62,215 bases of DNA from Gammaproteobacteria bacterium (GTDB taxonomy: Bacteria; Pseudomonadota; Gammaproteobacteria; Steroidobacterales; Steroidobacteraceae), in the NCBI GenBank assembly GCA_031424095.1, contig JANPGU010000181.1, forward strand, positions 1 through 62,215, given 5' to 3'. The stretch's first letter is position 1. Every line of letters starts with the position of its first letter. The position numbers and the translations under genes are program-made. Below, piece after piece: positions 1 through 62,215 of this stretch. The notes beneath the pieces were generated by a model. It made no database searches. It had not been told where the DNA came from and saw only the letters and a program-made list of their open reading frames with translations.

Positions 1-1310
1 CCGCCTGCAGCAGCAGCCGCAGGAAATCCGAATCCGAGCCCAGCGCATTGTGCGAACCGATCAGTTCCGCGTAGAAGGCGCGACTGAACAGTGACTCGCC
101 CAGGAATCCTTCCGGCACGGAAGCAATGGCGATGCCGGGCACCAGCAGGTTGCTGACCAGCCTGGTTTCACCGTCATCGGTGGTGGTGTGGGTGGCGGAA
201 AGCGAGGTCACGGTCTGCCATCGGCCATACACGCGCGTGACCGAAGGCCTGAGCGTGCTCTCGTTGGTATCCAGGTCGCTGAGCTCCTCGAACTCATTGA
301 TGCCTTCGATCGAGAATTTTTCCAGGGCTGGATCGCCAATGGGGATGTCATAGCGCGAGTTCACCCGCCGCGTGCTGGCGGATGCCTTCAACTCGAAGCG
401 CAGGCGATGGCCGCGATCATTGACGCGCGTATTGGTCCAGCCCAGCGTGCCGCGTATGCCAGTGTCGGTGCCGTAGCCGCCGCCCAGCGCCAGCTGCCAG
501 CGGCTCTTGGTGGCCGTGATGCGCACCGGCACCGTCAGCATCTGCGCATCGGGTGTCCCAGGCTCCACATCGACCGCCGCAAAATACAGGCTGTCGTCGA
601 GTGCAAACTGGGTACGCAGCAGTTCTGTGGAACTGTAGAAATCGCCTTCACGAAAGCGCAGGAAGCGCTGCATCAGCGACGGCCGGATGAGGTTCTGCTC
701 GATCTCGATATGGCCGAAGCGGTAGCGCGGACCGGTGTCGAGCAGCAGCGTGATGCTGGCCGTGTGTCCGGCGGCATCCACCAGCATCTCGTTCTTCAGC
801 AGCCGCGCTGCGAGATAGCCGTTGGCCGCCGCGGCGCGGGTCAGTTCACCTTTCAGTTCTTCATAGGAACGGTGATAAAGGCGCATGCCGGAACGAACCA
901 GTGTCTGGTTACGGATCGGCTCGAAGGCGACATCGTCGGCGCCCGGGCCTTGCACCTTGATGCTGAGCTCGCGGATGCGCACCGGCGTGCCGGGGTTGAT
1001 GCGCACGTCGAAGTGCCAGTCCTTGCCCTCGGCGCGGAATTCGGACATCACCTCGGGTTCGTAATAGCCGAATGGCCGCAGCGCATCTTTCACTTCGCCA
1101 TCGATGCGGTTGAACAGCCGCCGCGCGGTGTCCTCGTCCACCACCTTCTGGTCGCGATAGCGCTCGGCGCTGAGCCGCGCCATCACATTCGCATGGGTCT
1201 CGCCTTCCACGCCCACGACGGTGACCTTGATGTCCGCAGTGGCGAGACAAGGCGCAAGGAACAGGGCTGCCGCGAGCAGCCAGTGTCGTGCGCGGGCCTT
1301 AGCCGCCATG
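1..1310 (-). CDS. tamA: Outer-membrane translocation/assembly module protein TamA (Omp85 family); 3' end lies beyond the left window edge
   Basis: Absent from the ORF track because it has no stop in the window. My translation from ATG at 1310 gives MAAKARARHWLLAAALFLAPCLATADIKVTVVGVEGE..., with a signal peptide and POTRA-like repeats. GPRYRFGHIEIE aligns with E. coli TamA GERYRFGHV, followed by the start of the beta-barrel (GGGYGTDTGIRG). Confidence 0.75.
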
Positions 1311-2198
1311 ATTCAGCCAGTGCTCGATCAGGCGCAGCGAAATGGCTTCGCGCGGTGGCAATGACACCACGCCACGGCGCAGTTCCTCACGCGAGAACCA
1401 GCGCGCGTCCTCCAGCTCGCCATCGCGCATCACGGGTTGGGCGTGCGTGGCCAGAGCCACGAAACCCAGCATCAGTGACGAGGGGAAAGGCCATGGTTGC
1501 GAGGAATGGTAGGCAACGCCGTGCGTGGTAACGCCGGTTTCCTCGTAGACCTCACGGCGCACCGCATCCTCGAGCGATTCCCCAGGCTCGACGAAGCCCG
1601 CAATCGTGGAATAGCGGCCGGCAGGCCAGCTGGCCTGCCGGCCCAGCAGTGCACGCACGCCGTCATGCACCAGCACGATGACGGCGGGGTCCAGACGCGG
1701 AAAGCTCTGGAAGCCGCAGGAGGGACACAGCCGCGCGTGACCCGCGCGCGTGGCCTGGTTCGCGGTGCCGCAGCGACTGCAGAAGCGATGATTGGCACGC
1801 CAGAGATTGAGCGCGCGCGCATAGGCCAGCAGGCTGGCCTCGGTGGCGGGCAGTTCGGAAGCCAGTGGCCGCAGCTCGGCAAAGGTTTCGCCGGCCTGTT
1901 CGATCGCCAGCGCAGGTTCCAGATCGACCAGCACGCAGCGCTGTTCCTGGTACCAGCCCAGCAGCACCATGCGCTCCGGGTCGTCGCTGGCTCTGATGCG
2001 CGCGTCGGTGCCGGAGAGGAATGCCACGCGCGTGGCGCCCCCAGCGCCGGCATGGACCAGCGCCGCGCTGTGCCGCATGCCTATATAGAGGGTGCCCGCA
2101 TCGCCCCGGGCTTCTGCCAGCCAATCATCGCTGAGACGCGCTTCCGCGCGCCGGTCGAGGTACGCGCCGGCAAACAGGTTTTCTGGGGACATTTTCAA
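1299..2198 (-). CDS. nudC: NADH pyrophosphatase (Nudix hydrolase NudC)
   Basis: Nudix box GFVEPGESLEDAVRREVYEETGV plus a C4 zinc ribbon (CSRCG...CPSCG). Size and layout are typical of NudC. The stop overlaps the tamA start by 12 nt. Confidence 0.85.
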   Translation of the reverse strand: MKMSPENLFAGAYLDRRAEARLSDDWLAEARGDAGTLYIGMRHSAALVHAGAGGATRVAFLSGTDARIRASDDPERMVLLGWYQEQRCVLVDLEPALAIEQAGETFAELRPLASELPATEASLLAYARALNLWRANHRFCSRCGTANQATRAGHARLCPSCGFQSFPRLDPAVIVLVHDGVRALLGRQASWPAGRYSTIAGFVEPGESLEDAVRREVYEETGVTTHGVAYHSSQPWPFPSSLMLGFVALATHAQPVMRDGELEDARWFSREELRRGVVSLPPREAISLRLIEHWLNHGG

Positions 2199-2253
2199 AG
2201 GGGATCATAACAATGCCGACCCCAACGGCGGCTGAATAAGCGCGCGGGACGCC

Positions 2254-2317
2254 GTCAGGCGTCCAGCGGCAATCGTTCCTGGCGCGATTCTTCGCAGGCC
2301 AGGCAGCGGCGCGCATG
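2254..2317. repeat. Left copy of a 64-bp direct repeat; a duplicated fragment of the flhC-like gene 3' end
   Basis: gtcaggcGtccagcggcaaTcgTTcctggcgcgattcTtcgcaggccaggcagcggcgcgcatg matches 3532-3595 at 59 of 64 positions by hand alignment. On the minus strand it still reads HARRCLACEESRQERLPLDA-stop. Confidence 0.85.
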
Positions 2318-2414
2318 CTGGCCAGACCCCTTGATTGGATAACTCTGAGTGACCGCCGTCAGATAATCTGCCCCACTCGGGAATGTCCGTCCGCGATTCA
2401 GGGCATTCAAAGGG

Positions 2415-3476
2415 GTGGCATTGCTTTCGGTCCTGCAAGTTTACAGGGGCTTCGCTGCACTCCTGGTCGTACTCATGCACGCAGGCATTATGGTCGCTGT
2501 GTACGGGGACAGTACTGATCTCATGAGGATCTTCGCTTTCGGCAGCGCGGGAGTGCAGTTTTTCTTCGTTCTCAGTGGCTTCATCATCTACTACGTTCAC
2601 CACGGCGACGTGGGGACGGGCAAGGTTTTGCCTTACCTGCAGAAGCGCGTTGTTCGCATCTATCCGGTCTACATCCTGGTTACGCTCGCACTCGCGCCAT
2701 TCTGGCTGTTCGTTCCGTCATGGGGTGAGCCGTACCACAAATCAATCTCTGCGCTGGTGCTGAGTCTTCTTCTCCTGCCCCAGGATCACGAACCCCACCT
2801 CATCGTTGCGTGGACTCTTATCCACGAGATGATGTTTTATCTCGTCTTTGCGACATTGGTGATGAGCCGGATTGCTGGCCGCGTTTCTCTCGCGATGTGG
2901 TTTTCCGTGATTCTCGCCGCGAACATCCTCCTTGGCTGGGATCTCGCCTTCCCGGCGTCACATGTGCTGTCGGTCAACAATCTGCTCTTTGCTCTGGGTA
3001 TGTTCGCCGCCTGGGTTGTACTGCGGATGAAGCCCAGGCTTCCGGCTGGCGGGTTTCTTGCTGGCAACTTGCTGTTCCTGGCAACCGGCGCAGTGTGGAG
3101 TTGGCAGGGAGAACTATCCGAGCCGCATCGTGCAGCGCTGATCCTGTTCTTCGGTCTCGCTTCCTTCCTGATTGTCCTGTATGCGACGCAGCCCGCTCTG
3201 AATGAGCGCTTCCGACGCTATCGGTTCCCGCTTTTGCTTGGCGATGCGTCTTATTCGATCTACCTCATTCACAATCCGGCAATGGCGCTGGCCTCCAAAT
3301 TGTTTGTGCTGACCGGAATGGCGTTACCGAACCTGATTTTGTTCGTTTCCCTCATCATTATCGCGACGGGCGCTGGCGTAGTGCTTCATCTGTGCATCGA
3401 AAAGCCACTGTTGGCCTCTATTCGAGCGCGAATCTCGGCTCCTCCGGTGGGGCGAATGCAGGCGCCCTCGGGTTGA
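2415..3476 (+). CDS. Acyltransferase family 3 (OafA/NolL-like) integral membrane O-acyltransferase
   Basis: Multi-TM protein with the N-terminal RGFAALLVVLMH and FFFVLSGFII motifs typical of the acyltransferase_3 family. G+C is visibly lower than the flanks. The start may be TTG 2421, which is better spaced from AAAGGGG. Confidence 0.8.
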   Translation: MALLSVLQVYRGFAALLVVLMHAGIMVAVYGDSTDLMRIFAFGSAGVQFFFVLSGFIIYYVHHGDVGTGKVLPYLQKRVVRIYPVYILVTLALAPFWLFVPSWGEPYHKSISALVLSLLLLPQDHEPHLIVAWTLIHEMMFYLVFATLVMSRIAGRVSLAMWFSVILAANILLGWDLAFPASHVLSVNNLLFALGMFAAWVVLRMKPRLPAGGFLAGNLLFLATGAVWSWQGELSEPHRAALILFFGLASFLIVLYATQPALNERFRRYRFPLLLGDASYSIYLIHNPAMALASKLFVLTGMALPNLILFVSLIIIATGAGVVLHLCIEKPLLASIRARISAPPVGRMQAPSG

Positions 3477-3531
3477 CCGACCGGCGAAACCTTCGCCGAG
3501 CTGCTGTACCTGGCCAGGCGCGCTCGGAGGT

Positions 3532-3595
3532 TGTCAGGCATCCAGCGGCAACCGCCCCTGGCGCGATTCCTCGCAGGCCAGGCAGCGGCGCGCAT
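3532..3595. repeat. Right copy of the 64-bp direct repeat; the functional 3' end of the flhC-like gene
   Basis: See 2254-2317. This copy encodes the real C-terminus HARRCLACEESRQGRLPLDA-stop. Confidence 0.85.
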
Positions 3596-4103
3596 GACCC
3601 GCATAACGGTCCACCACGATCAGGCCGGTGCAATCGGTGCATAGCGTGGCATACAGTTCATCGCCGCGGGCCAGTGCGGTGACCAGAAAGACCGCGTGTT
3701 CGAAGCTGATGCGCGGCGCGGGCACCAGCCGGCGATAGGTTTCGAAGGCTTCGCACAAGGCTTCGCCGCGCTGCATGCCGGGCAGGCTGCGCTGCGCATC
3801 GGCCACGTGGTTCGCCGGCATCACACCCAGCAAATAGCAGACGCTCGCCAGCACCGCGGTTTCCTGCCGCATGTGCGGCGTGCGGATGAAGAAGGTGGCC
3901 TGCTGCGGCGACTTGCCCCGATGGCGCGCCGGATTCGGGCCGCCGTCATCGCAGATGTATGAACGATACAGCTTGCGGATGCGATCGTCGGTGAGGCCGG
4001 TCCAGGTGCGGATGGTGCGCGTGCGCGCTTCGTGCTGGATGAAACGCAGGGCCAGATCGAAGCGTTGCCGATCACGACTGTAGCGGTCGTCGGAGATTCT
4101 CAT
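3534..4103 (-). CDS. FlhC-family transcriptional activator homologue (orphan; no flhD adjacent)
   Basis: 189 aa, the size of FlhC. Blocks align by eye with E. coli FlhC: LALRFIQHEARTRTIRTWTGLTDDRIRKLYRSY vs [33 protein letters not shown], and the C-terminal zinc cluster CTDC...14 aa...CLAC vs CNCC...CSLC. RBS AGGAAAAACAACA precedes the ATG. Confidence 0.6.
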   Translation of the reverse strand: MRISDDRYSRDRQRFDLALRFIQHEARTRTIRTWTGLTDDRIRKLYRSYICDDGGPNPARHRGKSPQQATFFIRTPHMRQETAVLASVCYLLGVMPANHVADAQRSLPGMQRGEALCEAFETYRRLVPAPRISFEHAVFLVTALARGDELYATLCTDCTGLIVVDRYAGHARRCLACEESRQGRLPLDA

Positions 4104-4147
4104 TGTTGTTTTTCCTGCTTCGTGCGAAATATGAGCGTAATTCAGAA

Positions 4148-4165
4148 TTGGGAAAATAATCCCAA
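4148..4165. promoter_or_regulatory. Perfect inverted repeat TTGGGA-N6-TCCCAA in an AT-rich divergent promoter region
   Basis: ttgggaaaataatcccaa lies in the 124-bp AT-rich spacer (4104-4227) between the flhC-like gene and the divergent 4228 gene. It is a candidate operator. Confidence 0.3.
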
Positions 4166-4227
4166 ATTTGAAACTTTAATAAAATGGTCCAGCGAGGGAC
4201 TATGTCGCCTGAACAGGGAGGAATGAC

Positions 4228-4896
4228 ATGGCAGGGCAAATGGTGGGCGCAGTGGGGCATCAGTGGCTGGCGGGGCACTGGCTCGCAGACGGATCGCTGG
4301 ATTCCGTGGTCGAAATCAACATGCAGTGTCTGGAATACCTGGGCGCCATGGCGGCAACTGCAGCGGCGTCCAGCCCGGCTGCGATCGCACAGCAGGGCGG
4401 CTGGCGCGACCTGACCGCCGGCGCACGGGCTGCGCTTGCAGCCAGTCCCTATCTGCTGGCCGACGCCGGCTTCGACGACGCAGCGCGCTGGCAGGCCATG
4501 GAGCAGCGCATGGTCAACGACCTGCCGCTGTCACACACCGAGCCGGTGTTCGTCGGTCAAGGCGCTGGCGATTTCATCCGCCGGGTGCTGGTATTCGGCT
4601 GGCACCTGGCGCGCGCCAACCGGCAGCTGGCCCGGGTGGTGCTGGGCATGTCGCCGGACGTGGCCGCGCGCATTGCGGCGCTGCGGCTGCAGGATCTGGA
4701 CTGGCTGGCGCTGCATCGCCCGGGTTGGGTGCGGCCCCGCTGGGAAAAACAGCCACGCGTCTGGCGGCATTTGCTGCTCGCCGCGCGCGATCCGGATCAC
4801 GGGCACCTCACCCAGGTCAGCCTGCGTGGCCTGCAACTGATGGCGGCCAATGTGCTGGGGCCAGAGGGCGCAGCCGCCCGTCAACGCCGGGGCTGA
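4228..4896 (+). CDS. Hypothetical protein (222 aa), divergent partner of the FlhC-like gene
   Basis: Balanced amino-acid composition, in contrast to the R/A/G-rich overlapping frame 4263..4907. Strong RBS GGGAGGA 5 nt upstream of the ATG. I recognise no family. Confidence 0.5.
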   Translation: MAGQMVGAVGHQWLAGHWLADGSLDSVVEINMQCLEYLGAMAATAAASSPAAIAQQGGWRDLTAGARAALAASPYLLADAGFDDAARWQAMEQRMVNDLPLSHTEPVFVGQGAGDFIRRVLVFGWHLARANRQLARVVLGMSPDVAARIAALRLQDLDWLALHRPGWVRPRWEKQPRVWRHLLLAARDPDHGHLTQVSLRGLQLMAANVLGPEGAAARQRRG

Positions 4897-4952
4897 CCCG
4901 TTTATAGTGCGGCGCTGTGTCTGGCGGGAAATTCAAGAAAAGGGGGCAGGCC

Positions 4953-6197
4953 ATGCATCGCAGATGCGCGCGGATCATTCTTCTTCTGGCCGTGACGTCG
5001 GCCGCCTGGGCGCAGCAGCCGCCGCCAGCCGCGATCCCGCCGACCGTGCTGTCGCAGCCCTCGTATGTATTCGACTCCGGCGAGCAGCATCGCCTGCGCG
5101 TAGTGGTGGTGGCCAAAGGCCTGGTGCATCCGTTTGCGCAGGCACTGCTGCCCAATGGCGATGCGCTGGTCAGCGAGCGCGGCGGCAAGCTGCGTCTGGT
5201 CCGTAATGTGGTCGGCGCGGCGGGTCGTCCCACGGTGGTCGAGCCGCAGGAAGTAACGGGCCTGCCCGTCATCGAGAAGCCCTACCGCAACTCCGGCCTG
5301 CACGATCTGGCGCTGCATCCGCGCTTTGCCGACAACCAGCTGGTGTATTTCACCTTCAACAAGCCCGGTAATACGCCTGCGCCGGCCGCTGCGGGCGCCG
5401 CACCAGCCCGGCAATTGAGCAGCCTGTCGGTGATGCGTGGGCGTTTCAACGGCAGCGCATTGACCGATGTGCAGGAGATCTTCCTCGGCAAGGCGGCTGG
5501 CACCAGCGGTTCGCGCCTCACCTTTGGCAGGGACGGCCTGCTCTACATCATCATCGGCGCCGCCGCGGGCGATGAAGCGCAGCGCATGGAGAACACCATC
5601 GGCAAGGTGCTGCGCGTGCGCGATGACGGCACCATTCCTGCAGACAATCCCTTCGTCGGCAAGACGGATGTTTCGCCGGCGGTATTCACGCTCGGGCATC
5701 GCGATCCGCTGGGGCTGACGGTGAATCCGGTCACCGGTGCCGTGCTGGCTGCGGAGCATGGGCCAAATGGTGGGGATGAATTGAACCTCATCCTTGCAGG
5801 CAAGAATTACGGCTGGCCGCGCGTGACCTTCGGTCACGGCTACGATGGCGCCGTGCTGTCCGAGTCGCCGGTAGCGCCGGATGTCACCGCACCGCTGGTG
5901 GTGTGGCTGCCGTCCATCGGTCCGTCCGGGCTGCTGGTCTACACGGGCGACCGTTTTGCCAACTGGAAGAACAATGTCTTCGTGGGTAGCGTGCGGCGCG
6001 GCGAGATTCCCGGCACCGGCGGCCTGGAGCGGGTGGTGCTCAACGACAAGCTGCAGGAGTTGCGGCGCGAAACCCTGCTCACGGACCTGCATCAGCGCAT
6101 CCGTGATGTGCGGCAGGGAGCGGATGGCCTGATCTATGTGCTTACTGACGAGCAGGACGGTGCATTGCTGAGGCTGGAGCCGGATTCAGCGCGTTAG
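4953..6197 (+). CDS. PQQ-dependent sugar dehydrogenase (soluble aldose dehydrogenase YliI/Asd-like), secreted
   Basis: Motifs GLHDLALHPRF, GRDGLLYIIIG, PADNPF, GHRDPLGL and GGDELNLILAGKNYGWP are typical of the GSDH beta-propeller family. I set the start at ATG 4953 (MHRRCARIILLLAVTSAAWA signal peptide; RBS AAAAGGGGG). Confidence 0.85.
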   Translation: MHRRCARIILLLAVTSAAWAQQPPPAAIPPTVLSQPSYVFDSGEQHRLRVVVVAKGLVHPFAQALLPNGDALVSERGGKLRLVRNVVGAAGRPTVVEPQEVTGLPVIEKPYRNSGLHDLALHPRFADNQLVYFTFNKPGNTPAPAAAGAAPARQLSSLSVMRGRFNGSALTDVQEIFLGKAAGTSGSRLTFGRDGLLYIIIGAAAGDEAQRMENTIGKVLRVRDDGTIPADNPFVGKTDVSPAVFTLGHRDPLGLTVNPVTGAVLAAEHGPNGGDELNLILAGKNYGWPRVTFGHGYDGAVLSESPVAPDVTAPLVVWLPSIGPSGLLVYTGDRFANWKNNVFVGSVRRGEIPGTGGLERVVLNDKLQELRRETLLTDLHQRIRDVRQGADGLIYVLTDEQDGALLRLEPDSAR

Positions 6198-6249
6198 GAG
6201 TTCCGGCAGAAAGAAAAATCCGCTATATTCTCTCCAGAAAGGAGATGAT

Positions 6250-6630
6250 ATGGGTGCGTTGCAACAAATCGATGCTTCACCGAACCCTTCGACCACGCTG
6301 ACGAAGGCCGTGGTGCGGGCCGCCGGCTTCCTGGGTCTGACGCAGGCGGCGCTGGCCGATGTACTGGGCGTCAGTGGCGCCACCGCGTCCCGGCTGGTGG
6401 GCGGCAACTATGCCCTGCAGCCGGCGCGCAAGCGGGAATGGGAATTCGCGCTGCTGTTCGTGCGGCTGTACCGCTCGCTCGATGCCATCGTCGGCACCGA
6501 CCGCGATGCGCAGACCTGGCTGCGCAACGAGAACCGGGCGCTTGGCGCGCGGCCCTGCGACCTGATGCGCACTGCCGAAGGACTGGTACGTGTCCTCCAC
6601 TACCTGGACGCCAGCCGCAGTCACGGCTGA
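6250..6630 (+). CDS. Xre/ParS/MbcA-type antitoxin (HTH plus DUF2384 toxin-binding domain)
   Basis: HTH segment LGLTQAALADVLGVSGATASRL. The C-terminal WLRNENRALGARPCDLMRTAEGLVRVLHYLD is typical of antitoxins paired with RES toxins. RBS AAAGGAG is present. Confidence 0.8.
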   Translation: MGALQQIDASPNPSTTLTKAVVRAAGFLGLTQAALADVLGVSGATASRLVGGNYALQPARKREWEFALLFVRLYRSLDAIVGTDRDAQTWLRNENRALGARPCDLMRTAEGLVRVLHYLDASRSHG

Positions 6631-7312
6631 CGGCAGGCCGTGGCAGGGCAGGCTGTGGCGCGCGGTCGAAGCGCAGCACCGCGTGTCCACGCTGCGGCTG
6701 GTCGACACGCTGCGCGAACAGGCGCAGCTGGAACAACTGCTCGAAACATCCAAGCCTGCTTTGCCTGCCACGGCGGCGCCGCGGCATTACCTGCTGGTCA
6801 CGCCATTCCGCTATCCCTCGCATCATCCGGGCGGCTCGCGCTTCCGCTCGGCCACCGATGCGGGTGTGTTTTATGGCGCTGATGAACGGCGCACCGCCTG
6901 CGCCGAGCTGGGCTACTGGCGCTGGCGTTTCCTGCAGGACAGCCCGTCGCTGCTGCGGCTGGAATCGCTGCCGCACACGCTGTTCCAGGCCGAAATCGCG
7001 GCGCTCTCCATAGATCTGACTCGCGCCCCTTTCGTCCGCGATGCCGCAGGGTGGACCGCCGCCAACGACTATTCCGCCTGCCAGCAGCTGGGCACCACTG
7101 CCCGCGCCGCCAATATCGAGGCAATCCGTTACCAGTCCGTACGCGACCCCGAAGCCGGCCTGTGCACGGCAGTGCTGACGCCCGCGGCATTTACCGCCAC
7201 CGCACTGGTGGAACAGACGTGGCGGCTGGCTGTGACGCGCGCGCGCGTCCAGTGGCAGCGCGACTCCGTGCTGCAGCCCGAGAGCTTCGAGTTCGAGGCC
7301 TTGTACGGCTAG
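6590..7312 (+). CDS. RES-domain toxin (NAD+-targeting ParT/MbcT family)
   Basis: LWRAVEAQHRVST, SRFRSATDAGVFYGADERRTACAELGYW and IRYQSVRD supply the R/E/S signature. It overlaps the antitoxin 3' end, and the exact GTG start is uncertain. Confidence 0.8.
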   Translation: MSSTTWTPAAVTADGRPWQGRLWRAVEAQHRVSTLRLVDTLREQAQLEQLLETSKPALPATAAPRHYLLVTPFRYPSHHPGGSRFRSATDAGVFYGADERRTACAELGYWRWRFLQDSPSLLRLESLPHTLFQAEIAALSIDLTRAPFVRDAAGWTAANDYSACQQLGTTARAANIEAIRYQSVRDPEAGLCTAVLTPAAFTATALVEQTWRLAVTRARVQWQRDSVLQPESFEFEALYG

Positions 7313-7315
7313 ACT

Positions 7316-7774
7316 TTGGCGCCATACAGGCCTTCACTGGATGGAGAAATCGCGTTGCTGCAGCCCTTTCATCTCGCCGTTCCCGTCACCGATCTGACCG
7401 AGGCCCGCAGGTTCTACGGCGAACTGCTGGGTTGCCCGGAAGGCCGCAGCTCGTCCGAGTGGGTGGACTTCGACCTGTTCGGTCACCAGCTCGTGGTACA
7501 TCTCGATCACGGCGACGCCACCCGCAAACCGGTCCACAACGCAGTGGATGGCAAGGACGTGCCCGTGCCGCATTTCGGCGTGGTGCTGGAATGGGATCGC
7601 TGGCATCAACTCGCCGATAAACTGAAGCGCGCCGGCGTCCCGTTCGGCATCGAGCCCGGCATCCGTTTTCAGGGGCAGGTGGGCGAGCAGGCCACCATGT
7701 TCTTCCAGGACCCCAGCGGCAATGCGCTGGAGTTCAAGGCCTTCCGCGACCTGTCGCAGCTGTTTGCCAAGTAG
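7316..7774 (+). CDS. VOC (glyoxalase/bleomycin-resistance/dioxygenase) family protein
   Basis: [23 protein letters not shown]...FGHQLVVHL...HFGVVL...[12 protein letters not shown] is the typical paired beta-alpha-beta-beta-beta VOC pattern. The start may be TTG 7355. Confidence 0.75.
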
Positions 7775-7793
7775 CTTCCCCAATCCGGTTGCG

Positions 7794-8678
7794 GTGTTCC
7801 GTTCCGCCCGCCGCCGCGCCTGCGACGAGCGCGCCTTCGTGCTCACTGCTGTGGGCATCGACAGCGAGATCGAACTGGTTGGCGATGCCTATGTAGTGTG
7901 GGTCGACGCGGTGGCGCGCGCCCATGCCACGCATCATCTCTGGCAGTACGAGCAGGAACGCCAGGTCGTGCGCCCGCCGGAACCGGTGATGACCCTGCAG
8001 CCCCATGCCTGGTGGGGCGCGGTGATTTACACCATCGTGCTGCTGCTGGTGCCGCTGGCCGTGGCGCAGCTGTGGTTTACGCCCGATCTCTATGCCGTGG
8101 GCGTGATGAATCCCGAACGTATCCGCGGCGGTGAATGGTGGCGGGCCTGGACCGCGCTCACGCTGCACTGGGACGCGCCGCATCTGCTGGGCAACCTGGG
8201 CGCCGGCGGGCTGCTGGGATTCTCCGCCGCGCAGATCTGGGGCAATGCGCGGGCATGGCTGCTGATCGTCACGGCGGCAGCCGCGGCCAATCTGCTCGAA
8301 GCGGTCATGGCGCAGTCCCATTATCTGTCGGCGGGCGCATCCACCGCGGTTTTCGCGGCACTGGGATTGATCGCCGCCTACACCTGGCGCATGCGCCGCG
8401 TGCATGCGCAGGGTTCGATGCGGCGCTGGGTGCCGCTGGTGGCGGGCGTCGCCGTGCTGGCACTGTTCGGTGCCGGCGATGCGCAGGCAGAAGCCGGCAA
8501 TCACACCAATGTGCTGTCACATGCGCTGGGCTTCATCGTCGGCGCAATGCTGGGTGTTGCGGTTGCAACCGGCCGCGGGTCGAGGCTGCTGGAAGAGACG
8601 CCCCCCTGGCTTGCCACCGCGCTGGCGCTCGGTCCGGTGGTGGTCGCATGGGCACTGGCGCTGCGGGCGCCGGTGTAA
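7794..8678 (+). CDS. Rhomboid-family intramembrane serine protease
   Basis: WWRAWTALTLHWDAPHLLGNL and GASTAVFAALG (GxSxxxF catalytic Ser) plus a later H in a TM segment (NVLSHALGFIVG). I trimmed the start to GTG 7794, after the stop of the upstream gene; it is uncertain. Confidence 0.7.
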   Translation: MFRSARRRACDERAFVLTAVGIDSEIELVGDAYVVWVDAVARAHATHHLWQYEQERQVVRPPEPVMTLQPHAWWGAVIYTIVLLLVPLAVAQLWFTPDLYAVGVMNPERIRGGEWWRAWTALTLHWDAPHLLGNLGAGGLLGFSAAQIWGNARAWLLIVTAAAAANLLEAVMAQSHYLSAGASTAVFAALGLIAAYTWRMRRVHAQGSMRRWVPLVAGVAVLALFGAGDAQAEAGNHTNVLSHALGFIVGAMLGVAVATGRGSRLLEETPPWLATALALGPVVVAWALALRAPV

Positions 8679-8687
8679 AATCCCCTC

Positions 8688-9146
8688 ATGAGCCGTTATG
8701 AACTGGTCACCCACTGGCATCTGGATGCGCCCATCGGCGCGGTGTGGGATGCGCTGTACGACGTCGCGAGCTGGCCCAGGTGGTGGTCCTATGTGCTGGA
8801 CGTCGAGGAGCTGGTGCGTGGTGACGCGGCCGGCATCGGCGCAAAACGCCGCTTCACCTGGGGCAGCGCGCTGCCCTACCAGCTCGCCTTCACCATGGAG
8901 ACCACGCTGATACAGCGCCCCAGCAGAATGGAAGCGATCGCCGAAGGTCAATTGAACGGCGTGGGCCGCTGGACGCTGATGCAGCTCGGCGCCGCCACCG
9001 AGGTTCGCTACGACTGGGAAGTCACCACGGCGCGCGCGTGGATGAATGTGATGTCGCCGGTGCTCGGGCCGATGTTTCGCTGGAATCATGGCCTGGTGAT
9101 GGCCGACGGGCAGCAGGGCCTCGCGCGTTATCTCGCCGGCAAATAG
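8688..9146 (+). CDS. SRPBCC (START/polyketide cyclase-like) family protein
   Basis: 152 aa. N-terminal HWHLDAPIGAVWDALYDVASWPRWW is typical of the SRPBCC/cyclase-dehydrase fold. Confidence 0.65.
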   Translation: MSRYELVTHWHLDAPIGAVWDALYDVASWPRWWSYVLDVEELVRGDAAGIGAKRRFTWGSALPYQLAFTMETTLIQRPSRMEAIAEGQLNGVGRWTLMQLGAATEVRYDWEVTTARAWMNVMSPVLGPMFRWNHGLVMADGQQGLARYLAGK

Positions 9147-9157
9147 TTCCCTGCTTT

Positions 9158-9177
9158 CGCATTTTCTCCGCATTTTC
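9158..9177. promoter_or_regulatory. Direct repeat CGCATTTTC (x2, 11-bp register) upstream of the MoxR/vWA operon
   Basis: cgcattttc occurs at 9158-9166 and 9169-9177, in the only sizeable intergenic gap (9147-9263) ahead of the coupled operon. Confidence 0.25.
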
Positions 9178-9263
9178 GTGCATGTGTCGGTAAACGAATC
9201 CGCACGCACCATCACTGCACATTTCGGCTGGCGCCGGGCGTTATTCGCGGTTAGTTTCGATGC

Positions 9264-10073
9264 ATGGGATCGCGAGCAAGGCATGCAGGCCGACAGCTCG
9301 GCCTGGCGTTTGCCATGGCCTTGTGCACTCTGCTGCCCGCGGGTGTTCCCGGCTCTGCGCCCGGGAGCGTCGTCACGGCGCCGCCGCTGCCCGAGTTCCG
9401 TTTTGCACGGCTGGCCTACAACGACAATACCGCCATGGGTGGACTCGGCCGCTTCCGTCGCGGCGGTTCCTGGACCACCGATGCGCCCGAGGCCGAGGTG
9501 CATCTGCTCACCGGCGTCCGCCGCCTCACGCGCATCAACACACTGGATCCGCTGCGCGACGAGTTGATTGCGGTGCGACCCGGCGACCCGGATTTGTTTG
9601 AATACCCCTTCATCTACGGCGTCGAAGTGGGGCGCTGGTACCTGGATGATGCCGAAGCGGCGAACCTGCGCGAATACCTGCTGCGTGGCGGCTTTCTGAT
9701 GGTGGACGACTTCCACGGCAGCGCGCAGTGGGAAGGATTCATGGAATCGATGCGGCGTGTGTTTCCCGATCGCGAAGTGGTGGAGATCCCCGACAGTCAT
9801 GAAGTCTTCCATGTGCTCTACGATCTGGACCACAAGATCCAGATCCCGGGCAGGGCCGCGTTGATGTCGGGCCGAACCTATGAACAGGACGGCGTCGAGC
9901 CGCACTGGCGCGGCGTGTTCGACGACACCGGCCGCCTGATGGTGGCGATCAACTTCAACATGGACCTGGGCGATGCCTGGGAACTTGCCGACGACCCGGA
10001 ATATCCGCAGCCGATGACGGCGCTGGCCTATCGCTTCGGCATCAGCTATGCGATCTATGCGATGAGTCACTGA
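9264..10073 (+). CDS. DUF4159 domain-containing protein
   Basis: FRFARLAYND..., PFIYGVEVGRWYLDDAEAANLREYLLRGGFLMVDDFHG and EVFHVLYDLD match my memory of DUF4159, a usual neighbour of BatA/MoxR genes. Confidence 0.65.
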   Translation: MGSRARHAGRQLGLAFAMALCTLLPAGVPGSAPGSVVTAPPLPEFRFARLAYNDNTAMGGLGRFRRGGSWTTDAPEAEVHLLTGVRRLTRINTLDPLRDELIAVRPGDPDLFEYPFIYGVEVGRWYLDDAEAANLREYLLRGGFLMVDDFHGSAQWEGFMESMRRVFPDREVVEIPDSHEVFHVLYDLDHKIQIPGRAALMSGRTYEQDGVEPHWRGVFDDTGRLMVAINFNMDLGDAWELADDPEYPQPMTALAYRFGISYAIYAMSH

Positions 10074-10090
10074 TGGCAGGCCGCTAGAAC

Positions 10091-12331
10091 ATGCTGGATT
10101 TCCTGCTGGGTCATTCACTCTGGGCTTTCCGCAGCGGCGAACTCGCCTTCGCGCGTGGCTGGCCGCTGTTGGTGCTGGGGCTGTGTGCAGTGGTCGGCAT
10201 CGTGGCGATTGTCGCGACGCTGCTGCGGCATCAGCTCAGCTGGTGGAAGGCTGGCGTGCTGGGGCTGCTGCAGAGCGCATTCCTCGTGCTGCTGCTGGTG
10301 CTGCTGTGGCGGCCGGTGCTGAACGTCGAGCAGATCCGCGATCGCGAGAATGTCGTGGCCGTGCTGATGGATGATTCCGGCAGCATGAATGTGGCGGCTG
10401 ATGCGGCGTCCACACGCCGCGACCATGCTGTCGCGGCGCTCGATGCCGGCGTGCTGAAGGAAATCGCGGCCCGCTCGGATCTGCGGCTGTTCTCGTTCTC
10501 CGATCGCGCGCAGTCGGTGGATGCACTGGCGCAACTGTCGGGTGGTGCGGCGGCCACGCGCATCGGCGATGCCCTGGACACGGTGACGCAGATGGCGGCA
10601 AGTGTGCCGCTCGCAGCCGTGGTGCTGGTCACGGATGGCGCGGATACCGGCGGCACACTGAGTGAAGCCGCGCTGGCGCGGTTCGCGAGCGCTGGCATTC
10701 CGGTGCACACGGTGGGCGTGGGCCCGGAGCAGCCGCGCAACGATCTGGAACTGGAGCAGCTGCAGGTTCCACCCACTGCGGTGGCGGGCGCCACTGCCAC
10801 CGCGACGGTGTCGATCCGGCATCAGGGGCAGCAGAGCACGAAGGTGCGTATCTATGACGGCGACAAGATCATCGCCGCGCAGGATGTGGTGCTCGGCAGC
10901 GTGCCCGGTCTCGCCACCGTGGCGATGGAGTTCCCGGCCGGCGAGGCAGGCGTGCGCGATCTGCGCGTGGTGCTCGATGCGGTGCCCCAGGAAACGCTGT
11001 TGACCAACAACGAGCGGCGCGCCGTTATCGAAGTGGATGATCGGCGCCGCAGCGTGCTGTATGTGGAAGGCGAGCCGCGCTGGGAATACAAATTTATCCG
11101 CCGTGCTGCCGAAGCGGATCGCAGGCTGCGGCTGGCCTCAGCGGTGCGCGCCACTCCCAATCGTTACTACCGGCAGGGTGTGGCGTCGGGCAGTGATCTG
11201 GAGAACGGTTTCCCCGCCACTGCGGCCGAGCTGTTTGGCTATGACGCGGTGGTGCTGGGCAGCATCGAGGCGGCGGCGTTGTCACGCGACCAGCATGAAT
11301 GGCTGAAGGAATTCGTGGACCGGCGCGGTGGCTCGCTGCTGCTGCTGGCCGGACGCGATGGCCTCGGCGACGGTGGCTGGAGTCGCGTGCCGGTTTCGCA
11401 GTTGCTGCCGGCGATGCTGCCGGGTGGATCGGCGCGCACCTTTGGCGCCCGCGCCAGTCGCGTGCGCCTCACCGAATATGGTCGCGAGTCGCCGGTGGGT
11501 CGGTTCGATGCCGACCCTGTGCGCAATGACAAGGCCTGGGCCGAACTGCCGCCGCTGGCTGATTTCCAGGAACTGGGCCGCCTGCGGCCGGGCGCGGTGG
11601 TGCTGATCGAGTCGGTGGTCGGTGAACGCGCGGAGCCTTTGCTCGTCACGCAGCGCTATGGCCGTGGCGCCTCCTTCCTGCTGGGCACGGCAACGACCTG
11701 GCGCTGGCAGATGCAGCTGCCACTGGCCGATCAGCGCCATGAGACCTTCTGGCGACAACTCCTTTATACGCTGGCGATACCAGCGCCCTCGCGCGTGTCC
11801 CTGCAGGGCGACCGCGCAGTCTATGAAGACGACCAGCCGGTGACGCTGGAAGCGGAAGTGCTGGACGAGAGTTTCAAGCCAGTGCCAGATGCGACGGTGC
11901 AGATCCGCGCTACCTCCGACACAGGCGCAGAGGCTCCCGTCACCGTCACGCCTTCCGGCAAGGCAGACGGGCGCTACACCGTGGCGGTCGATGCGCGCGC
12001 GGCTGGCCTGTATCGCGTGGAACTGACCGCGATGTCCGGCACGCGCGAGCTCGGCAAGGCCACTACGCATCTGCGCCGCGCCGATGGCGTGCTGGAACAG
12101 TTCTCGGCGTGGCAGCATCGGCCGATGCTGGAACGTATCGCGCACGACACCGGCGGCCGCTACTGGTCGCTGGATGATCTCGATGGCCTGCCCGAAGCCA
12201 TCCGTTATTCGCGCGCGGGAATGGTGGAGCGGCAGACGCTGGACCTGTGGAACATGCCGCTGGCCTTCCTGTTGCTGGCGCTGCTGAAGGCGGGCGAGTG
12301 GCTGCTGCGTCGCTACTGGAGGCGGTTGTGA
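10091..12331 (+). CDS. Membrane-anchored vWA domain protein with a class-I glutamine-amidotransferase-like (DUF1355-type) domain
   Basis: Two N-terminal TM helices; MIDAS motif VLMDDSGSM with VVLVTDGADTG; then VLYVEGEPRWEYKFIRR...YDAVVLGSIE...GGSLLLLAG, a GATase1-like fold; and a C-terminal TM helix. Confidence 0.65.
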   Translation: MLDFLLGHSLWAFRSGELAFARGWPLLVLGLCAVVGIVAIVATLLRHQLSWWKAGVLGLLQSAFLVLLLVLLWRPVLNVEQIRDRENVVAVLMDDSGSMNVAADAASTRRDHAVAALDAGVLKEIAARSDLRLFSFSDRAQSVDALAQLSGGAAATRIGDALDTVTQMAASVPLAAVVLVTDGADTGGTLSEAALARFASAGIPVHTVGVGPEQPRNDLELEQLQVPPTAVAGATATATVSIRHQGQQSTKVRIYDGDKIIAAQDVVLGSVPGLATVAMEFPAGEAGVRDLRVVLDAVPQETLLTNNERRAVIEVDDRRRSVLYVEGEPRWEYKFIRRAAEADRRLRLASAVRATPNRYYRQGVASGSDLENGFPATAAELFGYDAVVLGSIEAAALSRDQHEWLKEFVDRRGGSLLLLAGRDGLGDGGWSRVPVSQLLPAMLPGGSARTFGARASRVRLTEYGRESPVGRFDADPVRNDKAWAELPPLADFQELGRLRPGAVVLIESVVGERAEPLLVTQRYGRGASFLLGTATTWRWQMQLPLADQRHETFWRQLLYTLAIPAPSRVSLQGDRAVYEDDQPVTLEAEVLDESFKPVPDATVQIRATSDTGAEAPVTVTPSGKADGRYTVAVDARAAGLYRVELTAMSGTRELGKATTHLRRADGVLEQFSAWQHRPMLERIAHDTGGRYWSLDDLDGLPEAIRYSRAGMVERQTLDLWNMPLAFLLLALLKAGEWLLRRYWRRL

Positions 12332-13284
12332 CGCGTGCGTTGCGCCTGCTGCCGTGTGTGACGCTGCTGTGCAGCCTTCTCCTGGCGGGCACTGCTTCCG
12401 CCGCTACGCAGGTGCTGGTCATTGCAGGCCTTGGCGGCGAGGCGCAGTTCGATGCGCGCTTCACCAAGTGGAGCGAGCAGGTGGCCAAAGCCTCCGCGAC
12501 CGCCACGGGCGATGTCGCGCGCGTGCAGCGACTGGCGGGCGAGAGCGCGCGCCGCGAAGACATCCAGGCGGCACTGCGGGCCGTGGCCGAGCGCCTGCGT
12601 GAAGGCGACCAGTTCGTACTGGTGCTGCTGGGTCACGGCAGCTTCGATGGCAGCGAATACCGCTTCAATGTCGCCGGCCCCGACATCACCGGCAGCGAAA
12701 TGCTGGCGCTGCTCGACCGCATTCCTGCCGGCGTGCTGCAGCTCGTGGTCAACGCCACCAGCACCAGTGGCGCGATTGCCGATCGCTGGGTGAAGCCGAA
12801 TCGTGTGGTCATCACCGCGACGCGCACCGGCGGCGAGCGCAATGCGCCGCGCTTTGGCGCCTTCTGGGCGGAGGCCCTGAGCAGTGAAGAGGCAGACCGC
12901 GACAAGGATGGCGCCGTCACGGCTCTGGAAGCTTTCGACTACGCCACACGCAAAGTAAACGACGCCTACAAATCCGATGCGGCGGTGGTGACGGAACACG
13001 CCAAGGTCACCGGCAACGAGCCCACGCGCTTCGTGGTGGCGCGGCTCGGCGCGGCCGCGATGTTTGCCAATGATGCGCAGCTCATTGCAATGCGCACCGA
13101 GCAGGCGGGTATCGAGCGGCGGCTGGCGCAGCTGCAGTTGCAGAGAAAGGAGTTGCAGCAGGATGAATATTTCAACCGCATCGAACCGGTGCTGGTGGAG
13201 CTGGCAAAGCTGGGTGCGCGCGTGGATGCGCGGCTGACGACGTTGGGTGCGCGTGCAGGAGATTCATTCAATGCCAAACCTTAA
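12328..13284 (+). CDS. Secreted clan-CD (caspase/legumain C13-like) fold protein that lacks the catalytic Cys
   Basis: GTG 12328 overlaps the upstream stop (GTGA), with RBS GGAGG and signal peptide LLCSLLLAGTASAA. FVLVLLGHGSFDG is a His-Gly strand and LQLVVNATSTSG is where D-A-C-x-S-G is expected. The C-terminus is coiled coil. Confidence 0.45.
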   Translation: MTRALRLLPCVTLLCSLLLAGTASAATQVLVIAGLGGEAQFDARFTKWSEQVAKASATATGDVARVQRLAGESARREDIQAALRAVAERLREGDQFVLVLLGHGSFDGSEYRFNVAGPDITGSEMLALLDRIPAGVLQLVVNATSTSGAIADRWVKPNRVVITATRTGGERNAPRFGAFWAEALSSEEADRDKDGAVTALEAFDYATRKVNDAYKSDAAVVTEHAKVTGNEPTRFVVARLGAAAMFANDAQLIAMRTEQAGIERRLAQLQLQRKELQQDEYFNRIEPVLVELAKLGARVDARLTTLGARAGDSFNAKP

Positions 13285-15549
13285 CCGTGCGGCACGCGGC
13301 GGACAATCGCGCCCCGCGCTGGCGTTGCTGGCACTGTTTGCCGTTGCACATGTGAGCACGGCCATGGCCGTCGACATCGACTACGACACAAGGCGCAGCA
13401 CCTCGCTGCGCCGCTGCGACGATCCGCAGCATCATGGCCGCGTCGAAGAAGCGCGTGGCTGCTACCGGCCGCTGCTGCGCGATGACAGTGCGCTGGTGCG
13501 CGCCGAGGCTGCCTGGGCGCTGGGCGATCTGCGCAATGCCAACGAATTCTTCCGCGCGGCGGTCGCGGCCGATGCACGCGCGGTGTATCCGCGCCTGCGC
13601 TGGGGCCACATGTTCCTCGACGCGGGCCAGAAGGATGATGCGCAGCGCCTGTTCGAGGAGGCGCTGGAGATCAATCCGCGCGATGGCGCGGCGCGCATTG
13701 CTCTGGCACTGGTGAGCAGCGAACAGTTCGAAGGCAATGTGACGCAGGGACTGGCCGCGCTGGTGGTCGAGAATGCCAATGTGATCGAGGCGCATCTGCT
13801 GGCCGCACGCGTGGCCATCGACGCCGGACGTCTCGACGATGCAGGGCGCGCGGCGCAGCGCGCGCTGCAACTGGCACAGCAGCAGCAGAAGCCGCCGGTC
13901 GAGGCGCATACCATGCTCGCCGCAATCGAGGTGGTGCGCAATCGGGACCCCGGCGAGTGGACGCGTGCGGCGCTGGCCTACAACCCGCGCTATGGCGCGC
14001 TGTTCGAGGCGCTCGGGGATTTCGAGATCCGGCGGCGGCGCTACACCGAGGCCGATGTCTGGTACAAGCGCGCCGTGGATGTGCAGCCGGATCTCTGGTC
14101 CGCGCGGCGCGAATACGCGCTGAATCTCATGCGCCTGGGGCGCATCGAAGAGGCCCGGCCGCATCTGGTCGCCGCGTTCGAAGGCGACCCGTTCAGCACG
14201 GCCACGGTCAATACGCTGCGTCTGCTCGACAGCCTGCAGAAGTTCGAGATGGTGAAGCTTGCGGACCCGGCCGTGAACCTGCAGCTCAACAAGCAGGAAG
14301 TGCCGACGCTGGGCCCCTATGTGGAAAAGCTGGCACGCGAGAGCATCGCCACGTTCTCGCGGCGCTATGGCTACAAGCCCGACGCGCCGATCACGGTGGA
14401 AATCTATCCCGACCACGATGACTTCGCCGTGCGTACGGCGGGCTTGCCAGGCATCGGACTGCTGGGGGTGACCTTCGGCCATCTCGTCGCGATGGACAGC
14501 CCGGCGGGCCGCAAGAGCGGTGACTTCCACTGGGGCAGCGTGCTGTGGCACGAGATGGCGCATGTGTTCACGCTGTCGGTGACCAGGCATCGTGTGCCGC
14601 GCTGGCTGAGCGAAGGTCTGTCGGTGCTCGAGGAATGGACCACCGGCCCCACGTCGGGCGTGTCGATCACGCCGGCAGTGGTCGATGCCTTTGCCGCCGA
14701 CAAGCTGTTGCCCGTGGCGCGTCTGGACGACGGTTTCATGCGGCCCACCTACGAAGACCAGGTGCAGATCTCGTATCAGCAGGCCGGCCTCATCTGCCTG
14801 TTTGCGGAAGCGCGCTGGGGATTTCCGAAGGTGGTCGAGTTCCTGCGCTCGTTCAATGACGACGCCACCACCGAGACCTCGGTGCGCAATGTGTTCAAGG
14901 TGTCGCCGGATGATTTCGACCGCGAGTTCCAGAAGTTCATGCGCGACCGGTATCGCGTCTATCTCGCCGATCCGAAGCGCTGGACCGAGCTGATGCGCCG
15001 TGCGCACACCATGCTGGACGCACGCAACTGGGTGAGTGCGCGCGAGGCCTCACAGGCTGCCATCGACATGCTGCCGGATTTCACCGGTGGCGGTAGCGCC
15101 TATGTAGTGCTGGCCGAGGCAGAAGAAGGCGCGGGCAACAATGCCGCCGCCATCATGGCCTGGCAGAGCTGGCGCAAGGCCGGTGGCTGGGATCCTGCGG
15201 GCCTGCGCAAACTCGGCGCCCTGCTGCTGGCGGCGAAGCGCAATGCCGAGGCCACCGAGGTGCTGGCAGCCGTGAACTACGCCGATCCGCTGGCCGTGGA
15301 TGGCCACGACCGCCTGGGTCAGCTGCTGCTGGAACAGAATCGCGGCGCCGACGCGCTGCGCGAGTATCGTGTACTGCTGGCATTGCAGCCGCTGGATACG
15401 GCCGCCGCCAACTTCGGCATGGCGCGCTCCTATCGCCTGACCGGCGATCGCGTGCAGGCGCGCCGCCATCTGCTCGAATCCCTTGATACGGCGCCGAACT
15501 TTCGGCCCGCCCAGAAACTGCTGCTGGAAATGACTGGAGACCGGACCCC

Positions 15550-15553
<4 letters not shown>
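13271..15553 (+). CDS. TPR-repeat protein with an embedded gluzincin (Peptidase_MA-like) HExxH...E motif
   Basis: Signal peptide LALLALFAVAHVSTAMA. TPR-like helices lie at both ends. The central WGSVLWHEMAHVFTLSVTRHRVPRWLSEGLSVLEE is the metal-binding motif. Confidence 0.6.
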
Positions 15554-16553
<1,000 letters not shown>

Positions 16554-16557
<4 letters not shown>

Positions 16558-17450
16558 ACGCCTCCTCCGCCGCGTCGCTGCTGCGTCCCGAAGTTCTCGC
16601 CAGTCTGTCGACACTGGAGCTGGTGGCGCGCTCGGCGGTGGAGGGTTTTTTCCAGGGCATGCATCGCAGCCCGCGGTTCGGCTTCAGCCAGGAATTCGCC
16701 GAATACAAGGCGTATGCGGAGGGGGATGATCCGCGCTTCGTCGACTGGAATGTGTTCGCGCGCACCGATCGCACTTACATCAAGCGCTACCTGGGCGAGA
16801 CCAATACGCGGCTGATGATCGTGCTGGATGTCAGTGCGTCGATGGGCTATGCCTCCGGCGCCATCTCCAAACTGCGTTACGCCAAGTTCCTGGCCGCGTC
16901 GCTGAGCTACATGGCCCTGCACCAGCACGATCCCACCGGACTGATTGCCTTTGACTCGAAGATCCGCAGCTACCGGCCCGCGTCGAGCCGCACCGGCAGT
17001 CTCAACGCCATCCTGCATTCGCTGGATGCGCTGGAAGCAGGCAGCCAGACCGATCTTTCCGAATCCTTCCGTCAGGTGCGCGAGCATTGCCAGCGCCGCG
17101 GCCTGGTGGCGGTGATTTCCGATCTGTACTGCGACCCGGAAGCGCTGACCCGCGCTGTGCAGCCGCTGGCCTGGCGCGGTCACGACATCATGATCTTCCA
17201 GATACTGGATCGCGCCGAGCTTGCGCCAGACTGGGATGAGTCCGTGCTGCTCGAGGATGTGGAATCGGGCCAGCAGCTGGAGGTGTCTCCCGACTATCTG
17301 CGCACCACGTATCGCACGCGCGTTGCGGAGCATCTGGAGCGCATGAAAAAGGTGGCTGCAGGCGTGGGTGCCGATCATGCGCTGCTGGTCACCGACGAAC
17401 CGCTGGACAAGGCGCTGCGTCGTTACATGATGTTCCGGCAGAGGGCATAA
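16554..17450 (+). CDS. DUF58 domain protein (vWA-like MoxR partner)
   Basis: FAEYKAYAEGDDPRFVDWNVFARTDRTYIKRY and LMIVLDVSASMGY are the classic DUF58 motifs. ATGA overlap with the moxR-like gene. Confidence 0.85.
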
Positions 17451-17455
17451 GGCTT

Positions 17456-19453
17456 ATGTGGCTGGCTCCGTGGTTCCTGCTGGGTCTGGTTGGCATCGGT
17501 CTGCCGATCTGGCTGCACCGCTTTGCCCGGCAGACGGACCAGAAGCGGCCCTTTGCCTCGCTGATGTTCCTGGAAGCCAGCCTGATCCGCCGCAGTCGCC
17601 GGCATGAGCTGCGTTACTGGCTGCTGCTGGCGCTGCGCGCGTTGCTGCTGATATTGCTGGTGCTCGCATTTGCCGGCCCGCTGTGGCGCAGCCTGGTGAA
17701 GCCGGGTGCCACGGGTGCAACGCTGCACGTCATCGTCGTCGACACCTCGCTGTCGATGAACCAGGCCGGTACCTGGGAGCGTGCGCGCGAGCGGGCCACG
17801 AATCTGATCAGCGCGGTGAAGGGCGCGGATCGGGCGATGCTGGTGGCGGCCGATCACCGGATGACGGTGCTGCAACAGCCGGTGTTCGCGGCGGAAGCTG
17901 GCCGGCTGCGGGCGCAGCTGGCCACCTTGAAGCCGGGCAACTCGCGCCTGGATTACGGCGCATTGATGGCGGGATCCGGCAGCTGGGGCGCAGGTCCAGG
18001 CGAGCAGATCGTCGTGCATCTGGTCACCGACATGCAGCAGTCGGCAAGTCCGCTGCGCTTTGCCGACCTGCGGCCGCCGCCTGGCATCCACATCGATCTG
18101 GTGAATGTGGGTGAAGCAAAGAACGCCAACCTGCGCGTGGCCGATGTGCGGGAAGCCGAGCGCGAGCCAGGTGTTGTACTGGTGCGAGTAGAAGGTGATG
18201 CCTCAGCCTTGGGTGGGCGCGAGCTGCTGCTGGAAGTGAATGGTGTGGAGCGCGTGCGACGTGCCCTGCGCCGCGATGCGACGCTGCCCCTGATCGAGCG
18301 CTTCGAGATCGGTACATTGGGCGTCGGCGAACATCGCCTCGCTGCGAAGCTGTCGCCCGCCGATGAACTGCCGCAGGATGATGCGTACTACGCGCTGCTG
18401 CGAAGAGTGGAGCCCAAGGTGCTGGTCATCGCAGCGGCGCCGGATGGCGACGATGCGCGCTACCTGCTGGCCGCGCTGCAGTCGCTGGCAAGTCCGCGCT
18501 TCACGGCCGAGTCCGCGCTGCCTTCGGCACTGGTGTCGCGCCAGTTGAGTGATTTCGCGGCAGTGGTTGTGTCCGATGCCGGCCTGCTCAACAAATCGGC
18601 CAGTGATGCATTGAACAGGTATGTGGACGCCGGTGGCGCTGCGCTGCTGACGCTGGGCGCACGCGCGGCGCAGCTGCCGCGCGTGCCGGTGAGCAACGCC
18701 AAGCTGGCAGGCGGCCGCGCCCGCGCCGCTGGCAACGAACCCGCACGCGTGGCCGAGCTGGAACAGAGTCATGCCGTGCTGCGTGAGCCGGGCGCCTGGC
18801 GGCGCATCCGTTTCTTCAGGCATGTGGCGGTCGAAGCGCCGGACGATGCGAAGGTGCTGATGCGCTTCGAGAACGGCACGCCCTTGATGCTCGAGCAGCC
18901 GCTCGGCCGCGGCAAGCTGCTGTTGTTCACTTCACCGCTGGACCGGCAGTGGAATGATCTCGCCATCCATCCGCTGTTCGTGCGCTTCGTCGCGGAAGCC
19001 ACGGCCTATCTTGCCAACACCCGTACCGACGCGGCGGTGGCCATGGTCGGCGCGGCGCTGGATTCGGAAGCATTGCGCGCAGGCGGCGGCCAGGTGTTCG
19101 ATCCCGCGGGCAAGCGCGCGTCAATGCTGGGCGGCCTGGCCGGCGGCGCGAAGTGGCTGCCGGAGCTGCCGGGCTTCTACGAGCTGCGCGGCAGCGGCCG
19201 CAGCGATTTCATCGCCGTGAATGTCGACCCGCGGGAATCGCAGCTGGCGCGCTGGGACGAGGCCAGCCGCAGCCGCTGGCTGGCGCTGCAGGATCTGCAG
19301 CCCGCCCCGCAGGCCGCTGTAGCAGCGGCCCAGCCGGGTGAACGGCTGTTTCCGATCTGGTTCTGGCTGCTGCTCGGCGCCGCCGCGCTCGCATTGCTGG
19401 AACCATTGGTCGCCAACTACCATCTGAATGTGCGGAGGGAACGCAGCGCATGA
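17456..19453 (+). CDS. BatA-type membrane protein (aerotolerance-regulator N-terminal domain, vWA, GATase1-like)
   Basis: N-terminus MWLAPWFLLGLVGIGLPIWLHRF is the BatA_N double-TM signature. MIDAS motif IVVDTSLSM. A later KVLVIAAAPDGDDARYL segment. C-terminal TM helix. Confidence 0.75.
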   Translation: MWLAPWFLLGLVGIGLPIWLHRFARQTDQKRPFASLMFLEASLIRRSRRHELRYWLLLALRALLLILLVLAFAGPLWRSLVKPGATGATLHVIVVDTSLSMNQAGTWERARERATNLISAVKGADRAMLVAADHRMTVLQQPVFAAEAGRLRAQLATLKPGNSRLDYGALMAGSGSWGAGPGEQIVVHLVTDMQQSASPLRFADLRPPPGIHIDLVNVGEAKNANLRVADVREAEREPGVVLVRVEGDASALGGRELLLEVNGVERVRRALRRDATLPLIERFEIGTLGVGEHRLAAKLSPADELPQDDAYYALLRRVEPKVLVIAAAPDGDDARYLLAALQSLASPRFTAESALPSALVSRQLSDFAAVVVSDAGLLNKSASDALNRYVDAGGAALLTLGARAAQLPRVPVSNAKLAGGRARAAGNEPARVAELEQSHAVLREPGAWRRIRFFRHVAVEAPDDAKVLMRFENGTPLMLEQPLGRGKLLLFTSPLDRQWNDLAIHPLFVRFVAEATAYLANTRTDAAVAMVGAALDSEALRAGGGQVFDPAGKRASMLGGLAGGAKWLPELPGFYELRGSGRSDFIAVNVDPRESQLARWDEASRSRWLALQDLQPAPQAAVAAAQPGERLFPIWFWLLLGAAALALLEPLVANYHLNVRRERSA

Positions 19454-22400
19454 CAGCCCGCATTCAGCTCGACAGCTATCTCGCCCAGGCGCGTCGCCGC
19501 CTGCAGTGGATCATGGCCACACAGGGACTGGCATTGCTCGCCGGAGCGCTGCTGGTGCTGACCCTGCTCAGCGCGCTTGCATTGGGTCGCTTTGGTTTTG
19601 CCGATTCCGCGGTGCTTGGGGCACGCCTGCTGCTGGTGGCTGCCGTGGTGGCAGTGGTCGTGTGGCTGGTGCTGCGACTGCGCGCGCTGCGGCGCGAAGA
19701 CGGTGCGCGACAACTGGAAAGCGCGCTGCCCGCACAGGGCGGGCGCATTGCCACCTATCTGCAGGAATCCGCCAAGCAGCCGGGCAAGGCCTCGGTGCTG
19801 CTGGACCTGCTGGCCGAAGATGCGCAGCGCGTGGCCGATCAGGAGCCCGTTGCACAGGTCATTCCCGCGCGCCGGCTGTGGTTGCCGGCGCTGGCTGCGG
19901 GGCTGTGCGTAGCTGCGCTGGTCGGTACGCTGCAACTCGGCGGTCTGCTCGGCGAAGCCGCCCAGCACCTGTGGCTCGGCCGTCTGCCGCCGGCTACCAC
20001 CATCGCCGCCGCGGCGGGTGGCATCGCCGTTCGTCCGGGCGACACCACTGTGCGCCGCAACCAGGATCTGGACATCGGCGCGCTGGTGGCCAATCGCGGT
20101 AGCGATGTCACCGTGCATGTGAAATTCGACGGGGGCGGCGAATGGGAAGTCGCGCCCATGCAGGCCGACGGCAAGGGCGGCTATGCCTTCACGCTGTTCG
20201 CGGTGCGCGACGCCGCGAAGTATTACGTGACTGCAGGCGCGTTGCGCAGCAGTGAACATCGCATCGATGTGGTCGATCTGCCGCAGATCCAGAGTCTGCG
20301 GCTGACCTATGAATATCCGTCATGGACCGGTTTGCCGCGCCGAACTGAGGAATCCGGCGGTGACATCCGTGCAGTCGATGGCACACGCGTCGGCGTCGAA
20401 GTGGTGACCGACAAGCCTTTGCAGGGTCCGTTGCTGGTGATCAATGGCAGCGAAGCGGGGCTGTCGCAATCCGGTGCCACCAGTCGCGGCAATATTGCGG
20501 TGAAGAAGCCCGGCCACTATCGCATCGCCACGCGCTTCGGCGACGAGATCGTGCCGCTGACGCAGGACTATCTCATCGAAGTGGTGGCGGACGAAAAGCC
20601 CACCGTCGAGATCGCGAAGCCAGGCCGCGACTACCAGGCCACCAACATCGAGGAAGTGCCGGTCAATGTGCGCGCCCGCGATGATTTCCGGCTCGAAGCG
20701 CTGGAATTGCACTACTCGGTGAATGGCGGCGAATGGCGCAGCGAGAAACTGGCGGCCGGCAGTCCCGACGTCCAGGCCGCAGCGTTGCTGCGGCTGGAAG
20801 AGATGCAGCAGAAGGGTCCGCGTGGTGAATCGCCGCTGCTGGTGCCCGGCGATCTGGTCAGCTACTACGCGCTGGCGAAAGACCATGCCAGCAGTGCGCA
20901 GACCGATCTGTTCCTGATCCAGGTGCAGCCTTTCGAGCGGCGCTTCACGCAGTCGCAGGCCAATGGCGGCGGTGGTGGCGGCGGCGGTGGTGGTGATGAG
21001 GAAGGCGAGATCTCGAAGCGCCAGAAAGAAGTGCTGATGGCCACGTGGAACCTGCAGCGCACCCGCGAGAATGCGGGCGATCGCGAGGCCGAGCGTGTGG
21101 CCGACAACGCCCGCATGCTGGCCGAAGTGCAGCAGACACTGGCCGATCAGGCGCGCACGCTGGTCGAGCGCGCCAAGGCACGCGCGCTTACCGGCCAGGA
21201 CGAAAACGTGAACAATTTCGTCAAGAGCCTGGAAGAGGCCGGCAAGGCGATGGTGCCGGCGGCCAAGAATCTGAACGACCAGGAGCTCAAGGCCGCCATC
21301 CAGAACGAGCAGCAGGCCCTGCAACATCTGCTGCGCGCCGAATCGGCATTCCGTGACATCCAGGTGGCGATGCAGAGCCCCGGCGGTGGTGGCGGCGGCG
21401 GCGGCGCGCAGGCCGGTCGCGATGTTGCCGAGATGACCGAGCTCGAGCTCGATCTGGAAAAGAACCAGTACGAGACCGAGCCGCAGATGTCGGCCCAGCA
21501 GCAGGGCCAGGCCGAAGATGAAACGCTGCGCAAGCTGCGCGAGCTGGCGCGTCGGCAGGAACAGCTGGCACGCGAAGCGCAACGCCGCAACACGCCGGCC
21601 GAGCAGCAGCGCTGGCAGCAGGAACAGCTGAAGCGCGAGGCCGAACAGTTGCGCCAGCAGCTGGAACAGCTGGCCCAGCAGCGCGGCCAGCAACAGGGCG
21701 GGTCGCAAGGTCAGCAGAGTTCGCAGGGTGGCCAGCAGCAATCCGCGAGCGCAGCCTCCGCAGCAGAAGCCGCGCGCCAGGTGGCAGACGCCCTGCGGCA
21801 GATGCAGCAGGCGCAGGATCGTGGCGACAAGCAGGCCGCCAATCGCGCCACCGAGCAGCTCAATCGTGCGCGTGAACAGCTCGAACGTGGCCGACAGCAG
21901 GCCGATCAGGAACGGTTTTCCAACCTCAGCGACGCGGCGCGTGATCTGGCGGAGCGGCAGGCCAGATCCGAGCGCGAGCTGCGGGCGGCCATCGGCAATC
22001 GTCCGCCACCGACCCTTGCCAACAATCGGCAGCAGAATGAATCAGGCCTGAGTTTCGAACAGATGGAACGGCTGTCGTCCGCGAAGCGGCAGATGCAGGG
22101 CGATCTGGAGAAACTGCAGCAGCAGATCGATTCCACGCGACGACAGGCGCAGCAGGCTGCACCTCGAGCCAGTGAACAGCTGGCGCAGGCCTCGCAGGAT
22201 CTGCAGGAAGCCGATACTTCCGGCAGCCTGTCGCGCAGCGCCCGTGACATCGAACGTGGCCGTGGCGAGCAGGCCGCAACACGCGAAGCGCTGATCGGTG
22301 AATCACTGCAGAAACTGCAGCAGTCACTGGATCAGGCGGCCGAGTCGGCAGCGGCGGAATCCGGCACGCAGCGCAAGCAGGGACGCGAGGCCGACGCCGG

Positions 22401-23085
22401 CGATCTGCTCGCCGAGCTTGGCGATCTGCGGCGTGCGCTGGAACGCGCACGGCAGCAGGGTCTGGCGCAGAACCAGCGAGGCGGTGGTGACGCCGGCGCG
22501 CGCTCCCCCAACGCGCAGCAAGGTCAGGCGGGACAGGATGGCGGCCAGTCTGGTCAGCAGGGCCAGGGCGGTCAGGGTCAGGCTGGCCAGGGGGGCAATC
22601 AGCCCGGGCAGCAGGGCGGTGCGAATGCGGGCGCAAATGGGGGCGCCGGTGACTTCGGCCGCGCCGGCAGCGGCCGCGATGGCGGTGGTAATGGTGGCCG
22701 GTTTGTCGGCGGCGTGCGCCCCGGCGAGCGCGTGCCGCTTAGCGGTGGCGAACGGCAGGCGCTGCGCGAACAGACCCAGCTCAGCGCCCAGCGTCTGCAG
22801 CAGCTGCGCGAACAATTGCAGAACGGCGCGCTGGCCGAATCCGACGTGACGGCGCTGAATGAACTGTCGCAGCGGCTGCGGCGCACCGGCGCCGATCCGA
22901 TGGCTGCGGAATATCAGCGCATGGTGGCGCTGGTGAACCAGCTGGAACTGGCTGCGCTGAAGTCACAGCAGGCGAAGAACCAGGACAAGGGCACCCGCAC
23001 TGCAGATTCGGTCGACGATTCGCGGCGATACCGCGACAATGTCGCCGAGTATTACCGCAGGTTGGGCGTGCCGAATGAACGATAA
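19450..23085 (+). CDS. Large membrane-anchored low-complexity/coiled-coil protein (DUF4175-like)
   Basis: N-terminal TM helices, a structured middle, then about 600 aa of Q/E/R/G-rich coiled-coil and disordered sequence with poly-Gly runs. ATGA overlap with the upstream gene. The family assignment is from memory only. Confidence 0.5.
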   Translation: MTARIQLDSYLAQARRRLQWIMATQGLALLAGALLVLTLLSALALGRFGFADSAVLGARLLLVAAVVAVVVWLVLRLRALRREDGARQLESALPAQGGRIATYLQESAKQPGKASVLLDLLAEDAQRVADQEPVAQVIPARRLWLPALAAGLCVAALVGTLQLGGLLGEAAQHLWLGRLPPATTIAAAAGGIAVRPGDTTVRRNQDLDIGALVANRGSDVTVHVKFDGGGEWEVAPMQADGKGGYAFTLFAVRDAAKYYVTAGALRSSEHRIDVVDLPQIQSLRLTYEYPSWTGLPRRTEESGGDIRAVDGTRVGVEVVTDKPLQGPLLVINGSEAGLSQSGATSRGNIAVKKPGHYRIATRFGDEIVPLTQDYLIEVVADEKPTVEIAKPGRDYQATNIEEVPVNVRARDDFRLEALELHYSVNGGEWRSEKLAAGSPDVQAAALLRLEEMQQKGPRGESPLLVPGDLVSYYALAKDHASSAQTDLFLIQVQPFERRFTQSQANGGGGGGGGGGDEEGEISKRQKEVLMATWNLQRTRENAGDREAERVADNARMLAEVQQTLADQARTLVERAKARALTGQDENVNNFVKSLEEAGKAMVPAAKNLNDQELKAAIQNEQQALQHLLRAESAFRDIQVAMQSPGGGGGGGGAQAGRDVAEMTELELDLEKNQYETEPQMSAQQQGQAEDETLRKLRELARRQEQLAREAQRRNTPAEQQRWQQEQLKREAEQLRQQLEQLAQQRGQQQGGSQGQQSSQGGQQQSASAASAAEAARQVADALRQMQQAQDRGDKQAANRATEQLNRAREQLERGRQQADQERFSNLSDAARDLAERQARSERELRAAIGNRPPPTLANNRQQNESGLSFEQMERLSSAKRQMQGDLEKLQQQIDSTRRQAQQAAPRASEQLAQASQDLQEADTSGSLSRSARDIERGRGEQAATREALIGESLQKLQQSLDQAAESAAAESGTQRKQGREADAGDLLAELGDLRRALERARQQGLAQNQRGGGDAGARSPNAQQGQAGQDGGQSGQQGQGGQGQAGQGGNQPGQQGGANAGANGGAGDFGRAGSGRDGGGNGGRFVGGVRPGERVPLSGGERQALREQTQLSAQRLQQLREQLQNGALAESDVTALNELSQRLRRTGADPMAAEYQRMVALVNQLELAALKSQQAKNQDKGTRTADSVDDSRRYRDNVAEYYRRLGVPNER
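20965..20994 (+). repeat. Homo-codon glycine tract (GGC/GGT x10) inside the 1211-aa gene
   Basis: ggcggcggtggtggcggcggcggtggtggt, read directly from the sequence. Confidence 0.9.
21382..21405 (+). repeat. Second glycine-codon tract (GGN x8) inside the 1211-aa gene
   Basis: ggcggtggtggcggcggcggcggc, read directly from the sequence. Confidence 0.9.
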
Positions 23086-24493
23086 GAAGATTCTCGACGA
23101 TCTCGTGGCGCTGGTGGGCGATGTGGCGCTGGCACCCGATGCCATGCTGCTGGAAAAGCACACCCATGACTATTGCGTGCACGGCAATCGCGATGTGGGT
23201 GTGATGGCGCTGGTCTTTCCGCGCACCACCGAGCAGGTTTCGAAAGTGCTGCGCTACTGCAACGACCACAGCATTGCCGTGCAACCGCAGGGCGGACTCA
23301 CCGGTCTGGCCGGTGGCGCGGTGCCGACCGGCCCCTGTGTCATCATCTCGCTGGAGCGCATGCGCGCCATCAAGGAAATCGATACCGCCGCCGGCACCAT
23401 CACGGTGGAGGCGGGCGTGGCCATGGAGGCCGTGCAGAAAGCCGCTGACGCGGTCGAACTGTTTTTCCCGCTGGATCTCGGTGGTCGTGGCTCCTGCCAG
23501 ATCGGCGGCAATATCTCGACCAATGCCGGCGGCAACCGCGTGCTGCGCTATGGCATGGCGCGTGATCTGGTGCTGGGTGTCGAAGCCGTGCTGGCTGATG
23601 GCACGGTCATCGATGCGCTGCGCAAGGTTATCAAGAACAACTCCGGCTATGACCTGCGGCAGCTGTTCATCGGCGCCGAAGGTACGCTGGGCATCGTGAC
23701 GCAGATCGTGCTGCGGCTGTTTCCCAAGCCGCGCAGCAATTGCACCGGCATCTGCGCGGTCGAAGACTATGCCGGCGTGCTGGAATTGCTGAAGCGTGCG
23801 CGCAGCGGCTTCGGCTCGCTGCTCAGCGCGTACGAAGTGATGTGGCCGGACTTCTACCGCATGGGTACGGAAGGGCTGGGTCGCAAGCCACCACTGGAAC
23901 TGGGTCATGGCGTCTATGTGCTGATCGAGACACTGGGGACCGACCCAGACGCAGACCAGGCGCGCTATGAAACCGTGATCGGCGAAGCCATCGAAGCCGG
24001 TGTGGTGAAAGACGCCACCATCGCGCAGTCGCAGCGCGAGGCTACCGAACTCTGGGCGGTGCGCGATTCTCCAGGCGAATGGTCGAAGGGCATTCACTGG
24101 CCGCAGCTGGGCTTTGATGTCAGCGTGCCCACCGGCGAGATCGGCCCGCTGGCCGAGGAAATCGGCGGCGAGCTCAAGCGCCGCTGGCCGGAGTTGTTCT
24201 CGGTATTCTTCGGGCATGTGGCCGACGGCAACCTGCATGTGTCCGTGCGCATGTCCGGGCACAGCATCCCCGAGCTCGATATCGAGAATGCGGTTTACAG
24301 CATCGTGTCGCAGCGGCGCGGTTCCATTTCAGCGGAGCACGGCATCGGCTCGCTGAAGATTCCATTCCTGCATTATTCGCGCAGCGAGGCCGAAATCGCG
24401 CTGATGCGCGCGATCAAGCATGCGATGGATCCGAAGGGAATCATGAATCCCGGCAAGCTGTTCGCGAGCGGCGGCAACGACCATCACGCGTGA
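23075..24493 (+). CDS. FAD-linked oxidase (GlcD / D-2-hydroxyacid dehydrogenase family)
   Basis: FAD-binding PCMH pattern (PRTTEQVSKVLRYCNDHSIAVQPQGGLTGLAGGAVP) and C-terminal GSISAEHGIGSLK. I set the start at ATG 23075 (MNDKKIL), which overlaps the upstream gene by 11 nt. Confidence 0.85.
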   Translation: MNDKKILDDLVALVGDVALAPDAMLLEKHTHDYCVHGNRDVGVMALVFPRTTEQVSKVLRYCNDHSIAVQPQGGLTGLAGGAVPTGPCVIISLERMRAIKEIDTAAGTITVEAGVAMEAVQKAADAVELFFPLDLGGRGSCQIGGNISTNAGGNRVLRYGMARDLVLGVEAVLADGTVIDALRKVIKNNSGYDLRQLFIGAEGTLGIVTQIVLRLFPKPRSNCTGICAVEDYAGVLELLKRARSGFGSLLSAYEVMWPDFYRMGTEGLGRKPPLELGHGVYVLIETLGTDPDADQARYETVIGEAIEAGVVKDATIAQSQREATELWAVRDSPGEWSKGIHWPQLGFDVSVPTGEIGPLAEEIGGELKRRWPELFSVFFGHVADGNLHVSVRMSGHSIPELDIENAVYSIVSQRRGSISAEHGIGSLKIPFLHYSRSEAEIALMRAIKHAMDPKGIMNPGKLFASGGNDHHA

Positions 24494-24533
24494 TCCGCTG
24501 CTACTGCGGGTCATCCGCAGTCTCGACCTCGAG

Positions 24534-25409
24534 GTGGGCACCGAGCCTGGCCGTCCCGGGTGGCTCAGCGCAGCCAGCGGTCTCATCTGCACCGCCGGCG
24601 AACTCTGCGTTGTAGCTGACGATGAACTGCATCTAGGGCGTTTCTCATTCGACCCCGCAAGGCCCGGCAGTCTGCTGCGGCTTTTCCCAGGGGGGCTTCC
24701 CGACGGCGTGAAGAAGCGCAAGAAGCGCAAGCCCGATCTGGAAGTGCTGGTGCGCCTGCCCGCCAACCGGGACTACCCGCATGGCGTATTGCTGGCCCTG
24801 GGGTCGGGCTCCACTGAGCATCGGTGTCGCGGCGCGCTGCTGGCGCTGGGCGTGGATGGCCGGATCTCGGGCAAGCCCCGCAGTATCGATGCCGAGGCCC
24901 TGTATGCGCGGCTGTCGCGATCATTCGATGATCTGAATCTGGAAGGCGGCTGGGTGGCAAACGATCGATTGAATCTGCTGCAGCGGGGCAACAAGGGTGA
25001 TTCACCCAACGCGGTGCTGCAGTGGAATCTTGCATCGGTGGTAAGCGCACTCTTGCGCGACCGCTGCCTTCCCGACGTGGATCCTCGGCAGATGCAGACC
25101 GTCGATCTCGGTGACATCCACGGCATCCCGCTTGGCTTCACCGATGCCACGCCTTTGCCGGATGGTGGCTGTCTGTTCAGCGCGGTGGCCGAGAATACCT
25201 CTGATTCACGTGTCGATGGTCCCTGTGCAGGGGCTGTCATCGGGCGGTGCGATGCGGACGGCAGAATCATCTCGGTGCGCTCCACAAGTCCGCTGTACAA
25301 GATCGAGGGAATTGACGTGCAGCAGGAAGGTTCGCAGTTGCGAGTGCTGCTGGTAACGGATGCGGACGATCCTGCGGTGGCTGGATCGCTGCTGCAAACA
25401 CGGATCTAG
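24534..25409 (+). CDS. Hypothetical protein (about 290 aa; possibly a beta-propeller-like fold)
   Basis: Protein-like composition, but I recognise no family. The start is uncertain because the frame stays open upstream. Confidence 0.45.
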   Translation: MGTEPGRPGWLSAASGLICTAGELCVVADDELHLGRFSFDPARPGSLLRLFPGGLPDGVKKRKKRKPDLEVLVRLPANRDYPHGVLLALGSGSTEHRCRGALLALGVDGRISGKPRSIDAEALYARLSRSFDDLNLEGGWVANDRLNLLQRGNKGDSPNAVLQWNLASVVSALLRDRCLPDVDPRQMQTVDLGDIHGIPLGFTDATPLPDGGCLFSAVAENTSDSRVDGPCAGAVIGRCDADGRIISVRSTSPLYKIEGIDVQQEGSQLRVLLVTDADDPAVAGSLLQTRI

Positions 25410-25429
25410 CGCATTCGGGCGCAATGCGC
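25409..25429. terminator. Hairpin between convergent genes (GCGCATT-N7-AATGCGC)
   Basis: A perfect 7-bp stem spans the 21-bp gap between the two convergent stop codons. The T-tract is weak, so it is at most a bidirectional stabiliser or terminator. Confidence 0.3.
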
Positions 25430-25430
25430 T

Positions 25431-25841
25431 TCACGCTTCCGGAGTTTCGGTGTCGCAGAGTCCGGAGGTGAGATCGTCGCGTGCCGCTGCAGCTAGCTTT
25501 TGATAGCGCCGCTTGAACGCATGCAGCTCCTCTTCTTCCAGTTCCTCCAGATCGAGCAGCGCGTTGTGAGCGCCCTTGGTTGCGCGGATCAGTTCATCCA
25601 GCTTCACCTGCATGGCTTCGGTGTCGCGGTTCTGCGTGTTCTGGATCAGGAACACCATGAGGAAGGTGATGATCGTCGTGCCGGTGTTGATGACCAGCTG
25701 CCAGGTGTCGCTGTAGTGAAAGACCGGACCCGTGACAACCCAGACCGCGATGATGAGCACCGCGATAACAAAGATCCGTGGCCTGCCGCAGAAGCGCGCG
25801 GCACCCTTGGCAAAACCGGCGTACCAGGCGGAAGCTTGCAT
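25431..25841 (-). CDS. Low-affinity iron permease family membrane protein
   Basis: VVTGPVFHYSDTWQLVINTGTTIITFLMVFLIQNTQNRDTEAMQVKLDELI is the family signature. I trimmed the start to ATG 25841 (RBS GGAGAATGAA). Confidence 0.8.
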   Translation of the reverse strand: MQASAWYAGFAKGAARFCGRPRIFVIAVLIIAVWVVTGPVFHYSDTWQLVINTGTTIITFLMVFLIQNTQNRDTEAMQVKLDELIRATKGAHNALLDLEELEEEELHAFKRRYQKLAAAARDDLTSGLCDTETPEA

Positions 25842-25872
25842 TTCATTCTCCAGGAGTCGGTGTGGAAGCGCT

Positions 25873-26514
25873 TCACTTGGGATCGAAGAGTGCAGAGGGA
25901 AACAGTCTGCATGTCTGTTGGTGGCAGGCCCGGGTGACAATTACGCCGTCATCACCACAGCGCAGCAGGTAGTTGACCATACCCTGCGCGATGCCGGGTC
26001 CATTCCAGGAAACATGGCATGTGCCGCGCACGATCAGCGAGAGATTGCGGCCGTTGAAGGAGTAGTCGTATTTGCGCCCAATCAGTTCGGCGACCGCGGC
26101 GGCGGTCTCTTCTCTCGTGTCGTCCTGCTGATAGGTCACCGGCACATGCTGCGAACCCATGGGCAGGTAGAAGCCCGGTACCGGTGCCTGGCATTGCCAC
26201 TGCCTGGCGCTGGCGCGCAGACATGTGCGTTGATAGAACGTTGCAAAGCCCAGTACGCGCCGCGACAGCGGGCAACGCACCATGGCACTTGCTGCGCCCG
26301 CCTTGCCGGCAAATTGCGCGGCTGCTGATTCGATCCCCGTGCTGATGGCGGATTGCCCACACGCCAGGCGCTGCAGCACCTGCAGCTGCGCCGGATTCAA
26401 TACAAGGGAATGTTTGGGCAGCGCAGCTGCCGCAGCGTGACCCGCCAGCACGAGGATCGTGCCGGCGAGCCAGGCAGCTTCACACGCCCTGGATGTTGCG
26501 CTTCTTCGTCGCAC
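25873..26514 (-). CDS. Hypothetical secreted Cys-containing protein
   Basis: The C-terminal ~190 aa look protein-like. The only plausible signal peptide (RRRSATSRACEAAWLAGTILVLAGHAAAAA) needs GTG 26514, inside the 3' end of the SDR gene. An alternative start is GTG 26451. The 3' half has lower G+C. Confidence 0.4.
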   Translation of the reverse strand: MRRRSATSRACEAAWLAGTILVLAGHAAAAALPKHSLVLNPAQLQVLQRLACGQSAISTGIESAAAQFAGKAGAASAMVRCPLSRRVLGFATFYQRTCLRASARQWQCQAPVPGFYLPMGSQHVPVTYQQDDTREETAAAVAELIGRKYDYSFNGRNLSLIVRGTCHVSWNGPGIAQGMVNYLLRCGDDGVIVTRACHQQTCRLFPSALFDPK

Positions 26515-27610
26515 GGCGATGCGCCACTTCCTGCACGTAGATGGGCGTGCGGTAGTAGCGATCCTTGCCGGCCGCGATGTGCTCCGGCATCGGCGTGAAA
26601 GCCACCATGGATTCGGCCATCGCCATGCCACGTGCTTCCACACCCACGCGATATTCCGGCGCCGGGTAGATCCACATGTCGTTGTTGATGATGCCGTTGA
26701 CCACCAGCCTGCCGACAGTGAGAGGATCCTGCGGACGCGCCCAGAACGGCGTGGTCGGCGGAGGCGTCGGGCGGGCAGTAGCACCGGCGCCTGCGGGACG
26801 TGCTCCGAGGGGTGGGCGCGGTGCAGCCGGCGCATCGTTCTTCATCGAATCCGGACGGTAGGTTTCGCTGCGCGCGATATTCGTGGACGTCTGTCCCGGC
26901 ACCAGGTTCGAGGTGCCGATGTTGGTCGCGCGCAGTTCATGGCGCAGCTGTTCCATCATTCCCGACACGGCCATCTTCGACACCGCATAGATGCCGGTGG
27001 TGCCGAGCAGCACGCCATCCGTGGAAGAAGTGGTGACGATGTGCGCGCCTTCCTTGTTCGCGATCATGCGCGGCACAAAGGTGCGGGCGCCATACAGAGG
27101 CCCCCAGAAGTTGACGCCCATGCACCAGTCCCAGTCCTTGTCCGAACCGCCGGCGATGGTGGCGAATGGCCCCACACCCGCGTTGTTCACCAGGATATGC
27201 ACCGGGCCAAACTTCTTCTCGATCTCGTCTGCCTTGCTCGCCCAGGTCTCGCGCACCATCACGTCATGGACAATCGTCGACACGCGCGGATCGTTGGCCG
27301 GAAAGTTTTTCAGCGCTTCGGCGAACTGGGCGTCGTTGTAGTTGCCAAGGATCACCTTCGCGCCTGCTTCATGCAGCGCACGCGCGATTCCGAGGCCGAT
27401 ACCACTGGAACCACCGGTGACATAGGCGACCTTGCCCTTCACGTCGGTGATGGGCGGCGCCTGTGAAGGACCGAGGTCGGGCAGCGCAGGTGAAGCCGGT
27501 TCCGCCGCGGTGGCTGCGGGGCTGCCCAATATCCCGGCGGTGCCCGCTGCTCCGGCTGCCAGCGCCATGCCACCCACGATTTGGCGGCGGGTTAGGTATT
27601 TTTTGCTCAT
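26480..27610 (-). CDS. SDR-family oxidoreductase with a twin-arginine (Tat) signal peptide
   Basis: MSKKYLTRRQIVGGMALAAGAAG is the Tat motif. TGGSSGIGLG is the Rossmann motif and YAVSK is the catalytic Y-x3-K. I trimmed the start to ATG 27610. Confidence 0.8.
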   Translation of the reverse strand: MSKKYLTRRQIVGGMALAAGAAGTAGILGSPAATAAEPASPALPDLGPSQAPPITDVKGKVAYVTGGSSGIGLGIARALHEAGAKVILGNYNDAQFAEALKNFPANDPRVSTIVHDVMVRETWASKADEIEKKFGPVHILVNNAGVGPFATIAGGSDKDWDWCMGVNFWGPLYGARTFVPRMIANKEGAHIVTTSSTDGVLLGTTGIYAVSKMAVSGMMEQLRHELRATNIGTSNLVPGQTSTNIARSETYRPDSMKNDAPAAPRPPLGARPAGAGATARPTPPPTTPFWARPQDPLTVGRLVVNGIINNDMWIYPAPEYRVGVEARGMAMAESMVAFTPMPEHIAAGKDRYYRTPIYVQEVAHRRATKKRNIQGV

Positions 27611-27696
27611 CTTTGCTTCCCCATGAATAATCCGCCGATGATAGGGGAGGACCGCTGCGGCGGGAACTGGTGACAACGCCGGGCCTGCTGCGCCCT

Positions 27697-28194
27697 TCAG
27701 CCTAGGGCCTGGGGATTCATCTGCCACGCCGCAAAGTTAAGCGCGGTGGCGAAGCTCACCCACGCCAGGTATGGCGCCAGCAACCAGCCGGCCTGCGGTT
27801 TCACCCGCCAGAAGGCGACCAGCGTGGCGACGATCAGGATCCACAGCATCACGATATCGGCAAAGGCCCAGGCGCCTTGTCGCCAGCCGAAAAACAGCCA
27901 GGTCCACAGCGAGTTCAATGCCAGCTGCACCACGTAAAGCGTCAGCGCGAAACGCGCGTCGCCCAGGCCGCGGGTGCGCCATACCAGCCACGCTGCAATC
28001 GCGATCAGCAGATAAAGCACGCTCCACACCGGGCCGAACAGCCAGGCCGGCGGAGCCCACGCGGGCAGTTGCAGTGTCGAGTAGAAATCGGCCGCGTTGA
28101 TCGAGGCTGCCGCGCCGACCGCGGCCGCCGCCATGGTCAGAAGCAGACAGATTACCAGGCCCCGGATCTGGGTAGATGTCGACATGCGCTGCAT
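27697..28194 (-). CDS. tspO: TspO/MBR tryptophan-rich sensory protein
   Basis: Five TM helices. LQLPAWAPPAWLFGPVWSVLYLLIAIAAW and LALNSLWTWLFFG are typical TspO motifs. Confidence 0.85.
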   Translation of the reverse strand: MQRMSTSTQIRGLVICLLLTMAAAAVGAAASINAADFYSTLQLPAWAPPAWLFGPVWSVLYLLIAIAAWLVWRTRGLGDARFALTLYVVQLALNSLWTWLFFGWRQGAWAFADIVMLWILIVATLVAFWRVKPQAGWLLAPYLAWVSFATALNFAAWQMNPQALG

Positions 28195-28350
28195 TGTTCC
28201 GCCACTCGTGTCCCTGCCCCAACCTTACCGCAGGCGGGTAGGCGTCGGCCTACGGAAACTGCGGCGTTCATCTGATCAGCCCTGCGGACACGACTGCGTA
28301 CAGTTCGCTCAACGCAGAGCCGAAATCCGAACCGCCGCAAGGAGTCTCGA

Positions 28351-28524
28351 ATGTCATTCGCTCTTTACATGATAGGCCTGGCGGTGCTGGTGGGCGGAAT
28401 CGCCTGGGCCCTGGTGGCCGCCGGTATTGGCTCGACCTACATTGCGATAGCGTGCCTGATCGTGGCGGGCATCGGCATCATGACAGCCGTGTCGCGCACG
28501 CGCGCGAAGGATCCACCGGTCTAA
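28351..28524 (+). CDS. Small two-TM membrane protein (57 aa), below the ORF-track size cutoff
   Basis: My own translation: MSFALYMIGLAVLVGGIAWALVAAGIGSTYIAIACLIVAGIGIMTAVSRTRAKDPPV. RBS AAGGAG lies 6 nt upstream of ATG 28351. Confidence 0.45.
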   Translation: MSFALYMIGLAVLVGGIAWALVAAGIGSTYIAIACLIVAGIGIMTAVSRTRAKDPPV

Positions 28525-28726
28525 GGCGGCGCGTTCCGTTCGATCTTTTGCAGCGCCGGCTGCGCTTCGTCTGCGAAGCGCGGTGAGGCGAACAGCAGCG
28601 CTCCGGACACCGCACCGCCGCTGCCATGACCAGCGCCTTCACCACGCGGGCAATCAGTTTCCTGCGGACGGGAGTAAAGATCCCGATATGACGCTTGTAC
28701 GCGGCACAATATCGGCATGACTGTTT

Positions 28727-29350
28727 TCATGTCCTGGCCTGCCCGATATTTGCAGGGGCGCGATTCGCTATCAGCAGCAGCGCGCCGGCCACGAGGAACA
28801 AGGCGAACAGGATTCCCAGGCAGTAGAGCGCCACGATCTCATAGCCGCCGACCCGGGCCGGATCGAGAAACGGGTACAGGTACCAACCGGACCTGTGTCC
28901 GCGCAACAGCACATACAAAAGGTAGAGCAGGGGAAATGCGAAGCACCACTGGAAGTCCCTGGCATCAAGTCGCCTGTCCGGGGGCTCCAGCAGCCAGTCC
29001 AGCAGCAGGACGCAGGGCATGACGTAGTGCAGTAGCGCATTGTTCCAGGGCCGCATGTCACCCAGGTCTTCGTTGCGCAGGAGCAGGACAAAGACGATAC
29101 CGACGATGATCATGTTCACGGTCGAGATGTAGCGCAGCCGGGCGCCGACATACTTGCGCCGCGGCACGGTCAGCGCTCCAATCGCGCCGAACAGCAACAC
29201 CACTGCAGCCAGCAGATTCGAGAGATTCGTGAAATAGCTGAAGTAGTTCAATGCGCTGTAGCCCAGCCTGACGTGAATGCCAAACTGCCAGCCGATGACG
29301 CCCAGCGTCGCGACGGCAAGAATTCCGAGAAAAAGTTGTCTGGCTTTCAA
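28727..29350 (-). CDS. Pr6Pr-family (FAR-17a/AIG1-like) membrane protein
   Basis: Six predicted TM helices and the NYFSYFTNLSNLLAAV motif that I associate with Pr6Pr family annotations. It sits in a lower-GC pocket. Confidence 0.55.
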   Translation of the reverse strand: MKARQLFLGILAVATLGVIGWQFGIHVRLGYSALNYFSYFTNLSNLLAAVVLLFGAIGALTVPRRKYVGARLRYISTVNMIIVGIVFVLLLRNEDLGDMRPWNNALLHYVMPCVLLLDWLLEPPDRRLDARDFQWCFAFPLLYLLYVLLRGHRSGWYLYPFLDPARVGGYEIVALYCLGILFALFLVAGALLLIANRAPANIGQART

Positions 29351-29505
29351 CGGTCACCACCCTCGCGCTGTGCTCGCCTAGCCAGGATTTTGGCTGATTC
29401 CTCGGGAGACGCCAATTGCCAGGTCCTGTTTTCGCAAGGCGGCGATGCGCACCCAGTAACTTTGCGGCCAGCGGGCTGCTATTGTTGCCCGCACAATCGG
29501 ACGGG

Positions 29506-30696
29506 ATGATGGCTCTGAAGGGTATGGCTGCAATAACTACAAGAATAATGTCGGTTGTGCTGGCTGTTGCGATGCTCGGTGCCTGCAGTGATCCGGCCCC
29601 GCCCGTCCAGGCGCCGCCAACCGTTGTCGTCGCTTCGCCCCTGACCCAGCGCGTCGCGGACTGGGACGACTATTCCGGCCGCTTCGAGGCCGTGGAAACG
29701 GTGGATGTCCGGCCGCGGGTCAGTGGCGCAATCGAGTCCATACATTTCAACGATGGCGAGATGGTGAAGAAGGGCCAGTTGCTGTTCGTCATTGACGCTC
29801 GGCCCTACGCCGCCACGCTGGCGCGAGCCAGAGCAGCGGTGGCGGGTGCGCGCGCCGCGCTCGCCAATTCCGATGCGGAGCTGAAAAGGGCGCAGACATT
29901 GGTGGCTTCGCAGCTGATCAGCGCGTCGCAGGCGGAGTTGCGCGCGGCTGCCCAGCTGCAGGCGGCCGCAGGTCTCGCAGCAGCCGAAGCGGAACTCTCT
30001 ACCCACGAGCTCAATCTCTCGTTCACACGCGTCACGGCGCCGATTTCCGGCCGCGCCTCATTCCGGCGGCTGGCGGCGGGCAATATCGTGGCCGCCGATA
30101 CCACGCAGCTCACCACCATCGTCAGCGAGGACCCGATCCGCTTCCTGTTCGATGCGCCGGAGTCGGCATTGCTCAAGTACCGGCGCGAGGGCGGTGCTGG
30201 CGGGCGCAACAGCCGGGTAGAGATCCGCCTGCAGGACGAGACGGAATACCGCTGGAAGGGCCGCGTGGATTTCGTCGACAACGCGCTGGACCGCAGCTCG
30301 GGCACGATTCGCGGCCGGGCAGTGGTCGACAACCCGGACGGATTCATTTCGCCGGGCATGTTCGGTCAGATGAGATTGTTCGCCGCGGCGCCCTTCGACG
30401 CGCTGGTGCTGCCGGATGAAGCGATCGTGACGGACCAGACGCGACAGGTGGTCTACACCGTCGATGCCGACGGCATCGTCATCCAGAAAGTCGTGACGCC
30501 GGGCAGGCTCATAGATGGACTGCGGGTGATCCGGTCGGGCCTGGCTCCCTCAGATCGCGTCATCATCAGTGGTGTGCAGCGCGCGCGCGCGGGCCGCAAG
30601 GTGAAGGTCACAGCTGGCACGGTGACGGCATTCCCTTCCGGTGTGTCCCGCGGCGAGACCAGCAAACTGTCGCTGCCAGCTGGCAACGCGCGCTAG
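29506..30696 (+). CDS. RND efflux periplasmic adaptor (membrane fusion protein, AcrA/MexA family)
   Basis: Lipoprotein-like signal VLAVAMLGACS, RVSGAIESIHFNDGEMVKKGQLLFVIDARPY, a coiled-coil hairpin, then LNLSFTRVTAPISGR. The start is ambiguous among Met 29506/29509/29524/29548. Confidence 0.85.
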   Translation: MMALKGMAAITTRIMSVVLAVAMLGACSDPAPPVQAPPTVVVASPLTQRVADWDDYSGRFEAVETVDVRPRVSGAIESIHFNDGEMVKKGQLLFVIDARPYAATLARARAAVAGARAALANSDAELKRAQTLVASQLISASQAELRAAAQLQAAAGLAAAEAELSTHELNLSFTRVTAPISGRASFRRLAAGNIVAADTTQLTTIVSEDPIRFLFDAPESALLKYRREGGAGGRNSRVEIRLQDETEYRWKGRVDFVDNALDRSSGTIRGRAVVDNPDGFISPGMFGQMRLFAAAPFDALVLPDEAIVTDQTRQVVYTVDADGIVIQKVVTPGRLIDGLRVIRSGLAPSDRVIISGVQRARAGRKVKVTAGTVTAFPSGVSRGETSKLSLPAGNAR

Positions 30697-30704
30697 CTTC
30701 GGCC

Positions 30705-33700
30705 ATGCGTCTCTCGCATTTCTTCATCGACCGGCCGATCTTCGCAGCGGCGGTCTCTGTCGTCATCACGCTGACCGGCCTGATCGCGTGGCTTACTTTG
30801 CCGGTGGACCAGTATCCACAGATCGCACCGCCCACCGTTTCGGTGAGCGCGGTGTATCCGGGAGCGACGGCGGAGGAGATCGCTGAAAGCGTGGCGGCGC
30901 CGCTCGAGCAGCAGATCAACGGCATCCAGAACATGCTGTACATGTCTTCGTCTTCCACCGGCGAAGGACGCATGTCGATCACGGTGACGTTCAAGGCGGG
31001 CACCAGCGTCGATATCGCACAGGTAGAGGTGCAGAACCGCATCCAGACGGTGCTGCCGCAATTGCCGCAGGAAGTGCGCGATCTGGGCATCACGGTGCGC
31101 AAGGGTACAAACGACACGCTGCTGATCGTGCACATGTTCACTTCCGATGGCAGCGTCGACCGCAAGTACATTGCGAATTACGCCAGCCTGCAGGTGCGAG
31201 AGCGTTTGCTGCGCACACCGGGTGTTGGCGACGTGAACACCAACGCGGCGCGCGACTACGCGATGCGCGTCTGGATCGATCCGGAGAAAGCCGCGAGTCG
31301 CGACCTCACCGTGCAGGAAGTCGTGGCGGCGCTGCGCAACAACAACCTGCAGGTGGCCGGTGGTGCGATCGGCGGGCCGCCATTCAATGACTCACCGGCT
31401 GCCTACCAGCTCAATGTGCGCGCGCAGGGGCGACTCTCATCGCCGGAAGAATTCGAGCAGGCCATCATCAAGCGCGATGCGCAGGGGCGCCTGACGCGGA
31501 TCGTGGATGTGGCCCGTGTGGAGCTGGGCGCGCAGAACTACGCAATCAACGCCTACAAGGACGCCGAGCCCGCGGTGTCGCTGAGCGTGAGCCAGGCGCC
31601 GAACTCCAATGCCATCGAGACCTGGAGCAACATTCGCCAGACGATGGAGGAGCTGAAGAAGGAGTTCCCGCCCGGCGTGGCCTATGAAATCATCTTCGAT
31701 CCCGTGTCGTTCACGGCGGCCGCCGTCGAAGCCGTGCAGAGTACGCTGCTGGAAGCGATGCTGCTCGCCGTGATCGTGGTGATGATATTCCTGCAGCGCT
31801 GGCGCACGGCGCTGATTCCGCTGCTGGCCATTCCGGTCTCGCTGATCGGAACCCTGGCGGTGATGTCCGTCTTCGGTTTCTCGCTGAACAATCTGTCGAT
31901 GTTCGCGCTGGTGCTGTCGATCGGCATCGTGGTGGACGATGCCATCGTGGTGGTGGAAAACGTCGAGCGACACCTGCGCGCCGGCATGACACCCAAGGAT
32001 GCTGCGCACCTGACGATGGATGAGGTCGGCGGCGCGCTGATCGGCATCGCGCTGGTGCTGATTGCGGTGTTCGTCCCCACCGCATTCATGGGCGGCATCG
32101 CCGGCCAGTTTTACAAGCAATTCGCCCTGACAATCGCTTCGGCGACGGTGATCTCGCTGCTGGTTTCGCTGACTCTGTCACCGGCGCTGGCTGCGAAACT
32201 GCTGAAGCCCCATGACGAGACCAACGCGGGCACCACGGCAATCGGCCGGCGTCTGCACGCTGTCGGCGAGGTGCTCAACCGCTGGATGGAGCAGATGTCG
32301 CAGAGTTACGGCCGTGGCACGGCGGTGCTCCTGCGCCGTGGCATGCTCGTCGGCGTCCTGTTCATCGGCCTCGTTGTACTGACGGGCTGGCGTGTTTTCG
32401 ATACGCCGCGCGGCTTCATACCGGTGCAGGACCAGAACAATGTCGCGGTGTCGATCACGATGCCGCCAGGCACCAGCCTGGCGCGCACCGATGCCATCGT
32501 GCAGCAGGCGATTCCGATCATCCTCAACACACCCGGCGTGCGGCATGCATCGGTGTATTCCGGCATGGATGGCAGCACCTTCAGCAACGCCACCAACTCC
32601 GGGCAGATTTGGGCGATCTTCGATCCCTTCGACGAACGGCTGCCAAAGGGGCAGACCGCCACGACCATCGCCGCCGAACTGCGCAAGCGCCTGGCCGTGA
32701 TCACGGCCGGCGACATCCGCATATCGATGCCGGCTTCAGTGCGCGGCCTGGGATCGACAGGCGGATTCCGCATGATGGTGGAGGATCGCGGCGGGCTGGG
32801 CTATCGCGCGCTGGAGGAGGCTGTCAACAATCTGGTGGAAGCCGCGATTGCAGATCCCGCCATCGGCCAGGCATTCACGAATTTCAACACGCGCAATCCT
32901 TCGCTCAATGCCGTGGTCGATCGTGACAAGGCAGAGATGCTCGGCGTGCCCGCGCGCAATGTCTACGCCACGCTGCAGACCTATCTCGCCGGCAGCTATG
33001 TCAACAACATCAACCTGCTCGGCCATACTTTCCAGGTCATTGCGCAGGGCGACGCCGCATGGCGGCAGGACCAGAACTGGATCGGCAGCCTGAAGACCCG
33101 TTCGACTTCAGGCGCCATGGTGCCGATCGACGCGGTGGCCACGCTGCACCCGGTGACCGCACCCCAGCGCGTGCTGCGCTACAACCTCTATCCCTCCGCC
33201 GACCTGAGCGGCGATACCGCGCCGGGGTTCTCGTCTGGTGAAGCGCTGGCTGCAATGGAGCGGCTGGCACGCGAGCAGTTGCCATCGGGCATGAGCTTCG
33301 AGTGGACCGACATGGCCTACCAGCAGCAGACCTCGGGCGACGCCAGCAACCTGGCCTTCGCGCTGGCGGTGGTGTTCGTGTTCATCTTCCTCGCGGCGCT
33401 GTATGAAAGCCTGACACTGCCGCTGGCCGTCATCCTCATCGTGCCGATGTGCCTGCTCGCCGCGCTGCTGGGCGTGAACATGCTGGGCCTGGACAACAAC
33501 ATCCTCACGCAGATCGGCATGGTGGTGCTGGTGGGCCTGGCGGCGAAGAACGCCATTCTCATCGTGGAGTTTGCGCGCCAGGCCGAGGAGCACGGTGCAA
33601 CGCCCGTACAGGCCGCCATTGATGCGGCGCGCACCCGACTGCGACCGATCCTGATGACCTCCGCCGCCTTCATCTTCGGCGTCATTCCGCTGGCATTCGG

Positions 33701-33899
33701 CAGCGGGCCTGGCTCGGAGCTGCGCCAGGCGCTGGGTGTTCCGGTCTTCTACGGCATGATCGGCGTGACGGCTTTCGGGCTGGTGTTCACGCCGGTGTTC
33801 TATATCTTCTGCCGTGCGCTGGCAGCGCGGTTCACGCGCGAAACCAAGGTGCCGCGCGTGCGAATCGTCGCTGGATCGCTCCCAGATCAGCGCGGATAG
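30705..33899 (+). CDS. RND multidrug efflux permease (HAE1, AcrB/MexB family)
   Basis: 1064 aa. MRLSHFFIDRPIFAAAVSVVITLTG, 12 TM helices with two large loops, and VVDDAIVVVENVERH. No outer-membrane factor or regulator gene is adjacent. Confidence 0.92.
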   Translation: MRLSHFFIDRPIFAAAVSVVITLTGLIAWLTLPVDQYPQIAPPTVSVSAVYPGATAEEIAESVAAPLEQQINGIQNMLYMSSSSTGEGRMSITVTFKAGTSVDIAQVEVQNRIQTVLPQLPQEVRDLGITVRKGTNDTLLIVHMFTSDGSVDRKYIANYASLQVRERLLRTPGVGDVNTNAARDYAMRVWIDPEKAASRDLTVQEVVAALRNNNLQVAGGAIGGPPFNDSPAAYQLNVRAQGRLSSPEEFEQAIIKRDAQGRLTRIVDVARVELGAQNYAINAYKDAEPAVSLSVSQAPNSNAIETWSNIRQTMEELKKEFPPGVAYEIIFDPVSFTAAAVEAVQSTLLEAMLLAVIVVMIFLQRWRTALIPLLAIPVSLIGTLAVMSVFGFSLNNLSMFALVLSIGIVVDDAIVVVENVERHLRAGMTPKDAAHLTMDEVGGALIGIALVLIAVFVPTAFMGGIAGQFYKQFALTIASATVISLLVSLTLSPALAAKLLKPHDETNAGTTAIGRRLHAVGEVLNRWMEQMSQSYGRGTAVLLRRGMLVGVLFIGLVVLTGWRVFDTPRGFIPVQDQNNVAVSITMPPGTSLARTDAIVQQAIPIILNTPGVRHASVYSGMDGSTFSNATNSGQIWAIFDPFDERLPKGQTATTIAAELRKRLAVITAGDIRISMPASVRGLGSTGGFRMMVEDRGGLGYRALEEAVNNLVEAAIADPAIGQAFTNFNTRNPSLNAVVDRDKAEMLGVPARNVYATLQTYLAGSYVNNINLLGHTFQVIAQGDAAWRQDQNWIGSLKTRSTSGAMVPIDAVATLHPVTAPQRVLRYNLYPSADLSGDTAPGFSSGEALAAMERLAREQLPSGMSFEWTDMAYQQQTSGDASNLAFALAVVFVFIFLAALYESLTLPLAVILIVPMCLLAALLGVNMLGLDNNILTQIGMVVLVGLAAKNAILIVEFARQAEEHGATPVQAAIDAARTRLRPILMTSAAFIFGVIPLAFGSGPGSELRQALGVPVFYGMIGVTAFGLVFTPVFYIFCRALAARFTRETKVPRVRIVAGSLPDQRG

Positions 33900-35365
33900 A
33901 ACACCGGCAGCTTGGCGTCGACGTTGATCCACACCGACTTCGGCTCGGTGTATTCATGCATTGCGAAGTGCCCCATCTCGCGACCGTAACCCGAGTCCTT
34001 GATACCGCCGAACGGTGAGCCCGGGTGAAAACGCTTGTAGCAGTTGACCCAGACCATGCCCGCTTCCATGTTCCGTGCCATCACATGGGCACGTTGCAGG
34101 TTGCTGGTCCACAGACCGCCACCCAGGCCATAGACGGTGTTGTTGGCCATCGCGAGTACTTCGGCATCGTCCTTGAACGTCGAGACCGTAACGAAGGGGC
34201 CGAACACTTCTTCCTGGCATACGCGGTCGCCCAGCTTCGCGCGCACCACGGTGGGCTCGACAAAACAACCTGCCTGCAATCCGGCTGCGGTCGGAGCTTT
34301 GCCACCCAGCAGGATCTCGCCGCCTTCGTCCTTGGCCACCTTGCAGAAATTAAGCACCCGCTCCTGGTGCATTTTCGATGTCAGCGGACCCATCTCGGTG
34401 TTCGGATCGAGCGGATCGCCCAGCCGGATCGATGCAGCCAGTTTCAGGAAATGCTCGAGAAAGCGGTCCGCAATCCTTTCCTGCAGCAGCAGGCGCGAAC
34501 CGGCAATGCAGGCCTGCCCCTGATTGTGAAAGATTGCGAACGCTGAACCGTTGACCGCGTTGGTGAGGTCGGCATCGTCGAACACGATGTTGGCGCCTTT
34601 GCCACCGAGTTCCAGCTGCACGCGTTTGAGATTGCCTGCCGAGGCCTGCACGATCTTGCGGCCAGTCGCAGTCGAACCGGTGAACGAAATCTTGTCGACA
34701 CCCTTGTGCTCGGCCAGGTACTGCCCGGCGATGTGGCCGAAACCCGGCACCACGTTGATGACACCCGGTGGGAAGCCGACTTCGCGCGCCAGTTCGGCGA
34801 CGCGCAGTGTCGACAGCGGCGTCAGCTCGGCCTGTTTCATCACGACGCAGTTGCCGGCTGCCAACGCAGGACCGAGTTTCCAGCTGGTGAACATCAGCGG
34901 AAAATTCCAGGGCACCACCTGTCCAACCACCCCTACCGGCACGCGCGTCACGTAGTTCAGGAAGCCGGTGTCGACGGGGATCACCGTGCCTTCGTTCTTG
35001 TCCGGCATGCCGGCGAAGTAGCGGAAAGTGGCGACCGTGCGCATCACGTCCAGATTGCGGGTGTCGCGAATCGGGTGGCCGGTGTCGAGCGTCTCGATCA
35101 GTGACAGGTTGTCACGGTCCTTCTCGATCGCATCGGCGAGTTTGCCGATCAGCACGCCCCGATCCGAAGGTGACATCGCCGCCCACGCCGGAAACGCCTT
35201 GCGCGCGGCGGCGACGGCACGATCAATGTCCGCATGCTTCGCCTCGGCAACCTTCGCCAGCAGCGAGTTGTCGAACGGGTTGAACACATCGAATGTGGCG
35301 CCATCCTGTGCGTCGACGAATTCATTGTTGATGAAGAGCTGGGTCTGGAATTGGGGCCTGGTCAT
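33887..35365 (-). CDS. NAD(P)+-dependent aldehyde dehydrogenase (candidate 4-hydroxymuconic semialdehyde dehydrogenase by context)
   Basis: ALDH signatures VQLELGGKG, FHNQGQACIAGSR and PFGGIKDSGYGRE. Its 3' end overlaps the convergent RND gene by 13 nt. Confidence 0.88.
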   Translation of the reverse strand: MTRPQFQTQLFINNEFVDAQDGATFDVFNPFDNSLLAKVAEAKHADIDRAVAAARKAFPAWAAMSPSDRGVLIGKLADAIEKDRDNLSLIETLDTGHPIRDTRNLDVMRTVATFRYFAGMPDKNEGTVIPVDTGFLNYVTRVPVGVVGQVVPWNFPLMFTSWKLGPALAAGNCVVMKQAELTPLSTLRVAELAREVGFPPGVINVVPGFGHIAGQYLAEHKGVDKISFTGSTATGRKIVQASAGNLKRVQLELGGKGANIVFDDADLTNAVNGSAFAIFHNQGQACIAGSRLLLQERIADRFLEHFLKLAASIRLGDPLDPNTEMGPLTSKMHQERVLNFCKVAKDEGGEILLGGKAPTAAGLQAGCFVEPTVVRAKLGDRVCQEEVFGPFVTVSTFKDDAEVLAMANNTVYGLGGGLWTSNLQRAHVMARNMEAGMVWVNCYKRFHPGSPFGGIKDSGYGREMGHFAMHEYTEPKSVWINVDAKLPVFYPR

Positions 35366-35452
35366 CGAAAGCTCCTAAAGAAAAACCCGGCAGCACTTGC
35401 GCACCGCCGGGTTCCATAACTGCAAGACTTGAAAACTCGAGCGGCTGCGGCT

Positions 35453-36460
35453 TTACTTCCAGCGGGACGCGGTGATCGGGAACAGCTCCAGCTCACCCTT
35501 GGCGTAGCGCTGCTCGAGGCCCGGCGTGCCGTTCTCGAGCACCATCAGCATCGAACGCTTCGGTGCAAACCCCTGGTGACGGATGTCTGCCGGCATCGCA
35601 CAGACGTCGCCGGATTTCATCACGATGCGGCCGCGCGGGTTGCCGGTGCTCTTGTCCTGGATGTTCCAGTGGATCTCATCGCTCAACTGGATGAACCACT
35701 CATTGCGATCGTTGCCGTGGATCACCGGCAGCATGTGCTCTTCGCTGGTCACGCAGCAGATGCACGCGCCGGTGATCGACGTGAACGACGGGTTCCACGT
35801 GATGTCCGCGCGGGCGATGTGGTCGTACAGATTGAAGGCATGGATCTGTCCTTCGAATCCGGCCTCCGGCTCGATGACCGGCTGGTCGACCTTCACGTCG
35901 GCGAAGGCGCGATTTACCGGGTGACCGCTCGCGTCCGAACGCGGTGTGACGTCGCCTGGCAGGCCCATCATGCGACGGGCGGGATCGAAGCCGCGCAGCA
36001 GCGGGCCCTTGGCTTCCTTGGTCTTCGCACCCAGCGGCGAGCCGGTTTCCATCGGTGCACGCAGCGGGTCGTAGCCCTCGTTGATCCAGTTCACCGAAAT
36101 GGTTTCGAACGCCAGCCGCACGTCGTCGGTGTTGAAGGTTTCGAGGAAGTCGACCTTGGTGTCGCGGTGACCCTTGCTGTACGTGCCGGCGAAGATGTCG
36201 ACCGTGCCGTAGTGGTTCTGCGTACCGAAGACATCGTCGAAGAAGATCCAGCCGTAGAAGAATCCCCAGCCGATGTCGCGCACCATCGCGCGCAGGAAGC
36301 GATCCACCTCGATCGTGTGCATGCCCTTTGGCCAGCGCACGTGGACGAAGTAGGCGTCACGCTCGAACGTGAAACTGCCAAACTGGAATTTCTTGTAGCC
36401 CAGGACCGGATCCGGTGCGGAAGCGATGACCTGGACTTTCTCGATGAGTGCAGCGTTCAT
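35453..36460 (-). CDS. Large (catalytic, cupin) subunit of a two-subunit hydroquinone 1,2-dioxygenase-type enzyme (HapD/PnpD-like)
   Basis: 335 aa from ATG 36460 (RBS GAAGGAAACATC). A C-terminal cupin carries H-G-N-D-R-N-E, with a His 41 residues after the Glu (ADIRHQG). As I recall, this spacing matches the Fe ligands of PnpD. A 163-aa partner lies upstream and an ALDH downstream. Confidence 0.55.
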   Translation of the reverse strand: MNAALIEKVQVIASAPDPVLGYKKFQFGSFTFERDAYFVHVRWPKGMHTIEVDRFLRAMVRDIGWGFFYGWIFFDDVFGTQNHYGTVDIFAGTYSKGHRDTKVDFLETFNTDDVRLAFETISVNWINEGYDPLRAPMETGSPLGAKTKEAKGPLLRGFDPARRMMGLPGDVTPRSDASGHPVNRAFADVKVDQPVIEPEAGFEGQIHAFNLYDHIARADITWNPSFTSITGACICCVTSEEHMLPVIHGNDRNEWFIQLSDEIHWNIQDKSTGNPRGRIVMKSGDVCAMPADIRHQGFAPKRSMLMVLENGTPGLEQRYAKGELELFPITASRWK

Positions 36461-36474
36461 GATGTTTCCTTCGC

Positions 36475-36966
36475 TTATTTCAGCACGCAGATGTCGGACC
36501 ACTTCTCGACGCTTTCGGGGCCGGCCGAGGTCTGGATGAGTGTCACGGATGCATTGGCGGCTTTCAGCTGATAGGCGCTGCCGGTGGGTAGCAGCACCTG
36601 ATGGCCGCGCCGCGCAATGACGCGTCCCATGCGCTTGCCCTTCGGGTCGGCCTTCAGTCGCGCGGCGCCGGCCTTGTGCGTGGGCTTCTCTGCGTCGGTG
36701 AGCTGGAAGAACGTGAATTCGATTTCGCCGTCCATCACGGTGGCAAACTCGTCATGCGGCGCGGTGTACCAGGGCGACGTGCCTTCGGCTCGCACCGCCT
36801 CGGCGGCGTATTCGAGATTCGATGCCACCATCACCCGTTCATAGGGTTTGCTCTTGGAGCAGACTTCGAAAATGTTGGAAAAGGCGTAGTGCTTGAGATC
36901 GTCGTTGAGCTCGATCGTGCCTTTGTCATATGACGCCAGCGACGCCAATTTGGTCTTGAAGCTCAT
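36475..36966 (-). CDS. Small subunit of the two-subunit hydroquinone dioxygenase-type enzyme (HapC/PnpC-like)
   Basis: 163 aa, immediately upstream of the large subunit (14-nt gap). The size and pairing match the ~18 kDa plus ~38 kDa architecture. The sequence itself is recognised only weakly. Confidence 0.5.
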   Translation of the reverse strand: MSFKTKLASLASYDKGTIELNDDLKHYAFSNIFEVCSKSKPYERVMVASNLEYAAEAVRAEGTSPWYTAPHDEFATVMDGEIEFTFFQLTDAEKPTHKAGAARLKADPKGKRMGRVIARRGHQVLLPTGSAYQLKAANASVTLIQTSAGPESVEKWSDICVLK

Positions 36967-37148
36967 GCCATGCCCCCCCTGTTCGCAAGAATGATGCTGC
37001 CAGAGGCCGCGTGAGCGCCTCTGTTACTGGACTGCCCGCAGCTCATCGGCTGATTCGACCATTGATGATAGGGAATGGCTACGGGCTAATCAAGGCGCTC
37101 TACGTTGCTGAAATCGTTGGGAAATTCGCCTGACGGAGCTCGCTGCAG

Positions 37149-37457
37149 CTAAGCCTTCTTTACGCCGATGATCGCCACGTTGCGCACGGGATCATCCAGC
37201 CCTTTGGGCGCCGATCCAAATGCACCGGCGCGAACGTCGTCGAGGAATCGCGCGGACCATGTGGTCGCTCCCGACACGGGATATACCTTCTGCCTGCCGC
37301 TTTCCGTGTTCTGGACGATCACGTCCGTGACTGGGGGTTCGACATCCGAACCGAGCTTCTTGTCCGGGACATGGTCGAAGGAAAATATCGCCGCCTTGTA
37401 GCCGAGTCGAAGCAGTTCTTCCTCGGCGCACTCGACATCACCTTTTTTCTGGGACAT
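37149..37457 (-). CDS. Hypothetical small protein (102 aa)
   Basis: Protein-like composition in a lower-GC stretch. I recognise no family. Confidence 0.4.
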   Translation of the reverse strand: MSQKKGDVECAEEELLRLGYKAAIFSFDHVPDKKLGSDVEPPVTDVIVQNTESGRQKVYPVSGATTWSARFLDDVRAGAFGSAPKGLDDPVRNVAIIGVKKA

Positions 37458-37728
37458 GGCTCACCTCGTTTGCAATGACCCATCCTCGCGGACTGAAGCC
37501 CGTGTCGAAACGTCGCGAAGTGCGCAGCCAACGTAGGACAGAGCCTACGGTCGCAAGCCGAGTCGGTGCTTCCTCCTGCTAGGCGTCGCCAGACCCTGCT
37601 ACTTCTCCAAGTGTGTTCAGATCAAGAGGCGGATGATGGTTTGTACGGACACTTGCGGTTCGCATATTGTTAGATTGCCGCGTGCAACCGTGTACTGGCG
37701 AGATGGGCGACAAACCGGGAGACCAGAC

Positions 37729-38049
37729 ATGATCAAGGTAAGCGTGATGTACGCGAACAACCCTGGGGCTCGATTCGATCATACGTACTACCGCGACAAA
37801 CATATGCCGATGGTAAAAGCGCGCATGGGTGATTCATGCCGGTTTTACACCGTCGACAGGGGGCTGGCAGGCGGGGCGCCCGGCGAGCCTGCGACGTACA
37901 TCGCCATGTGCCATCTCTACAGCGACTCGGTCGAGTCGTTTCAGGGTGGATTTGGGCCGCACGCGGCAGAGATCCTGGCTGACATTCCGAACTACACCGA
38001 CCTGGCTCCGATCCTGCAGATCAGCGAGGTTGTGGTCGGGCAAGCGTAG
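37729..38049 (+). CDS. EthD-family reductase (TIGR02118-like)
   Basis: MIKVSVMYANNPGARFDHTYYRDKHMPMVKARMG...GLAGGAPGEPATYIAMCHLYSDSVESFQGGFGPHAAEILADIPNYT matches the EthD family closely. I trimmed the start to ATG 37729. Confidence 0.75.
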   Translation: MIKVSVMYANNPGARFDHTYYRDKHMPMVKARMGDSCRFYTVDRGLAGGAPGEPATYIAMCHLYSDSVESFQGGFGPHAAEILADIPNYTDLAPILQISEVVVGQA

Positions 38050-38198
38050 ACCTGCAACTGGGCCAGGTGGCGCTACTTGCGCGCCAGTTCTTGCCATTGA
38101 CTGCAACTTCGTCAAGCTCGCTGCCAGACTCGCCTGCCGCCGCCGCGCTGACTGTCAGCGCCAGGCCGCAAAGCATCAACAGCAGGCTCTTGCCACTT

Positions 38199-38963
38199 CT
38201 AGAGAAAGTTATTCGGCCAGATCATCGTGCGCCACATGTGCGCAACGGGTGAATTGTCAAACCCAAGCCCTTCCTCCGGCTCCCGGAAATGCCGCCCGAT
38301 GATGTCGGTGAAGATCTCCGGGTCGACTTCGTTGCCATCCTGGAAACTGTAAATGTCGTAGATGGTTATGAGTCTCGAGGTCATGTACCAGCGATGGTTG
38401 CGGGCATCCTGGTGGGCCTGCTGGATGTATTCCGGCGGCGCATAGTCCGCGCCGAAGAACTGGTTGTAGGCATCGGGATACTTGAATCCCACTGACGCGT
38501 CGGCAAAGTAGCGCAGCGCCTGATGGTATTGCACCGCCCAGGCTACTTCCTCACTGACATAGGGCGTGATCATCTGCGCGCCCCAGTAACCATGATCGGT
38601 GCGGATCAATGCGCCGTTCGAGATGTCGTGCAGCAGGCAGGCGATGACCACAGTCTCGCATTGCCCGGCATCCAGAGCGCACTTGGCGCTCTGCAGCAGG
38701 TGACGGAACGCGATGTCCGAAAAGCGATAGTGAAAGAAATCCAGCAGTCGCGGCCGCTCGGGCATCAGGGGCAGGCTCGCGTTCTGGCCCATCATGAATA
38801 CCGCGCCCGTGGTGCTCATTTTCTTCAGCAGGGCAGCCTCGGGCTCGTGCACGCCATCGGCGTGAAAGTTGCCCAATGGCTGCTGCATTGCCATCCGCTC
38901 GTGGCCAGCCTGTGGGCATTCGTCGGGCGAAATGAAGTGCGGTTTCTTTCTGTAGGGAATCAT
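38199..38963 (-). CDS. HD-domain metal-dependent phosphohydrolase-like protein
   Basis: H...HD signature (FRHLLQS...CLLHDISNG). I trimmed the 605-aa track ORF to ATG 38963, which forms an ATGA overlap with the upstream transporter stop. Confidence 0.65.
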   Translation of the reverse strand: MIPYRKKPHFISPDECPQAGHERMAMQQPLGNFHADGVHEPEAALLKKMSTTGAVFMMGQNASLPLMPERPRLLDFFHYRFSDIAFRHLLQSAKCALDAGQCETVVIACLLHDISNGALIRTDHGYWGAQMITPYVSEEVAWAVQYHQALRYFADASVGFKYPDAYNQFFGADYAPPEYIQQAHQDARNHRWYMTSRLITIYDIYSFQDGNEVDPEIFTDIIGRHFREPEEGLGFDNSPVAHMWRTMIWPNNFL

Positions 38964-39919
38964 GGTGTGCGTTTGGCCTGGCGTGGGGCAATGGTGGCGC
39001 TGAACATCAATTGCAGCTGGTGATAGATCATGATCGGCAGGATGATCGCGCCGATTTCCGCAGAAGGAAACAGCACGCGCGCCATGGGCACGCCGCTGAC
39101 CAGGCTCTTGAAGGATCCGCAGTACTGCGCAGTGCGGCCGTCGGCCACGGAGAATCCTGCGAGCCGTGTGCTGTGCAGCGTGAACAGCATGGCAATCGTC
39201 AGGATTGTTGCGCAGACGGCGACCAGAGTCAGCAGGGTCGTGAACGGCACCTGCGCCCAGATGCCGGCGATGACGGCGGCGGAAAACGCGCTGTATACCG
39301 ACAGCAGAATGGTGAGCCGGTCCGACCATGAGATCAGTTTCTTCTGTCGCGCGGCCCACCCGGCGAGGAAGGGTCGCAGCAGATGCCCGACCACAAATGG
39401 CAGCAGCAGCTGCAGCACCACTTTCCAGATGCCGGACAGCGGCACGGCGCCGCCACCTTGCGCATGCAGCAGTGCGCCGGCAATCACGGGCGTGAGCATG
39501 ATCCCGAGCAGGTTCGAGGCAGCCGCCGAAGTGACGCTGGCTGCGACATTGCCCTTGGCCAGCGACGTGAATGCGATGGACATCTGCACCGTGGACGGCA
39601 GGGCACAGAGAAACAGCACGCCCGCCCAGAGATTCGCGGGCAGCAGCGACGGCCACAACTTCGAAATGCCCATGCCAAGCAGCGGGAACAACAAATAGGT
39701 CGTGCACAGGATCAGCAGGTGCAGCCGCCAGTGAACGAGCGCGGCAACCAGATTCTCGCGCGGCAGCTTCAGGCCATGCAGGAAGAACAACAGCATGACG
39801 GCCGCCGTGGCGACGGTGCTGAGATATCCCGCTGCATCTCCCGCAACGGGAAACAGGCTGGCCAGCACCACGGTGGCCAGCAGTGCCGGAATGAAGGGAT
39901 CCGGTATGAAGCGATTCAT
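38960..39919 (-). CDS. Bile acid:sodium symporter (BASS/YfeH) family transporter
   Basis: [24 protein letters not shown]...[13 protein letters not shown] with about 10 TM helices is typical of YfeH-type BASS proteins. Confidence 0.8.
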
Positions 39920-40653
39920 TTGCCGGGGCGCGCGCGCGCCTTGCGGGAGCGCATGTTGAGCAGCTCCACCAGCACCGAGAATCCCATGGCGGTGTAGATG
40001 TAGCCTTTGGGAACATGCACGCCGAAGGCCTCGGCCACCAGTGTGGTGCCGATCATCAGCAGGAAGCCCAGCGCCAGCATGACGATCGTCGGATTGTTGT
40101 TGATGAAGTTGGCCAACGGCGTGGCGGCAAACAGCATGATGCCGACGGTAACGACCACGGCAATGACCATGATGGGGATGTGATCGGTCATGCCGACGGC
40201 CGTAATGATGCTGTCGACCGAGAACACAATGTCGAGCACGATGATCTGGCCGATGGCGGCGGCAAAGCCAAGGCTGGCCTTCGGCTCGAACACATCGGGC
40301 GTCTCACTGGTATCGGTGTTGTGGTGGATTTCCTTGGTGGCCTTCCAGATCAGGAACAGGCCGCCGGCCAGCAGGATGAGGTCGCGCCAGGAGAAGGCAT
40401 TGCCCCACACTTCGAATACCGGCGCGGTCATTTTGACAATCAGCGCCACCATGCCCAGCAGGGCCAGCCGCATGATCAGGGCCAGCGAAATGCCCACCCG
40501 GCGGGCTTTGGTGCGGTGCTCCTCGGGCAGCTTGTTGGTCAGGATGGAGATGAAGATCAGGTTGTCGATCCCCAGAACCACTTCCATGGCAATCAAAGTA
40601 GCCAGCGCCAGCCACGCGGCGGGGTCGGCGGCGAGGGTGGTCAAACTGTTCAT
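39916..40653 (-). CDS. TerC-family integral membrane protein
   Basis: [23 protein letters not shown] and the second repeat [19 protein letters not shown] are the duplicated TerC motif. ATGA overlap with the BASS gene. Confidence 0.85.
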
Positions 40654-40745
40654 TTATTAGAGAGGCCTTTCACGTTTTTCCCGATTATCGCATGTGCTAC
40701 CTTTCCGGGTATTGGGCCGATATGAACAGAAGGGAGTCTCTACCA

Positions 40746-41672
40746 ATGTCTGATCGAATCAAGCAAGGCCTCGTCGCCTCTGCCGTACTGGTTGCCCTGG
40801 GGTTGAGTGCTGCTGCCGGTGCCAAGGACAAGCCGCCGCCAGAGATTCCCAAGTGCGAAAAGCGCTTTGGCACGCTGGCCGTGAAAGAGCCCGAAGTGCA
40901 GTGGTGGCGCGAGCTGGGTCTCGAATCTCCCGAGGCGCTGATCAAGGTGTTCGTGGCCGAATCGAAGTGCTTCACGCTGGTGGACCGCGGCAAGGGTCTG
41001 GAAGCGGCACAGGCCGAACGCGCCCTGGCCGGCGGTGGTGAGCTGCGCGGCGGCGCGAATGTCGGCAAGGGCCAGATGAAGGCGGCCGACTACGTGCTGA
41101 TCCCCGACATCGTCAACAAGAATTCAAATTCCGGTGGCAAGAACATCGGTGGCATCCTGGGTGGCATGGTGGGCGGCGTCGTAGGCGCAGTGGCCGGCGG
41201 CATCAGCCTCAAGAGCAAGACGGCGAGCGTGGTGCTGACGCTGACCGACGTGCGTTCCACCGAGCAGGTCTCGCTGGCGCAGGGCACGGCAAAGAAGACC
41301 GACCTGGGCTGGGGTGCCGGCGGCGGCGCGTTCTTCGGTGGTTTCGCGGCCGGTGGCGCCAGCAGTTATGCCAACACCGAGATCGGCCAGGTGGTGACGG
41401 CGGCTTACCTTGACGCCTACGTCAAAATGGTGGCGGACGTGAAGGCCTCCGCGCCTGATTCCAAGGCCAACAATGTCTCGCAGTCGGTGACGATGGCGAA
41501 GCCCGGCAAGATGTACGAGACGCCCAACGTCAAGGGCAAGCTGGTGCGCGACCTCGAGCCGGGGATGACGCTGTATCCCACCGGCGAGAAGGATGGCATC
41601 TGGTGGAAGGCCTCCGATGAGCTGGGCAACGAGGGCTGGGTGCCCTCGACGCTGTTCGGGCTGGCGAAGTAA
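40746..41672 (+). CDS. CsgG/HfaB-like periplasmic lipoprotein-type protein with a C-terminal SH3b domain
   Basis: Signal peptide then K-C. TLAVKEPE...FVAESKCFTLVDRGKGLEAAQAERAL...KAADYVLIPDIV follows the CsgG-family pattern. The C-terminal MYETPNVKGKLVRDLEPGMTLYPTGEKDGIWWKASDELGNEGWVPSTLF looks like SH3b. RBS AAGGGAG. Confidence 0.5.
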   Translation: MSDRIKQGLVASAVLVALGLSAAAGAKDKPPPEIPKCEKRFGTLAVKEPEVQWWRELGLESPEALIKVFVAESKCFTLVDRGKGLEAAQAERALAGGGELRGGANVGKGQMKAADYVLIPDIVNKNSNSGGKNIGGILGGMVGGVVGAVAGGISLKSKTASVVLTLTDVRSTEQVSLAQGTAKKTDLGWGAGGGAFFGGFAAGGASSYANTEIGQVVTAAYLDAYVKMVADVKASAPDSKANNVSQSVTMAKPGKMYETPNVKGKLVRDLEPGMTLYPTGEKDGIWWKASDELGNEGWVPSTLFGLAK

Positions 41673-41691
41673 GCCGTCCGACTGCCTGATA

Positions 41692-41729
41692 GGCCTCGCG
41701 CGGTCGTACTGCGCGGGGCCTTTTCTTTT
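41692..41729 (+). terminator. Rho-independent terminator
   Basis: GGCCTCGCGC-ggtcgtact-GCGCGGGGCC is a 10-bp stem with one G-U pair. It is followed by TTTTCTTTT, directly after the CsgG-like gene. Confidence 0.65.
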
Positions 41730-41740
41730 AGAATGGCGGG

Positions 41741-42658
41741 ATGCAAGCGCTAGCGGTTCAGGGTCTCATCAAGACCTACAAGAATGGTGTTCAGGCCCTC
41801 AAGGGCATCGATCTGGAGGTGCAGGAGGGAGACTTCTTCGCAATGCTGGGTCCCAACGGCGCCGGCAAGACCACGCTGATCGGCATCGTCACTTCACTGG
41901 TGAACAAGTCTGCCGGCAAGGTCAGCGTCTTCGGCCATGACATCGACACCGAGCTCGATCGCGCCAAGTCCTGCATCGGCATCGTGCCGCAGGAAATCAA
42001 TTTCAACATGTTCGAGTCGCCGGAGACCATCGTGGTCAACCAGGCGGGTTTCTATGGGGTGGAGCGCGGGCTGGCGCGCGAGCGTGCGGAGAAGTACCTC
42101 CGGCAGCTGCAGCTGTGGGAGAAGCGCAAGAGCATGGCGCGCTCCCTGTCCGGCGGCATGAAGCGGCGGCTGATGATTGCACGCGCACTGATGCACGAGC
42201 CCCGGCTGCTGATCCTGGATGAACCCACCGCTGGCGTGGATATCGAGATCCGCCGCTCGATGTGGGATTTCCTGCGCCAGATCAACGAGCAGGGCACCAC
42301 CATCATCCTGACCACGCACTATCTGGAAGAGGCAGAAAGCCTCTGCCGCAATATTGCGATCATCGATGGCGGCCGCATCATCGAGCGCGACAGCATGAGC
42401 AACCTGCTGCGCAAGTTGCAGACCGAGAGCTTCCTGCTGGCGCTGCGCAATCCGCTGGCTGCCGCGCCGCGGCTGGAAGACACGGCCGTGAAGCTGGTCG
42501 ACGCTCACACGCTGGAAATCGAGATCTCGAAAGAGCAGAGCCTGAATGAAATCTTTGCCCGCCTGAGCGCGCAGGGTGTGGATGTGATTTCGATGCGCAA
42601 CAAGGTCAACCGCCTGGAAGAGATGTTCATGCGTCTGGTGGAGAATCGCGCACCATGA
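41741..42658 (+). CDS. ABC transporter ATP-binding protein (ABC-2 exporter, YadG-like)
   Basis: Walker A GPNGAGKTT, signature LSGGMKRRL and Walker B LLILDEPTAGVD. Confidence 0.9.
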   Translation: MQALAVQGLIKTYKNGVQALKGIDLEVQEGDFFAMLGPNGAGKTTLIGIVTSLVNKSAGKVSVFGHDIDTELDRAKSCIGIVPQEINFNMFESPETIVVNQAGFYGVERGLARERAEKYLRQLQLWEKRKSMARSLSGGMKRRLMIARALMHEPRLLILDEPTAGVDIEIRRSMWDFLRQINEQGTTIILTTHYLEEAESLCRNIAIIDGGRIIERDSMSNLLRKLQTESFLLALRNPLAAAPRLEDTAVKLVDAHTLEIEISKEQSLNEIFARLSAQGVDVISMRNKVNRLEEMFMRLVENRAP

Positions 42659-43461
42659 GCACCCAGGCATTGCCATTGTCGACGATCCGCGCGGTGGGAT
42701 TCCGCACCATCGTGATCCGCGAATACGGACGTATCATCCGCATCTGGGGCCAGACGCTGGTGCCCTCCGCAGTCACCACCACGCTGTATTTCGTGATCTT
42801 CGGCAGCCTGGTGGGCAAGCGCATCGGTGCGATGGGCGGCTTCGACTACATCGCCTATATCGCCCCTGGCCTGATCATGATGTCAGTGATCACCAATTCC
42901 TACGGCAATGTGGTGTCTTCGTTCTTCGGGGCCAAGTTCGGCAAGCACATCGAAGAGCTGCTGGTCTCGCCGCTGCCCAACTGGGTGATCGTGGCGGGCT
43001 ATGTCTGCGGTGGCCTGATGCGCGGCATCTTGGTGGGAATGGTGGTCACGCTGGTGGCGCTGATATTCATCTGGCTGCATTCGCATCACCTGGAGGTGCA
43101 GCACATCGGCATCGTGCTTTCCGCGGTACTGCTGACCTCCGCGGTGTTCTCGCTGGCGGGACTGATCAACGCCATCTTCGCCAAGAACTTCGATCAGGTG
43201 AACTGGATTCCGGCCTTCGTGCTCACGCCGCTGACCTATTTCGGTGGCGTGTTCTATTCGGTGGATCTGCTGCCGGCGTGGGCGCAGAAGATCTCGATGG
43301 TGAATCCGATCCTGCACATGGTGAATGCCTTCCGCTACGGCTTTCTGGGCACCTCCGACGTGAGCGTGCCGGGCGCGTTTGCGATCATGATCGTGTGCGT
43401 GGTGGCGATGTTCACCGCCGCGGTAGTGCTGCTGAACCGTGGATCTGGCACCCGTGACTGA
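42655..43461 (+). CDS. ABC-2 type transporter permease (YadH-like)
   Basis: Six TM helices, N-terminal REYGRIIRIWGQTLVPS, and an ATGA overlap with the ATPase gene. Confidence 0.85.
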   Translation: MSTQALPLSTIRAVGFRTIVIREYGRIIRIWGQTLVPSAVTTTLYFVIFGSLVGKRIGAMGGFDYIAYIAPGLIMMSVITNSYGNVVSSFFGAKFGKHIEELLVSPLPNWVIVAGYVCGGLMRGILVGMVVTLVALIFIWLHSHHLEVQHIGIVLSAVLLTSAVFSLAGLINAIFAKNFDQVNWIPAFVLTPLTYFGGVFYSVDLLPAWAQKISMVNPILHMVNAFRYGFLGTSDVSVPGAFAIMIVCVVAMFTAAVVLLNRGSGTRD

Positions 43462-44278
43462 AGCAGCAGGTTTTGTCGCGAAGCTTTACGCAGCTGCCGC
43501 GCGCAACAACTCACTGGTGTGCGTGGGTCTGGACCCGGAGCTCGAAAAACTGCCCGCGCACCTGCGTGCGCTGCCGCAGCCGATCTTCGAGTTCAATCGC
43601 CAGATCGTCGACGCCACGGCAGAGCATGCCTGTTGCTTCAAACCGCAGTTTGCGCACTACGCAGCGCTTGGCGCGGAAGACCAGTTGCTGGCGACCATCC
43701 GCTACATCCATGAACATCATCCCGGACTGCCGGTGATTCTGGATTCCAAGCGCGGCGACATCGGCAGCACGGCCGCGAAGTATGCGCAGGAATCCTTCGA
43801 GCGCTATGGCGCGGATGCGGTGACGGTGAATCCCTATCTGGGCTTTGACTCGGTCGAGCCGTATCTGAAGTGGCAGGATCGCGGCGTGATCATCCTGTGC
43901 CGCACGTCAAATCCGGGTGCGCGGGACTTTCAGGATCTGGAATCCGGTGGCAAGCGACTGTATCGCCATGTGGCGGAGCGCGTGGCGCGGAACTGGAATT
44001 CCACCGGCAACTGCATGCTGGTGATCGGCGCGACCTATCCGCAGGAACTGGCGGAGATTCGCGCGGCAGTGGGCGAGTTGCCGTTCCTGGTGCCGGGCGT
44101 GGGTGCGCAGGGTGGCGACGTTGCCGCCGCGGTGCGCGCAGGCCGAACGGCGGCTGGACTGGGAATGGTGCTGAACTCTTCGCGCGGCATCATCTATGCC
44201 GCGAGCGGCCCGGATTTCGCCGCCGCCGCCGCCACCGCCGCCTGCGCCTTGCGCGACGAGATCAACCTCTACCGTTGA
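43439..44278 (+). CDS. pyrF: Orotidine-5'-phosphate decarboxylase (long, type 2 PyrF)
   Basis: LVCVGLDPE, CFKPQFAHY, ILDSKRGDIGSTA and PGVGAQGG motifs. The start is GTG 43439 or GTG 43454. Confidence 0.85.
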   Translation: MDLAPVTEAAGFVAKLYAAAARNNSLVCVGLDPELEKLPAHLRALPQPIFEFNRQIVDATAEHACCFKPQFAHYAALGAEDQLLATIRYIHEHHPGLPVILDSKRGDIGSTAAKYAQESFERYGADAVTVNPYLGFDSVEPYLKWQDRGVIILCRTSNPGARDFQDLESGGKRLYRHVAERVARNWNSTGNCMLVIGATYPQELAEIRAAVGELPFLVPGVGAQGGDVAAAVRAGRTAAGLGMVLNSSRGIIYAASGPDFAAAAATAACALRDEINLYR

Positions 44279-44294
44279 TTCGCCGCGCTCAAGG

Positions 44295-44945
44295 CTACTT
44301 CTGAACCCAGGCGCCTGTGGCGTTCTGGTAATACCAGCTGGTGCGCGCACCGCGTTCCACCCAGCGACGCGCGAAGATCTTGCGGATGTCGCCAGCCCAC
44401 TCCGGATGGTTGTTCGCCTTCGCGATCTCGGTGTACAGCGTTTCGCGGTCCTTGTTGTCCTCGGACACGAGACGGGCAATCAGCGCCCGCTCGGGGAGCG
44501 ACACCACGCTGGCATCGCGCAGCTCGATGAGCCCGGTCAGGGTCATGCCCAGCGCGCCTGCATCGAAGAACTTCTGCAGCTGGCCGAAGCGCGCCGTCAT
44601 CGACGCCGTGATGGCGCGGATCTCGGGGGAGGAGATGTCGAGATTGGCCGCTTCCTGAGCCTGCGCAGCAGGGACCACGGCATACAACACCTTGCCGAGC
44701 GCGACCACGAGCAGCTTGGTCTCAGACCGCTGTATCCGCCCGATGGGCGGCGTAACGGGCGCGGCATTCGGGCGCGCCGCGCCATTGCCGGCGGCGCCCG
44801 TGACCGCGTCGATGATCTGGTCCGCGGCCTTCTCTGCCGCGGCAGCGGGGAAGTACACATTGATGGTGACGCAAGCCGCGATGGCGAGGCTGGCCAGCGC
44901 GATCTTGGTGAAGCGCGCGACGCCGCGTAGCGGGTGTTGAGGCAT
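44295..44945 (-). CDS. YdbL-like (DUF1318) periplasmic protein with a YnbE-like lipoprotein N-terminus
   Basis: I trimmed the start to ATG 44945 (RBS AGGAG). LASLAIAAC is a lipobox, followed by VTINVYFP (YnbE-like). The C-terminal SSPEIRAITASMTARFGQLQKFFDAGALG...EDNKDRETLYTEIAKAN...IFARRW is the DUF1318 pattern. Confidence 0.6.
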   Translation of the reverse strand: MPQHPLRGVARFTKIALASLAIAACVTINVYFPAAAAEKAADQIIDAVTGAAGNGAARPNAAPVTPPIGRIQRSETKLLVVALGKVLYAVVPAAQAQEAANLDISSPEIRAITASMTARFGQLQKFFDAGALGMTLTGLIELRDASVVSLPERALIARLVSEDNKDRETLYTEIAKANNHPEWAGDIRKIFARRWVERGARTSWYYQNATGAWVQK

Positions 44946-45007
44946 TTTCGTACTCCTGATCATGCGTGCATTGAAGCCGAAGGCGACTGAACTGTGCCTG
45001 AATCGGC

Positions 45008-47071
45008 CTACTTTAGCTGGATGCCTTCGGGGTTGCTCAAGGCCTCGCTGACCTGCGTCATCAGCCGCGGCCAGTCGACGCGCTGGTTGTTGCCGATAAT
45101 GTCGATGCGGGGCAGGCCACTGCCCTTGACGATGTAGAAACCGGTCTTGGCCGCGCCAACGCCACCCATCTGGCACACGTCATTGCGCAGCCGGCAGGAA
45201 AGACCGATACGGTCGTAGCCGAACTCGTCGAAGAACTTCAGCGCACCGGATTGCAGTGCAGCGCTGACACCGCCGCCGCCACCGCCGATATCAGACAGGT
45301 TTTGCACGGCGCGCTGGCTGATGCGGTGCCGCGATTTGTCCCCTTTCGGGGTGGCCATGACGAGGTCGAAGGCCACGGGAGTCCAGTTGAAGGTCTCGAG
45401 GCCGGTGAGGTCCACGTCGAGCCGGCCGGTGATGCTGCCGAATTCGAAAGTGCTGGTGATCGCTTCCAGGTCGAGATTGCGTCCAACGATGTCGCCATAT
45501 AGACGTGGCCACTGCCCGAGCGGCTCGCGCACGCGCAGGTTGCTGGCCACCACGCTGCCATCGAACACATTGGCTTCGACGTTGCCCTGCAGGCTGAGCA
45601 GCTTGTCCTTGTAGGTGAGGCCGGGAATGCGGCCCGATAGCTGGCCGGAAAATTCCGGCAGGCCGAAGGCCTTGGCAATTGGCGCGACACTGATGGGTTC
45701 GATCACGGCATCGAACACGCCGCTTATCGCCGCGCTGCCGATCTGCTCGACGGCAAGCGTGTTGACCAGCAGGGCGCCGTCGAAGAATGGCAGGCGCGCC
45801 GGCTTGATCAGCCGGAAGTCGCGATCCTGAGCGATGAAATCCAGTTTCGAGCGGGCACCAGTGATTCCCCAGCCCTGCGAGTTCTCCCACGCCAGCCACG
45901 AAGGACGTGGCGGCCCGGTGGCGCCGGCAGTCCAGTGCAGTTCGCTGTTGATGCCGTCGACCTGGAGTGTGCGGCTGGCGTCGCTGAGTGTCAGCTCGTG
46001 TACCAGCAGGTCCAGCTGCGTCGGGAGATTGTCGCTGACCTGCAGGCGTGCTGCAGCCGTTCCCGTGGTCGCGAGCTGATTGAAGGGCGTGGTGGCCAGC
46101 GACAGCTGCAGATAGGTTGAGTAGGCGGCCGGAAAGCGGATGTCGGTGGCATTGAGCGAAGCCTTGTTCACAGCCAACGGCGAAACGCCAATCTGCGCGT
46201 CGCCGGTGAGGTGCAGCAGATCGCGCTGCGTACCCTGCAGGTTCAATACCTGCACGGCCTTGTCGGCATAATTGCCGCTGAGCTTGAGGTCCAGCGGGTT
46301 CTTGTCGAAATCCAGAAGCACGGGGCCTGCCAGTGCCTGTCCCTTGTCTGCCCCGAGCTGCAACGCAAAGGTCAGCGGCACGCTGGAGAGGTCGGCTGTG
46401 ACATGGGCGTTCAGCGCGAGCTTCTCGCCGATCCACGTAAAGCTGGCGTTCTGGAATCCGCTGTCGGAGAGTGTCAGCTTCAAATCAGCGGTAAAACCTG
46501 CGGCATTCTGCTCAACCACGGCGTGCAGGTCTCCGCGGCCGCTGAGCGTGAGATCTTTCGGCAAGGGCAACCGTGCGCCCACCAATGAGCGCAGTTCGGC
46601 GATCTGCAGCCCGGGCAGATCAAGCCGTGCCGTCAAGCCATTCGCCGTGCTGGTGACGTCGAACTTCAGCGCCGCCCCGGCGATGCGCATGCCACCGCCG
46701 GATGCCGCGTAGGCGCCTGTATCCGAACGGAAACTGGCCTTGCCGTCGAGGCGCAGTTCCGGCCAGCGGGAACTCTGCGCCTGCAGCGTCAGTGCACTGC
46801 ACTCGAAGCGCGGCTCGCGGATCAGCGGATTGACACAGTGCATGCGTAGGGAGAGCGGGCCGGTCTGCGCCGCAATCGCGGCCGGCGGCTGCACGCTGGC
46901 GGCATGCACATCGAGCTCGCTGTTCGTGGCCGAATGGATCTGCAGGCTGGCGACGACATCTGCGGTGCGGATGCCGGCAACGACAACACTTGCTGCACGC
47001 ACCTGTATGCGGTCAATCGCCTGCGCCGGCAGCACGGGGACCAATGCCACCAGTGCGAGCGGCCATCTCAT
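45008..47071 (-). CDS. YdbH-like (AsmA-like/DctA-YdbH domain) intermembrane lipid-transport-type protein
   Basis: 687 aa from ATG 47071, with a signal-anchor, a long beta-rich repetitive body, and C-terminal GFYIVKGSGLPRIDIIGNNQRVDWPRL. Its position upstream of the ydbL-like gene mirrors E. coli ydbH-ynbE-ydbL. Confidence 0.6.
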   Translation of the reverse strand: MRWPLALVALVPVLPAQAIDRIQVRAASVVVAGIRTADVVASLQIHSATNSELDVHAASVQPPAAIAAQTGPLSLRMHCVNPLIREPRFECSALTLQAQSSRWPELRLDGKASFRSDTGAYAASGGGMRIAGAALKFDVTSTANGLTARLDLPGLQIAELRSLVGARLPLPKDLTLSGRGDLHAVVEQNAAGFTADLKLTLSDSGFQNASFTWIGEKLALNAHVTADLSSVPLTFALQLGADKGQALAGPVLLDFDKNPLDLKLSGNYADKAVQVLNLQGTQRDLLHLTGDAQIGVSPLAVNKASLNATDIRFPAAYSTYLQLSLATTPFNQLATTGTAAARLQVSDNLPTQLDLLVHELTLSDASRTLQVDGINSELHWTAGATGPPRPSWLAWENSQGWGITGARSKLDFIAQDRDFRLIKPARLPFFDGALLVNTLAVEQIGSAAISGVFDAVIEPISVAPIAKAFGLPEFSGQLSGRIPGLTYKDKLLSLQGNVEANVFDGSVVASNLRVREPLGQWPRLYGDIVGRNLDLEAITSTFEFGSITGRLDVDLTGLETFNWTPVAFDLVMATPKGDKSRHRISQRAVQNLSDIGGGGGGVSAALQSGALKFFDEFGYDRIGLSCRLRNDVCQMGGVGAAKTGFYIVKGSGLPRIDIIGNNQRVDWPRLMTQVSEALSNPEGIQLK

Positions 47072-47991
47072 GCGGAATTGATCTCGACAGTGACATGACT
47101 GAGGCTCGGGATGCCCGCCAGCCGCGTACGGATCTGATCCGGCGTGCCGGCATCGGGACCGCGCAGCGTCAGCATCAGTCCATGGTGCCCGGGACCGAGG
47201 CGCCACAGGTGCAGGTCCGTGATGGTGGTGTCGCCGAGCGTGGGGCCCAGACGCTCGCGCACCTGCTTTTCCAGCGCGCCGTCATCGTGGGAATCGAGCA
47301 GTGTGCGGCCCGCCGAACGCACCAGGCCCAGCGACCAGTGGGCGATCACCGCTGCACCGAGCAGCCCGGCCGCGGCGTCCATCCAGATCCATCCCATGAA
47401 CTTGCCGGCAATGAGTCCGAGGATGGCGAGAACCGAGGTCAGCGCATCGGCCAGCACATGCAGATAGGCGGCGCGCAGGTTCGTGTCCTGGTGCGCGGCA
47501 TGGTCGTGGTCGTGGTCATCATCGTGATCATGGTGATGGTCGTCGCGCAGCATCCAGGCGCTGAGCAGGTTGACCAGCAACCCCAACACCGCGATGCCGC
47601 CGGCCTGCAGGAAATCGATGGCCTGCGGCTGGAAGAGACGCCGCAACGATTCGGCGCCGATCAGCAGCGCGATGATGGCGAGCGTGATGGCGCTGGCGAA
47701 GCCGGCCAGATCGCCCACCTTGCCGGTGCCGAAGGCGAAGCGGGGATCGTGCGCATGGCGGCGGGCATAGCGGTAGGCGAGCGCGGCGACGCTGAGCGCG
47801 GCCGCGTGCGTGGCCATGTGCCAGCCGTCGGCCACCAGCGCCATCGAGCCGTAATAAGTGCCGCCGACAATCTCCGCTACCATCATGACGAAGGTCAACG
47901 CCACCACGGCCTGCGTGCGGCGGGCGTGGCGATCGTGGTGTTCGCCCAGCCAGGAGCGGGGGCAGTCGTGCGGTGCGGGCAACTGTGACAT
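47068..47991 (-). CDS. Cation diffusion facilitator metal efflux transporter (DmeF-like Co/Ni/Zn CDF)
   Basis: ALVADGWHMATHA and LHVLADALTSV are the CDF TM2/TM5 motifs. His/Asp-rich loop DDHHHDHDDDHDHDH. The stop forms an ATGA overlap with the ydbH-like start. The start is ambiguous (ATG 47991, 48000 or 48021). Confidence 0.8.
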   Translation of the reverse strand: MSQLPAPHDCPRSWLGEHHDRHARRTQAVVALTFVMMVAEIVGGTYYGSMALVADGWHMATHAAALSVAALAYRYARRHAHDPRFAFGTGKVGDLAGFASAITLAIIALLIGAESLRRLFQPQAIDFLQAGGIAVLGLLVNLLSAWMLRDDHHHDHDDDHDHDHAAHQDTNLRAAYLHVLADALTSVLAILGLIAGKFMGWIWMDAAAGLLGAAVIAHWSLGLVRSAGRTLLDSHDDGALEKQVRERLGPTLGDTTITDLHLWRLGPGHHGLMLTLRGPDAGTPDQIRTRLAGIPSLSHVTVEINSA

Positions 47992-48081
47992 GTTGCGCAT
48001 ATTGTGCACTGGAAGCGCCATGAAACAATTCCGCAACAGCGTTGTCATGAGCCTGTCGCTCCGGGAGATCAGGATGACGGC

Positions 48082-48639
48082 ATGGCGAAACTCAATGCAC
48101 CCGCCCGGGTCCATGTAGCGATCGCCTGGCTGGACCAGGCGGAGCTCACTGCCTGTCGGCGTTTCAACCGCAGCGTGCGCACCGCGGGCCTGCTGAAGGT
48201 GTTTCAGGTCGCGAGCCGCCTGGGCGACGGTGTCCTCTGGTACACGCTGATCGCGACGCTGGCGCTGTGTTTCGGCGCGACGGGTCGCACAGTGGCGCTG
48301 CAATGCGTCGTGGCCGGCGCTGGTGGCCTTGCCATCTACCGCGCCCTGAAGAATGTGCTGGCGCGCGAGCGGCCCTACATGACGCATGCCGCGATCGTCT
48401 GCGCCGGCAAGCCGCTGGACCGCTTCAGCTTCCCCTCCGGCCACACGCTGCATGCCGTGAGCTTCACAGTGATTGTATGCAGCAGCCTGCCGGCGCTGGC
48501 CTTCCTGCTGGTGCCGATCGCCGCCGTGATCGCACTGTCGCGGGTGGTGCTGGGCCTGCACTATCCATCGGATGTGGTGGCTGGCGGGCTGCTCGGCGCA
48601 CTGATCGGCTCGATGGCGACCACCTGGATCGGAGTCTGA
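48082..48639 (+). CDS. PAP2-family phosphatase
   Basis: KNVLARERP, PSGHT and SRVVLGLHYPSDV are the three acid-phosphatase motifs. I trimmed the start to ATG 48082 (RBS AGGA). Confidence 0.8.
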   Translation: MAKLNAPARVHVAIAWLDQAELTACRRFNRSVRTAGLLKVFQVASRLGDGVLWYTLIATLALCFGATGRTVALQCVVAGAGGLAIYRALKNVLARERPYMTHAAIVCAGKPLDRFSFPSGHTLHAVSFTVIVCSSLPALAFLLVPIAAVIALSRVVLGLHYPSDVVAGGLLGALIGSMATTWIGV

Positions 48640-49808
48640 TCCTGCATCCCCTGGTCGTTTCGGATGTCTATTTTCCGCGCGTGAATGGTGTATCGACCTC
48701 GATACGCAGCTTTCGCCAGGATCTGTTGCGCATGGACGTTCCCTCCACATTGGTGGTGCCGGAATATCCGCAGGCGACGCAGGTGGAAAGCAATGTGCTG
48801 AGGGTGAGGGCGAAGCCTGTCCCCTTCGACCCCGAAGATGGCGTGATGAGCTGGGGCGCGCTGCGGCGCTGCCTTGCCGATCTGCCGCGCGAGCACTGCG
48901 ATCTGGTGCATATCCAGACCCCTTTTCTGGCGCATTACGCCGGCCTGAAGCTGGCGCGCGCGCGCGGTGTGCCGGTGGTGGCGACCTGCCACACGTATTT
49001 CGAGGACTACCTGCACCACTACATGCCGCTGCTGCCGGGGTTCGCAGGCGCGTGGCTGGCGCGCAACCTGATGGCGCGGCAGCTCAATGCGGTGGACATG
49101 GTGGTGTCGCCGTCGGAACAGGTGCGGCAGCGGCTGCTGGAATACGGCGTGATGCGGCCGATCCATGTGATCCCGACCGGCATGACGGAAGATCGCTTCG
49201 TGCCCGGAGTCGGCGCGCGTTTTCGGCAGCAATTCGGTATCGCGGCAGGGCAGCACCTAGTGCTGAACGTGGGCCGCGTGGCGCATGAGAAGAATCTCTC
49301 CTTCCTGTTGCGCATGTTCGTGTATGTGCGACACGCGGATCCTGACGCGCTGCTGGTGATCGCCGGTGAAGGGCCGGCGCGCGCCGCGCTTGCACGCGAG
49401 GCCCGACAGCTCGGCATTGGCGACAGCACCCGCTTCATCGGCAACCTGGATCGCGAGTGCGGCCTCAACGACTGCTACGCCGCGGCCGACACCTTCGTAT
49501 TCGCGTCCCGCACTGAAACCCAGGGGCTGGTACTGCTCGAGGCCATGGCACAGTCGCGACCGGTAGTTTCCACCGCCTGCCTCGGCACGCGCTCAGTGCT
49601 CACCTCTGGCAGCGGCGCCTGCGTGGTGGATGAGCATGAGGCGGACTTCGCCGCCGCCGTGGTCGATGTGCTCAAGGACCGTGACCGCGCCGCGGTGATG
49701 GGCGAGAAAGGCCGGCACTGGGCCGCGCAATGGTCGTCAATGGCGCTGGCCGATCGCATGGCGCAGCTGTACCGAGAACTGCTGACCGCAACGTCCCCGC
49801 TGCACTGA
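48636..49808 (+). CDS. Glycosyltransferase family 4 (GT-B, Glycos_transf_1)
   Basis: N-terminal VVSDVYFPRVNGVSTSI, and C-terminal EGPARAAL...FVFASRTETQGLVLLEAMA (E-x7-E region). No canonical start codon lies next to the conserved N-terminus, so 48636 is only a placeholder start. Confidence 0.75.
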   Translation: MILHPLVVSDVYFPRVNGVSTSIRSFRQDLLRMDVPSTLVVPEYPQATQVESNVLRVRAKPVPFDPEDGVMSWGALRRCLADLPREHCDLVHIQTPFLAHYAGLKLARARGVPVVATCHTYFEDYLHHYMPLLPGFAGAWLARNLMARQLNAVDMVVSPSEQVRQRLLEYGVMRPIHVIPTGMTEDRFVPGVGARFRQQFGIAAGQHLVLNVGRVAHEKNLSFLLRMFVYVRHADPDALLVIAGEGPARAALAREARQLGIGDSTRFIGNLDRECGLNDCYAAADTFVFASRTETQGLVLLEAMAQSRPVVSTACLGTRSVLTSGSGACVVDEHEADFAAAVVDVLKDRDRAAVMGEKGRHWAAQWSSMALADRMAQLYRELLTATSPLH

Positions 49809-49865
49809 GCTACACTCGGCCAGTCGAAACCCCCACAAACGGGGTGTGCCGGTTCGGAAGGTGGC

Positions 49866-51182
49866 ATGGTGGCTAAGCGCGCTCTGGTGGTGGACGATTC
49901 CAAGTCGGCCCGTGCCTTTCTGGCGAAGCTGCTCGAAGAGCAGCAGGTCGAGGTCGATGCGGCAGAGACCGCCGAGCAGGCCATCGACTACCTCACCCAC
50001 AACCGTCCCGATGTGATCTTCATGGATCACCTCATGCCGGGCATGGACGGCTTCCAGGCTGTGCAGGCCATCAAGAGCAATCCGCGCACGGCCATGATTC
50101 CGATCCTCATGTACACCTCGCAGGAAGGCGAACTGTATCTGGGGCAGGCGCGCGCGCTGGGCGCCGTGGGTGTGTTGCCGAAAACGGTAGCACCCACCGA
50201 TGTGCGCACGGTGCTGCAGCAGCTGCATCTGATGGCGCAGCCCGAGCCCGACACAGTAGCCGCGCAGCAGGACGTGATGGAGGCTGCCGTCGCCGCGGCG
50301 TATGCCGCCGATACCGTGTCGACGCAGATGCCCTCCGGGCTCGCCGTGGATGAACTGCTGAAAGATGAAGTCGCGGCCCTGCGCCTCCATTTTAGTGAAG
50401 CGCTCGACGCGCACCGCGAGAGCGTGGTGAGGGATGTGCGCAGCATGATGCTGGAGGTGCTGCCGGTCGGGCCTGAAGCGCCGCCCACCGCGCCGGAGGA
50501 GCCGCGGCACAGTCCGATTCCCTGGCTGCTGGCGCTGGCGGCCAGCGTGGCCGCGGCGGTGCTGGGGACGCTGCTGTGGCAGAACCAGCAGCAGACCCTG
50601 TCGCTGCGCAACGAATTGGCAGACAGCAAGTCGACGCTGGCCATGCTGACGGCAAGACTGGTGCCGACACCGCAGCCGGCTGCCGACGCGTCGGCAGCGG
50701 ACTCCGCCGATGCGCCTTCGCTGGTGGTGAAGGTGCCCTTTGGCGAAGCGCCGCTGGCTGGCACGCGCATCGAACAGCTGCGCGATTTCGTGGCCAAGGT
50801 TGCCGTGCTGGGCCAGAAGGGCACGGTGGAAGTGCGCCGTTACGCGGGCCGTTTCTGCCTTTCCGGCAGCGGCGCGGAAGGTTATTCGCTGGCTCAGGGC
50901 GCGATGCCCTACATCAAATGCGATCTGGTGGCTGATGCCACCGACGCCGAGCTTGGCAACACGGCGCCGGAATCGGTGGCCTTTGCCAATGCGCTGGCGG
51001 AACTGCGCCGTGAGCACGCGACACTGCTGAGCATCGACGTGGGTGCCGGCCGCGCGGAGGGAACGGGCACCCCCTATCCGGAGGTAGGCGGCACTCCGCC
51101 ACGCGTGCCCAGTGCCGCTGAATGGAATACCGTCGCCGAGGGCAACAACCGGGTGGAGATGCGCTGGCGCCCGTCCTCGTGA
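49866..51182 (+). CDS. Response-regulator receiver protein with a TM helix and a C-terminal OmpA-like domain
   Basis: CheY-like REC domain (VVDDSKSARAFL...DVIFMDHLMPGMDG...LPK). TM helix PIPWLLALAASVAAAVLGTLLW. The C-terminal domain ends in NNRVEMRW, resembling the OmpA/MotB NRRVE motif. Confidence 0.7.
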   Translation: MVAKRALVVDDSKSARAFLAKLLEEQQVEVDAAETAEQAIDYLTHNRPDVIFMDHLMPGMDGFQAVQAIKSNPRTAMIPILMYTSQEGELYLGQARALGAVGVLPKTVAPTDVRTVLQQLHLMAQPEPDTVAAQQDVMEAAVAAAYAADTVSTQMPSGLAVDELLKDEVAALRLHFSEALDAHRESVVRDVRSMMLEVLPVGPEAPPTAPEEPRHSPIPWLLALAASVAAAVLGTLLWQNQQQTLSLRNELADSKSTLAMLTARLVPTPQPAADASAADSADAPSLVVKVPFGEAPLAGTRIEQLRDFVAKVAVLGQKGTVEVRRYAGRFCLSGSGAEGYSLAQGAMPYIKCDLVADATDAELGNTAPESVAFANALAELRREHATLLSIDVGAGRAEGTGTPYPEVGGTPPRVPSAAEWNTVAEGNNRVEMRWRPSS

Positions 51183-52156
51183 CCGTGTTCAGGCCGCGGT
51201 GGCCGTGGGGCAACCGCCATGTGCAGTCGATCCTTCCCAGCCTCATGCCGCGCCGGCGTTTGCGGCGACGGGCGGCGGCCTATCTCGCCGCCAGCCGCGA
51301 ACTGCTGCTGGACTGCGGCGACGGCGTGCGACTGCAGGCCTTTCATGCGCGACCTTCCCGACCCTGCGGAACGGCGGCCATCCTGCTGCATGGCTGGGAG
51401 GGCAGCGCTGACTCGTATTACATGATCTCGCTCGGGCACAGCCTGTTTGCGGCTGGCGTGGAAGTGGTACGCCTGAACCTGCGCGACCACGGTGACACGC
51501 ATCAACTCAACCAAGGCATTTTCCATTCCTGCCGTTTGCCCGAGGTCTGCGGTGCGGTGGCGGCGATTGGCGCGCAGCTGTCGGTGGCGAAGCCGTGGCT
51601 GGTCGGCTTCTCGCTGGGCGGCAATTTCATGCTGCGTGTGGCGGCCAGCGATGATGCGCGTGTGCCACCACTGGCAGGCGTGGTGGCCGTGTCGCCGGTG
51701 CTGCATCCCGACAGCGCCATGCGAGCGATGGAAGACGGCTGGCAGGTTTACCAGCGATATTTCGTCGGCAAGTGGGGACGCTCGCTGCGACGCAAGCGCT
51801 CGCTGTGGTCGCCGGACCTCGTGGATGAATCGATCTTCCGGCTCGGCGACCTGCGCCGCATGACGGCGGCGATGGTGGCGCGGCATACTACCTTTCCCGC
51901 CATCGACGATTATCTGGATGGTTACGCCATCACCGGCAAGCGGCTGGCGACGCTGCATGCGCCAGCGGTGATTCTTGCGTCTCGCGATGACCCTATCATT
52001 CCGGCAGAGGATCTCGCGCGTCTGGCGCAGCATCCGCAGCTGCGCGTGGTGACCACCGAGCGCGGCGGGCACATGGGCTTCATGGTGAGCCCCTTCGCTA
52101 CCTCGTGGGTCAACGAGTTCGTCGCGCGTGAGCTGGGCCTGGCTGCAAGCACCTAG
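51179..52156 (+). CDS. Alpha/beta hydrolase (YheT-type)
   Basis: ILLHGWEGSADSYY, the nucleophile elbow GFSLGGN, and a C-terminal GGHMGF. GTG 51179 overlaps the upstream stop (GTGA). Confidence 0.75.
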   Translation: MTVFRPRWPWGNRHVQSILPSLMPRRRLRRRAAAYLAASRELLLDCGDGVRLQAFHARPSRPCGTAAILLHGWEGSADSYYMISLGHSLFAAGVEVVRLNLRDHGDTHQLNQGIFHSCRLPEVCGAVAAIGAQLSVAKPWLVGFSLGGNFMLRVAASDDARVPPLAGVVAVSPVLHPDSAMRAMEDGWQVYQRYFVGKWGRSLRRKRSLWSPDLVDESIFRLGDLRRMTAAMVARHTTFPAIDDYLDGYAITGKRLATLHAPAVILASRDDPIIPAEDLARLAQHPQLRVVTTERGGHMGFMVSPFATSWVNEFVARELGLAAST

Positions 52157-52551
52157 TCGGCGTTGCGTTTCTCTTCGAACTGCACCACCGGCGCACCGCT
52201 GGTGATCTGCATTTCGCCTTCGATCACTGCGCCACGTGCGATGGCCAGTGTGCGGGCCGTGACATGACCCTTGATGACGGCGCCCGAGCCGACCTCGAGC
52301 TGCTCCGTGACTTCGATGCTGCCGGTGAGCGCCCCGGCAATGACGGCGGAACGCGCCCGCACCTGGCCTTCCCAGTGCGCGCCGCGCCCGATGGAAAGTG
52401 TGCCGCCGATGTCGCCATCGCCAACCACATTGCCGCTGAGCATGACGGCGCCGGGCGCGATGATGTCGCCGCGGAAGCTGACGCCGGTGCCGATGACAGT
52501 GGGTGGGCCGCCGCGGCGGTCGGTCAGTCTGCGGTTGGGGGCGTCGGTCAT
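52153..52551 (-). CDS. Bactofilin (polymer-forming cytoskeletal protein)
   Basis: Repetitive beta-helix pattern (G.V.G.I....L.I...A...G.V) across 132 aa, typical of DUF583/bactofilin. It shares a palindromic CTAG stop with the convergent hydrolase gene. Confidence 0.85.
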   Translation of the reverse strand: MTDAPNRRLTDRRGGPPTVIGTGVSFRGDIIAPGAVMLSGNVVGDGDIGGTLSIGRGAHWEGQVRARSAVIAGALTGSIEVTEQLEVGSGAVIKGHVTARTLAIARGAVIEGEMQITSGAPVVQFEEKRNAD

Positions 52552-52639
52552 GCGTGCATCTTGTCAGCCAGGCTGAGCCGGACACCGTGAAATATGCCCG
52601 TATTCCACAAGCTCGTGGTTTGCCCGATCGTGGCGCGGA

Positions 52640-52656
52640 TGCACCGCCCGGGTGCG
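52640..52656 (+). promoter_or_regulatory. NtrC-like enhancer dyad TGCACC-N5-GGTGCG
   Basis: Matches the NtrC consensus TGCACC-N5-GGTGCA at 11 of 12 positions. It is centred about 108 bp upstream of the predicted sigma54 start site. Confidence 0.35.
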
Positions 52657-52729
52657 CGCCCAGGCTGCGCGGCCGTTGCCAGTAAGGCCTGCGAGTGCCA
52701 TTGGAACCGATTGCGGCCCTAGCCGGAGT

Positions 52730-52745
52730 TGGCACAGCACTTGCT
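52730..52745 (+). promoter_or_regulatory. Sigma54 (-24/-12) promoter
   Basis: TGGCACAGCACTTGCT fits TGGCAC-N5-TTGCW with exact GG-to-GC spacing. It is the only such match I found in the window. The predicted +1 is near 52756. Confidence 0.55.
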
Positions 52746-52755
52746 TTATATACAT

Positions 52756-52858
52756 AGGGACCGTGACAAGCGGTCCCACGCGAAGTGCCACTACCCCCCC
52801 CGTTGGTCTTCGCTTACCTTAAGCGCCGCAAAGGTTTACCTCTGCGGCGCCTTTTTTT
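52756..52858 (+). ncRNA. Candidate sigma54-dependent small RNA (about 100 nt)
   Basis: Bounded by the sigma54 promoter and a strong terminator, with no ATG and no SD inside. Three predicted hairpins: GGGACCG/CGGTCCC (52757-52777); GCGAAG/CTTCGC (52780-52813) with a C8 run in its loop (52794-52801); and the terminator. Confidence 0.45.
52823..52858 (+). terminator. Rho-independent terminator
   Basis: GCGCCGCA-aaggtttacctc-TGCGGCGC followed by C and T7. On the minus strand the T-tract is poor, so it is oriented for plus-strand transcription. Confidence 0.7.
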
Positions 52859-53174
52859 GCCCGCTTGTCGCGGATCAGCCGACCCTTCGACGCTCGGTTG
52901 CCACGGGACGATTCTCGGTGCGGGCGTCGAAGCCCAGTTCGCGCAGCACGTTGTGCAGGTCCTGGCGGGAGTGGAAGTATTCCTCCTGAATTTCCAGACC
53001 TTCGCCTGACACAGAAATCACTTCAGTTGCAGGAGCGGGCCATTTGCCATTCATATCGGATCTGACCCACCGTTGCGAACATCCGAACGCATTCTGCGGC
53101 GGTTCCGGAACCTTACCCGCTTCCGCGCGCTGAACCGGCATGGGTTTACTTAATTCCGCGCGAAATTTGCGCCG

Positions 53175-54818
53175 CTACCGGGCACCCCGGAGTTGATCGA
53201 TGAGATCGAGGCTGTTGGCCGGCAGTGCATCGCCACGCCAGGCGACATGCTGGTCCGGCCGGCCCAGCACCAGCTTGTGACGATAGACGGACGGCAGCAC
53301 CGCGACATCGAGGTCGAGCAGCGCCAGCGGCACGCCGCGCGCGGCCGCTGCGGCCAGCATGGGAGTCACGTCGACACTCGCATCGAAGCGCAACAGCGTA
53401 TAGCCAGGACCCAGTGCATCGTAGAGTGACCGACCGTCGTCCAGCCAGAGGTGGGGCGTGCGGCAGCCGGGCACCGTGGATGCAGTGTAGTCGTACATGG
53501 TGTAGGCCGGCTGCTGCTCACCGTCATACGCGATCAGAGGTGACTGGTCGTAGTAATAGCCGTAGTTGAGTCCCGCGCAGGCGAACTGCTGCACGTTGAG
53601 CGCGTAGGCCGCCTGGCCGACCGCTGTCCGCGCCGCCGCGCCAGCTTGTGAGTCCTGTTCCAGTTCCGCGGGCAGCGTCGTGCGCTCGCGGATCGCGCCG
53701 TGCGCATGCTGCATGGCCAAGCGTGACACCTGCTCGGTGATGGGGTGCCGCTCGCGCTCGTGTGCGTCGAGGATGCCTGGTGCGCCCCAGCCCTGAATGC
53801 GTGCGGCGAGCTGCCAGGACAGATTCATGGCATCGGCGATACCGGCGTTCATGCCATAGCCGGCGTACGGCACCCACAGGTGCGACGCATCGCCGCTGAT
53901 GAAGACGCGTCGGTCACGAAAGCGGTCTGCCACCAGCCGGCGGCCGATCCAGTCCTCCCTGGTCAGCAGTTCGTACCGGAATTCCGGACCAACCCCCAGC
54001 AGCAGCCGGATGCAGCGATCGCGATCCACCGTGTCGAAGTCCTCGTGCGGCAGCAGGTAGTTATGCAGCAGCCAGGACTCGCGACCGTCGATGGCGACAA
54101 GATTTCCCTGTCGCTCGGGGTTGTAGAGGTAACTCATCCAGGCGTCAGGTTTCGTGATCCGCGCCAGCAGCTCCGGAGCGCGGAAACAAGTGGACTGCAC
54201 GCGCTGGATCACTTCATCGCCGGTGAGCTTCGCGCCGATGCGCTTGCGGACCATCGAGCGGCCGCCATCGCAGCCCACCAGGTAGTCGGAGCGGACTTCG
54301 AAACGCGTGCCCGTCGCAAGGTCGACGACCGTCGTGGTCACGCCTGCCTCGTCCTGCTGGAAGTCCTCGACCTGTGCCTGATTCAGGATGCGGATGCCCG
54401 GCGTCTGCACCGCGCGGCGGAACAAGATGGGCTCCAGGTAGATCTGGTTGATGCGATGTGCCGGCTCCGGCGTCGGCCACCAGCAATCCGGCCCGTCGCG
54501 GCGTGCATAGCGGTCGGTGCGGCAGGGGATCGGGATGCGCGCCAGTTCAAAGCCGGTGGCGCGCGTGCGGAACACGACATCATTCGGGTAGTCATCCGGC
54601 AGTCCGGCTGCGCGTACCTCGGCAACAAAACCCAGCCGACGAAAGGTCTCCATGGTTCGCGAGGAGACATGGTTGCACTTCACGCTGGGCAGTTCGCCGG
54701 CCGGGCGCAGTTCCATCACGCTGACTTCGACGCCGCGCCAGGCCAGGTCCATCGCCAGGCACAGGCCCACGGGGCCGCCGCCCACGATTGCGACCTTGGT
54801 CGCATGTCTTGCAGTCAT
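53175..54818 (-). CDS. FAD-dependent aromatic-ring monooxygenase (PheA/TfdB-like)
   Basis: VAIVGGGPVGLCLAMDLAWRG is the GxGxxG motif. RVFISGDASHLWVPYAGYGMNAGIADAMNL is the DG/GD FAD motif. Length 547 aa. I trimmed the start to ATG 54818. Confidence 0.8.
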   Translation of the reverse strand: MTARHATKVAIVGGGPVGLCLAMDLAWRGVEVSVMELRPAGELPSVKCNHVSSRTMETFRRLGFVAEVRAAGLPDDYPNDVVFRTRATGFELARIPIPCRTDRYARRDGPDCWWPTPEPAHRINQIYLEPILFRRAVQTPGIRILNQAQVEDFQQDEAGVTTTVVDLATGTRFEVRSDYLVGCDGGRSMVRKRIGAKLTGDEVIQRVQSTCFRAPELLARITKPDAWMSYLYNPERQGNLVAIDGRESWLLHNYLLPHEDFDTVDRDRCIRLLLGVGPEFRYELLTREDWIGRRLVADRFRDRRVFISGDASHLWVPYAGYGMNAGIADAMNLSWQLAARIQGWGAPGILDAHERERHPITEQVSRLAMQHAHGAIRERTTLPAELEQDSQAGAAARTAVGQAAYALNVQQFACAGLNYGYYYDQSPLIAYDGEQQPAYTMYDYTASTVPGCRTPHLWLDDGRSLYDALGPGYTLLRFDASVDVTPMLAAAAARGVPLALLDLDVAVLPSVYRHKLVLGRPDQHVAWRGDALPANSLDLIDQLRGAR

Positions 54819-54831
54819 GAATCCGGCTTTC

Positions 54832-55452
54832 CTAGAGACCGTTTCCCGTCTGCAGATATTCCAGCTCTTCGCGGCTGCTGCGGCGGGCCAGTGGCAGATT
54901 CCGATGCGGGAAGCGGCCAAAGCGCCGCACGATGCGCCGGTGCTGTTCGGCGAACGCCTGGCTGCTGGCAAACACCTCGCGTTGCGCTGCTGGCACAACG
55001 GCCAGCCGGCGGGTGTAGGCCGCCACGGATTCATCCTGGACTTCCGGCGATTCCGCGTGCTGCAGCGGCAGATAGAAGAACAGGCGTTCGACCGGAGCCA
55101 GCGCAGCGTCGGCGCCGGTCTGCAGGCCTTCGAGCGTCAGCGTCATGGCTTTGCGGTCACGGGAATAGGCCAGCGCGCGGCCGCGGAAGGCGTGGCGTGG
55201 AAACTGGTCCAGCAGCAGGATCAGCGCCAGCAAACGGTGGGGACTGGCGCTCCAGCGGTCCAGATCACCCAGCGCGGCGGCTTCCATGAGGCCGCCGAAG
55301 CGCTGTACCAGCTCGGCGTCGCGCTCCGCGACGATGTCGGGCGGGTCGTCGCTGCCGAACCAGAGTTGCAGCCGGTCGGGGAGGTGGGCAGGAGCCAGCG
55401 GGTCAGGGCCGAACCAGTAGTCCAGGACTTCCTGCGCCCGCCGCTCCGTCAC
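54832..55452 (-). CDS. DUF924 family protein
   Basis: VLDYWFGP, LLLDQFPRHAF and IVRRFGRFPHRN are the DUF924 hallmarks. The start is probably GTG 55452. Confidence 0.8.
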   Translation of the reverse strand: MTERRAQEVLDYWFGPDPLAPAHLPDRLQLWFGSDDPPDIVAERDAELVQRFGGLMEAAALGDLDRWSASPHRLLALILLLDQFPRHAFRGRALAYSRDRKAMTLTLEGLQTGADAALAPVERLFFYLPLQHAESPEVQDESVAAYTRRLAVVPAAQREVFASSQAFAEQHRRIVRRFGRFPHRNLPLARRSSREELEYLQTGNGL

Positions 55453-55456
55453 GCCA

Positions 55457-55882
55457 CTATTCGCACAGGCTCTCGAGCATCCCCTGCGCCACCGGCGAGA
55501 GTCGCTTGCGGGCCAGTTCGCGGGCCTTGGGAGCATCCATGAAATGCTCCAGCGGGCCGGAAACCATCAGGCTGCGCACATGCGGATGCTTGGTCGAAAG
55601 GCGCGCCATCTTGTTCAGGACCGTGAAACCACGGTTGATCTTCTGCCGCGGGGTGCGCTTGTGCTCGATGGAGCGGGCCAGGTACTGGCCGAATCGGCTG
55701 AAGAGGAAATAGTCGTCGTCGCCAACCTGAAAACGGGCTTCGGCGAAGAAATCGGGGAAATTCTTTTCTAAATACTGAGTCACGCTCAGCAAGCGGGGAG
55801 CTTGCACGGCCGTTGCAGCCGTCGATTTGATCTGAGTATTCATCGTTTGGTTCAAGCACCTCCAAAGGGTCCTGACAACCAT
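55457..55882 (-). CDS. Hypothetical protein
   Basis: Protein-like composition in a lower-GC stretch, first gene of the minus-strand operon. An alternative start is ATG 55843. I recognise no family. Confidence 0.4.
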   Translation of the reverse strand: MVVRTLWRCLNQTMNTQIKSTAATAVQAPRLLSVTQYLEKNFPDFFAEARFQVGDDDYFLFSRFGQYLARSIEHKRTPRQKINRGFTVLNKMARLSTKHPHVRSLMVSGPLEHFMDAPKARELARKRLSPVAQGMLESLCE

Positions 55883-56069
55883 TTCTGGGCGTCACGGGCG
55901 ACCACACCCCGCAACGCGCGCGGACAATAGGGCCAATGACGCCGTGATGCAATAGGCGCAATGCGCGAATTCATGAATTGCCGCAACAGCCCGCAACTCG
56001 CGCGCCGCGTCGCGGCCGCGCGCGCTGCGGAAGTCGAGCGGGAGGAAGCGTGCAATCCCTTGCTGCTGC

Positions 56070-56078
56070 GGGGGGGGG
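56070..56078. repeat. G9 homopolymer in the long gltB upstream region
   Basis: gcgggggggggat, read directly from the sequence. It lies in the ~600-bp non-coding stretch 55883-56491. Confidence 0.9.
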
Positions 56079-56491
56079 ATGGGGACTGCTGCCTGTGTCA
56101 GTGCGGTGACCTCGCGGGGTGGCGAACGGCGGGATGCCGGAATGCTCGCCATGGCGGCGCAGGAGGCTCCCGGGGCGCAGGGCTGGGTTCTGGGCGGAGC
56201 GGCATTGCTGTTTGCCTGGTACCTGGCGATGCGGTCCCGATTCCGCGCATAACCTCATAATTCGCAAAGGCCCGGTTTAACACGGGTGTAGCCCCTTACC
56301 GTCGCCCCCGCGAATTGATCTCTGCGCAGGCAGCGGTATCATTCGCCAGAGACTGTCTCCGTTGGCCGCATCAGGCAGGCCATTTCCGAGACGCAATCGT
56401 TTGACCATCAGGTCGTCGTGGGTTCGCCCGGGACGGAGGCATTGTCGCCTCTGCAAAGCCCAGGCACGTCGACCAGGAGCCATATAAGAAG

Positions 56492-62215
<5,724 letters not shown>

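Follow-up and report, generated by a model that had tools for sequence, protein, structure and literature searches.

The stretch of DNA analysed here, referred to below as the window, covers 62,215 nt (62 kb) of a contig assigned to the Steroidobacteraceae. Between a bactofilin gene (52153-52551, minus strand) and a gene for an FAD monooxygenase of the aromatic-ring hydroxylase type (53175-55034, minus strand), the plus strand carries a dyad, a sigma-54 promoter, and a predicted small RNA of ~103 nt at 52756-52858, with gltB starting farther downstream at 56492 on the same strand. The +1 of the RNA was inferred as the position 12 nt 3' of the -12 GC of the promoter, and its end was set at the end of the U-tract. 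An initial annotation had proposed a sigma-54-dependent small RNA at this position, and its coordinates for the dyad, promoter, C-run, and terminator are all correct in the sequence of 52600-52860. Its view that the enclosed ~103 nt form two hairpins plus a terminator also stands, the predicted fold having an energy of -48.2 kcal/mol and a z-score of -5.6 against shuffled sequences (0/200 shuffles folded equally well).

Relatives of the locus and conserved gene order

A protein search with the bactofilin led to five loci in species-representative genomes, all of them MAGs labelled Steroidobacteraceae or Gammaproteobacteria. The whole intergenic unit, consisting of the dyad, the promoter, both hairpins, and the terminator, can be aligned across these five loci, and each has an exact TGGCAC-N5-TTGCW 5' of the bactofilin gene and divergent from it. 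Metagenome contigs were scanned with a 17-nt piece of the invariant block described below as the query, with no promoter asked for, and 89 stretches were returned. Eighteen contained the RNA hairpins and terminator, and every one of these also had TGGCA[CT]-N5-TTGC at -65 to -70 from the core; the other 71 matched by chance or in coding sequence, with one protein-coding setting coming up many times, and all of them lacked this promoter pattern. The family therefore stands at 24 copies (the window, 5 genome loci, and 18 metagenome copies) with 22 distinct sequences. A covariance model built from the RNAalifold alignment of these 22 sequences finds one copy per locus with scores of 68-121 bits, and no second copy in the window or any of 94 loci, which rejects a Qrr-like multiplicity of extra RNA copies. 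Conservation and covariation in related genomes had been put forward initially as a check, with loss of the promoter and terminator in relatives counting against the proposal; the opposite was found, since both elements are kept in 24/24 copies, as are the hairpins, and the first hairpin covaries.

The gene order around the RNA is conserved as well. A response regulator gene and an alpha/beta hydrolase gene on the plus strand are followed by bactofilin on the minus strand, the RNA on the plus strand, an optional DUF924 gene and geneX (141 aa, with a weak DUF7674 match) on the minus strand, and gltB on the plus strand. gltB lies 0.6-3.6 kb 3' of the RNA and on the same strand in every locus that reaches far enough. 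The linkage to gltBD, initially noted at 3.6 kb in the window, is thus a family trait and is tighter in most relatives, where one small gene alone separates the RNA from gltB. The convergent gene ends within ~1-30 nt of the terminator in every locus, and its identity differs by locus, being orf88/monooxygenase, DUF924, or geneX. A neighbour that is always opposed and yet variable indicates that the RNA is an independent gene and not a leader.

Several other features of the neighbourhood were noted. The segment holding an 88-aa ORF and the FAD aromatic-ring hydroxylase (52875-55034, minus strand) lies between the RNA and DUF924 in the window and locus L001 only, and DUF924 or geneX abuts the terminator in the other loci, so that this segment looks like a recent insertion. 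The response regulator (49866-51182, plus strand, 438 aa) has a receiver domain followed by ~320 residues without a Pfam match, and most loci of the family retain it, together with the alpha/beta hydrolase, in synteny 5' of bactofilin. An imperfect dyad, GTGAAATA-N6-TATTCCAC (52587-52608), is found 35-55 nt 5' of the bactofilin start and is partly kept in relatives (CCGTGAAA.A.G.CC); it may be a bactofilin promoter or operator. The sequence CATCTTG just 5' of the annotated bactofilin start is invariant.

geneX itself (55457-55882, minus strand) is preceded by a leader of ~75 nt (55883-55965, minus strand) that is nearly invariant in all 19 family loci reaching it, behind a sigma-70-like TTGCAT-N17-TAATGT. 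RNAalifold predicts a long hairpin in this leader (GCGUUGCGGGG...CCCGUGACGC) with two compensatory G-C to A-U changes, and a second hairpin (GGUUGUCAGGACC) directly 5' of a GGAGG Shine-Dalgarno sequence. An Rfam search of the leader at E <= 5 gave no credible match, only one SNORA76 chance match at E = 3.1, and the leader may be an undescribed cis-regulatory RNA between the small RNA and gltB. The geneX-gltB spacer (55962-56491) is ~1.2 kb longer in L004 and L005, where the extra sequence presumably represents ECF sigma/anti-sigma-like genes. Part of the window's spacer, including a G9 run at 56070-56078, can be aligned to apparent coding sequence in these two loci, and on this alignment the spacer is a relic.

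The sigma-54 promoter and its upstream dyad

The promoter, TGGCACAGCACTTGCT at 52730-52745 (plus strand), reads TGGCAC-N5-TTGCT and has the GG at -24 and the GC at -12 at the fixed spacing of sigma-54 promoters. The claim that such a site is unique in 62 kb holds for the exact consensus: TGGCAC-N5-TTGCW has this sole match in the window, against 0.13 expected from dinucleotide shuffles, 12/100 of which contained at least one match. The pattern TGCACC-N5-GGTGCR of the dyad likewise has a single exact match in the window (0.04 expected), and the two exact sites lie 90 bp apart, both 5' of the structured, terminated unit. When 1-2 mismatches were allowed, neither the sigma-54 nor the dyad pattern rose above chance in the window, and for this reason the argument from the window itself depends solely on the exact sites and on their lying next to each other. 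The sole match to the sigma-54 consensus with one mismatch, TTGCACGGCCGTTGCA (55802-55817, plus strand), falls within the coding region of geneX, which is read from the other strand, and is at the level expected by chance.

The weight of the case comes from conservation in 23 other loci and not from these within-window statistics. TGGCA[CT]-N5-TTGC is found in 24/24 family copies, 65-70 nt 5' of the core. The five bases between the -24 and -12 elements are free to vary, with 13 different spacers, and the elements themselves are constant, as would be expected if the sigma-54 promoter is functional.

The dyad TGCACC-N5-GGTGCG (TGCACCGCCCGGGTGCG, 52640-52656) is centred ~108 bp 5' of the predicted +1. 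It had been described as matching an NtrC site at 11/12 positions, and both this count over the consensus half-sites and the distance to the start were confirmed. The published NtrC consensus is given as TGCACCAnnnTGGTGCA (PMC8743547), to which TGCACCGCCCGGGTGCG conforms, and as TGCACC(A/T)4TGGTGCA (PMC4987338). Enough upstream sequence is available for 21 loci, of which 16 have GCAC-N7-GTGCG exactly and another 3 differ from it at one position; in the divergent L024/L050 group the dyad is degenerate. L024, L050, and L020, the last with too short an upstream sequence for the comparison, are the copies that have diverged furthest.

The dyad-to-TGGCAC distance is variable, with four classes (76/77, 86-89, 98/99, and 121 bp) separated by steps of ~11 bp. 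The mean resultant length of the spacing is 0.86-0.93 at periods of 10.5-11.2 bp, and after collapsing the loci to the four classes, phasing remains at p = 0.05 for a 10.5-bp period and p = 0.001 for 11.0 bp. Steps of this size mean that helical phase is kept, and phase kept despite varying distance is characteristic of an enhancer that contacts promoter-bound polymerase by looping. In its conservation and spacing the dyad thus has the properties of an upstream enhancer, which is expected about 80-150 bp from the start with dependence on the face of the helix.

Abutting the dyad is a further conserved motif, TGCCCGATCGTGGCGCG (52621-52637), which reads TGCCCGA-N4-TGG(C/A)GCG in relatives; in most loci of the family its spacing on the 5' side of the dyad does not change. 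Its window form, TGCCCGA-N4-TGGCGCG, matches the NtrC half-sites at 8/12 positions. This motif may be a second, weaker site for an enhancer-binding protein, or an element of the divergent bactofilin promoter.

The identity of the activator is suggested by the motif, by its position near -108, which is also where the enteric glnAp2 enhancer lies, and by the genomic context. On these grounds NtrC is the reasonably likely activator. Transcription of the RNA would start from the sigma-54 promoter at 52730-52745, activated from the enhancer ~108 bp upstream (the dyad at 52640-52656, possibly with the weaker site at 52621-52637) by an enhancer-binding protein of the NtrC type, with NtrC itself the likeliest one. 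With NtrC as the activator, the RNA would be made under nitrogen limitation.

Alternatively, the same sigma-54-dependent RNA could be controlled by another enhancer-binding protein that recognizes GCAC-N7-GTGC and responds to a signal other than nitrogen status. The link to NtrC is the DNA motif alone, and the motif departs from the enteric consensus in several ways: the outer dyad positions vary (CGCAC in L054, L056, and L057), a 3' G replaces the consensus A throughout, and the central spacer is G+C-rich where the enteric one is A/T-rich. A search for bEBP genes by GAFTGA and related motifs found none in the 62-kb window or the family loci, so that no activator is encoded nearby. Against this, TGCAC(C/T) and GGTGC are NtrC half-sites, the position near -108 is that of the classic glnAp2 arrangement, and the conserved linkage to gltB suits nitrogen control. 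The sites of other well-known enhancer-binding proteins are also unlike the dyad (TGT-N10-ACA for NifA, TGTC-N10-GACA for GlrR, TTGCA-N3-TGCAA for LuxO, and GT-N7-AC for NorR). We therefore consider control by a different protein unlikely, and NtrC is retained as the likelier activator.

Structure of the RNA and its conserved block

RNAalifold recovered three helices from the 22 sequences. In the model-guided alignment standard pairs occupy 98% of cells, compared with 38-50% when the partners are slid by 1-3 columns; 7 pairs have changes on both sides, and 0/500 shuffles reached any of five measures. The covariation is concentrated in hairpin 1 (52757-52777, plus strand), whose stem GGGACCG / CGGTCCC encloses the conserved loop GACAAG. 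Here 6/6 pairs have changed on both sides, with AU, GC, and CG types represented, and 0/500 shuffles matched this covariation.

Hairpin 2 (52780-52813, plus strand) is constrained differently. Its loop of ~13 nt holds the C-run, and the proposed seed, CCCCCCGTTGGTCTTCGC, starts in this loop and continues along the 3' arm of the stem. The initial annotation had described a run of eight C in the second hairpin. Such a run is indeed present at 52794-52801, but its length is not fixed in the family, being 6, 7, 8, or 9 in different copies, and the invariant block (CCCCCCGUUGGUCUUCGC) exceeds the C-run in length. All six copies found by synteny share CCCCCCGTTGGTCTTCGC unchanged, and they are the only test of its invariance since the search pattern imposed the core on the 18 metagenome copies; one of the six, L004, keeps it although the remainder of its region is only ~73% identical. 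The centroid structure leaves the loop unpaired, and the 5' side of the stem has only G-U/A-U changes. An invariant 3' side whose pairing partner drifts suggests a constraint beyond self-pairing.

The terminator occupies 52823-52858 (plus strand), with a G+C-rich stem at 52823-52850 and T7 at 52852-52858. It is present in all copies, nearly invariant, and paired in 100% of cells, and its U-tract is on the plus strand only. A simple terminator scan missed it, apparently because of a loop limit of 8, and it is clear on folding; the description of it as a strong intrinsic terminator was therefore well founded. The U-tail and an A/U-rich linker before the terminator hint at Hfq dependence.

Candidate targets and proposed mode of action

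The RNA consists of a 5' hairpin, the second hairpin, and the intrinsic terminator with its U-tail, with the invariant block C6-9-GUUGGUCUUCGC carried in the second hairpin's loop and continuing into the 3' side of its stem. In the mechanism we propose, the C-rich loop would initiate pairing with G-rich Shine-Dalgarno regions of mRNAs from elsewhere in the genome, and pairing there would block translation. The most economical reading of the invariant block suggests a seed for G-rich ribosome-binding sites, as in the sX13 loops, and we lean slightly towards Shine-Dalgarno pairing through this C-rich seed as the mode of action.

The search for targets covered the 62-kb window and short loci. It yielded one candidate complementary to the conserved seed, the translation-initiation region (TIR) of a PnpC-like gene (36966-36990, minus strand), which reads GAAC-A-GGGGGGG-N6-ATG and is tentatively listed for the complementarity of its G-run. 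Its Shine-Dalgarno region is the only other run of at least 7 G in the window outside the gene relic. The PnpC-like gene (36475-36966, minus strand; 163 aa, without a Pfam match) precedes a gene for a PnpD_N hydroquinone-dioxygenase large subunit; the pair spans 35453-36966 (minus strand), and an aldehyde dehydrogenase follows in relatives. The PnpC-like small subunit is very well conserved; it has 2085 homologues, and the best 120 of the 2085 are 73-96% identical.

When the TIRs of ten PnpC-like orthologues were compared, five read (CC)AA(C/U)-G5-6 and five were of the ordinary AGGGAG type. The first five are CCAACGGGGGG in L098, CCAAUGGGGGG in L097, UAACGGGGG in L102 and L105, and GAACGGGGG in L104; all complement CCCCC(C)GUU(GG) of the RNA, and that of L098 is a perfect 11-nt complement of CCCCCCGUUGG. 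Duplex z-scores were -3.5 for L098, -2.1 for L097, and -1.9 for L102, and the window's own pair of RNA and PnpC-like TIR scored -0.6, which is not significant. The PnpC-like operon is thus a doubtful target. More speculative still is a scenario in which a Steroidobacteraceae-specific nitrogen small RNA would couple NtrC to hydroquinone ring cleavage through pairing of the C-run/GUU with the AAC-G5-7 Shine-Dalgarno region of this operon, as part of a nitrogen-control island with gltBD and the leader of the DUF7674-like gene.

Other sites were considered and set aside. Pairing with the neighbouring genes, namely gltB (-150 to +45), bactofilin (-100 to +45), and the geneX leader, was no better than with dinucleotide shuffles. 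The G9 run at 56070-56078, 5' of gltB, was rejected because it falls in the ECF sigma/anti-sigma relic that is intact in L004/L005, and is not conserved. Within the PnpC-like gene, AAGACCAA at codons 4-6 complements the 3' stem side of the RNA, and was rejected as a coding constraint, since FKTK is kept even in orthologues lacking the AAC-G-run Shine-Dalgarno sequence. The 11-mer GCGAAGACCAA (36018-36028), in the gene after the PnpC-like one, complements the same side of the stem at about the frequency expected by chance (an estimated ~0.4 matches). A scan of the window by duplex energy alone gave 946 sites below -17 kcal/mol, which is uninformative in a genome of 64% G+C.

A real RNA could also act without pairing to Shine-Dalgarno regions, by titrating a protein or by cis/antisense action on the 3' end of its convergent neighbour. 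This would fit the tentative standing of the one candidate target, and the hairpin 1 loop GACAAG is conserved as well. No more than ~30 nt ever separate the end of the convergent gene from the terminator, and if its mRNA read through the hairpin, the resulting 3' end would be a perfect complement of the RNA. The convergent gene is not the same one in all loci, however, while the RNA core is invariant, and an extended, unpaired, invariant stretch rich in C is what a pairing seed usually looks like, as in sX13 (PMC3771888). Candidate TIRs complementary to the seed also exist. Action by either of these routes is accordingly judged quite unlikely, and Shine-Dalgarno pairing remains the preferred reading.

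Standing of the gene and comparison with known small RNAs

The proposal that the region is not an RNA gene at all, and instead serves at the DNA level to regulate the divergent bactofilin gene, or to terminate convergent genes, has its basis in the position between the bactofilin 5' end and the 3' end of another gene, and in the conservation of the bactofilin-proximal element at 52587-52608. It is very improbable, in that the compensatory changes of hairpin 1 fit RNA structure and would be unexpected for a protein-binding DNA site, the terminator U-tract is confined to the plus strand, and the sigma-54 elements keep a fixed distance from the structured, terminated unit in 24/24 copies. A very small protein, such as the 19-codon GTG frame ending at TAA that is present at 52764-52823, is already refuted, because the C-run varies by 1-3 nt among copies and breaks any reading frame, the GTG is not conserved (GAGACAAG in most copies), and the transcript has, as was first noted, neither an ATG nor a Shine-Dalgarno sequence.

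What is left is a discrete non-coding unit with its own promoter, an intrinsic terminator, and a conserved structure. An independently transcribed, sigma-54-dependent non-coding RNA gene is therefore real with high confidence on the comparative evidence. The comparison with relatives shows the gene and its structure, the sigma-54 promoter, the helically phased enhancer dyad, and the terminator. We infer that NtrC is the activator, that the signal is nitrogen limitation, and that the RNA acts by base pairing, and the same goes for any particular target. For the complete chain, in which NtrC would activate a sigma-54 small RNA under nitrogen limitation and the RNA would pair through its C-rich loop to Shine-Dalgarno regions, we put the probability at roughly 0.6.

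The initial impression that the sequence belongs to no known family was upheld, as Rfam at gathering thresholds gave no match across the whole window. A permissive scan of 52500-53200 returned only terminator-driven noise. The best sub-threshold plus-strand match in this 700-nt search was to MmgR/suhB (RF00519), with 18.7 bits against a gathering threshold of 41 and E = 0.28; it covers the second hairpin and the terminator, and most of its score comes from the terminator, so that the RNA cannot be counted as a member. MmgR is a C-rich, nitrogen-influenced small RNA, and as an alphaproteobacterial RNA it differs from the one here in lineage and promoter type.

The common architecture of an enhancer, a -24/-12 promoter, a short structured RNA, and a terminator is shared with the Qrr/LuxO, GlmY-GlmZ/GlrR, CrcZ/CbrB, and NfiR systems, which have other enhancer motifs, sequences, and targets and no Rfam match here. 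NcS25 of Burkholderia, which came up in the literature search, was rejected as a sigma-54 analogue because it is not sigma-54-dependent. The sX13 RNA of Xanthomonas has three C-rich loops, unlike the RNA described here, which has one long C6-9 run followed by the invariant GUUGGUCUUCGC; the two share no Rfam match, and we know of no report that sX13 depends on sigma-54. The C-rich loop motifs of sX13 are described together with G-rich mRNA motifs (PMC3771888), and the same principle of action would apply to the RNA here.

The closest functional analogue is NrsZ of Pseudomonas, whose synthesis in nitrogen-limited cells is switched on by NtrB/C and RpoN and whose functional motif sits in a hairpin loop (PMC4253122). 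Like the RNA here, NrsZ is a stand-alone small RNA behind TGGCAC-N5-TTGCW with its motif in a loop. NrsZ, encoded 3' of ntrC, is built of repeated stem-loop modules with a ACAGGCAG loop; it undergoes processing and acts as an activator of rhlA (PMC4253122). The RNA here has neither sequence nor Rfam similarity to it: there is no covariance match, no repeated ACAGGCAG stem-loop, and no adjacent ntrC. It has instead a single module with a C-rich loop, beside bactofilin and gltB, in a different order, the Steroidobacterales.

Taken together, the locus very likely holds a gene, not described before, for a small regulatory RNA of soil-dwelling Steroidobacteraceae, with a sigma-54 promoter and an NtrC-type enhancer. 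The RNA family is new and the kind of regulator is already known, so that understanding of this regulator class is unchanged. The family is supported by 22 distinct sequences and a calibrated covariance model, and the locus offers a regulatory RNA of well-defined extent, together with predictions for its signal and its activator and a defined seed. It would add one more lineage to the short list of small RNAs known or proposed to depend on both NtrC and sigma-54, of which NrsZ is the clearest case. The Steroidobacteraceae are common in soil and the rhizosphere and have hardly been studied genetically, and our literature search turned up no publication about small RNAs from Steroidobacter or its relatives. 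With gltBD next door, this RNA is a possible entry to how these bacteria balance nitrogen assimilation against carbon catabolism.
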